Part shown: in pieces, positions 1 through 64,000 of the stretch
Layout: each line of letters opens with the position of its first letter
Position numbering within the stretch: the stretch's first letter is position 1
Source of the DNA: an uncultured delta proteobacterium
Lineage (GTDB): Bacteria; Myxococcota; Myxococcia; Myxococcales; Myxococcaceae
Length of the DNA stretch: 64,000 nucleotides
Assembly: GCA_963771175.1 (NCBI GenBank)
Contig: CAVYSY010000030.1
Coordinates: forward strand, 64,001 to 128,000
Direction of reading: 5' to 3'
The notes under the pieces: generated by a model
Seen by the model: only the letters and a program-made list of their open reading frames with translations
Told to the model about the DNA's origin: nothing
The model's database searches: none
Program-made: the position numbers and the translations under genes

Positions 1-6
1 TCCGCC

Positions 7-589
7 GTGCGTCTTCCCTCCTCCTTCTATGCGCGCCCCGCGCTCACCGTCGCCCGAGAGTTGCTGGGCGCCCAACTCGTCCTCGACGAGGGCGGCTGGC
101 GGCGCGTGGGCCGCATCGTGGAGACGGAGGCCTACGTGGGCGAGCACGACCTCGCCTGCCACGCCTCCAAGGGGCGCACCCCGCGCACCGAGGTGCTCTT
201 CGGGCCGCCAGGGCGGGCCTACGTCTACCTCATCTACGGCATGTACCACTGCTTCAACACCGTGACGGACGCGGAGGGGGTGGGCGTCGGCGGTGCTGGT
301 GCGGGCGGTGGAGCCGGTGGAGGGCCTGCCTCCAGAGGCCCGGACGGACGGGCCGGGGCGGCTGTGCCGGGCCCTGGGGCTGTCGCTGGCCCACAACCGC
401 TGGGACCTGCAGAGCGCACGCTCCACCTCGAGGCGGGGCCACCGGTGCCCGAGGCCCGAGGTGGAGCGGGGTCCGCGCATCGGGGTGGACTACGCCGGAG
501 CGTGGGCCCTGGAGCCCTACCGGCTGTGGGTTCGGGGCAGTCAACACGTGAGCCGTCCACCCCGGAGACGGCGCCGCGAGCGCGCTTGA
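7..589 (+). CDS. mpg: DNA-3-methyladenine glycosylase (MPG/AAG family), with apparent frameshifts
   Basis: Motifs [34 protein letters not shown]; second frame [27 protein letters not shown]. Frame changes near 285 and 410-450. Confidence 0.88.
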
Positions 590-626
590 CGCGGGGCGTG
601 GCTGGACTGGGAGGGTGCGCCGCACG

Positions 627-1250
627 ATGTCCGACGAGGCCGTCAAGGAAGAGGATCCGGCAGCTGGCGCTGCTCGCGGGCCCAGGCCGGCGACATCAGC
701 GCCTTCGAGGCGCTGGTGGAGGCCCACCGGGACAAGGTGTACGGGCTGGCGCTGCGGATGACCCGCTCCGAGGCGGATGCCGCGGAGATCACCCAGGACA
801 CCTTCCTGTCCGCCTACCAGCACCTCAAGGACTTCCGCGGGGATGCGGCCTTCGGCTCGTGGGTGCACCGCATCGCCGCCAACCACGCCCTGATGCGGCT
901 GCGGCACCGCCGGGTGGTGCAGGCGGCCGAGGAGGAGCTCCAGGGCCCGGAGTTCACCGAGCGGGGCAGCCTGGCCGAATACCCCCCCCAGCGACTGGAG
1001 CCGCGAGCGCCGAAGGGCAGGCATCCTGGACGCCGAGCTGGGGCGGGCCATCCAGGAGGCGACCGACCGCCTGCCCGAGGGGTACCGGGAGGTCTTTCTC
1101 TTGAAAGACGTGGAGGGGCTCAGTTACGAACAGATCGCCGAGGTGACGGGGGACTCCATCCCCGCCATCAAGAGCCGGCTGCACCGGGCGCGGCTCGCGC
1201 TACGCGACGCCATCGATCGGTTCTACAATCAGGGCAACACCAGCGCGTGA
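627..1250 (+). CDS. ECF sigma-70 factor, with apparent frameshifts
   Basis: Region 2: [35 protein letters not shown]. Region 4 read manually in another frame: [45 protein letters not shown], ending TGA at 1248-1250. Confidence 0.88.
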
Positions 1251-1311
1251 AACCCATCAGGGGGCTGGGCATCTTCGTAGGTACACGAGGCAGGCCGCGG
1301 CCGAGGTCCGG

Positions 1312-1552
1312 ATGTACACGTGTAAAGACTCCATCAACCTCCTGCTGGACTTCCTCGACGGCGAGATACCGCCCGAGGAAGCGAAACATCTGCGCGAGCA
1401 CCTCTCTGGCTGCGCGCCGTGCATGGACTTCCTGCGCACCTACAGGGCCACGCCGGGTCTGTGTCGGCGAGGCGCTGGCCCAACAGATGCCGCAGGAAGT
1501 GTCGGCCAAGCTGACCGAGTACCTGCGCGCCCGAATCAAGTCCGCCTCGTGA
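1312..1552 (+). CDS. Small soluble zf-HC2 anti-sigma factor, with apparent frameshift
   Basis: C..LLDFLDGE..HLSGCAPC (HxxxCxxC) directly after the ECF gene; C-terminus [21 protein letters not shown] lies in another frame. Confidence 0.8.
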
Positions 1553-2626
1553 AGCTCAACCTGAAGTCCCTGTCCTTGCCGGAGCTTGCAGCAGGCACTC
1601 TCGCCCGCGGAGCCGCTCGCCTCACCGCGGTGCGCAAGGTGTTCGCCTCCGTCTTCGCCCATGGGGCCTCCTCGCTGGAGGAGGTGTGCCAGCGCGCCCC
1701 AGGTGCCGCGCCGCGTCGCGGAGCTGCCTCCGGGCGCAGCGCGGAGACTGACCCGGCTGGAGGTGGTGGAGCGCCGCCGGCCGACGACGGCTTCGTGAAG
1801 TACCTCTTCGACTCGCCCCTGGGCGGGCCGGGTGGAGGCGGTGCGCATCCCCATCTTCGACGAGAAGTACGTGGTGTGCGTCTCGCAGCCAGGTGGGCTG
1901 CGCGCTGGCCTGCGACTTCTGCATGACGGGCAAGCTGGGCTTCCAGCGCAACCTGCGCACCTGGGAGATTCTGGACCAGGTGCTGCAGATTCGCGCCGAG
2001 GCGGACCGGCCCGTGCGCGGCGTGGTGTTCATGGGGATGGGCGAGCCGCTGCTCAACTACACGGAGACGCTGCGCGCGGCGCAGCATCCTCTGCCACCCG
2101 GCGGGCTTCGCCATCGCCGGCCCGTCCATCACCTTCTCCACGGCGGGCATGGTGCCGGCCATCCGGCGCTACGTGCGCGAGGGGCACCCGTACCGGCTGG
2201 CCTTCTCGGTGACGAGCGCCATCCCGGAGAAGCGGGCGAAGGTGCTGCCGATCGAGAAGGGCGCACCCGCTGCCGGAGCTGGTGGACGCCATCCGCGAGT
2301 ACGCCGCCGTGCGGCGCGAGCGGGCGATGATCGCCTACGTGGCCATCAGCGGCTTCAACCTCGGGCGCGAGGACGCGGTGGCGCTGAAGGAAGCGTTCGA
2401 GGGCATCCCCATCAAGGTGGACCTCATCGACGTGACGGACCCGACGGGGAAGTACCTGCCGCCCACGCCCGAGGAGCTGAAGGCGTTCCGGGACCACCTG
2501 CAGATACTGGGGGCGCCCATTGCCCGGCGCTACTCGGGGGGCAAGGAGATTGGGGCGGCCTGCGGGACGCTGGCGGCCTCACAATATGGCGGCGTGGTGC
2601 TGCCGCCGCCGGGGACCCCTGGTTAA
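1549..2626 (+). CDS. RlmN/Cfr-family radical SAM RNA methyltransferase-like protein, with several apparent frameshifts
   Basis: [21 protein letters not shown] (CxxxCxxC), [10 protein letters not shown]-terminal [11 protein letters not shown] start overlaps the anti-sigma stop (GTGA). Confidence 0.85.
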
Positions 2627-2637
2627 TCTGGCGGTAC

Positions 2638-3252
2638 ATGGTCGAGTACTTCGACAACCTCATCACGCACATCGGCCTGCTGGGGCTGCTGGTGCTCGGG
2701 CTGGCGGCGGCGGTGGAGTACGTGGTGCCGCCGTTTCCCGGGGACACCATCACCCTGCTGGGCGGGGTGTATGCGGTGCGGGGCGAGCACCCATGGCCCC
2801 TGGTGTTCCTCGTGGTGGTGGCGGGGAGCGTGTTGGGGGCGTTCATCAACTACCAGCTGGGACGGTGGCTGGTGGGGCGCTTCGAGCGGCGGCCGGGAGA
2901 GGCGTTTTTCGGCATCACGCACGCGAGGCTGGAGTCGGTCCAGTCGCAGATGCGACACAAGGGGCCGTGGCTGCTGCTGGCCAACCGCTTCATTCCAGGG
3001 GTGCGGGGGTTGATTTTCGTGGCGGCGGGGGCGGCGCACATGCCGCGCAGCAATGCGCTGATTCTGGGGGCGCTGTCGGCGATGGCGCACACGGGACTGG
3101 TGCTGGGGCTGGGCGCGGCGGTGGGCGGCAACCTGGAGCAGCTGGAAGAGCTGATGTGGCGCTACCAGCAGGCGATCCTCGGACTGGTGGCGGTGGGCGT
3201 AGTGGCGGTGGTGGTGCGGGCCCTGGCGAAGCGCAAGACGCCGGCCACCTGA
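2638..3252 (+). CDS. DedA family membrane protein
   Basis: EYVVPPFPGDT, GSVLGAFINYQLGR, NRFIPGVR motifs and hydrophobic helices. Confidence 0.9.
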   Translation: MVEYFDNLITHIGLLGLLVLGLAAAVEYVVPPFPGDTITLLGGVYAVRGEHPWPLVFLVVVAGSVLGAFINYQLGRWLVGRFERRPGEAFFGITHARLESVQSQMRHKGPWLLLANRFIPGVRGLIFVAAGAAHMPRSNALILGALSAMAHTGLVLGLGAAVGGNLEQLEELMWRYQQAILGLVAVGVVAVVVRALAKRKTPAT

Positions 3253-3279
3253 GGGCGATTGGGAATTCGTGAGCAGCCT

Positions 3280-3639
3280 ATGAGTGCGCAGGCCTCGAGA
3301 CCTCCAGGGCGCGAACATCCGGTGTTCGTATTGGATGTGTTGATGGGGATTCGGGAGGAGGCCCGGAGCGGGCGCCCCTTCTGGTTCTTCTTTGGGGCCG
3401 AGAGCGCCGAGGCGATGTGGGCCTATATCGCAGGCTACGTGAGTTGCTGTTACCGCAACGGCTTCACCGACGAGGAGTGGGGTCGGTTCGTGGATTGGCT
3501 CGCGGATGTGAAGCACGAATTTCCCGAGGGTGGAGGTTGGGTGAAGAAGTTCCTCGACGACTGCGGCGGCGACCACGGCAAGGCGATGATGAAGTTTCTC
3601 GACCTCGTCGCGGAGTTCTGCTCCACGCAGAGGGGCTGA
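3280..3639 (+). CDS. Hypothetical small protein, possibly an orphan immunity-type protein
   Basis: Compact ORF rich in aromatic residues (FVDWLADVKHEFPEGGGWVKKFL..AMMKFLDLVAEF); codon usage less GC-skewed than its neighbours. Start could also be 3259. Confidence 0.6.
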   Translation: MSAQASRPPGREHPVFVLDVLMGIREEARSGRPFWFFFGAESAEAMWAYIAGYVSCCYRNGFTDEEWGRFVDWLADVKHEFPEGGGWVKKFLDDCGGDHGKAMMKFLDLVAEFCSTQRG

Positions 3640-3803
3640 GCGCCAGCGCACCGCGCTCAGGGCGGAATAGTGCAGTGCACTGGAGGTCCGTGCGGTGGGC
3701 TGAGCCCTGTCGACGTCACCTGAACGACAAGGTGAAGCGGTTCATCCTCATGGTGCATGAGGGGGCGTTGAGCGTGCGAGCGGGCCCGCGTTAACTGGCG
3801 GCC

Positions 3804-5932
3804 ATGCTCCGTTCCCGCCCCTGGTTCCTCCTCCTCGTGGCGTTCGTGCTCGCTGGCGGCTGTCAGTGTGACGAGCCGCCCGTGAGCGGGTCGCGTGGGG
3901 GCTTCCGAGTGGAGCAGGAGGTGCTCGACTTCGGTCGGGTACTCGAGGGCGACACGGGGCGCGGCTCGGTGCAGGTGTTGGGCACGGGCCGCGCCAGTGT
4001 GACGGTGTCCGCCTCGGTGCGCGGCGGTCCCTTCTCCCTGCCTCGAGCCCGAGGTGTCCGTTCCGGGTGCCGGCTCGGCCTCGGTGGAGGTGCTGTTCCT
4101 CGCGGGGAATGGCCCGGCGGAGGGCACGCTGGTGCTGTCGGCGGACGGTCACTCGCAGGAGGTGGCCCTGCGGGGCGAGGGCGTGCGGCCGTTGGCGTGC
4201 GTGCCCTCGGCGCAGTGCCGCCAGTCCCGTTTCGAGCTGGAGCCGGGCGTGTGCGTGGAGTCGGTGGTTCCGGATGGGACGGCGTGCATCCCCGGGAGCC
4301 GCTGCCAGGAGCGCGGGCATTGCCAGTCCGGGGTGTGCGTGGGCTCGCCGCGCTCGTGCGATGACGGCAATCCCTGCACCCGTGATGCGTGCGCGCCGGA
4401 GATGGGTTGCGTGACCTCGCCGGTGACCTGTCCCTCGTCCGGCAATCCCTGCCGCGTGGGGGTCTGTGACCGGGAGGAGGGTTGCACCGAGGTGGATGCC
4501 TTGGACCTGACCGTCTGTGGCAAGGTGGACTGCATCTCCGCCCGGCTGTGTGTCTCCGGCACCTGTCAGGATGTGCCCACTCCCGAGGGCTTCACCTGTT
4601 CGCCCGCCACGCCGTGCCAGGGCGAGGGACACTGCAGTGCCGGCAAGTGCGTGCGCCCGGACGCGGGGGAGCTCGCCCCGGCCTTCGTCCAGGAACTCGG
4701 CGGCGAGCCGTCCTCCGAGCCCGGCGGACCGGTGCTGCTCACGCACGGCGGAGCCCTCTTCGCCTCGGTGTGCGGTGGAGATGCCGGCTGCCGGCTGGTG
4801 TCGTACACGAGCAACGGTTTCCTGCGCTTCGAGACGCCCTACCCGGATGGTGCGGCGCGCACGCTGCTCGCCGTCTCGGACGCGGGCGTGGTGTTGCACG
4901 AGCCGGGTGCCCTCGAGTCCTACGCGTCCGCGGGGACGGGCGCCTCGCTGTGGCGCGTCCCTCTCATGAGTCTCGAACCGCCAGCGGGCGATGGGGGATG
5001 GGTTCCCTCCACGGGCGCGGGGCGCACCGCACTCGGCTCCGAGGGCGAGGTGGTGTCGCTCGTGTCGTGGGCACCGCCGTCGGACATGGCGGATGGTGGC
5101 GTGGCGGGGGACGCGGGAGGACGCGCGACGCTCGTGGTGCTCGCCTCGGATGGGGGCGTGCTGCGCTCGGGTCCGGTGACCGGCTTCGCGGGAAGTGCGC
5201 GGGTGGCGCTGGACTCGCGAGGGGACGTCTTCCTCTTCGCCGCGGGCGGGCCGTTGGCTCGCGCCGAGCCGGAGGATGGCGGCGCGGGCTTCCTCCTCGT
5301 GCCGCTGCTCGCGGAGATGCCGGAGGCGGGGGCCTCGCTCGCCGTGGCGGGGGGGCGGCTCTTCGCCGGGACGCGGGCCTTCGTGGACGCGGATGGAGGT
5401 CTGTCCGGCACGGCGGACTGGGAGACGGCGGGGCGGGTGACCCGGCCACTCGACGAGCCCGTGCTGCTGCTGGCGGACACCGGATACGCCTTCGCCCGGA
5501 CCTGTCTGCGCCCGGACGGCACGTCGTGTACTCCGGACGAGGAGGGGCTCGTGCTGCGCGCGCTCGATGTTCGCGGTGGCTCGGTGCGGTGGGAGACCTC
5601 CGTGCTGCTGGACGAGGCTCCGGGGATGCTTCACGAGGCGACGCTGGTCCAGGGGGGCGCGGTGAGTACGGTGACGAGCGTGCGGCTCGCGGGGGGCTCG
5701 CGGTCCTACGTGCAGGTGTTCGCCAAGGGAGAGCGTCTCATGGCGTGCCCGCTGCCCGGCAATCCCCACGTGGCCGGTGCCGCGTACGCTGGAGCGCTTC
5801 GTCTACGTCGCGCTCGAGCGCGACGGCACCTGGTGGTTGGAGGCGTTCGACCTCGGGGAGCTCGTCACGGCGGAGACGCGTGGGTGGCCCCAGGGGGCCG
5901 GCGTCTCCGGCTCGCGGCGCGCGCGTCCCTGA
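3804..5932 (+). CDS. Secreted/lipoprotein Cys-rich repeat protein (tenascin-like), with apparent frameshifts
   Basis: Signal peptide/lipobox (FVLAGGC), Ig-like N-terminus (LDFGRV), [16 protein letters not shown] repeats. Frame changes near 4045 and 5795; manual reading ends TGA 5930-5932. Confidence 0.7.
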
Positions 5933-5935
5933 GGC

Positions 5936-8900
5936 TCAGCGCGTCTCTTCTTTCTCCTCCCTGTCCATCCACAGGTCCTCGAAGCGCACCTGCGGCGGCG
6001 TCTGGTGCAGTCGCAGCCCCTGCACCCGGCCGCTGGCCGCCGAGTGCTCGCGCAGGTGGAAGAGCGGGATGATGGGGCAGTCCTCGTAGGCGAGCTTCTC
6101 CGCGCGCAGGTAGAGCTGCTTGCGCTGCTCCGGGTCGATGGTGATGCGCGCCTCCGTCGTGAGCTTGTCCAGCTCCGCGTTGCGGTAGCCCAGCGAGTAG
6201 ACCGTCTGTGCCTTCGAGTTCAGATGGAAGTAGAGGAAGTTGTCCGGGTCCGGGAAGTCGGCGATCCACGCCAGGCGGAACGCGGGGAGCCGTCCTTCGC
6301 GACGCCGCTCCTCGAACTCCTCCGCGCGCAGCTCCACGTGCCGCAGCTCCACCAGCCCCGCCTCCACCAGCGGGCGGAAGAGGACGGCATCCTCCGCCGA
6401 GGTGTCGCGTCCCACCGCGTGGTAGAGGGTCAGCGGCAACACCCGCACTCCGGCCTCCCGCAGCAGTCGCTCGGCCAGGCCGATGTCCAGACACGGCTCG
6501 GGCTGCACGCCTCCGTCGTCCAGCAGCTCCGGTGGAGTGAGCATGCGGGCCACGCGCGCGCCCTTGTGGAAGCGATCCACCAGCCCCTGGAGATCCAACC
6601 CCGCCCGGAGGGCCTTGCGGACCCGCACGTCGTTGTACGGCGCCTCGCGCAGGTTGAAGCCGAGGAAGGCCGTGGATGGAGTGGTGCTGGTGACGACCTG
6701 CTGCCCTTCCTGCTCGAGCGAGTCCACGTGGGTGATGAACAGATGCGACACGAGGTCCACCTGTCCTTCCCGCAGCGCGGCCACGGCCTGCTCGCGTGAG
6801 TCCAGCAGGTGGAACTCGAGCCGGTCCAGCAGGGGCTGTTCCCTGCGCCAGTAGGTGGGATTGCGCTCGAACGTGATGAGGTTCGTGTCGATGCTCGACT
6901 GTCGGAAGGGGCCCGTGCCTATCGCCTGGCCATTCGAGCTCAACCGGGCCACCGCCGTGCCCGGCAGGGCCATGAGCTGGAGGAAGAAGGACTTGGGCTC
7001 CTCCAGTCGGATGTCGAGCGTCAGGTCGTCCAGCACCTCGAGGCCCGTCACCTCGCCGTGTCTTGCCCTCCGCGAACGCCTTGGCTCCCTCCACATCCTC
7101 CAGCAGGCCGCGCTCCGGCGACTTCACCGCTGGGTCCAGCAGCCGCTCGAAGTGGCGCTTCACGTCGCGCGCCGTCAGGGGCTGCCCGTCGTGGAAGGTG
7201 ACGCCCTTGCGCAGGTAGAAGCGGTAGCGGCGGGCCGAGGGGTCCGCCTCCCAGCGCTCGGCCAGGTCCGGCACCAGCACGCCATCGTCCAGCCGCAGAA
7301 GGCTGGAGAAGATGCAGCAGCTCATCTCCAGGAGCTGGCTGTCCATGGCGAAGAGCGGATCCAACCCGCCTCCCATGGCCCGGACGAAGGTCGTCTGGTG
7401 GATGCCCGCTCGGATCGTGCCTCCCGAGTGAGGTGCCGGCAGCCGGAAGCGGAACACCTCGCCGTCCAGACTTGCCGCCTCGTGGGCCAGTTGCTCCACC
7501 GTGCGGCTCAGCCCGTCGCCGATGCGGATGACCTGGAGCGCGTCCTGGCTCACCCGCGCCACCTCCTCGCCGATGGCCGTGTCCCCGCGCATCAACACGC
7601 CGTGCGCCGCGCGGATCTCCTCGATGGCCGCGCTCAGCCGCAACACCGCGTTGGACAGGTCCCGGCCCGTGCGAGCCTGACCCTCCGCCTTGTGCGAGGC
7701 CTCCTGTGCCAGCTTCGCCATCTGCTGCGTCTGGTGCACCAGCTCGCGCCCGTGCCCCGCCTGCTCGATGGCGGCGCGCGTCACGTCGTCCACGCGCCGC
7801 GCCACCCGGCGGCTGGCCTCCACCACCGTGGAGCCCTGGGCCTCCAGCCGCTTCGTCTCCGCCAGCGTGGCCTCCACCGCCGTGAAGGTTCGCTGGGTGA
7901 TGGTGCGGATTTCCTTCAGCGCCTCGGCCGCCCGGTCTCCCAACAGCACGCCCGTGCCGGCCTGCTCGCGGCCCTCCTTCACCAGTGACACCGTCGTGTC
8001 CACCTCCCGGCGGACGCCACCCACCATGGTGGCGATCTCCCGCGTGGAGCGAGCGGTGCGCTCGGCCAGGCCGCGGATTTCGTCCGCCACCACGCCGAAG
8101 GGACGCCCCTGCTCACCGGCCTGCGCGGCGATGATGGCCGCGTTGAGCGCCAGCAGGTTCGTCTGGTCGGCGATCTCCTGGATGACGTCGACGATGCGGC
8201 CAATCTGCGTGGAGCGCACCCCGAGCGAGTCCACCAGCTCCGCGGCCTTGCGGACCGTCTCCTCCACCCGGTACATGCCCTGGACGCACTCGGTGACGAG
8301 CACTTCGCCGCGCTCGGCGGTGGCCGTCACGTCGTGGGCGAGCTGATTCGTCTCCGTGGCGCGCAGGCGCACCGCGTCGATGCCCGTCTGCACCAGTTGG
8401 ACGAAGTCCTCCGCCTCGTTGGCGAAGCGCGCCAGCTCATCGCCCGAGGAGGCGATGTGGTGGAGCCGCTCGCTCATGGACTGCACCTGCTGGGTGGTGC
8501 GGTGCGAGAACTCGTCCAGTGCGAGCAGCGCCTCGGCCACCTGCCCGAGTCGCTCGGCCATCTCCACCAGCGAGCCATTCGTCTCCTGGGCGAAGCTCTC
8601 CAGTTGCGTCACGCGCTTGCCCGCGGCCTGGAGGCTCTGGCCCATGCTTTCCACCGACTCCTGCGAGCGCTCCACCGCCCCGCCCTGCCGGCGCGCGGCC
8701 TCCAGCAGCACGCGCACCTCCTCGGACACGCCCTGGCAGGTGCGGCGCACGTTGCCCGTCACCCGCTGCACCTGGCTGAGCGCGCGGCGCAGGGAGTAGA
8801 TGAGCCGGCGCACCTCTCGCTGATCTCCCATGCCGTCGTAGACGGCATTGGTGAGGTCCCCCTCGGCCAGCCGGCTGAGGATGTTGGTGCGCTCCTTGGC

Positions 8901-9095
8901 GCGCTCCATCGCCCAGACGAACCAGAAGGCGTAGCTCGCCGCCAGCAGCAGCAGCGGCGTGGCGACGAGCAGCACGGCCCAGCCGACGGGGGGGACCGGA
9001 TGGCCGGTGAAGACGTGGAGCAGCCCGCCGAGGGCGGCGGCAAGCAAGAGCCCCCCGACGACCATGAATGTGAAGAAATACTTTTTGGCGGCCAT
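5936..9095 (-). CDS. Methyl-accepting chemotaxis protein fused to a family-5 (OppA/DppA-like) solute-binding domain; one apparent frameshift near 7060
   Basis: Two N-terminal TM helices, HAMP, MCP signature [39 protein letters not shown]; then in the same frame [22 protein letters not shown]; after the shift [34 protein letters not shown]. Confidence 0.88.
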
Positions 9096-9163
9096 GTGAG
9101 AACGGGAGTCACACCGTATCCCGCATTCTCGCCGCGATCTTCAATTCGGCACAGACTGAGGGG

Positions 9164-10186
9164 GTGCTCGCTCTCTTCTCCGTGCTCCTGCTCGCCCTGC
9201 CGGCGGGGAAAGGTCCGTCCGCTGCCACCTCCGAGGAGACCTCCCGCTTCGTCTTCGCCTGGCGGGGAGTGCCGGTGGGCACCGTCAGCCTCTCCCTCGC
9301 ACCCGAGGTGAAACGTTTCACCTACACCTCGCGTCACCTGCACACGCGGGGGGGACACAGGGGCGAGCGTGTGCGGGAGGTTTCCCTGGAACTGGGCTCG
9401 GGGGGCACCGTGGTGGGGCGCTCGAGCGTCCCCCAGGCCTTGTGGCTGTGGCGGGGGCCTCCAGCCCTCGGGTGTGTGACGGGACGGGAGGAGCTGTCCG
9501 GCCGGGAGGGACCCCACTGCGTCACCGCCGTCCGGGGAGACACGGTGGAGGGAACTGTGTTCGGCCAGCCCTTCACGGCCCGTTATGACGAGCGCGGCCG
9601 GATGGTGGCGATGGAGGTGGGGGAGTCGCGCTTCACCGAGGTCGCGCCCGGAGTGCGGTTGCGGCCCCCTCCCGAGCTCTTCGCGGATGGGCTGCCCGTG
9701 GAGGGGGAGACGGGCCCACTCGCCTTCTCTCCACCATGGCCGCTCGCGGGGCGTCCCTCCTGGCTGACGGCCTGGCGGGCGGGAGCGGCGCGAGCACTCG
9801 CGGAGGAGGTCCACGCCGCCTTTCCGGAGAAGGGTCCGGGGGAAGCGGATCTCCGCGAGGGCGGCGAGGGCGAGGCGGGAGGGTGCCTGGCCCATGCACT
9901 GCGCTTCGCGGCGCGGGCGGTGGCGCGCGGGCAGCGGGTGGCGTTGGTGCACGGGCTGCTCGTGGTGGACGGGGGGCCCGCCCGGCCTCATGCCTGGGTG
10001 CGCGTGGGCCTCGGGGGTGGGGGCACGTTGGACCTGGACCCCACCTCGTTGGACCCCGTCACTCCGGAGACGCACCTGCCGCTCGCCCTGACCGAGCCCG
10101 GCGGTGCCTCGGTGGAGGCCGGAGAGCGGTGGTTGGCGCTGCTGCGCGGCGAGCACCGCGTGGTGCGCCTCAGTCGAAGGGAATGA
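9164..10186 (+). CDS. Secreted transglutaminase-like (Cys-His-Asp) domain protein
   Basis: Signal peptide; GGCLAHA, HAWV and LDPT motifs. Confidence 0.65.
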   Translation: MLALFSVLLLALPAGKGPSAATSEETSRFVFAWRGVPVGTVSLSLAPEVKRFTYTSRHLHTRGGHRGERVREVSLELGSGGTVVGRSSVPQALWLWRGPPALGCVTGREELSGREGPHCVTAVRGDTVEGTVFGQPFTARYDERGRMVAMEVGESRFTEVAPGVRLRPPPELFADGLPVEGETGPLAFSPPWPLAGRPSWLTAWRAGAARALAEEVHAAFPEKGPGEADLREGGEGEAGGCLAHALRFAARAVARGQRVALVHGLLVVDGGPARPHAWVRVGLGGGGTLDLDPTSLDPVTPETHLPLALTEPGGASVEAGERWLALLRGEHRVVRLSRRE

Positions 10187-11195
10187 TGGACAGCTTCGCG
10201 CCCGCGGGAGCGTCCAGCAGCTCCTTGGTCTTCGCCGGCAGGTAGGCGCTCTTGTCGTCCAGCCGGGCCGTGGTGCGCACCGCGCGGAAGCGGTTGCGCC
10301 CCGACTCGCGCTCGAAGGAGACGAGCACGTCGTCCCCCTCCAGCTCGAAGTCCTCCTCGGCCAGCTTCACCGAGCGGTAGCGGCGCACCAGGGAGATGTC
10401 CGAGAGGTTGGCCTCGAAGTGGGGGCCGCCGTCGAACGGGTCGATGCGCTCCACGTAGCGGAAGCCGATGCGCTCCAGCATCCGCTGCACGCCCTGGGTG
10501 TCGGGGCCCACCTCGCCGAGCACCTTCTGCACGCGGTCGGGGAAGAGCGACGCGTAGATGTCCGAGGAGGGGAAGAGCTCCTTGATGAACTCCTTGTTCT
10601 GCCGGCTGAGGCGATCCGCCTCCTGGTAGGTGAGGCCGGTGAACTTCTTGCCGCACGCCTCCCACAGCAGGCTGCGCCCGTCGGGGAGCAGCGGCGGCAG
10701 CAGCTCGGCGAGCACCCGCGGGCGGAAGATCCGCCTGTGCATGGCCATGAAGAGGAAGCGCACGTAGGAGAGCTGCTTGCCGGGCTTGTCCGGTGTGGCG
10801 CGGTAGGGCGGGTCCACCACCAGGCCGCCGATCTCCGTGGGGCCCTCGTAGTTGTAGCCGATGGAGAGCACCTTGTGCCGGAAGTGCCGGTCGATGCTGG
10901 CCGAGTAGTGCTCGCGCTCGGACACGTCGAGGTAGATGTGCGGCGCCTCGTAGGTGCCGTGCTGCGCGATGATCATCGACGTGCCGATGATGAGCTCGTT
11001 GCGCACGTCCTCCAGGACGAAGAGGTATTCGCGCTCGAAGGGGTCCTTCACCTTGCCCGCGAAGCTCTTCACGGACTTGTCGATGATGGCCTCGAGCGTC
11101 TCTTCGTTGTTGGGCAGGTTGACGGTGTTGAGCACCGCGGCGAGCCGCTTCAGGCCGGGCAGATCGGTCTTCTGGACATCGCGCAGGACGAGCAT
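10170..11195 (-). CDS. astA: Arginine N-succinyltransferase
   Basis: YLFVLED, TEIGGLVVDPPYR, KQLSYVRFLFMA, VLAELL, GFRYVERIDPFDGGP. Confidence 0.88.
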   Translation of the reverse strand: MLVLRDVQKTDLPGLKRLAAVLNTVNLPNNEETLEAIIDKSVKSFAGKVKDPFEREYLFVLEDVRNELIIGTSMIIAQHGTYEAPHIYLDVSEREHYSASIDRHFRHKVLSIGYNYEGPTEIGGLVVDPPYRATPDKPGKQLSYVRFLFMAMHRRIFRPRVLAELLPPLLPDGRSLLWEACGKKFTGLTYQEADRLSRQNKEFIKELFPSSDIYASLFPDRVQKVLGEVGPDTQGVQRMLERIGFRYVERIDPFDGGPHFEANLSDISLVRRYRSVKLAEEDFELEGDDVLVSFERESGRNRFRAVRTTARLDDKSAYLPAKTKELLDAPAGAKLSIIPFD

Positions 11196-11513
11196 GGGAG
11201 CACCTGGGTTCCCCCTGGAGGGGAAACCGCCGAAGGGGGGCACCATACACCAGCCCTGCATGCCGTCAGCCGCCCGCACGCCCTTCTGCTTCGACGCGTC
11301 GCGTCGAGCTGGCTCGCCTGGCCGGTTGACGGGTAGGACAGGCTGTCTCCTCCTCCAAGAAAGACAATCAATGGGAGTCGAACGCCCGGTTGATTGTCTG
11401 CTCTTCTGTCAAGGGAAAAGAAATAACAGTCGCTTGAAATAGAAGAGAAACGTGAGAGCGTGCGCCTGTCGTTGGCTGTCAAACATTCTGCCAAACATTA
11501 GCGAGGGCGCGCC

Positions 11514-12494
11514 TTGGGAAAGCTCCTGGTTTTACTGCTCGCCGTACTGCTGCCGGGGCTGTCGTGGGCCGGCATTGTCTGGAAGGGAGATTTCGAGACG
11601 GGAGACACCTCCCAGTACTCGTCGTCGCAGCGGGTGAGCGCGGACCGGCTCCAGGTGGTGCAGTCTCCGGTGCTCCAGGGGCGCTACGCGCTCAGGGCCA
11701 CGGTGAGGCAGGGGGACGACCCCATCAACTCCAGCGGTAACCGCAACGAGCTCGTCTATCAGGGGGGCGAGAAGGAGGGCTCGGAGTACTACTACCGCTG
11801 GCAGGTGCTGTTCCCGACGGACTACCCCAGCGCGAAGACGTGGCAGGTCTTCACCCAGTGGCACCACGATGGCTGCTGCGGCTCGCCGCCGGTGGAGTTC
11901 TTCGTCTACGGCGAGGAGATCCGCTTCACGCTCACCGACAGCGTGACGCCATGGCAGACGAAGCTGGTGCGCGATGTCTGGCAGGACTTCATCCTGCACG
12001 TGAGGTGGTCGTCGGACCCGAACGTGGGATTCGTCGAGCTGTGGCACAACGGCCAGCTCGTGCTCTCCAAGTACAAGCACGCGACGATGTACGCGGGCGA
12101 CGGCATCTACCTGAAGCTGGGCCTGTACCGCAGTGACACCGTGCAGCCGGTGGGCGTCGTGTACCACGACGGTTTCGTGCAGGCGACGCAGCTCGCGGAC
12201 GTGCTGCCGTCCACGCCCCAGCCCCAGCCGGATGCGGGCACGCCGGCTCCGCCTTCCGACGCGGGCACGCCGGCTCCGCCCTCCGACGCGGGCACCGCGC
12301 CGAGCGACGCGCCGCCGGCTTCTCCGGACGAGGCGACGCCCCCCATCGTCCCCACGTTCCCCCAGCCCGGTGCCACCGACCCGATGTCCCCCGAGGCGCC
12401 CGCGCACTACGGCTGCTCGAGCACGAGCGGTTCGCTCTGGGTGGTGGCACTGCTGGGACTCGGGGGCCTGCTGCGTCGAGTCCGGCGCAGGTAG
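11514..12494 (+). CDS. Secreted polysaccharide-lyase-like (heparin lyase I-like) protein with MYXO-CTERM sorting signal
   Basis: Signal peptide, GDFETG, RNEL, FTQWH, YLKLGLYR; Pro-rich linker; C-terminal GCSSTSGSLWVVALLGLGGLLRRVRRR. Confidence 0.8.
   Translation: MGKLLVLLLAVLLPGLSWAGIVWKGDFETGDTSQYSSSQRVSADRLQVVQSPVLQGRYALRATVRQGDDPINSSGNRNELVYQGGEKEGSEYYYRWQVLFPTDYPSAKTWQVFTQWHHDGCCGSPPVEFFVYGEEIRFTLTDSVTPWQTKLVRDVWQDFILHVRWSSDPNVGFVELWHNGQLVLSKYKHATMYAGDGIYLKLGLYRSDTVQPVGVVYHDGFVQATQLADVLPSTPQPQPDAGTPAPPSDAGTPAPPSDAGTAPSDAPPASPDEATPPIVPTFPQPGATDPMSPEAPAHYGCSSTSGSLWVVALLGLGGLLRRVRRR
12231..12295 (+). repeat. 27-bp tandem repeat (2 copies plus a partial) encoding the DAGTPAPPS linker
   Basis: GAYGCGGGCACGCCGGCTCCGCCYTCC at 12231 and 12258, partial copy at 12285. 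Confidence 0.9.
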
Positions 12495-12583
12495 GCCAGC
12501 GAGCCCGGTCTCGGGCGCACTCGGTGCTACCCGTCCTCGGGGGGGCGTCGTATGAGGAGGAGACCCCCGTGAGGAGACCCGAG

Positions 12584-14095
12584 ATGAGCGACGCGCGTGA
12601 AGGGGCGGTGCCCCACCTGAGCCCCGAGGAATTCCGGCGGCTGGGCCACCGGATGGTGGATTGGATCGCGGACTACTGGTCCCGGTTGGAGTCCTTCCCG
12701 GTGCGCGCGGCGGTGGCCCCGGGCGAGGTGCTGGCGAAGCTGCCCGAGCACCCGCCCGAGGAGGGCTTGGGCGGCGACGCTGGCTGGGAGGTCGTGTTCC
12801 GCGACCTGGAGCAGGTGGTGCTGCCCGGCATCACCCATTGGCAGTCGCCGTCCTTCTTCGCCTACTTCCCCGCCAACGCCTCGGGGCCCGCGGTGCTCGG
12901 CGAGCTGCTGTCCGCCGGCCTGGGCGTGCAGGGCATGCTCTGGTCCACCAGCCCCGCCGCCACCGAGATGGAGACGCGCGTGATGGACTGGCTGGCCGAG
13001 CTGATGGGGCTGCCGGCCTTCTTCCGCTCGGACTCGGGCACGGGCGGCGGCGTCATCCAGGGCACCGCCAGCGAGGCCACCCTGGTGGCGATGGTGGCGG
13101 CGCGCGAGCGGGTGCGGCGCAAGCTGGGCCGGGAGGCGGAGCTGGTGGCCTACACCTCCACGCAGGCGCACTCGTCCGTGCTGAAGGCGGCCATGCTGTC
13201 CGGTGTGGTGCGCGGCGTGTCGGACGACATCCACCTGCGCCAGCTCGGCACGGACGGCCGGTACGCCCTGCGTCCGGAGGTGCTGGAGCAGGCCATTCGC
13301 GAGGACCTCGCCGCCGGCCGCCAGCCCTTCTTCGTGTGCGCCTCGCTGGGAACCACCTCCTCGGGGGCCATGGACCCGCTGCCCGCCATCGGTGAGGTGC
13401 TGGAGGGCACGGGCTTCACCGCCTCGGGGGGCTGGCTGCACGTGGACGCGGCGTGGGCGGGCTCCGCGCTCATCTGCCCCGAGCACCGCGCCATGCTGGC
13501 GGGCCTGGAGGGGGTGGACTCCTTCGCCTTCAACCCGCACAAGTGGTTGCTCACCAATTTCGACTGCAACGCCTTCTACACGCGAGACCGCAAGGCGCTG
13601 CTGGATGCGCTGAGCGTGATGCCGGAGTACCTGCGCAACGCGGCCACCGCCAGCGGCGCGGTCATCGACTACCGCGACTGGCAGGTTCCACTCGGCCGCC
13701 GCTTCCGCGCGCTGAAGCTGTGGTTCGTGCTGCGCCACTACGGTGCCAAGGGGCTGCGGGCCTACATCCGCGAGCACGTGCGGCAGGCGGAGCTGTTCGA
13801 GTCCTGGGTAAAGGGGGACGAGCGCTTCGAGCTGGCCGCGCCGCGCTCGCTGGCCCTGGTGTGCTTCCGGCTGCGGCCGAGGCCGGGCGAGGAGCCCGCG
13901 GCCACGGACGCGCGCAACCGCCAGTTGCTGGAGCGGCTGAACGCGAGCGGCAAGGCCTTCCTCACGCACACCGTGCTGCCCGGGGTGGACGGCGCGCCGG
14001 CGCGCTACGTGCTGCGCATGGCCATTGGCGCCCCACGCACCGAGGAGCGGCACGTGCGCGCGGTGTGGGAGCAGCTCGCCGCGCTCGCCGACTGA
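12584..14095 (+). CDS. PLP-dependent aromatic L-amino acid decarboxylase (group II)
   Basis: GITHWQSPSFFAYFP, QAHSSVLKAA, LHVDAAWAG, DSFAFNPHKW (PLP lysine), DWQVPLGRRFRALKLW. Confidence 0.93.
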   Translation: MSDAREGAVPHLSPEEFRRLGHRMVDWIADYWSRLESFPVRAAVAPGEVLAKLPEHPPEEGLGGDAGWEVVFRDLEQVVLPGITHWQSPSFFAYFPANASGPAVLGELLSAGLGVQGMLWSTSPAATEMETRVMDWLAELMGLPAFFRSDSGTGGGVIQGTASEATLVAMVAARERVRRKLGREAELVAYTSTQAHSSVLKAAMLSGVVRGVSDDIHLRQLGTDGRYALRPEVLEQAIREDLAAGRQPFFVCASLGTTSSGAMDPLPAIGEVLEGTGFTASGGWLHVDAAWAGSALICPEHRAMLAGLEGVDSFAFNPHKWLLTNFDCNAFYTRDRKALLDALSVMPEYLRNAATASGAVIDYRDWQVPLGRRFRALKLWFVLRHYGAKGLRAYIREHVRQAELFESWVKGDERFELAAPRSLALVCFRLRPRPGEEPAATDARNRQLLERLNASGKAFLTHTVLPGVDGAPARYVLRMAIGAPRTEERHVRAVWEQLAALAD

Positions 14096-14107
14096 CCCTG
14101 AGCGGCG

Positions 14108-14455
14108 CTACTGTTCGATGGGCGGCTGCAGCACGCCGAAGCGCTCGATGCCCTGGCGCATGGCCGAGCGCACCGCGTCGAGGATGGCCTGGTCGGAGAA
14201 GTGCTTCACGACGAGGGCGCCAGGGGTGACGAAGGAGGGTGCCCGGTCGAGCTGGCTCCGCAGGTGGTCGAGGGTCAGCAGGGTCAGGCCGAAGCGGCGG
14301 CCGTCTCCCAGGCGGACCATGATGTCCAGGCTGCCTGCCTGAGGCAGGGTGAGGTCGTCGGCGATCAGGATGGAGGCGAGCTTCCCCTCCCCAATGTCGA
14401 TGGAGCGCATGGTGGACCGACCGTAGCCGCCCGCCAGCCGGGGAGGGGGGTTCAT
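14108..14455 (-). CDS. Hypothetical protein (start uncertain: 14455 or 14410)
   Basis: ORF with host-like codon usage (VRLGDGRRFGLTLLTL..FVTPGALVV..GIERFG) between two flanking genes. Confidence 0.6.
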   Translation of the reverse strand: MNPPPRLAGGYGRSTMRSIDIGEGKLASILIADDLTLPQAGSLDIMVRLGDGRRFGLTLLTLDHLRSQLDRAPSFVTPGALVVKHFSDQAILDAVRSAMRQGIERFGVLQPPIEQ

Positions 14456-14573
14456 CGGCGCTTCCGTCCACCGGTGCACCATCCGGTGGGGGCTGCCGAC
14501 GCGGGGGAGACGGTATAGGTTCAGGGCAAGGGAGGAACGCCTGAAGTCACCTCGCAAGCCCACGAAAGAGGAG

Positions 14574-15095
14574 TTGCTCGCCGCGGTGGGGCGGACGATG
14601 CCGGACCTCATCAGCTCCGGGCTGAAGGTCCTCTTCTGCGGCATCAACCCCAGCGTGTACTCGGCGGTGGTGGGCTACCACTTCGCGCGGCCGGGCAACC
14701 GGTTCTGGCCGACGCTGCATGCCTCGGGCTTCACGGAGCGCCTGCTGGCGCCCTGGGAGCAGGAGGAGTTGCTCGCGCTCGGCTGTGGCATCACCAACGT
14801 GGTGGAGCGCGCCACGGTCTCCGCGGACGTGCTGACGGCCGAGGAGCTCGCCCAGGGCGGGCGGCGGCTGGAGGCGAAGGTGCGGCACTACCGGCCCCGC
14901 GTGCTGGCGGTGCTGGGCATTGGCGCCTGGCGCACGGCCTTCGGGCACCCGAGGGCTTCGTTGGGGCCGCAGCCGGAGACGCTGGGCGGGGCTCGCGTCT
15001 GGGTGCTCCCCAACCCGAGCGGCCTCAACGCGCACTACCGGCCAGCGGAGCTGGCGCGGCTGTTTCGCGAGCTGCGTGTTAATTTCCAGGGGTGA
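14574..15095 (+). CDS. mug: G/U mismatch-specific DNA glycosylase (start may be further upstream, 14541)
   Basis: VLFCGINPS, HFARPGNRFW, GITNVVERAT, VLPNPSGLNA. Confidence 0.92.
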   Translation: MLAAVGRTMPDLISSGLKVLFCGINPSVYSAVVGYHFARPGNRFWPTLHASGFTERLLAPWEQEELLALGCGITNVVERATVSADVLTAEELAQGGRRLEAKVRHYRPRVLAVLGIGAWRTAFGHPRASLGPQPETLGGARVWVLPNPSGLNAHYRPAELARLFRELRVNFQG

Positions 15096-16375
15096 TGTCG
15101 TCCACGTCCAAGGTCGCGCTCGTCCTGAGCTATCAGTACCCGGGTAAGTACGCGCTCACCGTCCTCGCGGGGGCGGTGGAGGGGGATGCGGTGGGGCAGC
15201 ACGTGTCCCTGCGCTTTCCCCGGGACCGGGAGTCGTTGCTGGCCACGGTGCGTCAATGCCACGACGAGGGGTACCGGGTGGTGGTGGCGTGGTCGTTCTA
15301 CTCGGCGAGCTTCCCCGCGGCGGCCGAGGAGCTGGCCTGGCTGCGCGAGCGGCTGGAGGGCCGCGAGGTGCTGTGCATCGCGGGTGGGGTGCATGCCACG
15401 GCGGAGACCGAGCAGACGCTGCGGGCGGGCTTCGACCTGGTGGGGGTGGGCGAGGGCGAGCCCATGTTGCTGGAGCTGCTCGGCCGGCTGGTGCGTGGGG
15501 AGGACCCCCGGCAGACGCGGGGCTTCGCGCGGCGGGTGGAGGGCCGGATGGTGCCGCAGGGGCGGGGAGAGGGCGTGGTGCTGGACACGTACCCGCCCTT
15601 CGCGGCGAAGCACTCGATGTTCGGGGCCATCGAGATAACGCGCGGCTGCATCTACGCGTGCCGGTTCTGCCAGACGCCGTTCATGAGCAAGGCGCGCTTC
15701 CGGCACCGGAGCGTGGAGAACATCGCGCACTGGGCGCGGGTGCTGCGCGAGACGGGCAAGCGGGACGTGCGCTTCATCACGCCGACGTCCATGTCGTACG
15801 GCTCGCCGGACGAGTCGGTGAACCTGGAGGCCCTCGAGCGGCTGCTGGCGGCGGTGCGCGAGGCGATGGGCCCCGAGGGGCGGGTGTTCTACGGGACGTT
15901 CCCCTCGGAGGTGCGGCCCGAGCACGTGACGCCCGAGGCGCTGGCGCTGCTCAAGCGCTACGTGGACAACGACAACCTCATCATCGGCGGGCAGTCCGGG
16001 AGCGAGCGGATTCTGCAGGCGAGCCACCGCGGGCACGACGTGGAGACGGTGGTGCGGGCGACGAGCCTGGCGGTGGAGGCGGGCTTCGTGCCGAACGTGG
16101 ACTTCATCCTCGGGTTGCCGGGGGAGGCTCCGGAGGACGTGAGGGCGACACTGGCACTGATGCGGCGGCTATCGGACCTCGGGGCGAAAGTGCACGGGCA
16201 CACGTTCATGCCGCTGCCCGGGACGCCGTACCGGGACGCGCCCCCGGGCTCGGTGGACGACGAGACGCAGCGGGAACTGGACCGGCTGGCCTCGCAGGGC
16301 CGCCTCTACGGTCACTGGAAGCAGCAGGTCAAACTGGCGAACGGAATCGCCGAGAGACGTCAGCCGAGGCGCTGA
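15092..16375 (+). CDS. B12-binding-domain radical SAM protein (TIGR04013-like)
   Basis: IAGGVHAT, GEGE, IEITRGCIYACRFCQTP (CxxxCxxC), GGQSGSERIL, DFILGLPGE, FMPLPGTP; GTGA overlap with mug. Confidence 0.88.
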   Translation: MMSSTSKVALVLSYQYPGKYALTVLAGAVEGDAVGQHVSLRFPRDRESLLATVRQCHDEGYRVVVAWSFYSASFPAAAEELAWLRERLEGREVLCIAGGVHATAETEQTLRAGFDLVGVGEGEPMLLELLGRLVRGEDPRQTRGFARRVEGRMVPQGRGEGVVLDTYPPFAAKHSMFGAIEITRGCIYACRFCQTPFMSKARFRHRSVENIAHWARVLRETGKRDVRFITPTSMSYGSPDESVNLEALERLLAAVREAMGPEGRVFYGTFPSEVRPEHVTPEALALLKRYVDNDNLIIGGQSGSERILQASHRGHDVETVVRATSLAVEAGFVPNVDFILGLPGEAPEDVRATLALMRRLSDLGAKVHGHTFMPLPGTPYRDAPPGSVDDETQRELDRLASQGRLYGHWKQQVKLANGIAERRQPRR

Positions 16376-16389
16376 GCCCCCGCTTCCTC

Positions 16390-17463
16390 TCATTCGACGA
16401 GCACCGTGGCTCCCGCGTCCTTGCCCAGGGGGAGGAGGGTCGCCCCGGCATGTTTCTCCAGGGCGCTGGCGAGCTCCTGCGCGTGCGTGGTGACGAAGAC
16501 CTGGCCCCGGCGGCTCGCGGCGGCGATGAGGCGGCCCAGCGCTGGCAGGAGCGAGGGGTGCAGGCTCGTCTCCGGCTCGTTGAGGGCGAGGAAGGGCGGG
16601 GGACGGGGAGAGAGCAGGGCGGCGAGCAGGCAGAGGTAGCGCAGCGTTCCGTCCGACAGCTCCGCCGCCTCCAGCGGGCGTAGCAGCCCGGGCATGTGCA
16701 TGTGGAAGGAGAAGCGCCCGGCCTCGCTGGTCAGCTCCAGGCTCGAGCCGGGGAAGGCGCTCTCCACGCCCGCGTGCAGGGCCTTGGGGTCGCCGATGTC
16801 CTGGATGGTCATCAGGGCCGCCGCCAGGTCCCTCCCGTCGTGCGCGAGCGCGGGAGTGCGCACGCCCACCTGGGCCTGGCGCAGGGGTGACAGCGGGTCG
16901 GTCCGGAAGTGGTGGTAGAAGCGCCAGCGGAGCAGCTCCGCCCGCAGCGCGCTCAGCATGGGGAAGCGGTGGGGCTCGGAGATTTGCGCCAGCACGGACT
17001 CCCCGCCCCAGAGCTGGGCCGCGAAGGTGGTGCGGTTGCCCTCCGCGTCACGGGCGAAGACGCTCGTGGCGCGGCGCTCGGCCATGACGTGCCGGCGCTT
17101 GCCCTCGTGGAGCCACACCGTCTCCTCCTTCACGTCCGGATCCAACGTGAAGGGCCCCTGGGGCGGCGGCACGAGCCCGCAGGACAGCTCGTAGGCGAGG
17201 TCATCCAGCCGCACGCCCACGGTGAGGCGCGCCGGGGCATTCTTCTGGCGCTGGCCCGCCCACAGGACGGAGGGCATCCCTCCCTCTTCCGCCAGCGTGC
17301 GCGAGAGGGTCCCCTCGGCGGCGGAGAGCAGCAGTTGCAGGGCGCGGTAGACGTTCGTCTTGCCGCTCCCGTTGGGGCCCACGACCACCGTGACGGGCGC
17401 GAGTGGGAAGCGCAGCTCGCGCACCGAGCGGTAGCCGGCTATCCACAGCTCACGGACGGACAT
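16390..17463 (-). CDS. ABC-type/AAA_21 ATPase (RecF-like predicted ATPase)
   Basis: Walker A GPNGSGKT, signature LSDGTLRYL, LNEPETSLHP, VTTH. Confidence 0.88.
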   Translation of the reverse strand: MSVRELWIAGYRSVRELRFPLAPVTVVVGPNGSGKTNVYRALQLLLSAAEGTLSRTLAEEGGMPSVLWAGQRQKNAPARLTVGVRLDDLAYELSCGLVPPPQGPFTLDPDVKEETVWLHEGKRRHVMAERRATSVFARDAEGNRTTFAAQLWGGESVLAQISEPHRFPMLSALRAELLRWRFYHHFRTDPLSPLRQAQVGVRTPALAHDGRDLAAALMTIQDIGDPKALHAGVESAFPGSSLELTSEAGRFSFHMHMPGLLRPLEAAELSDGTLRYLCLLAALLSPRPPPFLALNEPETSLHPSLLPALGRLIAAASRRGQVFVTTHAQELASALEKHAGATLLPLGKDAGATVLVE

Positions 17464-17496
17464 ACTGGGTCAATGTAACCTGTCCGGGAGCGCGGG

Positions 17497-18189
17497 TCAG
17501 GGGTTGCCCGTGGCGTAGGCGAACAGCTCGATGGGAGTGGCGTAGTAGATCCACCCGAAGAAGCCGCCCACCGCCGAGTTCGAGGGGGGCTCGAAGTACG
17601 CCTTGTTGCGCACGCCGGCCAGGGCCAACGCCCCGCCAAGGGTGAGGGTCCACACAATCTGGAGGGTCGTGGTGACGGCGTAGGAGGCGATGATGAAGGG
17701 GATGTAGGCGGGGCCGAGCACCCGGGCCTGCAGCAGGTGCATCCGCTCGTGCTGGCCCGCGCCGCCGAGGTTCACCGTCCCAATGGTCTGGAGCACGCTG
17801 TGGCCGAAGCCGCTCGAGCTCCTCGGCTGGAAGCTGATCCACGCCTGCCCCTCGGAGTCCGTGCGCGAGGGGTTGCCGAAGAGGATGTAGATGAGGTTGC
17901 CGAGCACGAACCCGACGATTGTGTTGGGCAGGCTCCAGGTCAGGTCGACGAACAACTCGAGCCACCCGACGGCCGTCTCCAGGTCATAGATGCATAGGAT
18001 GCCCGCCTCCAGCCCGTAGAGAAGGCCGAAGCCGCCTCCGACGATGAGCGCGACCTTGGGCAGCTCCGAGACGACCTGGGGCGGGAGGAGGTCTCGCCAC
18101 ACCGGAAGCACGCTGATGATCAGCAGCAGCACGGTGGGAACGACGAGCGAGATGAGGAACGTGAGAAAGCCCTGCAGTGGTTTGGACAT
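17497..18189 (-). CDS. Hypothetical membrane protein with HExxH motif
   Basis: Several TM helices; HERMH followed by QARVLGP; C-terminal PIELFA. Confidence 0.65.
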   Translation of the reverse strand: MSKPLQGFLTFLISLVVPTVLLLIISVLPVWRDLLPPQVVSELPKVALIVGGGFGLLYGLEAGILCIYDLETAVGWLELFVDLTWSLPNTIVGFVLGNLIYILFGNPSRTDSEGQAWISFQPRSSSGFGHSVLQTIGTVNLGGAGQHERMHLLQARVLGPAYIPFIIASYAVTTTLQIVWTLTLGGALALAGVRNKAYFEPPSNSAVGGFFGWIYYATPIELFAYATGNP

Positions 18190-18368
18190 GAAGCCCCCTT
18201 GGGTCCGGTAGGACGCGGTCCTGGGGACGGATGTGAGTGGTGCCGGATGTGACGGGCCATGTCCGCACTCCCAGATTGGCGCCGTACCACCCAAGCGGGC
18301 GAGCCCTGTCGTCCCCCACGCCCGTGGTTTCTGGCCCATGGGTGTGGGACGGCTACTGTGGGGCCCCC

Positions 18369-19625
18369 ATGCGCTTCAAGTTCGTCCATGCGGCCGACCT
18401 GCATCTGGATACCCCCTTCCGCGGCATCTCCGCGGACTCGGCACTGGCGGGTACCTTCCAGCAGGCGACCTTCCGGGCCTTCTCTCGCGTCGTGGACCTG
18501 TGCCTGCGCGAGCACGTGGCCTTCCTGCTGCTGGCGGGGGACCTCTTCGACGCGAAGGACCGCTCGGTGCGCGCTCGGCTGGCGCTGCGGCGCGAGCTGG
18601 AGCGGCTGGACGCGGCGGGCATCCAGACCTTCATCGTCCACGGCAACCATGACCCGCTGAGCGGGGACACGGGGGCGCTCGGGCTGCCCGGCTCGGTGAA
18701 GGTGTTCGGCTCGGAGTGGGAGGAGGTGGAGGTGCGCCGGGAAGGTCGGCTGCTCTGCCGGGTGCAGGGCATCTCCTACCCGGAGGTGGAGGTGCGCGAG
18801 AACCTGTCCGCCCGCTTCCACCGGACGGCGCCGGACTTCACGGTGGGCCTGCTGCACGCCAACCTGGGCGGACTGGAGGGCCATGCCAACTACGCGCCCT
18901 GCACCGTGGAGGACCTGGGCGCGCGAGGCCTGGACTACTGGGCGCTGGGCCACGTGCACACCCGCGCCGAGTACGCGCTCGCCGGTGGCGCGGTGGCCGT
19001 CTACCCGGGCAACCCCCAGGGGCGGCACGTGAACGAGCCGGGCGAGCGCGGCTGCGTGCTGGTGGAGGTGGAGGAGGGCAAGACGCGGCGCCGCTTCGTC
19101 CCGGTGGACCGGGTGCGCTGGTACCGGTTGGAGGTGGCGCTCACGGGGCTCGGGTCGCTCGACGCGCTCGTGGGCGCGGTGATGGAGCAGGTGGACGCGA
19201 GCTGCCCGGAGGAGCTGGACGGCCACGCCGTGCGCCTCACGCTCACGGGCCGGGGCCCGCTGCATCGGGAGCTGTCCCGGCCGGACGCGCTCGGCCAGCT
19301 CGAAGCGGACCTGCGCGAGCAGCTCTCCCGGCGTCACCCGCCGGTGCTGCTCGAGTCCCTGCGCGACGCGAGCCGCCCCGAGCTGGACCTCGAGACGGTG
19401 CGCCTGGCGGGAGGCTTCACCGGGACGCTGCTGGCCGAGGCCGAGGTGCTCGCGGAGGACCCGGAAGCACTGGCCGCGCTGTGGGCGGAGGACACGGAGC
19501 TGCGCGCGCTGAGCCAGCGACTGCGGCGGCTGGGCGTGGACGCACTGGAGGAACCCCGGCCCGAGCTGCTGGAGCGGGCCGGCTTGCAGGTGGTGGAGCA
19601 GCTCCACGAGGAGGACGTGGCGTGA
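18369..19625 (+). CDS. SbcD/Mre11-like metallophosphoesterase nuclease (YhaO-like)
   Basis: HAADLHLD, LAGDLFD, HGNHD, YWALGHVH, YPGNPQGR. Confidence 0.92.
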   Translation: MRFKFVHAADLHLDTPFRGISADSALAGTFQQATFRAFSRVVDLCLREHVAFLLLAGDLFDAKDRSVRARLALRRELERLDAAGIQTFIVHGNHDPLSGDTGALGLPGSVKVFGSEWEEVEVRREGRLLCRVQGISYPEVEVRENLSARFHRTAPDFTVGLLHANLGGLEGHANYAPCTVEDLGARGLDYWALGHVHTRAEYALAGGAVAVYPGNPQGRHVNEPGERGCVLVEVEEGKTRRRFVPVDRVRWYRLEVALTGLGSLDALVGAVMEQVDASCPEELDGHAVRLTLTGRGPLHRELSRPDALGQLEADLREQLSRRHPPVLLESLRDASRPELDLETVRLAGGFTGTLLAEAEVLAEDPEALAALWAEDTELRALSQRLRRLGVDALEEPRPELLERAGLQVVEQLHEEDVA

Positions 19626-22600
19626 GCGGGGGACTGCGAATCGACGTGCTGAAGGTGCACGGCTTCGGGCACTTCTCCGACTACGCGCTGGAGCTGAAGC
19701 CGGGCCTCAACCTGCTGTACGGGCCGAACGAGGCGGGCAAGAGCACGCTGCTCGCGTTCCTCCGGACAATGCTGTTCGGCTTCGAGAAGCGGGGCCGCTC
19801 GGAGTCGCGCTACGAGCCCGAGGCGGGGACCTTCGGGGGCGAGCTGTGCGTGAGCACGAGCGTGGGTCCGCTGGTGGTGCGCCGGGTGGTGGATCGCCGC
19901 GGGAAGGCGGCGGTGACGGTGCTCAGCCCGGAGGGGCACGAGCTGCCCTCGTCCCGGCTGGACGAGGCGCTGGCGCACGTCTCCCGGGACTTGTTCTGCG
20001 AAGTGTTCGCCTTCAGCCTGGAGGAGCTGTCCACCTTCGAGAAGCTGGCCGAGGAGGATGGCGTCTCCCGGGCGCTCTTCGCCGCCGGGCTGCAGGGCGC
20101 GCGCCGGCTGCCGGAGGTGGAGAAGCACCTGGAGAAGCGGGCCGGAGAGCTCTTCAAGGTGAGCGGAAGGAATCCCGAGCTCAACCAGGTCCTCAAGCAG
20201 TTGGAGGAGGTGAAGGCGCGGCTCCGCGAGCTGGAGGACCGTCCAGCGAAGTACTTCGAGGAGCGCGAGCGGCTGGCCTCGCTGGCACGGCAGCAGGAGG
20301 AGACGGCGGCGCTCCAGGAGACCCTCTCGCGCGAGCTGGGGCGGTTGTCCCGGTTGGAGGCCGCGCTCGGAGAGCTGGGAGAGCTGGCGCGGCTGCGGGC
20401 GGAGCTGGCCGCGCTGCCGGACCTGACGGCCTTCCCGGAGAGAGGGGAGGCGCGGCTGGAGGAGCTGCTCCCGCGACTGCGGGAGACCCGTGCCCAGCAG
20501 GCCCGTGTGGAGGAGCTGCTGTCCTCGGCCGAGCTGGAGCTGTCCCGGCTGTCCGGGGCCTCGGCCGTGCGCGAGCGGGAGGAGGGGTTGCGCTCGGCGC
20601 TGGCCGCGTTCACCGCGAGGGGCGAGCTCCTGCGTGCGCTCCCGGGCCGCCGAGCGGCGCTCGAGGCGAGGCGCCGGGAGGTGGAGCAGGCCCTCGGGGG
20701 GCTGGGGCTGGAGGTGGACGCGGCGGGCCTGCTGGCGCTGGAGCTGGGCGCGGCGGCGCGGGGCACCCTGGAGTCCCTGGCGGACCGGCTGGCGAGGGCG
20801 GAGACCGAGCGGCGCGACGCGGAGGGGGCGCTGGGGCGGGCACGTGGGACGCTGGAGCGCCTCGACACCGCCCTGACGCGTCTGGATGCGGAGCGGGCCC
20901 GGCTTCCCGCCGTGGCCGTCGCGGAGGTCCGCCGCCGACAGGCGGCACTGGGGCGCCTGCGTCCCCTGCGCGTGGAGCGGGAGCAGGTGGTGGCCCAGCG
21001 CGCCGAGCTGCGGCAGCGGCTCGAGGCCCTGCGGGCCCAGGTCGAGCCTCCGCTCGGCGCGGCACCGGCGCTCTGGCCGGTGGTGGTGGGCGTGGTGGGG
21101 GCGGTGGTGCTGGCCCTCGGCCTCGGGCTGTACGCGGGGGCCGGAGCGGGAGTCCTCGCGCTGGTGGGCGCGCTGCTGCTCGTCGGCCCGCTGGTGCTCG
21201 GCCACCGGAGCGCGGTGAGCAACCATCAGCGCAATGAGGAGGCCCACGCCGCGCGCCAGCGGCTGCACGCGCAGGAGGTGGCCCGGGTGCAATCGTCCCT
21301 GGACGTCCTCGCGGGGCGGGGGGCCGGGCTGGAGCGCGAGCTGGTGGCGGCGGCGAGCGAGGCGGGCATTCCTCCCGGGGCATCCGTGGCCGAGCTCGGC
21401 GCGCGGGAGGAGGCCATGGCCGAGCTGCTGCGGCAGGCGGAGCGCCTGGAGCACCTCGGCCGGGAGTGCGAGGCCCGTCTGTCGGAGCGGGACGCGGTGG
21501 CGCGCGAGGCCCACGCCGCCGAGGACGCGGGACACCGGGCCGAGGCCCAGGTGCGGGTGCTCCAGGCGGAGCTGTCCGCGCTGCTCGCCGCTCGGCGCTT
21601 CCCCGTGGAGCTCTCACCGCAGCGGGCGCTGGCGTTGTGGCGCGACGCGGCCGAGCAGCGGCAGCGGCTGGCGGATTTGAGGGCGGACGAGCGGGCCCTG
21701 GCCACGGACGAGGCCGCCTGTGACGTGGTTGTCTCCCGGCTGCACGAGGAGGCCCGGGGCGCGGGACTCGCGGAGGGGCCCGTGGAGTCGGTGGCCGCCG
21801 GGGTGGCCACGGCGCTGGAGGAGCTGAAGGCGCGGGACGCGGAGGCGCGGGCCCTCCGGGCGCGGAGGGACGATTGGCACGCGGACAGGGCCCAGCTCGC
21901 GCGTCTTCGCGAGTCCGAGGAGCAGGCCCTGGAGGCGCTGCTGGCCCAGGGCGGGAGCGACACCGAGGAGTCCTTCCGTCAGCGGGCCCGGCAGGCGGAG
22001 CACTTCACCGGGCTCACCCGCCGCGTGCACGAGCTGACCTGGCGCATCGAAGCCGCCGCGGGTCTGGACGAAGCGGCGGCACGGGAGGCCCTCCAGGCGT
22101 TGGGCGGCGAGGAGCGACTGAAGGAGAGACTCGGGCTGCTGCGCATGCAGGAGCCCGCCTGCGCCGAGCGCCTGAAGGCGCTGCACACCGAGTACGGCGC
22201 CGCGCGGAGCCAGCTCGCGCAGTGGGAGAACGACGAGGAACTGGCCACGCTGCGCATCCAGGAGGAGCGGCTGCGGGCGCGGGCCGCGGAGCTGGCCTGG
22301 CGCTATGCCACGGACAGGCTGGGGCTGGCGCTGCTGGCCCGGGCGCGGAGGCGCTTCGAGGAGGAGCAGCAGCCCCGGGTCATCCAGCTCGCCTCCGAGC
22401 ACTTCGCGGAGCTCACGGGCGGCCGGTACCGCCGCGTGTTCGTCCCGGCGGGAGGCAAGCGCGAGCTGCGGGTGAGCGACGCGCGGCGGGACTGGAGCGC
22501 GGAGCAGCTCTCGCGAGGCACCCGCGAGCAGCTCTACCTGGCGTTCCGGCTGGCGGTCATCCAGGACTTCGGGGAGACGCGCGGGGCGCTGCCGCTCATC

Positions 22601-22842
22601 GTGGACGACATCCTGGTGAACTTCGACCTGGAGCGGACTCGGGGCACGCTGCGGCTGCTGGCGCGGCTGTCCGAGCACCACCAGGTCATCGCCTTCACCT
22701 GCCACCCGTGGCTGCGCGAGCGCTTCGAGGCCGAGGGCGCGCGGGTGGTGGAAGTGGCGGGGTCCGCACGCGCGGAGGCCGCGAACTCCCGGGGACAGTC
22801 CTCGGGAGCCGCGGCCTCGGTGGAGCAATCAACCGCCCGTTC

Positions 22843-22846
<4 letters not shown>
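19622..22846 (+). CDS. SbcC/Rad50-like coiled-coil ATPase (YhaN/AAA_27-like)
   Basis: GTGA overlap with the nuclease gene; Walker [11 protein letters not shown], long coiled coil with two central TM helices, [30 protein letters not shown]. Confidence 0.92.
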
Positions 22847-24129
<1,283 letters not shown>

Positions 24130-24196
24130 GTCGGCTCCTCTCGAGCTGGATACAGAAAGGTGTGGAAGGAACTTCGGGTTGCGGGGAAACGGCCGC

Positions 24197-25826
<1,630 letters not shown>

Positions 25827-25849
25827 GCAAATCTCCTTGGCGTGGTGCG

Positions 25850-25969
25850 TTGTAAAAGTCGCCAACGCGCCAGAATCTGTGTCTTCCCCGACGTGGAGGG
25901 AAGTGCGTGTGAACGAAAGTAGACGGTTTTGTAAGGCTGTCAACAGGGTCGGGATTAAATTTGTAAATT
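25850..25969. promoter_or_regulatory. Repeated TTGTAA/TTTGTAAA boxes upstream of aceBA (candidate operator)
   Basis: TTGTAA at 25850, 25929 and 25961 (near-palindrome AATTTGTAAATT, 25958-25969) in an AT-rich divergent intergenic region. Confidence 0.45.
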
Positions 25970-26077
25970 GACCGACTTGAAAACGGGGAAGAAGGGGGGG
26001 GCGCAATGGGGGAGCAACCTGGGTCGTAGGGCGGAATGAGGCCAGGGGAGCACGGGCCTCTTTCGAGGAGAGGTTCC

Positions 26078-26443
26078 ATGGACGAGACGAAGCGGTGCGT
26101 GGCGTGCAGGATGGACCTCCAGGCCGAGGCGACCCGCTGCCCGCACTGCCGCGAGCGGCAGCCGGGGGCGGAGCCGATGCACCGAGGAGGGCCAGAGCGG
26201 GTGCTGGGCGGGGTGTGCACGGCGCTGGCGCGGCAGCTCGGGTTGGACGTGGCGCTGGTGCGGGTGGCGTTCGTGGTGGCGCTGGCTGTGTCGGGCGGGA
26301 CGGCGCTGTTGGTGTACCTGCTGCTGTGGGTGCTCACGCCGGCGTCGGCGACGGGAAGGGCGCCCGTGCAGCGACTGGTGGACTGGCTGTCCAGGGTGAC
26401 GAACGCGGCGGAGGACGAGCCCCGCGTGGAGCGCCGGGTCTGA
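26078..26443 (+). CDS. PspC-domain protein with N-terminal zinc ribbon
   Basis: CVAC..CPHC, then [32 protein letters not shown]. Confidence 0.85.
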
Positions 26444-26477
26444 AGCGGGTTCCCCCTCAGTAAGTTTGTAAAAGCAG

Positions 26478-26539
26478 CGCCCTCTCCCACCGGAGAGGGC
26501 GGTAGGCACGGTCATCCCGGAGTGGGCCCCGGGCTTTTT
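26478..26539. terminator. Hairpin(s) between convergent pspC-like and MOSC genes
   Basis: Perfect 10-bp stem CGCCCTCTCC/GGAGAGGGCG (26478-26501); weaker CCCGG/CCGGG stem followed by TTTTT (26516-26539). Confidence 0.5.
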
Positions 26540-26551
26540 GATGCGTGTACG

Positions 26552-27034
26552 TCAGGGCAGCTTCGGCCAGATGGGGCGCGGCGCATCCGGGTTGACGTCG
26601 AGCAGGCGCACGCCATCCCCCTCCCGCACCGTGCCTCCGCGCAGCACCCTGGCGAGCTGCCCCCGCTGGCCCCAGGACTCCTTCAACAGGCCCGGGCGGA
26701 TGCGCTCGAGCTTCGAGCAGGGCACGCAGGGCTCGGTCAGCTCCACCACCACCTCCGTGCCCAGCGCCAGGCGCTGCCCCGCCGGGAGGGACTCCAGCGG
26801 CAGTCCGGAGATGACCACGTTCTCCTTCAGCGCTCCCACCCCGAGCCGCAGCGAGGCATGGGAAGCCTCATCCAGCAGCAGGAGCTGCCGCTTGCCATTC
26901 GGCTTCTTCTTCCCGTGGCGGTCGCCCACGAAGCCTCGGCCTTCGAGGGCCTGGGCCTCGGGGACGCGCTTCATGGGCGTTCCCCGCTCCTGGGCGAGCA
27001 GGAGTGCGCGGATGGTGCCGGTGGGAGTGTCCAC
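26552..27034 (-). CDS. MOSC-domain protein
   Basis: [52 protein letters not shown]. Confidence 0.85.
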
Positions 27035-27141
27035 TTCCGGAATCCTGTCCCCGGACTCCTCCCACCGCAAGACGCATGCGGGGAGCGCTCGGCACGCGGG
27101 AGTCGGGCCCGTGCTATCGCCCCCGTCGAGGAGGCAGCCAC

Positions 27142-28540
27142 GTGAGCAACCAGAACGTTCGCATCGAGAAGGACACGTTCGGTCCCATCGAGGTCCCGGC
27201 CGAGCGCCTGTGGGGCGCGCAGACGCAGCGCAGCCGTCAGAACTTCGCCATCTCCACCGAGCGCATGCCGCTTGGCCCTCATCCGCGCCCTGGTGCTGGT
27301 GAAGAAGGCGGCGGCCCTCGCCAACATGGAGAACGGCACGCTGCCCAGGGACAAGGGCGAGGCCATCGTGAAGGCCGCCAACGAGGTGCTCGATGGCCAG
27401 CACGACGAGGAGTTCCCCCTCCTGGTGTGGCAGACGGGCAGCGGCACGCAGACGAACATGAACGTCAACGAGGTGCTGGCCAACCGGGCCTCGGAGCTGC
27501 TGGGCGGCGAGCGCGGCGAGCGCCGGAAGGTGCACCCCAACGACGACGTCAACAAGGGGCAGAGCTCCAACGACGTCTTCCCCACCGCCATGAGCGTGGC
27601 CGCGGCGGAGGCCGTGGTGCGCAACGTGCTCCCCGAGCTGCAGGCGCTGCGCGACGTGCTCGCGGAGAGGGCGGCGAAGTTCCGGGACATCGTGAAGGTG
27701 GGCCGCACGCACTTGCAGGACGCCACCCCGTTGACGCTGGGCCAGGAGTTCAGCGGCTACGTGGCGCAGCTCGAGCATGCGCGCAAGCACCTCGAGCTCA
27801 CCCTGCCGCACCTGTCCGAGCTGGCGCTCGGGGGCACCGCGGTGGGCACCGGCCTCAACGCGCCCAAGGGCTTCGCCGAGCGCGTGGCGCAGGAGCTCGC
27901 CCGCCTCACGGGCCACCCCTTCGTCACCGCGCCCAACAAGTTCGAGGCGCTCGCGGCCAACGACGCGCTGGTGCAGGCCCACGGCGCGCTCAAGGGCCTG
28001 GCCGCCGCGCTCTTCAAGATGGCCAATGACGTGCGCTGGCTGGCCTCGGGGCCGCGCTCGGGCATCGGTGAAATCACCATTCCCGAGAACGAGCCGGGCA
28101 GCTCCATCATGCCGGGCAAGGTGAACCCCACGCAGTCCGAGGCCATGACCATGCTGTGCGCGCAGGTGATGGGCAACGACGTGGCCATCTCCCTGGGCGG
28201 TGCCTCCGGCAACTTCGAGCTGAACGTCTTCAAGCCGCTGCTCATCCACAACTTCCTGCAGAGCTGCCGGCTGCTGGCGGACGGCATGCGCAGCTTCCGG
28301 CTCCACTGCGCGGTGGGGATCGAGCCGAACCTGCCGCGCCTGAAGGAGAACCTGGAGCGCTCGCTGATGCTCGTCACCGCGCTCAACCCGCACATCGGCT
28401 ACGACAACGCGGCCAGAATCGCCAAGAAGGCGCACAAGGAGGGCAAGACGCTCAAGGAGGTCGCGGTGGAGCTGGGCCTGCTCACCCCCGAGCAGTTCGA
28501 CCAGTGGGTGCGCCCGGAGAAGATGATCGGCAACCTGTAG
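27142..28540 (+). CDS. fumC: Class II fumarate hydratase; apparent frameshift near 27275
   Basis: [61 protein letters not shown] signature. Confidence 0.97.
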
Positions 28541-28591
28541 GGCCGAGTGGGAAATGGCCGAGCGCGAGGAGTGGGGGTATGGCTCCTCGCC

Positions 28592-28759
28592 ATGGATGCG
28601 AAGCCTCCCCCGACTCCTCCAGCTCCACCTCCCGGGCAGAGCAGCCCCGAGGTGGTGATGCGGACGTGCCCCAACTGCGGGGCCCAGCTCGAGGAGCGCA
28701 AGTGCAAGCTCCTCTGCACGCGCTGCGGCTACTACATGAGCTGCGCGGACTACTACTGA
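28592..28759 (+). CDS. Small CPxCG-type zinc-finger protein
   Basis: 55-aa ORF ending [30 protein letters not shown]. Confidence 0.7.
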
Positions 28760-28781
28760 GCCAGTCCGCGCCCGCTCACCG

Positions 28782-31104
28782 TCACGGGGGCGCGAGCTGC
28801 TTGAGGATGTTCACCGTGTCCACCGCGGCGGTGGACGGCGCGAGCGCCGTGTCCGCGATGCCGGACACCACGCGGGTGATGTTGTGGTCCACCACGCCCT
28901 CCTGGGCCCAGGTGTCCACCGTGGGGGCGGTGATGTAGACGGAGAAGGCGTGGTGGCCCGAGCCGGGCCGCTCGCCGATGACGTGCAGGATGGCCCGGCG
29001 CGAGTCCTTCTGCGGCAGCGAGCCGTACAGCATCTCGCCGATGCGGTAGCCGGCGCGCACCCGCCCCGACGTCACCACGACGGGCTCGGGTGCCACCTTG
29101 TAGCCCGCGGCCGTCAGCTCCGCCTGCAGCCGCTCCAGGTACGGCTCGAGGTGCCCATCGTCCGTGATCGCGAGGGCGTTGAGCCCGTCCGAGATGACGA
29201 TCTGCACGTCGTAGTGGCCCGCCTGCGCGTCCCGCAGCGTCTCGCAGCGACTCCAGCGCCGTCTCGGCGAGCTGCTCGCCCGAGGGCGGGTGGAGGATGT
29301 AGTCCGTGCGGTCCTTGGAGCCGGTGGCCACGGTCACCGCGCTGCGGGCAGCGCGGCTGGTGAAGGTCGGGGGCAGCTCGGCCCAGATGCACTGCTTCGC
29401 GTCGTCGTAGAGGGAGCGGATCTCGCCGGTCCAGCTCGGGTTCAGGTCCCACGCCTGGGTGCCGTGGCCCTCGGCCAGCCAGACGCCGCGCTCGCGCACC
29501 TCCGCCATCTGCGCCTGCCCTCGGCGAGGATCTCCGCGTCCGGGCGCGTGTCGCCCTTGCGCCGCCGGTACTGCAGGTACACCCAGGTCGGGTCACCGAA
29601 GTGCTCGGTGGGGCGGCCCGCGCGCGTCGATGACGCCGAGCTCCTGGAAGAAGGCCCACATCCGGTCGTCCACCTTGTAGCCGAACTTCTCGCGGATGCG
29701 CACGTGGTCCTGGAACGCCGGTGGTCAGGTAGCTGAGCATCGGGTCGTTCTTGGTCGGCAGCGCCATCAGGTAGGCGGGGTTGGCCGGCATGATCTGGTC
29801 CAGGCACCAGTCGAGGTCGTCGAGGTCGACCTCCATGTGCAGCGTCGAGCAGACGTCCAGGCCGATCATCAGCCCGTGCAGCTTGCCCATGACGATGTCC
29901 TCGAGGCAGCAGCGCACGAGCTGCTCGCGGGTGCGGAACACCTCGGGGCCGATGAAGCCGGCCACGTCGTTGAGGTGGACCCAGGGCGCGGCGGCGCGGC
30001 CGGCCCCGAGCTGCGGCCTCGGCCACGCGCTGCTTGAGCACGCGCGCGAAGCCGTACTTGCGCGACTCGTGCATCACCATGTCGAAGCCCTCGCCGTGAC
30101 CGTTGGTGCCGTCGGCGCCCTGGCCGGTCTCGAAGTAGAGGCCGTACTTGCCGGTGCGCTGCGCCGCGTGGGCCAGCATCTTGGGAATGGTGACGTCGAA
30201 CGTCGCGTTGGCGGCCTCGGTGCCGCCGAGGCTCTGGAACCAGAGCGCCGGTGGTGCCGGGCTGCAGCTTCTCCACCTCGGCCTGGATGTCGATGTGGGA
30301 CAGCACGCAGTGGGGCATGACGTCGGTGAGCCCGAACGTATCCAGCACGTCCTTCAGTGCGTTCTCCACCGCGGCCACCGAGGACACCTCGCTGGAGACG
30401 GGGTTGGTGCCGAGCACCACGTCGCCGACGGCGTAGGACCAGCCGTCGAAGACCTGCCAGCGGATGTCGTCCGGGTGGTCGGTGGGCGAGTTGGGCTGGA
30501 TGCGCGCGCCCAGGTAGCCCTTGGCGCCCACCTTGCTGCCGGGCAGCGGGTTGAAGAGCTTGCCGCCCACGGCGATCAGCTCCTCGTTGCTCATCAGCTT
30601 CACCACGCAGGCGATGACGTCGCTGCCGAGCCCGGGCATGTGGGCCTTGATGGCCTCCTCCGGCTGGTCGAGCAGGAAGGCCTTGAGGTCGCCCAGCTTC
30701 CAGCCCTCGAGGTTGGCGGCCATCGCGGGGTCCACGCCCTGCTCGATGAGCGTGAAGAGACCATCCTCGAAGAGCGGATGGGCGCGCAGCTCGCCGATGC
30801 GGGTGTGGTGCAGCAGGAGGCGGGCGTTGGCGCGCGAGGCGTCGTCCGCGGCGGCCAGGCCAGCGGCCTCATCGCCCTCCTTGTACGCGTTGGCCGCGCC
30901 GATGATCTGCCGGTAGAGGGTCTGGTCGAAGCCGCCCCGGGTGCGCTCGATGTAGCGGAAGACGCTCTCCCCCTCCTTCACCGAGGGGATGTACACGCCC
31001 GGCGGGGGTGGAGTCGTCGCGGGTGGCTTATCCTTCTTGCACCCGCTGAGGGCCAGCGCGGAGGCCCCGAGCATCAGCGAGGTCATGAACGTCCGGCGGC
31101 GCAT
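28782..31104 (-). CDS. eutBC: Ethanolamine ammonia-lyase EutB-EutC fusion with Tat lipoprotein signal; several apparent frameshifts
   Basis: EutB: ANAYKEGDEAAGLAA, KLMSNEELI, RIQPNSPTD, YAVGDVVLGTNP, YFETGQG, GFIGPE, LEDIVMGKLHGL. EutC: DRTDYILHPPSG, QIVISDGLNA, GRVRAG, IGERPG. N-terminus MRRRTFMTSLMLGASALALSGC. Confidence 0.85.
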
Positions 31105-31260
31105 CTCCACCGGAATCCAGCGCTGGCGCGTGGGTGGAGGAACAGGGCCTCGTGGCATGACACGACGTGGCCGGACCCGATGCATCGTCTTCATGATGGC
31201 TCCCCTCGACGAATGGACTGGGAATTCTACGAGGAGCCCTGACACGACAAGCAAAACGGC

Positions 31261-31280
31261 TCTGTCCATTGATGGACAGA
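31261..31280. promoter_or_regulatory. Palindrome TCTGTCCAT-TG-ATGGACAGA (TGTC-N8-GACA) upstream of eutBC
   Basis: Perfect 9-bp inverted repeat with a 2-nt spacer in an intergenic region. Confidence 0.45.
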
Positions 31281-31296
31281 GCCGTGACCCCCGCGC

Positions 31297-32334
31297 CTAG
31301 TAGTAGCCGCAGGTATCCATCATCTGGCCACCGTTGCTGTCCGGCGTGCCGTCCAGGGACCAGTTGATGCTCACGCTGGCGCTGCCGAGGTTCGAAACGG
31401 AGCCAGAGGCATCCGCCGTGAAGGCGTACTTGTGGGTGCACTTGCTCTCGGCGATCCACTTGCCGGTGCCGCCGGTGGTGCCATAGCCGAAATCGTTGTC
31501 GCAATCACAGCTCCAGCCCAGGAAGCCCTGGCAGCTCGAGGCATAGCTGTAGCCGTACGGAGACGGCGCGCAGCTCGTGCTGCAGCGGATGCCGGACTGC
31601 TGCGCACCCATGACCTTGCGGACCAGCACGCCACCAAAGACATTCTTGTACTCGATGGTGTAGCCGTACCAGGTCCTGGACTTGTTGGTGGTGCTGGGGC
31701 TGCTCGCCAGACCGCAAACGGCGGTGGTGCCCATCTCACCGCTCGGCGCGGCGGCTCCCGGCTCCTCGACATCCTTGGGGCCCCAACCCTGGGCGGCCAG
31801 GCGCATCCGGTTCTGCGTCATGGACTCCATGAACATCACCGTGGGATCCAGCACCGTGCAGTAATTGGCGGAGGCCCAGCAGAACTCGAGGGCCTCGTGC
31901 TGCTTCGTCTCGGAACCGATGGTGGCGGAGACCGCCAGCTTCCGGTAGACGCCCTGGTTGACGGGACGGCTCGCCACCGTCTCGAAACCCATCGCGGTGT
32001 TCTTCAGCTCCGAGGCCATGAAGACGTCGAACCCCAGGGTGTGGGGCGCGACGAAACGGGGGGCGCGGAGCTCGGTGCCGACCTGGTCCGCGGCGACCAG
32101 ATAGTTGGAGGTCGCGAGGAGCTCTCCGAAGGGAGTCTCGGCGATCTGCGTCATCGAGCCCTTGGCCAGGGTCTTCACGTCGAAGGAGATCTGGTTGCCG
32201 GTACCGGCCGCGTACTCGGCATACATGCCCTCGGCATAGCCGCGGCTCGCCTCCTGATTGCCAGCAGCCTGCGCATGTCCAACTCCGAGAGCGAGCACGC
32301 CAACAGCCACCCATCCAACCTGGGGAAGACGCAT
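31297..32334 (-). CDS. Secreted hypothetical protein with Cys-rich C-terminal domain
   Basis: Signal peptide (AQA), 345-aa ORF, Cys cluster in the C-terminal third; AT-rich upstream region. Confidence 0.75.
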   Translation of the reverse strand: MRLPQVGWVAVGVLALGVGHAQAAGNQEASRGYAEGMYAEYAAGTGNQISFDVKTLAKGSMTQIAETPFGELLATSNYLVAADQVGTELRAPRFVAPHTLGFDVFMASELKNTAMGFETVASRPVNQGVYRKLAVSATIGSETKQHEALEFCWASANYCTVLDPTVMFMESMTQNRMRLAAQGWGPKDVEEPGAAAPSGEMGTTAVCGLASSPSTTNKSRTWYGYTIEYKNVFGGVLVRKVMGAQQSGIRCSTSCAPSPYGYSYASSCQGFLGWSCDCDNDFGYGTTGGTGKWIAESKCTHKYAFTADASGSVSNLGSASVSINWSLDGTPDSNGGQMMDTCGYY

Positions 32335-32627
32335 GTGAATCTCCTTTGGGGGTCAAGAAAAAAAGAAGTGCCTCGTTCTCCAGAGTGGAAAGGAGGCGCA
32401 CGCAAGGTGCGGTTTCTCAGAAATTAAGTCAAATGTTTTTTGGGTTTTACTGGTTAGTCTGGTTGTGCGTGGAAATGGGGGTGAAGGTGGTCGAGGTGCG
32501 CAGGTCGCGCCGATGAGCTGCCGGTAGGACGGCGTCCCTCGGCGACACGACAGGCAAACGACGCTGTCTGGCATTGAGAGCTGGAGCCGTTGCACGAGGC
32601 GTGGATTCCAGCGACCCTCGGCCGCGC

Positions 32628-33368
32628 ATGGAGGAGCCGGAGCCCCCGTCGATGACGCGCCAGGACGACTCGCTGGAGGATCTGGACCTGCCGTTCTTCC
32701 AGGCCGTGGCGCTTCAGGTATCGGTGTTGGCCATCGGTCTCTTCACCCGAGTCACGGACGTGTGTGTGCTGCTGGTGCGTCCGTGGCTGCTGCGGCCCTA
32801 CCTGGGCATCTGGCTGGCGGAGCTGCTCCACTCGCCCTACCGGCCGCGGCGCACCTTCGAGGTGACGCGGGCGCTGAAGGTCAGCGGGCAGGGGTTCCGC
32901 GAGCTCATCTATGGCGAGACGCCGTTGCTCACGGCGCTCCGGTTCTTCCGGCGGGCCGGAGTGGGCCGGGGCAGCCGGGTGGTGGACATCGGAGCCGGGC
33001 GGGGGAGGGCGCTGCTCGCGGCGCGGTGGTTGGGCGCGGAGGCGCGCGGGGTGGAGCTGCTGGTGGACCATGTCGCGAGCGTGGCGGGGCAGCTCGGGCC
33101 CGCGGGCATCACCCTCACCGTGGGGGACGCGACGCGCGAGGACCTCGGGGACGCCACGCACGTCTTCGCGGCCTGGACGGCGTTGAGCCCCGAGACGAAG
33201 GCCCGCCTGGTGGAGCGCTTCCGCCTGTGTCGGCCGGGGACGCGCTTCCTCACGGTCTCGAGGCCCATCGAGGGCGCGGGCTTCGTCACCCTGGCCCGCT
33301 ACCGGATGCTCTTTACCTGGGGCTTCGAGGCGGTGTGGCTGCAGGAGTACCGTCCGGAGAACCCATGA
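32628..33368 (+). CDS. Class I SAM-dependent methyltransferase
   Basis: IYGETP, VVDIGAGRGR, GVELL, GDAT; start uncertain (32628 or 32652). Confidence 0.8.
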   Translation: MEEPEPPSMTRQDDSLEDLDLPFFQAVALQVSVLAIGLFTRVTDVCVLLVRPWLLRPYLGIWLAELLHSPYRPRRTFEVTRALKVSGQGFRELIYGETPLLTALRFFRRAGVGRGSRVVDIGAGRGRALLAARWLGAEARGVELLVDHVASVAGQLGPAGITLTVGDATREDLGDATHVFAAWTALSPETKARLVERFRLCRPGTRFLTVSRPIEGAGFVTLARYRMLFTWGFEAVWLQEYRPENP

Positions 33369-33511
33369 ACCTTCCTTCGCTGCCTACTCGCCCGGCTCCG
33401 TCCACGGGCAGGCGACCAGGGGCTCTCGCCCCGGTCCGACCGTAGTCTGGAGCACGATCCCTGAAGAACGAGCGGGCGCCAGCCGGAAAGGCGCATTAGT
33501 GTTGGGACGCC

Positions 33512-34117
<606 letters not shown>

Positions 34118-34232
34118 CTGTCTTCCGAGGGCCCGCCCGCCGCGTGCAACCGCTGCGGGCCGGGACTCGGCTGGACGCAACACTTGCGGGCCGGGCTCCG
34201 GGGCTCCCGTCGAGCCCCCAGGAAGCCGCCCT

Positions 34233-34248
34233 TGGCACGGACCATGCT
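34233..34248 (+). promoter_or_regulatory. Candidate sigma-54 (-24/-12) promoter
   Basis: TGGCACGGACCATGCT versus consensus TGGCACG-N4-TTGCW (one mismatch, correct GG/GC spacing), just upstream of the ATG at 34264. Confidence 0.5.
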
Positions 34249-34263
34249 CACCTTTGAATCGTC

Positions 34264-34623
34264 ATGGTCCCATTCCGCCCCGCACTTGCCCTCCTCTTGA
34301 GTTTCACCCTCCTTGGCGTCGGCTGTGCCGGCCCGACCCAGGAGCGCCGCATGTACCCGGAGCCTCCGAACACCGTCCAACAGGAGCTCGGCTACAACGA
34401 CGTCATCCGCCTCGGCCAGGAATACGCCATGTCGGCGGGCTACGAGGTGACCGAGGTCGCCGAGGCCGAGCAGGTGCGTCCCAACTACTGGCGCGTGCGC
34501 TTCGGCCTGGCGCCTCGGGGCTCGGGCAAGCTGCTGGACCTCGAGTTCGATGGGACCCAGCCTCGGGTCATCGGGACCACCGAGGTGGGCGGCGCGGCGG
34601 GCCGCGGCACTCCGGCGCCGTGA
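34264..34623 (+). CDS. Small lipoprotein
   Basis: Lipobox LLGVGC; 119-aa ORF. Confidence 0.75.
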   Translation: MVPFRPALALLLSFTLLGVGCAGPTQERRMYPEPPNTVQQELGYNDVIRLGQEYAMSAGYEVTEVAEAEQVRPNYWRVRFGLAPRGSGKLLDLEFDGTQPRVIGTTEVGGAAGRGTPAP

Positions 34624-34646
34624 GGAGCCAGGGTCCCCGGCTCCTC
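34622..34646. terminator. Hairpin between convergent genes
   Basis: GAGGAGCC/GGCTCCTC 8-bp stem. Confidence 0.4.
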
Positions 34647-34657
34647 GGGGGCCTGCC

Positions 34658-35635
34658 TCACGGCAGGGACGACAGGAATCGCGTCACGTCCTGCTCGAAG
34701 CGGTCCGCCTCTTCCAGGTAGGGGAAGTGCCCGCTCCGCTCGTATTCGAGCAGGGTGGCGCGCGGCAGGGTCGTCGCCAGGGCCTGCATCGTCTCCAGGC
34801 CGATGGCGCGGTCATGGCGCCCGCCGACGACGAGCACCGGTGCGGTGATTCGCTCGGAGGCCGTGAAGCGGTAGGAGGCCAGCTCGTTGGAGAACAGGGC
34901 CCGGGACAGCTCCCCCGTGTTGCGCAGCCCGCTCTCCGCGTCCACCGCCTCCTGCATCTGGAGGTACGTCGTGTTCTGGAACTGCAGCGTGTTGAAGAAG
35001 CGCTGCGCGTCCAGGCCCCGCAGCGCCCGCATCACCCGCGTGTAGTCCGAGGAGTCCTCGTCGGAGGCCGTCTCGGCGAGTCGCCCGGGGTGCAGGCGTT
35101 CGAGCTCGCGCTTCCAGGTGGCGAACGAGGCCGCCGAGTCGGACAGGCCGCTCACGTACACCACGCCCGCCACGTGCTCCGGGTGGCGCGCCGCGTACTC
35201 CAGCGCGAGCGTCCCGCCGAAGGAGTGCCCCATCAGCACCCAGCGCTCCACGCCCAATTCCTGGCGCAGCGCCTCCAGGTCCGCCACCAGCACCTCCAGC
35301 GAGTAGCGGCCGTCCCACGGGCGCTCGGAGCGGCCACAGCCGCGCTGGTCCAGGTAGACCAGGCGCCGGGTCTTCTCCAGCCGCTGCCCCATCAGCCGGG
35401 CGAAGCTGTAGCTGTTGTAGCCGGGGCCTCCGTGGAGGAAGAGCACCGGGGCGCGCTCGGCCGGGGCCTCACCGGCGACGCGGTAGTACAGCCGGACGCC
35501 GTTGATGACGCGGTGGTTCTCGCCCATCGCCAGCGGTGGCTCGGCCCCGCCGGACGGTGGCGCGTGGTGGCTACAGGCGACCACCAGCGCAACCAGCACG
35601 GCACAACCCAGGACTCCAAGACGCGAGGAAGGCAT
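34658..35635 (-). CDS. Alpha/beta hydrolase (proline iminopeptidase-like) lipoprotein
   Basis: Lipobox VVAC, LHGGPG, DQRGCGRS, GHSFGG nucleophile, SGHFP. Confidence 0.9.
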   Translation of the reverse strand: MPSSRLGVLGCAVLVALVVACSHHAPPSGGAEPPLAMGENHRVINGVRLYYRVAGEAPAERAPVLFLHGGPGYNSYSFARLMGQRLEKTRRLVYLDQRGCGRSERPWDGRYSLEVLVADLEALRQELGVERWVLMGHSFGGTLALEYAARHPEHVAGVVYVSGLSDSAASFATWKRELERLHPGRLAETASDEDSSDYTRVMRALRGLDAQRFFNTLQFQNTTYLQMQEAVDAESGLRNTGELSRALFSNELASYRFTASERITAPVLVVGGRHDRAIGLETMQALATTLPRATLLEYERSGHFPYLEEADRFEQDVTRFLSSLP

Positions 35636-35723
35636 GGCCCGTATGTGCCACGTCTCTGCTCGGGCTGCCCGTGCGAGGAGCGGAAAGTGTCGCCCGCTGC
35701 CCGGCTCGACTGTCAGGTGGAGG

Positions 35724-37400
35724 CTACTCGACGCGGGTGATGCGGTTCGTCTCCGGCGGGGTGAGCGGGGAGTGCGACTTCAACCACAACTCCAGTGCAT
35801 CCACGTCCACCATGCCGCCGCGCCGCTCCGTGCCCTCGGCGAGCACGCGGAAACCGTCTCCGCCATTCGAGAGGAAGTTGTTCACCGTGACGCGGTAGCG
35901 GCCCGCCGGGTCGATGGGCTGGCCATTCAACCGGAGGCTGGCCGGGTCCACCCGCTGGCCCACGGGTGCCGAGGCCTTCCACGTATAGGAGAAGCCTCGT
36001 GAGGGCTGGAGGATGCGGGGATTGCTGCCCTCCCACTGCTGCTCCAGCAGGGTGTGGAGCTGCGCGCCGGTGAGCGTCATCGTCACCAGGGCATTGCCGA
36101 AGGGCTGGAGGGTGAAGATTTCTCCGTAGGTGACGTCGCCCGCGTCGAGGTCCCCCCGGATGCCGCCCGGGTTCAGGAAGGCCACCTGGGCGCCCGCGTC
36201 CTTCGTCGCCTCGAGCTGCGAGTCGGTGATGGTGTTGCCCAGCGTGGACTCGCCCGAGGGCCACACCTTGGCGTTCGGCTGCCGGAGCGGCACCGTCACC
36301 TGGCCGAGCACGCGGTCGCGCAGGGGCGCGGCGAGCGCGTCGTAGCGGTCCACGAGCGTCTGCACCTCGGGGACGCCCTCCACGTCCCGGGTGACGATCA
36401 CGTTGTGCGCGGTGCTCTCCACGACGTCTCCGGTGGCCGAGTCCAGCACGAGGTCGATGTCGGTGATGAGCCGCCCGAAGGACGCCCCGCTGGTGACGCG
36501 CTTGCCGTCGATGACGCAGTTGTACGCCTGGTGGGTGTGGCCGGTGACGAGCACGTCCACCGCCTTGTCCACGCCCTTGGCGATGTCGACGATGGGGCCG
36601 GAGATGCCCTCGCACCCGTCGTACAGGCCCGGCTGGGTGCCGCCCTCGTGCACCACCACGACGATGGCCTCCACCCCCTGCCGCTTCAGCTCGGGCACCA
36701 GGGCGTTGACCGTCTCCACCTCGTCGCGGAACTGGAGCCCCACGATGCCCGAGCCGTCGACGATTTCCGGGGTGCCCTCCAGCGTCATGCCGATGAAGGC
36801 CACCTTCACGCCCTCGAACTCGCGGACGGCGTAGGGTGGGAAGAGGGTGGTGCCCTGGGGCGTGTGCACGTTGGCGGCGAGGTAGGAGAAGCGGGCGCCC
36901 GCGTAGGGGGTGCCATCCTGGCAGCCGGCCACCGGGTGGCAGCCGCCGGACTGCATGCGCTGCAGCTCGGCGGCGCCCTCGTCGAACTCGTGGTTGCCCA
37001 CGGCGGCGAGGTCCAGGCCCATCAGGTTCAAGGCCTCGACGGTGGGCTCGTCGTGGAAGAGGGCGGAGAGGAGCGGGGTGGCGCCGATGAGGTCCCCCGC
37101 GGCCACCACCACCGTATTCGGATTGGTGGCGCGCAGGTGGGCGAGGTGCCGGGCGAGGAAGCTGGCACCCCCGGCCTTCACCCGGGCGGAGTCCGTGCGG
37201 ATTTCGCCCGAGGAGCCCGGCGGCGGGGCGAGGTGGCCGTGGAGGTCATTGATGGCGAGCACCTGCACCCGCACCTGGCGGGGCGCCCCGTCCGAGACTG
37301 TGGACGGAGGCTGGCCACCGGCATGGGCGCAGGAGATGAGGAGCGCGCTGGAGAGCAGCAGGGAGTGGAAGGGGGAGAGGGAGGAAGGGGGCGTTCGCAT
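35724..37400 (-). CDS. Bifunctional metallophosphatase/5'-nucleotidase lipoprotein
   Basis: INDLHG, AGDLIG, GNHEFD, TGHTH, NPGGIR, QPFGN, FLSNGGDGF. Confidence 0.93.
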   Translation of the reverse strand: MRTPPSSLSPFHSLLLSSALLISCAHAGGQPPSTVSDGAPRQVRVQVLAINDLHGHLAPPPGSSGEIRTDSARVKAGGASFLARHLAHLRATNPNTVVVAAGDLIGATPLLSALFHDEPTVEALNLMGLDLAAVGNHEFDEGAAELQRMQSGGCHPVAGCQDGTPYAGARFSYLAANVHTPQGTTLFPPYAVREFEGVKVAFIGMTLEGTPEIVDGSGIVGLQFRDEVETVNALVPELKRQGVEAIVVVVHEGGTQPGLYDGCEGISGPIVDIAKGVDKAVDVLVTGHTHQAYNCVIDGKRVTSGASFGRLITDIDLVLDSATGDVVESTAHNVIVTRDVEGVPEVQTLVDRYDALAAPLRDRVLGQVTVPLRQPNAKVWPSGESTLGNTITDSQLEATKDAGAQVAFLNPGGIRGDLDAGDVTYGEIFTLQPFGNALVTMTLTGAQLHTLLEQQWEGSNPRILQPSRGFSYTWKASAPVGQRVDPASLRLNGQPIDPAGRYRVTVNNFLSNGGDGFRVLAEGTERRGGMVDVDALELWLKSHSPLTPPETNRITRVE

Positions 37401-37494
37401 GTGAGCGGCCCTTATCTCTCACAACTCGTGCCTTTCCGCCTGCCCCCCCATTCGCCATAGACTGGAGGCGCTTTCCTGAACGAGGGGGACGCTC

Positions 37495-39312
37495 ATGTGG
37501 GCTCGCTCATACACAGTTCGCGCCGTGCTCGCCGTGGGGTTTCTCCTCCTCTTCTACGCGGTGGCGGTGGGGACGGCGCTCGGCCTGCTGTCCATTCCCT
37601 ACGTCCTCTACACGATGGCGCACCGCGTCCACCTCCAGCTCACCGTCATCTGCGTGGTGGCGGCGGGCGCCATCCTGTGGAGCCTGGTGCCGCGAGGCCC
37701 CTCTTTCCAACCGCCCGGGCCTCGCCTCACCGAGGAGGAGCACCCGCGGTTGTTCGCCGCCATTCGGGACGTGGCCCGGCGCATGGAGGCGGAGATGCCC
37801 GCGGAGGTGTACCTCATCCCGGATGTGAACGCCTTCGTGGCGCAGGTGGGAGGCTTCCTCGGCTTCGGCGGCCGGCGCGTGATGGGCATCGGCCTGGGCC
37901 TGCTGGCGGTGGACAACCTCTCGCAGTTCCGGGCCACCGTGGCGCACGAGTTCGGCCACTTCAAGGGCGGTGAGACGAAGCTGTCCGGCCTCATCTACGC
38001 CACGCGCGCGGCCATGAGCCGCACCCTGGAGAACCTGGGGCAGAGCGGTCGCAACCTGCTGCAGATTCCCTTCGAGTGGATGCTGCGCATGTACATGCGC
38101 CTCACCCAGGCCATCAGCCGGCAGCAGGAGCTGGTGGCGGACGAGTGGAGTCTGCGCATCGCCGGCAAGCAGGCGCACATCACCGGCCTGCGGCAGGAGG
38201 GCATGCACGGGGTGGGCTTCTCCCTCTTCCTGGACCACGAGGTGTACCCGCTGGGGCGGCTGGGCGTGGTGCCGGACAACCTCTTCGAGGGCTACCGCCG
38301 CTACATCGGCAGCTCGGGCTGGGAGCGGATGCAGCCGAAGGTGAAGTCGCTGCTGGCCGAGCGGAAGACGGACCCGTTCGACTCGCACCCGGGCCTGGAG
38401 GAGCGCATCGCCTTCGCCGAGAAGGTGGAGGTGCCGGAGCAGCCCATGGACGAGACGCCCTCGTACACGCTGCTCTCGGACGTGGAGAAGCTGGAGAAGC
38501 GCTACACGGACGAGATGCGGCCGCAAGAGCTGAAGCTCATTCCCTGGTCCGAGACCGGGGCGCGCTGGAGCGCGCTGTGGAACGAGACGGCCAACCGCGT
38601 GCAGGCGCGGGTGCCGGACTTCTCGCTGGCCCAGGTGTCGGTGCTGCTGACGGACGCCGCCGCGCGGGAGTCCTTCGCCGAGGCCGTCAACCCGCGGCTG
38701 GTGGGCTACCGGGCGCCGGACCGCGCCAGGCGGGTGCGCGAGACGGTGGGCCACTCGGTGAGCGCGTACGTGGCGAGCATCCTCGGCCGGCACGGCGGCC
38801 TGTCCTGGACGACGTCTCCCGGCGAATCGCTGAAGCTGGAGCGCGATGGGGTGCAGGTGGACCCGACGTCGCTCGTCGAGGAGCTGCTCGAGGGCAGGCT
38901 CGGGCCCGAGGCGCTGGAGCGCCTGTGCACCCAGCACGCGGTGGCCGAGGACGCCGCGTGGAAGGTGCAGGGCAAGGAGCTGGAGGATGCGCTCGCGCCC
39001 CTGGCCACGGTGAAGGTGCAGCAGGCCACGGGCGGGGCGGAGGTGCGGGCCCCGCTCGCGCGCCTGGGCCTGCCCCAGTGCTGCGCGCTGTGCTGTGGCA
39101 CCCTCGCCGGCCACGTGGAGACGCAATTCCGGGTGGGCGGGATGATGAGCGACAGCGGCCAGGTCACCTTCGACGTGCCCACCTGCGAGGCGCATGCCGA
39201 GCAGGCGCACGAGGCCCTTCGGGTGAAGGAGTACGAGCAGGGCGCGGACCTCATCACGCTCGAGGTGCCCAACGCGGAGTACGCGCAGCTCATCCAGCGC
39301 AGCAACGCGTGA
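37495..39312 (+). CDS. M48 (HtpX-like) membrane metallopeptidase with C-terminal extension
   Basis: TM helices, VNAF, AHEFGH, ELVAD, DSHP..ERI. Confidence 0.88.
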   Translation: MWARSYTVRAVLAVGFLLLFYAVAVGTALGLLSIPYVLYTMAHRVHLQLTVICVVAAGAILWSLVPRGPSFQPPGPRLTEEEHPRLFAAIRDVARRMEAEMPAEVYLIPDVNAFVAQVGGFLGFGGRRVMGIGLGLLAVDNLSQFRATVAHEFGHFKGGETKLSGLIYATRAAMSRTLENLGQSGRNLLQIPFEWMLRMYMRLTQAISRQQELVADEWSLRIAGKQAHITGLRQEGMHGVGFSLFLDHEVYPLGRLGVVPDNLFEGYRRYIGSSGWERMQPKVKSLLAERKTDPFDSHPGLEERIAFAEKVEVPEQPMDETPSYTLLSDVEKLEKRYTDEMRPQELKLIPWSETGARWSALWNETANRVQARVPDFSLAQVSVLLTDAAARESFAEAVNPRLVGYRAPDRARRVRETVGHSVSAYVASILGRHGGLSWTTSPGESLKLERDGVQVDPTSLVEELLEGRLGPEALERLCTQHAVAEDAAWKVQGKELEDALAPLATVKVQQATGGAEVRAPLARLGLPQCCALCCGTLAGHVETQFRVGGMMSDSGQVTFDVPTCEAHAEQAHEALRVKEYEQGADLITLEVPNAEYAQLIQRSNA

Positions 39313-39318
39313 GGACCG

Positions 39319-40506
39319 TCAGTGCACGGACCTCGGCCCGGGCGGCGTCGGGAGCTGCTCGCGCGAGACGGTCTCGTGCCCCGTGGCCTTGCCCGTCTCG
39401 AGCAGCGACTTGAAGCGCAGCAGGTCGTCATCCATCTGTCTCTTGGGGTCCACCCCCAGCAGCCGGGCGAAGCCGTGGCCCAGCGCGCCCGCGGGCGGGT
39501 TGTAGGACAGGCGGATGTCCAGCCGCGTGGAGCGGCCGTCGTTGGCCGGCTCGAAGCGGATGATGCCGGCATTCTCCACCGTGGAGCCCTCCACGCTCTT
39601 CCAGGCGAGCACCTGGTTGGGGATGAGCCGGGTGATGAGGGCGTCCCACTCGAAGGCGATGCCGGCCGGGCCCTTCACCCGCCAGTGTGAGCGCTCCTCG
39701 CCGCTGGTGCGCACCTCCTCCACATGGCTCATGAAGAGGGGGAAGTTCTCCATCGCCCGCCAGAAGGCGAACACCTCCTGCACCGGCGCGTGGACGAGGA
39801 TGTCCTTGTGCAGCGCGATGGCCTGGCGCCCGGCGCCCACGCCGGTGAGGCGCTTGAGCTCGAGGTTGGTGATGACGCGCAGGGTGAGCAGCGACCCGAG
39901 GAAGGTCGTGCTTCCTCCCACGAGGCCGCGGCGCCATAGGCCCCACGTCAGCAGGCTTCCTCCACAGAGGCCTCCGATGAAGCGCGCCGCGGGCGACCAG
40001 TTGCGCTGGAGGAACTCGGGCCTGTCTCCCGTGCGCGCCATGCCGCCCTGCAGGTCCGGGTGATTGCCGGCCTGCTTGTGCACCTGCAGGTCGTCGAGCA
40101 CGTCCAACACCCCGCGCACGCGCGCGATGCGGGAGAGCACCTTCGGGTGCTCGGTCTTGAGGATGTCCCCCCCGAGCCGCACCCGGCCGAGCTCCACGCT
40201 CACCTGGATGGCGTGCGGGTGCGAGCACACGCGGCCGAGCGCCGAGCGGACGCGGGCCTCGATGGTCCTGTCGTCCACCTCTTCGCGGCGCATCCGGCCC
40301 CGGGTCTCGAAGAAGAAGCCGCGCACGCGGTGGAGGATGTCGCGTGCCACCACGCGGGCCGCGTTCCCTGTCTCGTGGAGGGCGTGCAGGGCCTTGTCGT
40401 GCGTCACGGCCCGACGGCGCCGCCCACTGCGGGGATCCGCCCAGTACATCAACCCCACGCCCACCCCCACTCCTCCCAGCATCCACCCGGCAACTCTCAT
40501 CTCCAC
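39319..40506 (-). CDS. BON + SRPBCC domain protein
   Basis: DPRSGRRRR, BON (ARVRSALGR..GVLDVLDDL), SRPBCC (FWRAMENFPLFMSHV, YNPPAG, DDLLRFKSLLETG). Confidence 0.87.
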   Translation of the reverse strand: MEMRVAGWMLGGVGVGVGLMYWADPRSGRRRRAVTHDKALHALHETGNAARVVARDILHRVRGFFFETRGRMRREEVDDRTIEARVRSALGRVCSHPHAIQVSVELGRVRLGGDILKTEHPKVLSRIARVRGVLDVLDDLQVHKQAGNHPDLQGGMARTGDRPEFLQRNWSPAARFIGGLCGGSLLTWGLWRRGLVGGSTTFLGSLLTLRVITNLELKRLTGVGAGRQAIALHKDILVHAPVQEVFAFWRAMENFPLFMSHVEEVRTSGEERSHWRVKGPAGIAFEWDALITRLIPNQVLAWKSVEGSTVENAGIIRFEPANDGRSTRLDIRLSYNPPAGALGHGFARLLGVDPKRQMDDDLLRFKSLLETGKATGHETVSREQLPTPPGPRSVH

Positions 40507-40607
40507 GCCCTCCTGGGAACTCAGGTGGAACCAACGTGGGGGCAGGTGGGAGGTTTAGCAGCCAGCGGACGAGGGCTCTCTCCCTTGGCCGCCTCGTACC
40601 CGGAGCG

Positions 40608-41096
40608 TCAGCGGGGGAGGTTGGCGCAGGCCCGTTTGTCGCCGCCGTCACACGCGCGGCGGAGGAGCTCCGTGGCCCGGGCGTCGTTCTTCTCGGCGCA
40701 GGTGCCCGTGCGGTGGCAGATGGCCGCGCTGAAGCAGCCCGCCGCGTCACCGGCCTCGCACCCGCGCATGTAGAGGGTGTAGGCCCGGGCCGGGTCGGCG
40801 GCCTGCACGCCGCGGCCCTGCCAGTAGAAGGTGCCCAGCATCACGCAGGCGCGAGCGAAGCCCACGTCACACGCCTGGGTGTACAGCTCGACGGCGCGTG
40901 GGGCGTCGCCCTTCTTCTCGGCTTCGGCGGCGGCATCCAGGCACCCCTTCACCGTGGCGCCCGGACACTTGTCGTCCTGGCGCGCCAGGAGGGCCTGCTG
41001 CTCCGCGGCCTTGTTGTCCTTTCCCGCCGTGCTCTTCTCCTGCGAGCAGGCTCCCGATACCACCGACAGCAACGCCAATACCCAGACTCGTCTCAA
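40608..41096 (-). CDS. Sel1-like repeat lipoprotein
   Basis: Lipobox VSGAC; repeats LYTQACD..AC..LG, LYMRGCE..GC, LLRRACD..AC. TTG start inferred. Confidence 0.8.
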   Translation of the reverse strand: MRRVWVLALLSVVSGACSQEKSTAGKDNKAAEQQALLARQDDKCPGATVKGCLDAAAEAEKKGDAPRAVELYTQACDVGFARACVMLGTFYWQGRGVQAADPARAYTLYMRGCEAGDAAGCFSAAICHRTGTCAEKNDARATELLRRACDGGDKRACANLPR

Positions 41097-41163
41097 GGGG
41101 TCCTCCCGGCTCTTGCGGCGCCGGACCCTAGCAGAGCGGAAAGCGCGCGGAGCGAGGTCCGTC

Positions 41164-42969
41164 TCAGTCCCCCGTGCTCCCATGCGGGTAGAGGCGCTCG
41201 ATGAGGTCCGCGTAGGTCTTGCTGACGATGTGCCGCCGCACCTTCAGCGTGGGCGTCAGCTCGTTGCTCTCGATGGTGAAGTCGTGCGGGAGGATGACGA
41301 ACCTGCGGATGGACTCCGCGCGCGACACCGAGCGGTTGGCCGCCTCGACCGCATGGCCCACCTCCGCGCGCAACTCCGGGTCCTCCACCATCGACTCCAG
41401 CGGTTGCCCGGACTTGCCGTGCTTCCGGGCCCACTGGGCGAAGGCTTCGTTGTCGATCGTGATGAGCGCCGCCACGAAGGGCTTGCCCTCGCCCACCACC
41501 ATGGCCTGACTGACCAGCGGGTGCTCGCGGAGGCGGTCCTCCAGCGGCCCCGGTGCCACGTTCTTCCCGGCCGCGGTGACGAGGATCTCCTTCTTGCGGC
41601 CGGTGATGCGCAGGAAGCCCTGCTCATCCAGGCTCCCGAGGTCTCCTGTCTGCAGCCAGCCGTCGGGGGTGAACGTGCGCTGCGTGGCCTCGTCGTTGTG
41701 CCAGTAGCCCTGGAAGACCTGCGGCCCCTTCACGAGGATTTCTCCATCCTCCGCGATGCGTACGGAGGTACCGGGCATCGGCTTGCCCACCGTGCCAATG
41801 CCCACGTCGTCCTCGACGTTGATGGCCAGCACCGGGCTCGTCTCGGTCATGCCGTAGCCCTCGAACACCCTCACGCCGATGCCGTGGTAGAAGTGGTTGA
41901 GCCGCTCGGGCAGGGGCCCGCCGCCCGACACGGCGAAGCGCAACTGGCCGCCCATCACCGCGCGCAGCTTGCGGTACAGGAGCCGGTCGAAGAGCGCGTG
42001 CTGTACCCACGTGAGGAAGGAGACGCGGCCGGCGGAGCGCTCGCGCGAGAACTCGATGGCCACCTCCGTGGCCATATCGAATACCCGCTTACGGCCCGCC
42101 TGCTCGGCCTTCTGCTGCGCCGCATGGAACACCTTCTCCAGCACCCGAGGCACCATGCCAAACCACGTGGGCTGGACCATGCCCAGTTCCTCGGTGAGCT
42201 TGCCGGCGCTGCTGGCGAAGGCCACCGGGTGGCCGCGCTCGAACGCCACGAGGAAGAGCATCTTCGCCAGCGAGTGGGCGAGCGGCAGGAACAGCAGCGT
42301 CCGGTCCTGGTCGGTGAGCACCTTGCTGGCGTGTTTCATCACCTGCAGGGTGTTCGTCCGGAGGTTGGCGTGGGTGAGCGGGCAGCCTCGGGGCCGTCCC
42401 GTGGTGCCCGAGGTGTAGATGATGGTGGCCAGGTCGCTCGTCTTCAGCCGCGCCAGCCGCTCGTCGAGGCGGGCCTCGTCGACCTCGTTCCCGCGCTGCT
42501 GGAGGTAGTCGAGCGCCGCCTGGTCGATGACGAAGGTGCTCCGGCAGGCGGGGAGCTTGTCCGCGACCTGCCGGTAGTGCCCGTGCAGGGTGTCGGTCTC
42601 GAAGAACGCCGCCACGGCCTCGCTGTCGCGGAGGATCCACTCCACCTGCTCGGCGGAGGAGGTCTCGTAGATGGGCACGGTGACGGCCCCGGCGGCGAGG
42701 ATGGCGAAGTCGAGCAGCACCCACTCGAGCCGCGTCTTCGACATCAGCCCGACCCGCTGCCCCGGCTCGATGCCGAGTGCGATCAACCCCCGGGCGAGCC
42801 GGCGCACCGTCTGGACGACCTGCTCGGCGGTGAGGGACTCGAACCGGTCGCCGACGCGGTGCGAGAACATCGGCTTCGTCGGGTTGCGGCGTGCGTGCTC
42901 CAGGAGGGGCTGGAGCAGGTGCCCATCCGGTGCGAGGGTGATCTGTCCCTGCCCCACGATCTCCTTCAT
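41164..42969 (-). CDS. Long-chain fatty-acid--CoA ligase
   Basis: IYTSGTTGRPRG, EGYGMTET, WLQTGDLG, ITGRKKEILVTAAGKNVAP, ELTPTLK. Confidence 0.93.
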   Translation of the reverse strand: MKEIVGQGQITLAPDGHLLQPLLEHARRNPTKPMFSHRVGDRFESLTAEQVVQTVRRLARGLIALGIEPGQRVGLMSKTRLEWVLLDFAILAAGAVTVPIYETSSAEQVEWILRDSEAVAAFFETDTLHGHYRQVADKLPACRSTFVIDQAALDYLQQRGNEVDEARLDERLARLKTSDLATIIYTSGTTGRPRGCPLTHANLRTNTLQVMKHASKVLTDQDRTLLFLPLAHSLAKMLFLVAFERGHPVAFASSAGKLTEELGMVQPTWFGMVPRVLEKVFHAAQQKAEQAGRKRVFDMATEVAIEFSRERSAGRVSFLTWVQHALFDRLLYRKLRAVMGGQLRFAVSGGGPLPERLNHFYHGIGVRVFEGYGMTETSPVLAINVEDDVGIGTVGKPMPGTSVRIAEDGEILVKGPQVFQGYWHNDEATQRTFTPDGWLQTGDLGSLDEQGFLRITGRKKEILVTAAGKNVAPGPLEDRLREHPLVSQAMVVGEGKPFVAALITIDNEAFAQWARKHGKSGQPLESMVEDPELRAEVGHAVEAANRSVSRAESIRRFVILPHDFTIESNELTPTLKVRRHIVSKTYADLIERLYPHGSTGD

Positions 42970-43296
42970 CTGCGCGCTCCCGCTCAGGGTGACTCCAGGG
43001 CCTACCATGCTCCCGAGAGCGCGCGGGCCCAGGGAGAAGAGGGAGCCACTGTCGGACGAGTGACAGGGATGCGGGTGCGAACTGCTCGTAGTGGACGGTG
43101 CGCCGCGCTCCGGGGCGCGATTTTCCGGTCCAGGAGGTTCACGCTGCAGCACAGGGCGCGCGGTCTCCAGGTCACCTCGCGAGGCGGACAGCAGCCCATC
43201 GGCGACAATGGCCGCGCCGCACTTGTTACAGGGGTGTAGCCATGGCGGCGGGTGATACCTGGGCGGCGGCTCAGGCGCAGGTGCGTGCTGTATGCG

Positions 43297-43725
43297 CTAC
43301 CGCTTCGAGAGGATGCGACCCTGTCCGTCGATGGCGTACTCGGCCCCTGCATCCGGCACGATGAAGCCGGGAGCGCACTTCTACAGATCCGGGGAGAGCA
43401 GGACGAAGAAGAGATTGTCGTTGGCCTGCATTACGACCGTCCGATAGGTGTCCCAACGGGCGAGACATTGGAACTCGGGTCCTTCCTGGTCCTCGGGGTT
43501 GATATGGGCGGGGAGGTAGTCATTCATCGCCACCGAGAGAGCCTTCATCTTGGCTCCGTCGAGGCGGACACCACTTTCATATGAGTCCGGGAACTTGATG
43601 TTTGCCGCCTCCTCGGGAGGTGCCAACTCCGCCTTCTGGTACTTGTGATACCCGAGGCGCTCAATCAATGCGCAGCCTGGCAGAACGCAGGTGGCGAGGA
43701 GGAGGGAAGGTAAGAGGAGTCTCAT
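43297..43725 (-). pseudogene. Lipoprotein with in-frame TAG at 43381-43383
   Basis: Lipobox VLPGC; the frame continues past the TAG as KCAPGFIVPDAGAEYAIDGQGRILSKR to a TAG at 43297-43299. Confidence 0.6.
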
Positions 43726-43908
43726 GGCATCCCGTTTCGCGCATCTGGGCAAGAGGGGAACACCGCAGGTAGGCGGAGAGGTTACGCGATCATGTCGGGC
43801 GGGGTGTAACTCGGGTAGAGCGCTTCGTGGCCCCAGTTCGGGGAGGCTTCCGTGATGTCAGTACCTCGGTCTACTCTGCGCGTACTGCGTCAGCAGGGAG
43901 ACCTGAGA

Positions 43909-45334
43909 ATGGCCGAGGAACGGACGTACCTGGAGCTGTCCGAAGAAGGTGGCGGCTCGCACAAGTTCTACGAGGTGAGGCTGGAGGGCAACTCCCTCAC
44001 GGTTCGCTATGGCCGCATCGGCGACAAGGGTCAGACGCAGGTCTCCAGCTTCCCGTCCCCGGAGAAGGCGCTCGCCGAGGCTCGCAAGAAGATCAACGAG
44101 AAGGTCCGCAAGGGCTACGCCCCCGCCGTCCAGGGCCTGCGCGCGAAGCGCTCCGTCACCCGCCGTGAAATCACCAGCGGCCGCTCCAACGCGACCCAGG
44201 CCCCGCTCCTCTGGAAGTTCAACTCGGGCGACCGCGCCTTCGGCATCTTCGTGGACGACTCGCGCTGCTGGGTCGGCAACGAGAGCGGCTCCATCTACTC
44301 GGTGGACCACGAGGGCCGCACGCTCTCCCAGTTCCGCCTCGCCGATGGCGTGAAGTGCATCGTCGCCGATGACCGCTGGCTCTACGCCGGGTGCGATGAC
44401 GGCCGCGTCTACGACCTCGGCGGCAAGGTGCCGCGCGTGGCCTATGCCGATCGCGGATGACGTGGACATCTTCTGGCTGGACATCAAGGACGGAGTCCTC
44501 GGCGTGTCCGACGCGGGCGGCAAGCTCACCGCCATCAACCACGAGGACGAGTCCCAGTGGGTGAAGCAGAGCGTCGGCACCCACGGGTGGATGGTGCGCT
44601 GCGATGAGCTGGGCATGTACCACGGCCACGCGCGCGGCCTCACCATGTACGACTGGGAGGACGGCCGCGAAATCTGGCACCGCCCCACCCAGGGCAACGT
44701 CATGTTCGGCTGGCAGGAGGAGTCGAGCCTCTACGCCTGCACCAACCTCGGCTTCGTGCACCGCTTCACCAAGAAGGGCGACGCGGGCCCCGTCATGCAG
44801 TGTGACGCGGCGGTGTTCTCCTGCGCCGCGGTGGATGACGGCCGGTACGTCTTCGCTGGCGACAACATGTCCAGCGTCTACTGCTTCAACCACAAGGGCG
44901 AGCGCCTGTGGAAGCTGTCCACCGGGTGCGGCTCGGCCTTCTCCATGCAGTTCTTCCAGGACCGGCTCTACCTCGTCACCACCGAGGGCGTGCTCGCCTG
45001 CATCGACGCGAGCGAGAAGGCCATCCAGGCCGCGCAGTCCGGCTCGCTGCCGCAGGCCCGCAGCATCCAGGCCCCCAAGCCCGTGGAGGCCGTGCCCGCA
45101 GGCATCGTGGAGACGACGCGCGAGGCGGGCAAGGGCGTCATCGTGGAGTGCTACCAGGACGGCCCCCACCTGCGCGTGCGGGTGGTGTCCCCCGGCTACC
45201 ACTCCGACTGGCACGTGCAGTTCCCCAAGGACATCCGCCAGGCGGGCAGCCGCTACGTGGTGGAGGGCGTCCACGAGTCCGCGCGTGGTGGCTTCTACCG
45301 CGCCCATGGCGACATCCGCAGGCTGGTGAGCTGA
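43909..45334 (+). CDS. WGR-domain protein with WD40/PQQ-like beta-propeller; apparent frameshift near 44447
   Basis: N-terminal SHKFYEV..VRYGRIGDKGQ..EKVRKGY (WGR); propeller-like repeats (WLYAGCDDGRVY, YVFAGDNMSSVYCF..GERLWKL). Confidence 0.85.
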
Positions 45335-45335
45335 C

Positions 45336-48300
45336 GTGAAACTGCTCGAGCAGGTGACGCTGCTCTTCCAGGAGGGGAAGAGCGACAAGGTGTACGAGGT
45401 GGACCTCCTGGAGGTCTCCCCGGGCCAGTGCGTGGTCAACTTCCGCTACGGGCGGAGGGGCACCGCGCTCAAGGATGGCTCGAAGACGCCCGTGCCCGTG
45501 CCCCAGGCCGAGGCGAAGCGCGTCTTCGACAAGCTCGTCCAGTCCAAGCTGGACTCGGGCTACCTGCGCGGCGGCGCACCCGGTGCTCCCGCCTCGCCGC
45601 CCGCGTCCCGTGCTCCCGAGCCCCCGCCTCCGAGGGTGGAGGCTTCGGCCGGCACCTCGCCTCGCGAGCGCACCCTGCTCCAGCAGCTCCAGCAGGAAGC
45701 CACTGCCCGGCGGTGGTTCCGTCGCGCCGACGTACGTGCCCAGCCTCGCAAGCTGGAGCGTGTCATCTGGCGCGCGGGCGAGCTGCGCCTGCGCGCCGCC
45801 GAGCCCCTGTTGCTGCCCCTGCTGGAGCGGGCCCAACCCCTGCGCGCCTACAGCATCGCCGCCGCACTGGGGCGCCTGGGCTCGGAGTCCTCGGTGTCCG
45901 CGCTCGGGCGGCTCTATGGGGAGGCCTCCACGCCGGACATGGTGCGCCGCATGGCCACCGAGGCGCTGCTGCAGCTCTCCGACGAGGCCACCCGCGCCGA
46001 CTTCCGCCGGGACGTGCTGGAGAAGCTGCCTCCCGCGTTGCGCGAGCCGGCCCGGGCCGGGAACGCGGAGGCCTTTGGCCAGGCGCTCGACGCGCACCTC
46101 GCCTCCGGGAAGGCGGACGCGCTCGACGTCCTCGAGTCCCTCTATCTGGTGGACTCGGAGACGGTGCGGCCCGTGCTGCTGCGCGTGCTGCGCACGGTGC
46201 CCTTCACCGTGCAGTCGGTGCGCGTGCTGCGCCACCTCTTCAAGGCGGCCGAGTACCGGCGCGACGGCGAGGTGTTCGGCCTCATCGCCTGGCGCTACGA
46301 GAAGGAGCGCTCGCTCGGGGCCAGCCGGCCGCGCGCCTACACCCTGGATACGCGCAAGTACCTCCGGCGCCGTGTGTGGCGCACGCTGCGCCGCCTGGGT
46401 GAGTTGGAGAGTCCGGACTTCGTGAAGATGGCGGTGGGCGTGCTGCTCGCCTTCAGCGACGCGGACGCGGTGCCCGTGGGCACCTCGGGCTGGAACTCCA
46501 AGACGTACTGGGACGCCTACGCGCCCTACTGGGCCTTCAACCAGGTGCTGTACGCGGAGAGCCCGCGCTACGAGCCCATTCCCAATCCGCTCCGCTTCCG
46601 CTGCAAGGGCTCGTTCCGGCCCGGAGAGCGGGCGCCCGACATCCGCGAGGAGGCCTTCCCCAAGCTGTGGGAGCGCACCCCGGCGGGCCTCCTGCACCTG
46701 CTGGACGAGAGCCGCTGCGCCCCGGTGCACGAGTTCGCCGCCCGCGCGCTGCGCGCCTGCCCGGACTTCCTCGCCCAGCTCGACGTGGACGTGCTGGCCA
46801 TGCTGCTGGAGCGGCCCTACGAGGCCACCGCGCGGCTCGGCTTCGAGCTGGCTTCTCGGCGGCTGGATGCGAGGCGCGAGCCCCGGGCCCTGCTGCTCGC
46901 GGTGGCGCGCTCGGTGTACGCGCCCGCACGCCAGCAGGCCTTCCGGTGGATGGACGAGCTGCGCCATGTCCTCGTCGAGGACTCCGGCTTCGTCGCGGGG
47001 CTGGCCACCGCGCCGCACGCGGAGACGCGCGCCTACGCCGCCAACATGGTGCGAGGCTCCGTGCTCTCCGCGCAGACGATGCAGGCGCTCGTGGGTCGGC
47101 TGGTGGCGGCGCTGCTGCCGATGAAGTCGAAGGAGGACGGCCCCGTCGCCGCGGACGTGGCCCGCGTGGTGCTCGCCGCGCTGGGGCCCTCGTCCCGGGC
47201 GGTGGGGCTGGACGTGGTGCGCGACCTGCTCGCCCACCCGGTGCCCGAGGTGCAGGAGTTGGGCGGCGAATTGCTCCTGCGCCGCGACCTGCGCACCGAG
47301 CCCGTGCCGGACGAGCTGCTCCAATTGTTGGTGCAGGCGGAGCACGCGCCGCTCCGGGCCCTTGGTCTGCGGCTGCTCGCGCTCCTCGCCGAGTCCGAGG
47401 CCACGCTGCTCGCCCAGGAGGAGCTCCTCACGCGACTGGCCACCAGCCGCGTGCCGGACGTGCGCGCCGCGGTGCGCCCGCTGCTCGGGAGACTCGCGGC
47501 CGCGAGCCCCGCCGTGGGGGCGCGGGTGGTGGAGGCCCTGCTGGCCGCGCTGCTGCGTCGTCGTCTGCCGGAAGGTGTGCCGGCCCATGTGGCCTCGGTC
47601 CTCTCGGAGGAGCTGGCGCCCGCGCTGGCCTCGCTGCCGGCCGAGACGACGTGGCGGCTGCTCGATTCCGAAGATGCCGCCGCGCAGGGCGTGGGGGCCG
47701 CGCTGCTCGCCCGCCGTGGCGCGGAGCTGGCGGTGGACGTGCCTCGCGTGGCGAAGCTCGCCGGACATGACGTGCTGGCGGTGCGCGAGTGGGCGTGGCG
47801 CTGGCTGGAGGCCCACATTTTCGAGGTGCGCACGGAGCTGTCCACGGCGGTGGGCCTGCTGGACTCGCGCTGGGACGACGCCCGCGCCTTCGGCTTCCGC
47901 TACTTCCGCGAGCGCTTCGCTCCGGAGGACTTCTCCCTGGAGGTGCTCGTCTCCGTGGCGGACAGCGTGCGCAAGGACGTGCAGGCCTTCGGGCGGGACA
48001 TGCTCACGCGCTCGTTCCGCGAGGAGGACGGGCCCGAGCTGCTCCTGCGCCTGTCCGAGCACCCCGCGCCCGCGCGTGCAGCTCTTCGCCACCAACTACC
48101 TGGAGCGCTTCGCCAGTGGGAAGCCGGCGCTGGTGGAGCAGCTCGCGCCGTACTTCATCCGGGTGCTGAGCCAGGTGAACCGGGGCCGCGTCGCGCGGCA
48201 GCGGGTGCTGGGCTTCCTCCAGCGCGAGGGCCGGAGCACCGAGGCCAGTGGCCGCGTGGCCATGGAGGTGCTGCACCGGATGTCAGCCACCATTGCTATA

Positions 48301-48408
48301 GAGCATCGGGCCGCGGCGCTGGAGGCGATGCTCGTCATCGCCAAGGCGCAGCCGTCCATTCCCATGCCCTTCCACGTTCGCCCGGTGGAGGTCCGCCGTG
48401 CAGTTTGA
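45336..48408 (+). CDS. WGR-domain protein with long HEAT/ARM-like helical repeats; apparent frameshift near 48072
   Basis: SDKVYEV..NFRYGRRG..KLDSGY (WGR); Leu/Ala-rich helical repeats (LLAHPVPEVQELG, LLDSRWDDARAFG). The C-terminus VQLFATNYLE..VRRAV ends at 48408 in another frame. Confidence 0.82.
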
Positions 48409-50047
48409 ATACTCCTACAAGGGCAACACCGCGGTGCAGAACCGGGGAGACAGCACCGAGCTGTCATTCGCGCCGGACCTCAAGCGGCAGCCCACCTTCT
48501 TCTCCGGCGAGCTGCGTCAGAACGTGGCCTTCCGCGAGGCCATCTCCGCGCTCCACGACGTGGTGGTGTCGGACCTGCGCTTCAAGCCCAAGGACAAGAC
48601 GGCCTACAAGGCCTGGGCGGCGCAGCGCGACGAGACGCTGGACGTGGAGGCCGTGCTCGCCAACCGCCAGGCGGTGGCCAGCCGGATGAAGGCCCTGCGC
48701 GAGGAGCTCACCGAGCTGGAGAAGGAGAGCTCCCGGCGCATGAGCGCCTTCTACTCGGCGCGCACGCGTTACTACCAATACCTCTACGAGAAGAACCGCG
48801 ACTTCTGGTTCGTGTTCGACCCGGTCATCACCGTCCACCCGGACGAGTGCTTCTTCGAGTGCTTCAGCCAGGACGAGTCGAGCTACGGCCGGCTCGGCGC
48901 CAGCTACGAGGTGTTCCAGAACGTCGGCGAGTTCGCCTGCGGCACCACCAACATCGACTACTCGTCGCCGCTCTACGACGAGTTCCAGAAGATCCGCACG
49001 TACAAGCGCACGCGCTTCGAGGTCGACCCGAGCGGCTTCACCACGCGGACGGGCACGGACGAGGCGTACAAGGAGGTGAAGATCGACCTCCCGGACTCGT
49101 GGGTGCGCGGCTTCCTGCAGGTGAACTCGGCGATGGCACTGCCGGCGGTGCGCTTCACGCTGCACCCCATGGATGTGCACAACTTCCTCTTCGTGCTCAA
49201 GCGGCACAAGGAGAAGAAGGGCCCGCGCTCCATGCGCTACAAGCTGGCGCCGGGGCAGCCGGTGAAGGTGGTGTTCGAGCCCTGGGGCACGGAGGTGGTC
49301 TGCCCGCGCTCGGTGTACGAGGGCGAGGGTACGCACGACATCCGCGTGTGGGGCCGCCGGCGCCTGGGTGTGCTGGAGCGGCTCATCCCGGTGGCGAAGC
49401 GCTTCACCGTGCACCTGCTGGGCTCGGGGCTGCCGTCCTTCTACGTGGCGGACCTGGGCGACCTGTCCTTCACCCTGGGCCTGTCCGGTTGGACGGCCAA
49501 TGACTGGTCCACCGCGGGCAACTTCGACCTGATGGCGCCGCGCGGGCAGGTGGACGAGTTCACCCGCCGCCGCGTCTTCGACGCGCTCAAGGAGACGTGG
49601 TCCGCGAGGCCCGAGGCGCTGGCCTCGAAGCTGGGGCTGGACCGGGGCGCGGTGCTCGGCGCGCTCTCGGCCTGGACGCAGGCGGGGCGGGCCATCTGGG
49701 ATTTGAACAAGGGCGTGTACCGGGCGCGCGAGCTGAGCCGCGAGCCGCTGCCCATGGACAGGCTGCGCTTCGCCAACGAGCGAGAGGAGCGCGCCACGCG
49801 CTTCCTGGATGCGGGGGCGGTGAGTGTGTCGGCGCGGCCCTCCAGCACGGATGGCTCGCTGGAGCTGAGCGGCTCGGTGAAGGAGGGCGGGAAGGTGCTC
49901 CGTCCCACTTTGCGACTCGACGGGGACCAGCGTATGGTTTTCGGCGAGTGCACGTGCAACTTCTTCCAGCAGAACAAGTTGTTCCGGGGGCCGTGCGAGC
50001 ACCTGCTCGCGCTGCGGCTCCAGCACTCACGGGTGTCTCGCACATGA
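48398..50047 (+). CDS. SWIM zinc-finger protein (retron-associated type)
   Basis: DPVITV, FFECFSQDESSYG, GTTNIDYS, LPDSWVRGFLQV, LGLSGWTANDW, C-terminal ECTC..GPCEH (CxC-Xn-CxH). Confidence 0.88.
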   Translation: MQFEYSYKGNTAVQNRGDSTELSFAPDLKRQPTFFSGELRQNVAFREAISALHDVVVSDLRFKPKDKTAYKAWAAQRDETLDVEAVLANRQAVASRMKALREELTELEKESSRRMSAFYSARTRYYQYLYEKNRDFWFVFDPVITVHPDECFFECFSQDESSYGRLGASYEVFQNVGEFACGTTNIDYSSPLYDEFQKIRTYKRTRFEVDPSGFTTRTGTDEAYKEVKIDLPDSWVRGFLQVNSAMALPAVRFTLHPMDVHNFLFVLKRHKEKKGPRSMRYKLAPGQPVKVVFEPWGTEVVCPRSVYEGEGTHDIRVWGRRRLGVLERLIPVAKRFTVHLLGSGLPSFYVADLGDLSFTLGLSGWTANDWSTAGNFDLMAPRGQVDEFTRRRVFDALKETWSARPEALASKLGLDRGAVLGALSAWTQAGRAIWDLNKGVYRARELSREPLPMDRLRFANEREERATRFLDAGAVSVSARPSSTDGSLELSGSVKEGGKVLRPTLRLDGDQRMVFGECTCNFFQQNKLFRGPCEHLLALRLQHSRVSRT

Positions 50048-50315
50048 GAAGGGGGAGGGTTCGCGCACGCGGCGGTCAGGGGGCAGTACCTTGCAATCCG
50101 GACGGTGTTTCGCCGTCCATGCCTCATGGCCTGTCATGCATCACTGGCCCGCTCTTCACTGTGCGGAGCCTCCCTCCCTGTCGCGGCAGCGATGTCGACC
50201 TCGTCGGTCCTGCGCGCGACAGGGAGGGGGCTCCGCTGGAGTTGAGACGGTCCAGTCCCGAGAGCAGTACGAAGGTGCTCTCTGACCGCCGCGTGGACGG
50301 ACTCTCCCCCTCTCA
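50045..50315 (+). ncRNA. Retron msr-msd non-coding RNA
   Basis: a1/a2 inverted repeat: perfect 14-bp core 50066-50079/50282-50295, extending imperfectly to 50045-50085/50276-50315. msr hairpin 50100-50118; long msd hairpin 50163-50236. Lies immediately 5' of a retron RT. Confidence 0.88.
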
Positions 50316-50325
50316 CTGACCCGCC

Positions 50326-51918
50326 ATGTCCTCCCAGCCTCCCCGCAGCAGACAGGAGCTGTACGACCGCATCCGCGCCGGCTCCAAGGACGAGGTCGTC
50401 CTCGAGGAGATGGTGCGCCTGGGCTTCTGGCCCGCGCGCAGCGGCATTCCCGGGGACCCGGCGGACGTCATCCACCGCCGCAACGAGCTGCAGGGGCAGA
50501 TTCGCGCGCTCGCCACCGAGCAGAGCCGGCTCGGCAACCTGGAGGCGATGAAGCGCGAGCTGCTCAAGCGGCGGCTGGAGGAGAGCCGGCGCAAGCAGCA
50601 GGAGACGAAGGAGCGGCGCGAGCGCGAGCGGCAGCAGCGCGCCGAGGCCTGGAAGGAGCGCAAGGCGAAGGAGGTGCTCTTCCTGGGCCGTGGCGTGTCC
50701 GGCGGCCTGAGCGAGCGCACTGCGGACGAGGTGAGGCTGGCGCGCCTGGGTTTGCCGGTGCTGGCCACCCCCGAGGCGCTGGCGCAGGCGCTGGGGCTGA
50801 GCGTGGGGCAGCTCCGAGCCCTGTGCTTCACGCGCACCGCGTCCACCACCAGCCATTACGTGCGCTTCCTGCTGCCCAAGAAGACGGGCGGCACCCGGCT
50901 CATCTCCGCGCCCCTGCCGAGGCTGAAGGCAGCGCAGGCGTGGGTGCTGGAGAACCTGCTGAAGAAGGTGCCTGTCCACGAGGCGGCGCACGGCTTCCGT
51001 GAGGGGCGCTCCATCGTCACCAACGCCCTGCCGCACGTGGGCGCGGGCATGGTGGTGAACCTGGATCTGAAGGACTTCTTCCCCTCGGTGCTGTACCCGC
51101 GGGTGAAGGGCGTCTTCGCCAAGCTGGGCTACAGCGAGGCCACCGCCACGGTGCTGGCGCTGCTGTGCACCGAGCCGGACGTGGAAGAGGTGGAGCTGGA
51201 CGGGCAGCGCTGGTTCGTCACCCAGGGCAAGCGGCGACTGCCCCAGGGCGCGCCCACATCTCCCGCGCTGACGAACATCCTCTGCCGGCGGTTGGACCGG
51301 AGGCTCGCGGGCGCGGCGCGCAAGCTGGGCTTCGTCTACACGCGCTACGCGGATGACCTCACGTTCTCCGCCCACGGGCCGGGGCCGCATGACGCGGGCG
51401 AATTGCTGCGGCTCGTGCGCTGGGTGGTGGGGCAGGAGGACTTCACCCCGCACCCCGACAAGACGCGCGTCCTGCGCCGGGGTCGGCAGCAGGAGGTGAC
51501 GGGCGTCGTCGTCAACGACAAGCCCGGCGTGGACCGCAAGACGCTCAAGCGCTTCCGCGCCCTGCTGCACCAGCTCGAGAAGACCGGGCCCGAGGGCAAG
51601 CGGTGGGGCCACAGCGGGGACGTCATCGCCTCGGCGGTGGGCTTCGCCAACTACGTGGCCATGGTGGACCCCGGGAAGGGCAAGGCGCTGCAGGCGAAGG
51701 CTCGCGCGCTGGAGTCCCGCTACGGGCGCCGCCCCGTCGCACCGCCTCGCGCGAAGAAGGTGGCCGCGCAGGCCGGGAGCACCGTGGCCGCGCCCTCGGC
51801 GGTTCCCTCCGCGGTCCCGGCCCAGGCTCCCGAGGCCCCGGTGGCGCCCGTGAGCAGCCCGAAGACCGAGGAGACACCCGCCGAGGCTCCGAAGAAGAAG
51901 TGGTGGAAGCTGTTCTGA
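50326..51918 (+). CDS. Retron reverse transcriptase (Mx162-like)
   Basis: PKKTGGTRLISAP, AAHGF, region X NALPH, LDLKDFFPS, LPQGAPTSP, YTRYADDLTFS, region Y QEVTGVVVN. Confidence 0.96.
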   Translation: MSSQPPRSRQELYDRIRAGSKDEVVLEEMVRLGFWPARSGIPGDPADVIHRRNELQGQIRALATEQSRLGNLEAMKRELLKRRLEESRRKQQETKERRERERQQRAEAWKERKAKEVLFLGRGVSGGLSERTADEVRLARLGLPVLATPEALAQALGLSVGQLRALCFTRTASTTSHYVRFLLPKKTGGTRLISAPLPRLKAAQAWVLENLLKKVPVHEAAHGFREGRSIVTNALPHVGAGMVVNLDLKDFFPSVLYPRVKGVFAKLGYSEATATVLALLCTEPDVEEVELDGQRWFVTQGKRRLPQGAPTSPALTNILCRRLDRRLAGAARKLGFVYTRYADDLTFSAHGPGPHDAGELLRLVRWVVGQEDFTPHPDKTRVLRRGRQQEVTGVVVNDKPGVDRKTLKRFRALLHQLEKTGPEGKRWGHSGDVIASAVGFANYVAMVDPGKGKALQAKARALESRYGRRPVAPPRAKKVAAQAGSTVAAPSAVPSAVPAQAPEAPVAPVSSPKTEETPAEAPKKKWWKLF

Positions 51919-51945
51919 GCCGGGCCTCGCGGTAGGTTCGCCGCC

Positions 51946-52203
51946 GTGAACGGGAACGGGAACGTCGTTGTCGCGGTGCTGGTGGTGGTGGGGTTGGTCG
52001 GGCTCATCTTCTGGGCCCTGCGGTTCTTCAATCCCGTCAACCGCCTGCGCAACCAGTACTTCCGCAGCGTCCGCCAGACGCGCCCGGAGGCCGAGCAGTC
52101 CCTCGCGCGTCACCTGGCTCGCCTCCAGGAGCGTTACCCCGGCAAGTCCGAGGCCTGGTACCTCCGCCGCGTCCTGGCCGATCTGGAGCGCGATCGGCGG
52201 TGA
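51946..52203 (+). CDS. Small single-TM hypothetical protein
   Basis: N-terminal hydrophobic helix followed by RYPGKSEAWYLRRVLADLERDRR; 27 bp after the RT stop. Confidence 0.65.
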   Translation: MNGNGNVVVAVLVVVGLVGLIFWALRFFNPVNRLRNQYFRSVRQTRPEAEQSLARHLARLQERYPGKSEAWYLRRVLADLERDRR

Positions 52204-53157
52204 TGGGTGGAAGGTTTCCTGAGCAGGCGCCGAGCGGAGAGCCCGCCCGCGTTTTGCTAGAGAGTACCCTCATGGCAGGGCAGGACTGAAGGGGGAGCCA
52301 CCATGACCCGAGAGCAGAGCAACGAGGTGACGTTCACCTCGATTCATTTTGAGAACTTCAAGGCGCTGGCCTCGTACCGCGTCCCCCTGCAGCGGATGAA
52401 TGTGCTTGTCGGAGCCAACAACTCGGGCAAGTCCACGGTCATCGCCGCGTTCCGGGTACTCGCTGCGGGCTTGCGTGCAGCCCGAGCGCGCTCACCTACT
52501 CCTTTCGACGGTCCGGGTGGACAGACACGTTGGGGCTGGTCCATCCCAGTTGATGAGCTGCCGATCTCCGTTGAGAACGTCCACAGCGACTACAACGATC
52601 GTCCATCTACCGTCACCTTTCATCTGTCGAACAAGAACAGGCTTCTGCTGTGGTTCCCCACGGAGCGTGGCTGCTTCCTGTTCCATGAGAGCGAGGGGAC
52701 CGCGATTCGGACTCCGAGCGCCTTCAAGAAAGCCTTCCCCGTTACCGTGGGCGTCGTTCCGGTCCTTGGTCCCGTGGAGCATGAGGAGCGGCTGGTCGAG
52801 TCAGGGACGGTGACTCGCGGACTCGCGACTCATCGAGCGTCCCGTCACTTCCGCAGCTTCTGGCGCCACTTCCCCGAGCAGTTCGAGGAGTTCGCTGCAT
52901 GGGTCCGGGAGACTTGGCCGGGCATGGAGATCAACCCGCCGGAAGAGGTGGTGATACAGGACGGCGCGCGCCTCTTCACGAACCTCTCCATGTTCTGCCG
53001 AGAGGAGCGCATTGATCGGGAGCTGTATTGGGTGGGGTTTGGATTCCAGATCTGGTGCCAGTTGCTCACCCATATCGTCCGCAACCGAGCATCCACCCTG
53101 CTCGTTCTCGACGAGCCGGAGACCTATCTCCACCCTGACGTGCAGCGAAAGCTCCTA

Positions 53158-54363
53158 GTGGACTGTCCGCGAAGTAATTCGACATAGTCAGGAGTGATGC
53201 CTGTCCACCCAATCGTGCATTTTGGGACGGGTCCAGGACCAAGTGAATGGGTGGGCGTAGAGGCGGTTGTACTCGGGCCAGCTCGCTTCGAGGTGGGCGA
53301 TGAGCTCGGAGCGGCTGGTCCAACTCCCTCGCTGGAGGTAGCGCTCTCCGAAGGCGCGCAGCAGTAGTTCGGCCTGGTTGAGCCAGGAGGAATGGGCCGG
53401 GGTGAAGAGCACCCGGACCTGGGGGTAGCCGTGCCGCAGGAAGTCATGCGTCTCCTGGGCAATGTGGCTGGAGCCATTGTCCCAGATGAGATGGATGCGT
53501 CGCGCCTCCCGGTGCTCTCCAAGCAGATGGGGCAGCACGGCCCGCAGACAGGCCCCGTCGTTGCGCTCCAGGTGCCAGCCTCGCATCCGTCCGGTGGGCA
53601 CCACCAGCTTCGCCAGGAAGTTCACAGTGCCATGTCGGATGTACTCGAACTCCTGTCTCTCGATGAGACCCGGCTCCATCGGGTGCGTAGGGCGACTGCG
53701 CTCCAGCACCTGGAGGTTGGGGAGCTCGTCCAGGCACAGCACCACCTCGCCCCTCTCGGCCAGGGACTGCGCGCGCTCGTAGCACCAGAGAACCTTCGCC
53801 GCCTTGTGGCGGAAGGTGTCGTCGGGGATGGGAGTCCTCCAGTAGCGGGAGCGGTGGGGTTGCAACGCAGCGTCCCGAAGGATGAGCGCCACGGTCGAGT
53901 GGGAGAGGGTCGGCGCGATGCCCTGAAGTCGAGCCGCCAGGGCCAGGCTGCGAGTGGACCAGTGGGTCATGTGCAGGCCAATGCCCGCTGGCTCACAGCA
54001 GGCCAGCCGCTCCACCTCGACGCGCTGGAGGGGGGGAAAGCCGCCGCGGGCGGCCTGGGCGAGGCGCATCATCGACGACCTCTACGCCCCGTTGCTCGAA
54101 GCGGCGGCACAGGGCCCAGATGGTCGTACGGTCCAGCTCGAGCCGGTCAGCCAGCTCCGAAACGATGGTGTCCGGCTCGTTCATCGCCAGCAGAATGCGT
54201 GCCCTGCGCGCGATGCGCTGCTCGATACGTCCGTCTCGTACCAGAGCCTCAAGGTAGGTGACCTCTGCTGGTGAGAGGTGGACAAGTCGCGGGGGGCGTC
54301 TCCTCATCCCACAGAGCTATGCATTCCCTGCGACTATGTCGAATTACTTCGCGGACAGTCCAC
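53158..54363 (-). mobile_element. IS630-family insertion sequence, 1206 bp
   Basis: Perfect 32-bp terminal inverted repeats (53158-53189, 54332-54363), TA duplication (53156-53157, 54364-54365) in a CTAG target. Confidence 0.95.
53188..54307 (-). CDS. IS630 transposase in two overlapping frames
   Basis: ORF A HTH (RRARILL..RFEQRG..DDAPRPGRP); ORF B DDE (CLDE, EYIRHGT, IWDNGSSH, FTPAHSSWLNQAE, PFTWSWT); TTTCCCCCCC at the junction near 54030-54039. Confidence 0.92.
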
Positions 54364-55593
54364 TAGGGCTCCTTCGCCACGCAGGGCCCGACATCATGTT
54401 GGCGACGCACTCGTCGGAGATCATCGCTGAAGCCGAGCCCAACGAGCTACTCCTGATCAACAAGCGTTTCAAGTCCGCGCACCGTGTCTCGGATGCGGAT
54501 GGCGTGCAGAAGGTGCTGGATGCGGTGGGGTCGATCCAGAACCCCACGCTGACCCACCTCGCCAGGACGCGACGTGTGCTGTTCGTCGAGGGAGAGGACT
54601 TCCGGATTCTCCGACGTTTCGCGCGGCGCCTCGGGCTCGACGAACTCTCTAACGGTAATGATTTGACCGTGGTTCCTATTGGCGGCTTCGCGAATTGGGA
54701 GAGGGTCGTGGGGGTTGGATGGGGTATCGGGCGAACACTGGGCCGGCCGCTCGCGCTCAGCATCGTGCTGGATCGGGACTACCGGGCTGATGCCGAGATC
54801 GAGGAAGTACGGGCGAAGTTGGCCGCCCATCTTCAGTTCGTACATCTGCACCGACGTAAGGAGGTTGAGAACTATCTGCTCGTCATTGGGCCTCTGACGC
54901 GGGCAGCATCCGCTGCCATCCGGGAGCGCTCACGGCGTACCGGAGTGACGGTGTCGGAAGTGCCGGATCTCCAGGCACTTCTCATGGAGGTCGCCGACTC
55001 GTTCCAAGGCGAGGTACTCAGCCAGTACCTATCTCGTCGGCAGTCGGCCGAGCAGCGTGGGGGCATCGACGCCGCCACGGCGATCAACCGTGTGCTTTCC
55101 GAGTTCCACGCACGCTGGTCGACGTTGGATGGTCGGATGGAGTTGGTGCCGGGGAAGCGCTGCCTTGCCGCCTTGAATAAGCGTTTGCAGGAACTGCACA
55201 AGATACAGGTGACGGCGACCGCCATCATTGACTCGTTCCACCTCGACGAGGTGCCGGCAGAGGTGCGCGACCTGCTCGCCGGGCTCGACGTCTTCCGACA
55301 GAGTGCCGTGCCATCGGGAGAGGACGTGGCGCAGACTGGATGACTCTTACCTTCCTGGCCGACCTGGAGCGCGATCGGCGGTTCTCCGCCATCCGCTAGG
55401 TGTTCGGCGACTACGTGAAGTTGCCCTCCGAGAGCTGCCCCTCCAGGCGCTCGCGGGCGACAAGGCAGGGCTCAAGTGGCTCCGCCCGCTCGGGCTTCAC
55501 TCCGATGACACCAGCAGGGGCCACACGAAGTGCTTGACACCCTGGCAGAGACACCCGTTGGCTGAAACTCCGTTGGCTGCTCAGGAGGTATGC

Positions 55594-55821
55594 ATGGACT
55601 GGCGATTCGCCGTCGTATCCACGCTGTTGCTCGTCATGTGCACGGGATGTCCTCGCACATGGGGCCGAGGAGGCACCATGGATCGGGCCATGGCGAAGGA
55701 CATTCAGGAGAACCTCCAGCGTCAGAAACAGCCATGCACCTTGAGCGAGGCCGAGTGGGAGGAGCGCTGCGAGGAGCCCGCGGATTGGGAATACTTCGAC
55801 TGCCCACAGGAATGTCGATGA
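55594..55821 (+). CDS. Small lipoprotein
   Basis: AGGAGG RBS, lipobox CTGC, ATGA overlap with the next gene. Confidence 0.7.
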   Translation: MDWRFAVVSTLLLVMCTGCPRTWGRGGTMDRAMAKDIQENLQRQKQPCTLSEAEWEERCEEPADWEYFDCPQECR

Positions 55822-56684
55822 GGTGGCGCACGCTGCTCGCAGTGAGCCTCGGGCTGCTGTTTCCAGTTCCACTGGTCTGGCTGATTCATACGGCTGCGTC
55901 TGGCGAGAACCCGAGTGCTCCAGGGCCGCGAACGATTCCAATGCTCTCCCTGGAGGAGCGCCGGAGCCTGCTGACCTACGAGCGTCCGTGCCAGAAGCCC
56001 GAGGACTGCGAGCCCCCGCTCGCGTGCTTCTTCAATCCGAGGCGGAGGGAGCGCTACTGCACGGATACAACGTGCATGACGGATTCGCAGTGCCCGGAGG
56101 GGTTCGCTTGCCGCGCGCTGGCGCTCGGGCGCGAGGGCCCATTCCTTCGGCTGTGTGCGCTGGTGGGGATGCGAAGGGAGGGCGAAGCCTGCCACGCCCT
56201 GCCGGAGACACCGCGCGAGGGCTGCGAGCAGGGACTCGTCTGCCAGGGCTGGTGCGGTCGTCCCTGCCGGCTGGATGAACCCGCGAGCTGTCCCGAGGGC
56301 TTCTTCTGCGAGGAGGGTCCCCGCGGTGCCTCCTGTCTCCCCACGTGTGATGGCCGCTCATGCCCCGAGGGGCAGCGCTGCGTGCGGGTCGGAGAGCGCA
56401 CTTCGGTCTGCGCGCGGCTCCACGGTGAAGACTGCCAACAGACGCCCTGCCCCGAGCAACAGAGATGTCTCGTGGATTACACCCCGCAGCGCCCGGGTGA
56501 GGCCTGGATGCGGTGTGTCGCCCGCTGCGGCGAGAACGAACGCCCTTGTCCCGAAGGGCTCGTCTGCCACGTCTTCCGTTGCCGCCAGCTCTGCGACCCG
56601 GAGGTCCCCGGAGTGTGCGGCCCCTTCCACCACTGCCACCGCCTCTCCGAGACCGAGCCCTGGGTCTGCCGTCCAGATTACTGA
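55818..56684 (+). CDS. Membrane-anchored Cys-rich repeat protein
   Basis: N-terminal hydrophobic helix; repeated CPEGxxC modules. Confidence 0.75.
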   Translation: MRWRTLLAVSLGLLFPVPLVWLIHTAASGENPSAPGPRTIPMLSLEERRSLLTYERPCQKPEDCEPPLACFFNPRRRERYCTDTTCMTDSQCPEGFACRALALGREGPFLRLCALVGMRREGEACHALPETPREGCEQGLVCQGWCGRPCRLDEPASCPEGFFCEEGPRGASCLPTCDGRSCPEGQRCVRVGERTSVCARLHGEDCQQTPCPEQQRCLVDYTPQRPGEAWMRCVARCGENERPCPEGLVCHVFRCRQLCDPEVPGVCGPFHHCHRLSETEPWVCRPDY

Positions 56685-56685
56685 G

Positions 56686-57291
56686 TTAGCGGGTGCCCGT
56701 CGCCGCGCAGCGGACCATCATCGCTTCCAGATCGCTGCGCGTCTGCGCCAGCGCCTCGCGCCGCAGGTCCTGGCGCAGCGCGCTCGACAGCGAGCGCGAC
56801 AGCGTCTTCACGATGTTCAGCTCCTCCGCCGTCCACCGCCGCTCCTTCTGGCAGTCGTCCAGCCGCAGGAAGCCCCACCACTGCCCGTTGATCGTCCCCA
56901 CGCTGATGGGGCTCAGCATCACCGACTGCACGCCCTGCGCCTCCAGGTTCACCTTCAGCGGGCCCGGGATGTTGCGCACCAGCTCCCAGACCGGCTGTCC
57001 GCGCGAGAGCACCTCCACCCAGCCCGTCATTTGATCCTTCAGCGGGAAGGTCTGGAGCAGCGGCGTCATGGGGGCCACGCCCCACACGCTGCGCATCACC
57101 GACAGGCGCCGGCCCGGCATCGTCGAGGAGCCGTTCTCGTACACCACCGCCCGGTCCACGCCGATCGCACGGCCCACCAGCTCGATGGCGCCCAGCACCG
57201 CCTGCGACGAGAATCCCTGCTCCACCAGCAGCTTCGAGGCCTCGGAGACCTTCGTGAATGCTTCGAGCGACATCGCATCCTCCGTTGCCAA
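56686..57291 (-). CDS. GAF-domain protein
   Basis: VDRAVVYE, QGVQSVMLSPI..WWGFLRLDDC..RRWTAEELNIV. Confidence 0.85.
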   Translation of the reverse strand: MATEDAMSLEAFTKVSEASKLLVEQGFSSQAVLGAIELVGRAIGVDRAVVYENGSSTMPGRRLSVMRSVWGVAPMTPLLQTFPLKDQMTGWVEVLSRGQPVWELVRNIPGPLKVNLEAQGVQSVMLSPISVGTINGQWWGFLRLDDCQKERRWTAEELNIVKTLSRSLSSALRQDLRREALAQTRSDLEAMMVRCAATGTR

Positions 57292-57439
57292 TGAACCCAG
57301 GCATACCCTGGAAGGCCAGTAGCAGCCGCTTTCTTAGCGACTCATGAGTTCATTGAACAGCAAGCTATCTGCGACTGTCAACTCTGTCTGGATTTTCTCA
57401 GCTACTCTGAAATAACTGATTCTCCCAGTGGTGGACAGT

Positions 57440-58870
57440 TCACGGTGAGCGTGGCTGCGCGCCTCCCACGACGCGCTTCACGAGCTGGCCCGCGGGGAGC
57501 GTCTCGCCCGGGGAGACGCCGTTGAGGGTGGCCAGTTCTTCCAGGGGGAGGGTGGAGGGGTAGCGGCCGTTGAACTGCTCCAGCGTCATCGCCTCGGGGA
57601 GCGTCACGAGGTCCAGGCGCGCCGGCTGCACGCCGAGCATCGCCGGGTCGGTCAGCTCGCGAAAGCTGGTGAGGGTGGCGCGGAAGGCCGGCTCATGGGC
57701 GGCGAGCTGGCCGGCGACCGTGTAGCCGATGAGCTGGTACGTCGTGCCGCCGTGGGTGAGGAAGCTCGTCACTCCCTGGACGACCCCCTGCTCCGTACGC
57801 GCCTCGAAGAAGCGCGACTGCGGGGGGAGTCCCCCGGTCGCCACGGCGAGAGGTTGCACGCCCTCCTGCGAGAAGAACTGCCGCAGGGCCTGCTCGGGCG
57901 GGACGTTGCCCACCATGGCGAGCCCCACGAGGGCGTCCTTCCGAGGGCTCACCGCCAGCACCGCCTGCGTCTGGTTGGCCGTCTGCCAGCCCTGGGGGAA
58001 ATCCAACTGGAAGCGCAGCTCCGGGTGGAGGAAGCGTGTGCCCTGGAAGAAGCCCTGCCGGGGGTTCTCCCCATAGGGCATGTCCTGTAGCAGGCGCAGG
58101 TATCGCGCGCGATCCTCCCGCAGGGGGGAGAAGTCCACGTGCAGCCCGGCGAGGCGCTGCTGCGTCTCCTTCAGGCGGTCCCCCGGGTTCGGGTGCGTGG
58201 AGAGCCACGTCGGCAGCCGGCCGCCCTCCTTGGCGCTCACGCGCGAGAGCATCTGGAAGAGGTCCACCATCGCGCGTGCGTCGTAGCGCTCGTTGAGCAT
58301 GTAGCGCAGGCCCAGCTCGTCGGCCTGGGTCTCCGCGTCGCGTCCGTACTTGAGCAGGAGGAGCCCCATCCCGGCCGAGGCCAGCTCGCCGTACTTCGCC
58401 AGGTCCGGCGACAGCACCATGCCCAGTCCCAGTCCGAGCTGCGCGAGCTGCGTCCGGGTGAGCTGTCCGGCCGTGTGCCGCGCGGTGACGTGGCCGATCT
58501 CATGCCCGAGCACCGCCGCCAGCTCCGCCTCGGAGTTCATGTGGGTGAGGATGCCGCGCGTGAGGAAGATGGGGCCGCCGGGCAGCGCGAAGGCGTTCAC
58601 CGCGGGATCGTCCAGTACCTCGAAGCTCCAGGGCAGGTTCGGCCGCTCCGTCTTCGCCGCCAGGCTCTTGCCCACCTGGGCCACGTACTCCTGCACCTGG
58701 GGGTTGGGCAGCAGCCCGATGGTCTGCCGCACGTCCTGGGCGCCCTGCTGGCCAATCTCGATCTCATCCCGCTGTGACACGAGGGAGAACTGGCGCCTGC
58801 CGGTGACGGGGTTGTGGACGCACGCGGACATCGCGAGCAGCAGCGACAGGGCGAGGAGTCGTCGGGACAT
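57440..58870 (-). CDS. M48 family metalloprotease lipoprotein
   Basis: Lipobox MSAC, NPVTG, VNAFALPGG, ELAAVLGHEIGHV, ETQADELG, LSTHP. Confidence 0.92.
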   Translation of the reverse strand: MSRRLLALSLLLAMSACVHNPVTGRRQFSLVSQRDEIEIGQQGAQDVRQTIGLLPNPQVQEYVAQVGKSLAAKTERPNLPWSFEVLDDPAVNAFALPGGPIFLTRGILTHMNSEAELAAVLGHEIGHVTARHTAGQLTRTQLAQLGLGLGMVLSPDLAKYGELASAGMGLLLLKYGRDAETQADELGLRYMLNERYDARAMVDLFQMLSRVSAKEGGRLPTWLSTHPNPGDRLKETQQRLAGLHVDFSPLREDRARYLRLLQDMPYGENPRQGFFQGTRFLHPELRFQLDFPQGWQTANQTQAVLAVSPRKDALVGLAMVGNVPPEQALRQFFSQEGVQPLAVATGGLPPQSRFFEARTEQGVVQGVTSFLTHGGTTYQLIGYTVAGQLAAHEPAFRATLTSFRELTDPAMLGVQPARLDLVTLPEAMTLEQFNGRYPSTLPLEELATLNGVSPGETLPAGQLVKRVVGGAQPRSP

Positions 58871-59024
58871 GGTCCTGGGCGATAGGGATGCGCTCCGCCT
58901 TCGGCCAGCCTCCCCGGAGTCGGGAGGGGGCGATGGTGGACAGAGAGCCGGACTGCGGGGCCGGGCTCGGTTAGCCTCCGGGCATCCGGTGCCGGCCATT
59001 GGGGCCGGAGGGGAGGTCTCGTCG

Positions 59025-59645
59025 ATGGAGAGCCTGGACTCGCGCCTGGAGAACCTGGAGCGCCGCTGCCGCCGCCTGCAGTCCCTGACCTTCGCCGCGC
59101 TCGTGCTGGGGGCGCTCGGGGTGGGCACGGCCACGCTGCGTCCGCTGTCGTCTGGCGGGGAGTTGGTGGCCTCGCGCCTCACCCTGCGGGACGCGCAGGG
59201 CCGCACGCGCGCCACCCTGTCCGCGCAGGGCGGCGAGGGCGGCCTGGTGCTGCACGACGTCCAGGGCCGGCCCCGGGCCCTGCTGGGCGTGGATGCCAGC
59301 GGCTCGCCCCGGCTCCGCTTCGCCACCGCCGAGGGCGCCTCGCTCGCCGAGCTCACCGTCTACTCGGACGAGGCCCCGCGCCTCTCGCTCGGGAAGAACG
59401 GCGGCACCGAGTTCTTCTCCGTGGGGCTCATGTCCGATGGCTCCTCGCGCCTGGAGCTCGCGGACGAGGACGGGCGCCCGCGGGCCATCCTCGGCGCGGA
59501 CGAGCACGGCTCTCCCGGGCTGATGCTCGTGGACCGGAAGGGACAGCCCCGCGCCTCGCTGCGGGTGTCTCCCAAGGACGAGGCGAGCCTCATCCTCGAG
59601 GGACAGGACGGCGCGGTGTTCCGGGCCCCGACTCCCGTGCAGTAG
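59025..59645 (+). CDS. Hypothetical membrane-anchored protein with L-x-L-x-D-x-x-G-x-x-R-A repeats
   Basis: Coiled coil and TM helix, then repeated LRDAQGRTRATL / LHDVQGRPRALL / LADEDGRPRAIL / LVDRKGQPRASL. Confidence 0.75.
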   Translation: MESLDSRLENLERRCRRLQSLTFAALVLGALGVGTATLRPLSSGGELVASRLTLRDAQGRTRATLSAQGGEGGLVLHDVQGRPRALLGVDASGSPRLRFATAEGASLAELTVYSDEAPRLSLGKNGGTEFFSVGLMSDGSSRLELADEDGRPRAILGADEHGSPGLMLVDRKGQPRASLRVSPKDEASLILEGQDGAVFRAPTPVQ

Positions 59646-59815
59646 GCTGCTTCTCCGCGCCGACCGACGAGGGTGACGCCTCCGCCTGCTTCGTGGAGAG
59701 CGCTGGAGGCCCCGGGCTCTCCGACGCCGAGCGCATGCTGCGCATGGTGTTCGCCGCCGCGCGCCGGCGCCTGTGGATCGCCAACGCCTACTTCACCCCG
59801 CCCAAGACCATCTGA
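59645..59815 (+). pseudogene. Internal fragment of a cardiolipin synthase/phospholipase D gene
   Basis: Manual translation: ..GLSDAERMLRMVFAAARRRLWIANAYFTPPKTI*; the N-terminal part and HKD motifs are absent. Confidence 0.7.
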
Positions 59816-59924
59816 AGGGTGGGGTGCGCCTTTATGTGGATGTCCTACGGATGCGCTCCTGCCCGCAGGCGATTCCGCGCGCCAGGTGCGCGAAGCAGGT
59901 TGGCCATGGAATCGTCCCCGGTCG

Positions 59925-60872
59925 TCAGACCTGAGTGAGCTTCCCCATGCTGTCGCAGGTCACGAGCATCTCCTTCTGACTCGTGCTCGGCAGGTAATCC
60001 ACATTGATATTCTTCATGAAGGCGGCCATGTCGTCATTGTCCTCGGACCGCTCCGTCATCTGAGGATTATAGCCTTTCCAGACGGAGGCCTTCTTTTGTT
60101 CGGCATGGTTCCAAGGCGCGGGGACGGCCTTGTACTTCTTGGCGGTCATGAGGTTTTCCCAGAACTGCACCCGCTGGGCGACGCACGCGTAGTTCCTGTA
60201 GCGATAGACCCACCGCATCTCCGCGTAGGTGATTCGCTTTTCCTCGACGGCCTCGAGCGAGTTCCCCACGGAATCGGAGGGGTACTGCGCATGATACTGG
60301 GTGAACTTGTAACCCAGACCGTGCTTCGAGCCGGAGACCACCGGGCCGTAGTCGAGGTTCTTGTCCACGATGAAGTGGATGTTGTAGCCCTTCACGAACA
60401 GCGCCCAGAACAGGCCGGCCTTGCTCGTCCGCTTGAAGCGCGCGTTCCACTGGTAGGGATTGGAGGAACTGGCCGGAGTGTAGCGGGTCTTCTGGATCCA
60501 CTCGATGAAGTCAGCCCGGTCCTGATCCCGGAAATCATTGGTGGTCGAGCCCGAGGCCCAGGTGCTGGGGAGGGCGCTGTTCGAGCTACGGCTGGGGTTC
60601 TTCTGCTTGGAGGCCTCCGTGGGCGTGAAGTCCGTGGCTCTCCCGACCTTCGTTCCCCACGCGACGGCGGGAGTTGGACCCATCGACTGCGTCAGGTAGT
60701 CGATCTTGTGCTGATCGAGCTCGTGTCCGGCCCAGATAGGGAGCTGCTGCGCCTTGTTGATGTAGTCAGTGTAGAAGTAATAGCGCAGCTTCAAATCGCC
60801 GGTATCCAGACCGTAGATCAGATCCCGCTCACCGAACGGGATTTGTGTTCCCTCGACGTACTCGAGCGACAT
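59925..60872 (-). CDS. Hypothetical protein resembling the OspC/TccC-C-terminal toxin catalytic domain
   Basis: DLIYGL, FKRTSKAGL, IHFIVD, ITYAEMRWVYR, VQFW motif series; visibly lower GC than the flanks. Confidence 0.6.
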   Translation of the reverse strand: MSLEYVEGTQIPFGERDLIYGLDTGDLKLRYYFYTDYINKAQQLPIWAGHELDQHKIDYLTQSMGPTPAVAWGTKVGRATDFTPTEASKQKNPSRSSNSALPSTWASGSTTNDFRDQDRADFIEWIQKTRYTPASSSNPYQWNARFKRTSKAGLFWALFVKGYNIHFIVDKNLDYGPVVSGSKHGLGYKFTQYHAQYPSDSVGNSLEAVEEKRITYAEMRWVYRYRNYACVAQRVQFWENLMTAKKYKAVPAPWNHAEQKKASVWKGYNPQMTERSEDNDDMAAFMKNINVDYLPSTSQKEMLVTCDSMGKLTQV

Positions 60873-61175
60873 GCGTCAGCCTCCAGAAAGGCTCTGTGGT
60901 GGGCACAGGGCGGCCAGCGAGTCCGCGCGCTCACCACGGCACCTGCCCACGGCAGGCACACCACCGAGAGTCGGGTCGCCGCGCTTCAACGCGGAGGGTT
61001 CCTAGGAGCGGGAACCATGGAATGCAGGCATTTCTGGGTCAGCTCATATCACTTCCAGGGGCGGAAGAAAACCCGCGAAGGAGCGAGGTGCGCCCGATGA
61101 ACCAGGCCCCCAATCAGTTCCTTTGCGCGGCGAGTGACGCAGATGCTCGCTCCGAACCGTTGAGTCCGCGGGGAC

Positions 61176-61880
61176 TCAGCGCGGGTTGCGCACGCCCACC
61201 TGCTGGCACATGGACAGCAGCGGGCACGTCGAGCACTTCGGCCGCGTGCCCGTGCACACGTGCTTGCCGAAGGGTACCAGCAGCCGGTTGAGCTCCACCC
61301 AGTGCGCCCGTGGGAGCTTCGCCTCCAACGCGGCCAGCGTCTGCTCGGGCGTGCGTGCCTGGACGTAACCCCAGCGGTTCGTCACCCGGTGCACGTGGAC
61401 GTCCACGCTGATGCGCTCCTGCCCACAGGCGATTCCGAGCGCCAGGTGCGCGCACTTGGGGCCCACGCCCTTGAAGGACTGCAACACCTCCGCGTCGCCC
61501 GGCAGGTCGCCGCCGAACTCCTCCACCGTTCGTACCGCGATGGCGTGGATCGTCTTCGCCTTCGGCTCGGGGAACGTCACCGGGCGGATGAGGGAGGCGA
61601 GCCGCTCCGGCCCCAGACGGCGCATCGCCTCGGGCGTGCGGGCCTGGGACAGCAGCCGGAGCGACACGGGCAGCGACACCTCATCCCGCGTGCGGATGGA
61701 GAGGATGCAGCCCACGAGCTGCTCGAAGAGGCTCGTGTGGCCGCGCGCCGCCAGCTCGAACATGGCGGCGTCCGCGAACCCCTGGATGGACTCGCGCACC
61801 CGCGTCAGTGCCACCTCGATGTCGAAGGGCTCCTTGTCCGCGCGTCTACTGGGAGCCCGCCTTGGAGCTGCCGGGGGCAT
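61176..61880 (-). CDS. nth: Endonuclease III (HhH-GPD)
   Basis: FEQLVGCILSIRTRD, GVGPKCA, VDVHVHRVTNRWG, C-terminal CTGTRPKCSTCPLLSMC Fe-S motif. Confidence 0.92.
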   Translation of the reverse strand: MPPAAPRRAPSRRADKEPFDIEVALTRVRESIQGFADAAMFELAARGHTSLFEQLVGCILSIRTRDEVSLPVSLRLLSQARTPEAMRRLGPERLASLIRPVTFPEPKAKTIHAIAVRTVEEFGGDLPGDAEVLQSFKGVGPKCAHLALGIACGQERISVDVHVHRVTNRWGYVQARTPEQTLAALEAKLPRAHWVELNRLLVPFGKHVCTGTRPKCSTCPLLSMCQQVGVRNPR

Positions 61881-62076
61881 GGAGCTGCCTCTTGTCTTCC
61901 TTCCCGGGCTTGTTGGGGCCTCCGTGCGTGCCGAACTCGCCCACGTTGCGATGCTTGGGATACTCCTCGTCCGACAGGCGCTCCCGGCCTTGACCCGAGA
62001 CGTCACCCGAGTCGACCTTCGGGTGCAGCTTCTCCTTGTCCGCGTCGGAATGCAGCTTTCCCTTGTCCTGTGCCAT
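61846..62076 (-). CDS. Small hydrophilic hypothetical protein
   Basis: AGGAGG-like RBS before MAQDKGKLHSDADKEKLHP; overlaps the nth start. Confidence 0.5.
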   Translation of the reverse strand: MAQDKGKLHSDADKEKLHPKVDSGDVSGQGRERLSDEEYPKHRNVGEFGTHGGPNKPGKEDKRQLHAPGSSKAGSQ

Positions 62077-62177
62077 TCGGGCACCTCCCTTTCTGGGAGG
62101 AAGATGGGGATGCCCGATGGACGTGGCTCCCGGACGCCGCCGCGTCGCCGAGCGGGTAGGTGACCGGGCGTTTGTCC

Positions 62178-62465
62178 TCAATCCAGGAAGCGGCGCTCCC
62201 AGCGGAGCATCTCCTCGGGGTTCATGGTGCCGTAGGACAATTTCCAGTGATGGAGGTGGGGCTCGAGGAGCCGGGCGAGCGCGCGGTGGAGGGGGAGCGT
62301 CTGGCCCGCCTCCACGTCGCCTGGCTCTGGCTGCTCGCCGAGCGTGACGAGCACCCGGCCTCCGCTCAGCTCCTGGAGGGAGACTCCCGGGAGGGACAGG
62401 TGCTCGCGCAGGCCGGCCAGACCGCCGAGCTTCCCGAGTACCGGCTGCCCGAGGAAGTTCAGCAA
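62178..62465 (-). pseudogene. C-terminal remnant of a DUF3396/type VI immunity-like protein
   Basis: LNFLGQPVLGKLGG..LVTLGEQPEPGD..LPLHRALARLLEP..MLRWERRFLD; the upstream frame is closed by the GNAT gene stop. Confidence 0.7.
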
Positions 62466-62504
62466 GCCTTCACGGGCCAGGGCGCGCTGCCCTGAGGCCG
62501 CGGC

Positions 62505-63005
62505 TCAACCCACCCGCAGGTCGAGCGCGTACCAGCGGTCGCAGCCGAAGTGGCCCGTGGCACCCATGGGACGCGGCAGCGGCTGGAAGCCCAGGCGGCG
62601 GTACAGCTTCTGCGCCTGACTCATCCCCGCCAGTGTCTCCAGGTAGCAGGTCCGGTAGCCCGCCTCTCGGGCGAACGCGAGGCACTGGCGCAGCAGGCGC
62701 TCACCCACGCCGCGTCCACGGGCTTCCGGCAGGAAGTACATCTTCCGCAGCTCGCAGATGCCCGGCTCGCCGCCGTCCAGCGGCGCGATGCCGCCTCCGC
62801 CCACCACCCGGCCCGTCCCATCCTCCACCACCCAGTAGGCGCGGCCCTCGCGTGAGTAGGCCGCGCTCATTCCGTCCACCTCCGGGTCGTGGATGGCGAA
62901 TCCCGGCCCGCTCGCTCCGAATTCCGGCATCACCGTCCGGATGACCGCCGCCATCGCCGCGTCGTCTCGCGGCTCGATGGGGCGCAGCTTCAGTTCAGTG
63001 CTCAT
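62505..63005 (-). CDS. GNAT family acetyltransferase
   Basis: VVGGGG, CELRKMYFLPEARGRGVG, CYLET, LYRRLGF. Confidence 0.92.
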   Translation of the reverse strand: MSTELKLRPIEPRDDAAMAAVIRTVMPEFGASGPGFAIHDPEVDGMSAAYSREGRAYWVVEDGTGRVVGGGGIAPLDGGEPGICELRKMYFLPEARGRGVGERLLRQCLAFAREAGYRTCYLETLAGMSQAQKLYRRLGFQPLPRPMGATGHFGCDRWYALDLRVG

Positions 63006-63216
63006 GGTGGGTGCAACGTTCCACGGCGTCCGCCCCGAGGCCAGCGCTCTCCGGGGGGGGCGGGAGGCTCGTACCCGGAGTGTGAGTCTCTCCCGCCTGT
63101 GTAGGGGAGGAGACAGGGCCCCATGGCCCGCCGCGTCAGTGTCGCGGGGAGGTGGATTTCGCGAGGGGGGCGCCCCTATACACCCGCCCGGGAAGTCCCT
63201 CCCGGAGACATCGCAC

Positions 63217-64000
63217 ATGGCCAACAAGGTCAAGGCAGTCCTCATCGGCGGTACCGGCTACGGCGGCGCCGAAATCCTCCGCCGGCTCCTCTTCAACCCG
63301 AACGTGGAGGTGGTCCGCGTCACGGCGGTGGACAACATCGGCAAGAAGGTGGGCGACGTCCACTTCAACCTCGCTGGGCTCACCGACCTCTCCTTCCAGG
63401 AGATGTCCCCCGCGCAGGCCGTGGCCGGCGCCGACGTGGCCTTCCTGGCCATGCCCCACAAGACCACCGCCAAGGTGGTGCTGGACATCATCAACTCGGG
63501 CGTGCGGATCGTCGACCTGTCCGGCGACTTCCGCCTGCGCGACGCGGCCTCCTACGCGAAGTACTACGGCGTGGACCACCCGGCGCCGCGGATGCTCACC
63601 GACGGCGCCTTCACCTACGGCATGCCCGAGCTCAACCGCGAGGCCATTCGCACGGCGCGCTACATCGCCAGCCCCGGCTGCTTCGCCACCACCATCGCGC
63701 TCGGCCTGATGCCGCTGGCCAAGGCGGGCCTGCTCACCGGCCCCATCCACACCGTGGCCGCCACCGGCTCCTCGGGCAGCGGCGCCAACCCGCAGATTAC
63801 GACTCACCACCCGCTGCGCGCGGCCAACCTGCGCACCTACAAGCCGCTCGAGCACCAGCACATCCCCGAAATCCTCCAGACGCTGCGCATCGCCGGTGGC
63901 AAGGAGGACATGTCGCTGGAGTTCGTGCCCGTGTCCGCCCCGCTGCCGCGCGGCATCTTCTCCACCTCGTTCGCCGAGGTGCCCGCCTCCGTCACGCAGG
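63217..64000 (+). CDS. argC: N-acetyl-gamma-glutamyl-phosphate reductase (partial, runs off the window)
   Basis: Manual translation: MANKVKAVLIGGTGYGGAEILRRL, FLAMPH, VDLSGDFRL, YGMPE, IASPGCFAT, TGSSGSG, HQHIPEI. Confidence 0.93.
   Translation, partial: MANKVKAVLIGGTGYGGAEILRRLLFNPNVEVVRVTAVDNIGKKVGDVHFNLAGLTDLSFQEMSPAQAVAGADVAFLAMPHKTTAKVVLDIINSGVRIVDLSGDFRLRDAASYAKYYGVDHPAPRMLTDGAFTYGMPELNREAIRTARYIASPGCFATTIALGLMPLAKAGLLTGPIHTVAATGSSGSGANPQITTHHPLRAANLRTYKPLEHQHIPEILQTLRIAGGKEDMSLEFVPVSAPLPRGIFSTSFAEVPASVTQ

Follow-up and report, generated by a model that had tools for sequence, protein, structure and literature searches.

A predicted type XIII retron with an upstream WGR/beta-propeller gene in an Archangium-like myxobacterium

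Four co-oriented genes, for a WGR-propeller protein, a WGR-HEAT protein, a SWIM protein and a reverse transcriptase (RT), lie together with a structured spacer of 270 nucleotides at 43909-51918 of the window, that is, the whole analysed stretch of 64,000 nucleotides from a bacterium that resembles Archangium. An earlier note had described this region as a complete retron system, and the questions that it raises are to what kind of retron the locus belongs, whether all of its genes are parts of a single working system and what such a system might do in the cell. The overall explanation that we consider best, with a probability of about 0.8, is a chromosomal type XIII retron with an optional WGR-propeller gene, in which two frameshifts are assembly errors and which would act through msDNA and partner proteins. 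Two features seem to be new, namely, the presence of an upstream gene for a WGR/beta-propeller protein with a small C-terminal beta domain (CTD) in type XIII operons and a predicted fold similar to that of the PCNA and 9-1-1 clamps in the SWIM protein.

Class, layout and inheritance of the locus

Along the plus strand, the parts of the locus follow each other in the order WGR-propeller, WGR-HEAT, SWIM, msr-msd and RT. The stop codon of the WGR-propeller gene is separated from the start of the WGR-HEAT gene by a gap of 1 nucleotide, and the WGR-HEAT and SWIM genes overlap by 11 nucleotides; the earlier note had these positions, the common orientation and both junctions right. The GC content at the third codon position is 0.88-0.96 across all open reading frames of the locus, including a small one downstream of the RT gene. 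Because PADLOC assigns WGR_XIII (1.2e-301), SWIM_XIII (3.2e-235) and RT_XIII (7.2e-189) as the best models to three of the genes, the locus almost certainly is a type XIII retron, a known kind that appears here as a variant with one additional gene. This class was set up in 2020 on Mx162, Mx65, Sa163 and Ne144, with SWIM and WGR-HEAT/ARM proteins given as the partners in Table 1 and the text (Mestre 2020, PMC7736814), and its validated msDNA producers are Retron-Nex2 (Ne144), Mxa1 (Mx162), Mxa2 (Mx65) and Sau1 (Sa163) (PMC7736814). Like the type XIII retrons described in that paper, the present locus has an RT that matches the same model and is extended at its N-terminus, a SWIM partner with a winged helix, the CxCx12CxH finger and the DEDE pattern, a WGR-HEAT/ARM partner encoded immediately upstream of the SWIM gene, an msr-msd placed after the SWIM gene and ahead of the RT gene, and vertical inheritance in a myxobacterial host. 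It differs from them in the fourth co-oriented gene, WGR-propeller-CTD, which falls outside the Table 1 clusters (PMC7736814) and has no PADLOC model. The assignment to type XIII made in the earlier note thus agrees with both the profiles and the published partner list and, of the partner set that it named, the SWIM and WGR-HEAT proteins belong to this type, whereas the WGR-propeller, unlisted for type XIII, is better described as an optional add-on.

The RT (50326, ATG, to 51918, plus strand; PADLOC and Pfam) consists of 530 amino acids, with a charged N-terminal extension of about 135 residues. It scores 626.6 bits with RT_XIII versus 333.6 bits with the second-best PADLOC model, a profile score that places it in clade 10, and matches Pfam RVT_1 at 1.6e-21. 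The motifs NALPH and VTG, which correspond to the retron regions X (NAXXH) and Y as defined in PMC7736814 and PMC6868368 and which had been spotted earlier, are present along with YADD. The closest solved structure is that of the Ec86 RT (7e-46). The best relatives, at 84-90% identity, come from Archangium spp.; identity is 55-58% to the Nannocystis copies and 47-49% to two other RT_XIII copies in the same genome, and the same RT clade is scattered over many phyla. By these identities, the retron branch is placed nearest, among the named relatives, to Nannocystis (the Ne144 side) and not to the Mx162 copy, so the earlier label 'Mx162-like' is correct as to type XIII but loose, given that the genome has a separate Mx162-type RT_XIII that is only 48-49% identical. 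That locus, on contig 54, shares with the one in the window an RT_XIII (485 amino acids), a SWIM_XIII and a HEAT/ARM partner encoded upstream of the SWIM gene. By contrast, its partner is a giant HEAT-ARM_XIII protein (PDLC02919) instead of WGR_XIII, the SWIM proteins of the two loci are 34% identical, the PDC-M17A and PDC-M17B genes of a candidate defence system are inserted between its SWIM and RT genes, and tblastn found no WGR-propeller in its 19.9-kb stretch.

Orthologues of the RT are present in all 12 genomes of the genus and, when 171 other genomes of the family were scored together with this one, in 25 including this assembly; the WGR-propeller is present in the same 25 genomes. The codon usage of the locus is native to the host, and the retron appears to be chromosomal and vertically inherited in an Archangium-like myxobacterium. 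Just downstream lies a variable island, missing from other Archangium genomes, with a transposase and the remnant of an OLD/Gabija-like ATPase gene that the transposase has broken.

The msr-msd gene was delineated at 50046..50315 of the plus strand from its inverted arms, folding and covariation. The spacer of 278 nucleotides between the SWIM and RT genes lacks codon periodicity (0.65/0.70/0.68) and folds at -186 kcal/mol versus -127 +/- 5.7 for 200 shuffled sequences (z -10.4), none of which equalled it. A long outer a2/a1 stem (50050-50085 with 50276-50311; arms of 36 nucleotides, 83% complementary) surrounds an msr hairpin (50100-50118, predicted fold) and a long msd hairpin (50163-50236) that is itself enclosed by helices at 50132-50160 and 50240-50272; the consensus outer stem starts at 50046, within the SWIM stop codon, and ends about 10-14 nucleotides short of the RT ATG. 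In RNAalifold alignments, compensatory double changes affect 21 of the 99 pairs among 17 family sequences and 33 of the 50 pairs among 20 sequences from several phyla. The ncRNA, which had been proposed to lie exactly here, is therefore real, and its fold is well supported. The msr core sequence is kept across Myxococcota, Acidobacteriota, Alphaproteobacteria, Bacteroidota and Cyanobacteria, the core sequence and structure of the spacer are common to 19 other RT_XIII-linked spacers, and Rfam yielded no family match, the best being a chance miRNA-like hit of 27.8 bits, below the gathering score of 100. The candidate priming guanosine is G50086, in the CAGT that ends the stem on its inner side; it is preferred over the alternative, the invariant G50093 within TTGCAA, because the priming G sits at the stem end according to the rule quoted in PMC6868368. 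In all 20 aligned spacers, a G lies 1-4 nucleotides ahead of the conserved CCTTGC.

The WGR proteins and the two frameshifts

The WGR-HEAT gene (45336, GTG, to 48408, plus strand; PADLOC and Pfam) would encode a scaffold protein of about 1023 amino acids if read through. The WGR_XIII profile matches residues 1-912 over its positions 1-865 and, in the frame past the shift, again over positions 863-972 (3.1e-39), so the WGR-plus-HEAT/ARM protein of the cluster 216 type that is expected in the preceding gene is present here, interrupted by one frameshift in the assembly. Pfam adds weak WGR and HEAT_2 matches, and a sequence search of solved structures retrieved no relatives. The WGR-propeller gene (43909, ATG, to 45334, plus strand; identified with Pfam and the AF2 model of an orthologue) likewise has to be read through, to about 474 amino acids.

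The frame changes, near 44449 in the WGR-propeller gene and near 48075 in the WGR-HEAT gene, each consist of one extra base, beyond what is seen in all 4 aligned orthologues. Both are very probably assembly artefacts, because the same assembly also breaks up rpoC (4 pieces) and rpoB (3 pieces), and neither insertion is seen in close relatives. Base 44449 is missing from all four read runs of about 98%-identical relatives, and base 48075 from all three runs that cover it (in one of these, X3, at 7.07 of 9.47 depth). The splitting of these essential genes implies that indel errors are frequent in the assembly, the completeness of which is 81.7%. Conceivably, the shifts might instead be real, with the retron decaying in this strain and both proteins truncated: within 39-64 kb, the only two frame changes that could be clearly assigned fall in retron partner genes, the neighbouring ATPase gene is already disrupted, and the four read runs come from relatives and not from the source strain, containing 0.44-0.66 of the sampled words. 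We consider such decay quite improbable, given the state of rpoB and rpoC, the same high GC content at the third codon position and 85-94% identity to orthologues on both sides of the shifts, and the single open frame of all 21 full-length WGR-propeller orthologues. As the shifts are likely to be assembly errors, the native locus is probably intact; the description of the system as complete had overlooked these two frameshifts.

The WGR-propeller protein combines a WGR domain (Pfam, 1.9e-21) with propeller families and has no PADLOC match. In the AF2 model of an orthologue (pLDDT 86.6), the WGR domain spans residues 1-70, the propeller about 100-366 and the CTD about 400-474; Foldseek matches are generic WD40/BamB propellers, with nothing more specific among them. 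Is this protein a component of the retron? The gene is present in all 13 assessable Archangiaceae-like loci, and in 7 of the 63 other RT loci; among the latter, it is present in 4 of the 25 assessable non-Archangiaceae loci with the full core and flanks, the remaining 21 being without it. As members of the family are also found on their own in genomes that have no retron, the protein is best described, on gene content, as an optional fourth member drawn from a widespread and otherwise autonomous family. A query with the CTD matched at least 562 protein clusters, mostly WGR-propeller proteins of about 474 amino acids from actinomycetes and cyanobacteria; around all 8 cyanobacterial WGR-propeller loci, the RT, SWIM and WGR-HEAT genes are absent within about 9 kb, the neighbours in the 7 scanned loci are unrelated housekeeping genes, and a retron-type RT is absent, at E <= 1e-20, from 4 of 5 genomes with such a stand-alone gene. 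One Archangiaceae genome also has a second copy that stands alone.

These observations, together with the lack of a PADLOC model and of any mention in the main texts of Mestre 2020 (PMC7736814) and the 2026 SPIRE survey, would fit a mere conserved neighbour in Archangiaceae, next to an ordinary three-protein type XIII system; within this group, the adjacency could be just inherited synteny. Such a purely positional association is rather unlikely to be the whole explanation. The gene is found in only 28 of 401 Myxococcota genomes, where almost every copy is linked to a retron, and in 8 of 201 Cyanobacteria genomes and, being this rare, is very unlikely to have become adjacent to retrons repeatedly by chance. 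In the protein tree, the retron-linked copies comprise three separate clades, each matching its host. Across type XIII operons of three phyla, the linked gene is always co-oriented and occupies four different places: it may precede WGR-HEAT, follow it ahead of SWIM, lie between SWIM and RT, or come after RT. It lies inside the operon in two loci (L077, with gaps of 33 and 14 nucleotides, and L029), downstream of the RT in another (L027) and alone with the RT in a fourth (L030), and in a cyanobacterial locus (L075), its CTD is fused onto the C-terminus of the RT. Two retron genomes that have the gene carry their sole copy at the retron, and three with a locus lacking it have no copy elsewhere. 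A functional coupling of the WGR-propeller to the retron is, accordingly to this distribution, reasonably probable.

A predicted clamp-like fold in the SWIM protein

The SWIM_XIII protein (48398, GTG, to 50047, plus strand; 549 amino acids; Pfam SWIM 2.4e-4) shows the features of the type XIII cluster 114, namely, a DEDE pattern, a winged helix and a C-terminal SWIM zinc finger CxCx12CxH, in sequence CTCx12CEH. Its AF2 model (pLDDT 74.3, with low confidence at 1-10, 58-91, 128-140 and 213-231) places a PCNA-like clamp fold at about 34-366, with two tandem clamp-fold domains per protomer, and the winged helix at about 384-450. Relatives were absent from a sequence search of solved structures. 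In structural alignments with VIA-align, the model superimposes on PCNA (3aix_A) with Z 16.1 and an rmsd of 2.7 over 217 of the 245 PCNA residues, residues 34-366 match the PCNA, 9-1-1 and beta-clamp chains with Z 11-16, and winged-helix (wHTH) domains are matched with Z of about 10; with Foldseek, the PCNA match has an E value of 2.7e-8, and the best 50 matches are sliding clamps throughout. The first 366 residues thus model as a PCNA/9-1-1-like clamp fold. In the modelled monomer, the two-domain fold is shared with PCNA and Rad9-Hus1-Rad1 (Z 16.1-13.6) and with the beta clamps (Z 11-12.7), but identity to all these is 6-14%, and the SWIM protein has, unlike them, a long inserted helix (about 84-132), an invariant acidic cluster and, fused to the clamp domain, the winged helix and the SWIM finger. 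A common fold does not prove a common function, and that the protein grips DNA in the manner of a clamp is a tentative proposal drawn from the model.

The acidic residues form the pattern Dx7Dx4Ex32D...E, in which D141, D149, E154 and D187 are invariant and E226 nearly so among 27 sequences from many phyla; this cluster is the sole candidate active site of the system. For the SWIM protein, a DEDE motif like that of nucleases was proposed earlier in Mestre 2020 (PMC7736814), which also placed type XIII among the nuclease-linked retrons, and the conservation indeed resembles that of an active site, so the protein might be a transposase-derived DEDE nuclease and the toxic effector, its likeness to clamps being incidental. 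This seems doubtful, as the acidic residues are located within the very stretch that aligns to the clamps, no RNase H-like transposase is among the listed Foldseek and VIA-align matches, and a nuclease or transposase match was found neither in Pfam or NCBIfam nor by sequence among the solved structures.

Possible mechanism and role

The core of the RT is homologous to those of the retrons with solved structures, Ec86/Eco1 (type II-A), Ec78/Ec83 (type I-A), Eco8 and Ec67/Eco2 (E 7e-46 to 7e-10), and the general logic would be the same, an RT-msDNA particle with partner proteins attached to it. Unlike their effectors, which are recognisable enzymes (NDT, PtuAB ATPase-HNH, OLD nuclease, Toprim), the type XIII partners in this locus have no recognisable enzyme domain and no solved relatives. 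The earlier remark that the partners lack an obvious toxic enzyme domain agrees with our searches of Pfam, NCBIfam and PADLOC and the fold searches, next to which stands the DEDE proposal of Mestre 2020 (PMC7736814). Conceivably, the whole block is transcribed as one unit, and the RT would prime at the guanosine where the outer stem of 36 bp ends on its inner side, with the long msd hairpin as the template for msDNA. The partners may then hold the msDNA-RT particle, and a large nucleoprotein complex reading msDNA, as the earlier note proposed, would be the result. Within it, the SWIM protein would grip duplex or junction DNA via its clamp domain, winged helix and zinc finger, WGR-HEAT would be the scaffold, its WGR domain sitting at the end of a DNA or RNA, and the CTD of the WGR-propeller probably would dock onto the RT or the msDNA. 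Phage infection might disturb the msDNA and so change the state of the complex, the acidic cluster of the SWIM protein being the only candidate for a damaging activity.

In the part of the literature covered, no experimental report on the function of any type XIII retron was found. An anti-phage role is, in our estimate, somewhat favoured, and the alternative, that the msDNA machinery has been domesticated in myxobacteria for a task of the cell itself, for instance in DNA metabolism, the stress response or development, appears a less than even prospect, if one to be taken seriously. The latter would be in accord with the presence in every genome of the genus, the conserved synteny, the lack of a toxin-like domain, and the clamp, WGR and winged-helix modules, which are usual in DNA-repair factors; in addition, for type XIII, Mestre 2020 (PMC7736814) gives a correlation with 16S of 0.78 and raises the possibility that some retrons are domesticated, and Simon 2019 (PMC6868368) cites myxococcal retrons as vertically inherited. 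The strictly vertical inheritance and the native codon usage are as compatible with defence as with domestication. Against domestication, the solved structures that match the RT all belong to defence retrons, the RT clade is widely scattered, the variable island with the ATPase remnant adjoins the locus, and PDC-M17 lies inside the paralogous retron. Furthermore, to our knowledge, every retron type tested to date acts in defence.

The end of the region in the earlier note, 52203, takes in a small open reading frame that was left unnamed there (51946..52203, plus strand; 85 amino acids with a hydrophobic N-terminal segment). It has no family match in Pfam, NCBIfam and PADLOC and, by tblastn, its occurrence downstream of the RT is confined to Archangiaceae-like loci (41-92% identity), the distance from the RT being 3.5 kb in one locus (L021). 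Judged by its codon usage (GC content at the third position 0.91), it is a genuine gene, for which membership in the system is possible.

Layout and classification of the retron locus

The assembly totals 9.83 Mb in 58 contigs, with a completeness of 81.7%, and the window belongs to its contig 30. The forward-strand block at 43909-52203 comprises five open reading frames, all with the high-GC codon usage native to the genome (GC3 0.88-0.96), and, between the SWIM and RT genes, a 278-nt stretch that shows no codon periodicity. The genes are packed as the earlier note had described: the stop codon (45332-45334) of the WGR-propeller gene (43909-45334) is separated by 1 nt from the GTG start at 45336 of the WGR-HEAT gene (45336-48408), the end of which (stop at 48406-48408) overlaps by 11 nt the SWIM gene, starting with GTG at 48398 and ending at 50047; the RT gene follows at 50326-51918. 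On the 5' side, beyond a 183-nt divergent spacer, the opposite strand encodes a small ORF and, after it, an AMP-binding enzyme; on the 3' side, the block closes with an 85-aa ORF on the same strand as the RT (51946-52203; GC3 0.91), a possible part of the retron, with a hydrophobic N-terminus and no PADLOC match, that is kept 3' of the RT only in Archangiaceae, as judged by tblastn. A promoter and terminator scan of the region gave nothing exceeding shuffle expectation, so these signals permit no statement on the transcript, and the RNA runs matched against the region (X15-X20) hold only small shares of its sampled words.

At the level of sequence profiles, the PADLOC matches decide the assignment to type XIII. 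The RT (Pfam RVT_1), which contains the NAxxH (as NALPH), VTG and YADD motifs, matches RT_XIII with an E-value of 7.2e-189 and 626.6 bits, vs 333.6 for the second-best RT model; the SWIM protein, with a Pfam SWIM finger at its C-terminal end, matches SWIM_XIII (3.2e-235); and the WGR-HEAT protein, in which Pfam detects a weak WGR domain and HEAT repeats, matches WGR_XIII (1.2e-301). The WGR-propeller protein, with WGR and beta-propeller domains in Pfam, has no PADLOC match, and an NCBIfam search with the three partner proteins assigned no family to any. Mestre et al. 2020 (PMC7736814) describe type XIII, which includes Ne144, Mx162, Mx65 and Sa163, as an RT of clade 10 with two partner proteins, one in which a DEDE motif is combined with a winged helix and a SWIM finger (CxCx12CxH) and the other a WGR-like HEAT/ARM protein. 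The recognition of a type XIII retron from the sequence was thus correct, and the system is of a kind already described, here varied by the addition of one gene to the operon.

The spacer between the SWIM and RT genes harbors an RNA (50046-50315) with inverted arms of 36 nt at 50050-50085 and 50276-50311, and its fold, at -186.2 kcal/mol, is far more stable than those of shuffled sequences (-127.0 +/- 5.7 kcal/mol; z -10.4), none of 200 shuffles being as good. For 17 Archangiaceae sequences, RNAalifold predicted 99 pairs; double compensatory changes were seen in 21, most of which belong to the msd hairpin (50163-50236) or to the outermost stem. More widely, the sequence of the msr core and the msd base is kept in 20 spacers from Myxococcota, Acidobacteriota, Alphaproteobacteria, Bacteroidota and Cyanobacteria, with double changes in 33 of the 50 predicted pairs. 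Simon et al. 2019 (PMC6868368) place the priming G of retrons at the end of the stem or immediately 3' of it; the usual context is xAGx, with CAGC in Mx162 and Sa163. This rule fits G50086, in CAGT, as the candidate priming residue; G50093, within the invariant TTGCAA, is an alternative candidate. No retron family was matched in Rfam, where only chance matches were obtained, to mir-8515 (27.8 bits vs a gathering score of 100) and naRNA4.

The closest relatives of the RT are found in Archangium species (84-90% identity), followed by Hyalangium and other Archangiaceae (73-77%) and by homologs from many phyla (48-67%), including Nannocystis at 55-58%, matches that would place the window copy on the Ne144 side of type XIII. 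The same genome carries two more RT_XIII genes, on contigs 54 and 58, which makes the window copy a third lineage. The locus on contig 54 (L087; 9200-19881, reverse strand) is another type XIII retron, of the same kind as Mx162, and encodes a 485-aa RT, SWIM_XIII and a giant HEAT-ARM_XIII protein; its SWIM gene is separated from the RT gene by the candidate defence genes PDC-M17A/B and one 533-aa ORF. On contig 58 (L088; 9918-15741, reverse strand), an RT_XIII of 379 aa has a single type XIII-like neighbour, a 958-aa protein that matches HEAT-ARM_XIII weakly, and a search for SWIM genes within 10 kb was negative. Accordingly, of the description of the window RT as Mx162-like, the type XIII part stands and the label itself is loose, this copy being a third lineage next to the separate 485-aa RT_XIII. 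We also considered, and rejected, identity with Mx162 itself, given the nearest relatives in Archangium and the separate 485-aa RT_XIII locus in the genome.

The WGR-propeller gene and its link to the retron

The WGR-propeller gene is present in all 13 assessable Archangiaceae-like loci, and at 7 of the 63 other RT loci, or 4 of the 25 among these that have the full core, namely, all three core genes and flanks of 1.5 kb or more to either side. At RT loci it is co-oriented in every case and occupies four different positions: upstream of WGR-HEAT (L036, L043 and L050), between WGR-HEAT and SWIM (L077), between SWIM and RT (L029) and downstream of the RT (L027). In a Sphingobacteriales locus (L030; 7170-15035), it accompanies the RT without SWIM or WGR-HEAT, neither of which was found within 10 kb; the order is a DUF58/VWA gene, the WGR-propeller gene, a spacer of 256-296 nt, depending on the RT start chosen, the RT, a 214-aa ORF and a 700-aa patatin-like protein. 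Perhaps RTs of this one clade can be served by an alternative set of partners. In a cyanobacterial locus (L075; 10001-11626), the small C-terminal beta domain (CTD) of the WGR-propeller family, 75 aa long, is fused to the C-terminus of an RT of the RT_XIII clade, which points to physical contact between the CTD and the RT; here, WGR_XIII is on the opposite strand, there is a PD-DExK gene in the vicinity, and SWIM was not detected up to 10 kb away.

Across 401 Myxococcota genomes, the members of the host family that have the WGR-propeller and those that have the RT orthologue form one and the same set of 25, in which this assembly is counted. Two retron genomes with the WGR-propeller have it solely at the retron, and three retron genomes without it at the locus have no copy elsewhere. 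An exclusive association with retrons is nevertheless rejected. A query with the CTD retrieved at least 562 protein clusters, chiefly "WGR domain-containing" proteins of about 474 aa from actinomycetes and cyanobacteria; no retron genes were found within about 9 kb of the WGR-propeller gene in any of eight cyanobacterial loci, in seven of which the neighbours were scanned and found unrelated, and a retron-type RT is absent from four of the five such genomes searched (E <= 1e-20). In addition, the second WGR-propeller copy in one Archangiaceae genome stands alone. In a maximum-likelihood tree of 43 proteins, the retron-linked copies fall into three clades that match the hosts (Bacteroidota, Acidobacteriota and Archangiaceae), and the linkage label requires three changes, a value attained by 4 of 500 shuffles. 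These observations are compatible with an autonomous family that was drawn repeatedly into type XIII operons and is coupled to them but optional, a reading to which we give about two chances in three.

The same query also matched VWA proteins bearing the CTD, among them VWA-domain proteins of about 610 aa (P0003, P0007, P0013 and P0014), so the CTD is a mobile module that pairs with VWA domains as well. In the present genome, a 622-aa ORF on the reverse strand of contig 2 (106508-107059) contains two tandem copies of it.

Structure models and possible mode of action

The WGR-propeller protein was modelled on an intact orthologue (L013) with 16 sequences (pLDDT 86.6), giving a predicted WGR domain, propeller and small all-beta CTD; Foldseek retrieved only generic WD40/BamB propellers, Pfam found nothing significant in the CTD alone, and the best scores of an ESM Atlas look-up of the CTD were 0.76, below the useful level. 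The model of the SWIM protein (27 sequences; pLDDT 74.3, with several low-confidence stretches) was more revealing: residues 34-366 align to chains of PCNA, Rad9-Hus1-Rad1 and the beta-clamp (best VIA-align Z 16.1, rmsd 2.7 Å, 217/245 aligned), and the best 50 Foldseek matches are all sliding clamps (best E 2.7e-8). Residues 384-450 are predicted to form a winged helix (Z about 10), followed by the SWIM finger. Five acidic residues, D141, D149, E154, D187 and E226, are invariant or nearly so in the 27 sequences. Mestre et al. 2020 (PMC7736814) interpreted the acidic pattern of the SWIM protein as a transposase-like DEDE motif; in the model, this pattern falls inside the clamp-like region. A complex prediction for three copies of residues 34-366, run without controls, scored 0.00 vs a mark of 0.42 and speaks neither for nor against a ring. 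Our literature searches found no paper tying SWIM_XIII to the clamp fold. Searches for papers connecting clamps or PCNA with retrons or SWIM proteins, or WGR with SWIM and MoxR, brought up only noise and the same terms in unrelated senses. Among solved structures, no sequence relative of the SWIM protein or of the WGR-HEAT protein was found. The structure-based lead on the SWIM partner seems to be new.

The RT, the RNA with its covarying structure, the canonical partners, the tight operon packing and the conservation are observed. In the proposed mechanism, the whole block would be transcribed as one unit, the RT would prime at G50086 and copy the msd hairpin, the RT-msDNA particle would be held by the clamp-like SWIM protein and the WGR-bearing scaffolds, and the complex would respond when the msDNA is altered. 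The earlier remark that the partners contain no obvious toxic enzyme domain is borne out, none being recognisable in the proteins, and the acidic cluster of the SWIM protein is the sole candidate active site. A defence role may be proposed only by analogy; the strict vertical inheritance allows a domesticated role equally.

WGR domains read nucleic-acid ends in PARP. Type XIII retrons could, speculatively, work via a clamp rather than a classical toxin: SWIM_XIII, as a PCNA/9-1-1-like protein, may grip or encircle the unusually long msDNA hairpin or its branched junction; the WGR-HEAT protein and, in some lineages, the WGR-propeller-CTD protein may read DNA or RNA ends; the invariant acidic cluster on the clamp may represent an active site or a switch of a novel type; and the WGR-propeller-CTD protein may be a free-standing sensor of nucleic-acid ends captured by retrons at least three times. 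Taken jointly, these propositions are unlikely to hold in full. Type XIII includes the first retrons ever found (Mx162 and Sa163), and our literature searches found no functional or structural study of this type. The locus offers two handles, the structural hypothesis for the SWIM partner (clamp fold, winged helix and zinc finger) and an optional fourth protein with a CTD that is fused to the RT in one lineage. If the clamp idea is true, retron biology would gain a non-enzymatic mode based on DNA topology; should it prove wrong, this clean and conserved locus would remain a good choice when a type XIII system is to be cloned.

Assembly quality and surroundings

Two positions of the public assembly need correction before the operon is cloned. 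Compared to four orthologues each, the WGR-propeller gene has one extra base near 44449 and the WGR-HEAT gene one near 48075, whereas the full-length WGR-propeller orthologues are all single frames (21 of 21). In four public runs, 0.44-0.66 of the words sampled from the region are present, so these runs come from close relatives, not demonstrably from the source; the extra base near 44449 is absent in all four, and that near 48075 in the three that cover it (in X3, at 7.07 of 9.47 depth), X5 having no cover. Moreover, on contig 25 (92475-100856) the essential rpoC gene is split into four frame pieces and rpoB into three, which indicates that indel errors are frequent in this assembly and that any frameshift in this genome is to be distrusted. 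Hence both frameshifts are very probably assembly errors, and the alternative, that the extra bases are real mutations, as runs from relatives would allow, appears quite improbable. At about 59474-59483, a tblastn alignment of one ORF from a compared locus (L012) switches frame; the switch is due to one more indel or else is an artefact that arose from spurious ORFs in high-GC sequence.

Downstream of the retron, synteny with Archangium resumes at 56686, so the segment at 52.3-56.7 kb, in which GC is lower, is specific to this genome among those compared. It contains an AAA_21/AAA_15 ATPase gene of the OLD/Gabija/PtuA kind (52303-53187; best PADLOC names NsnB, AriA, Old and GajA), which breaks off after the Walker B motif, at 53187, where it is interrupted by a reverse-strand DDE_3 transposase gene (53188-54072).
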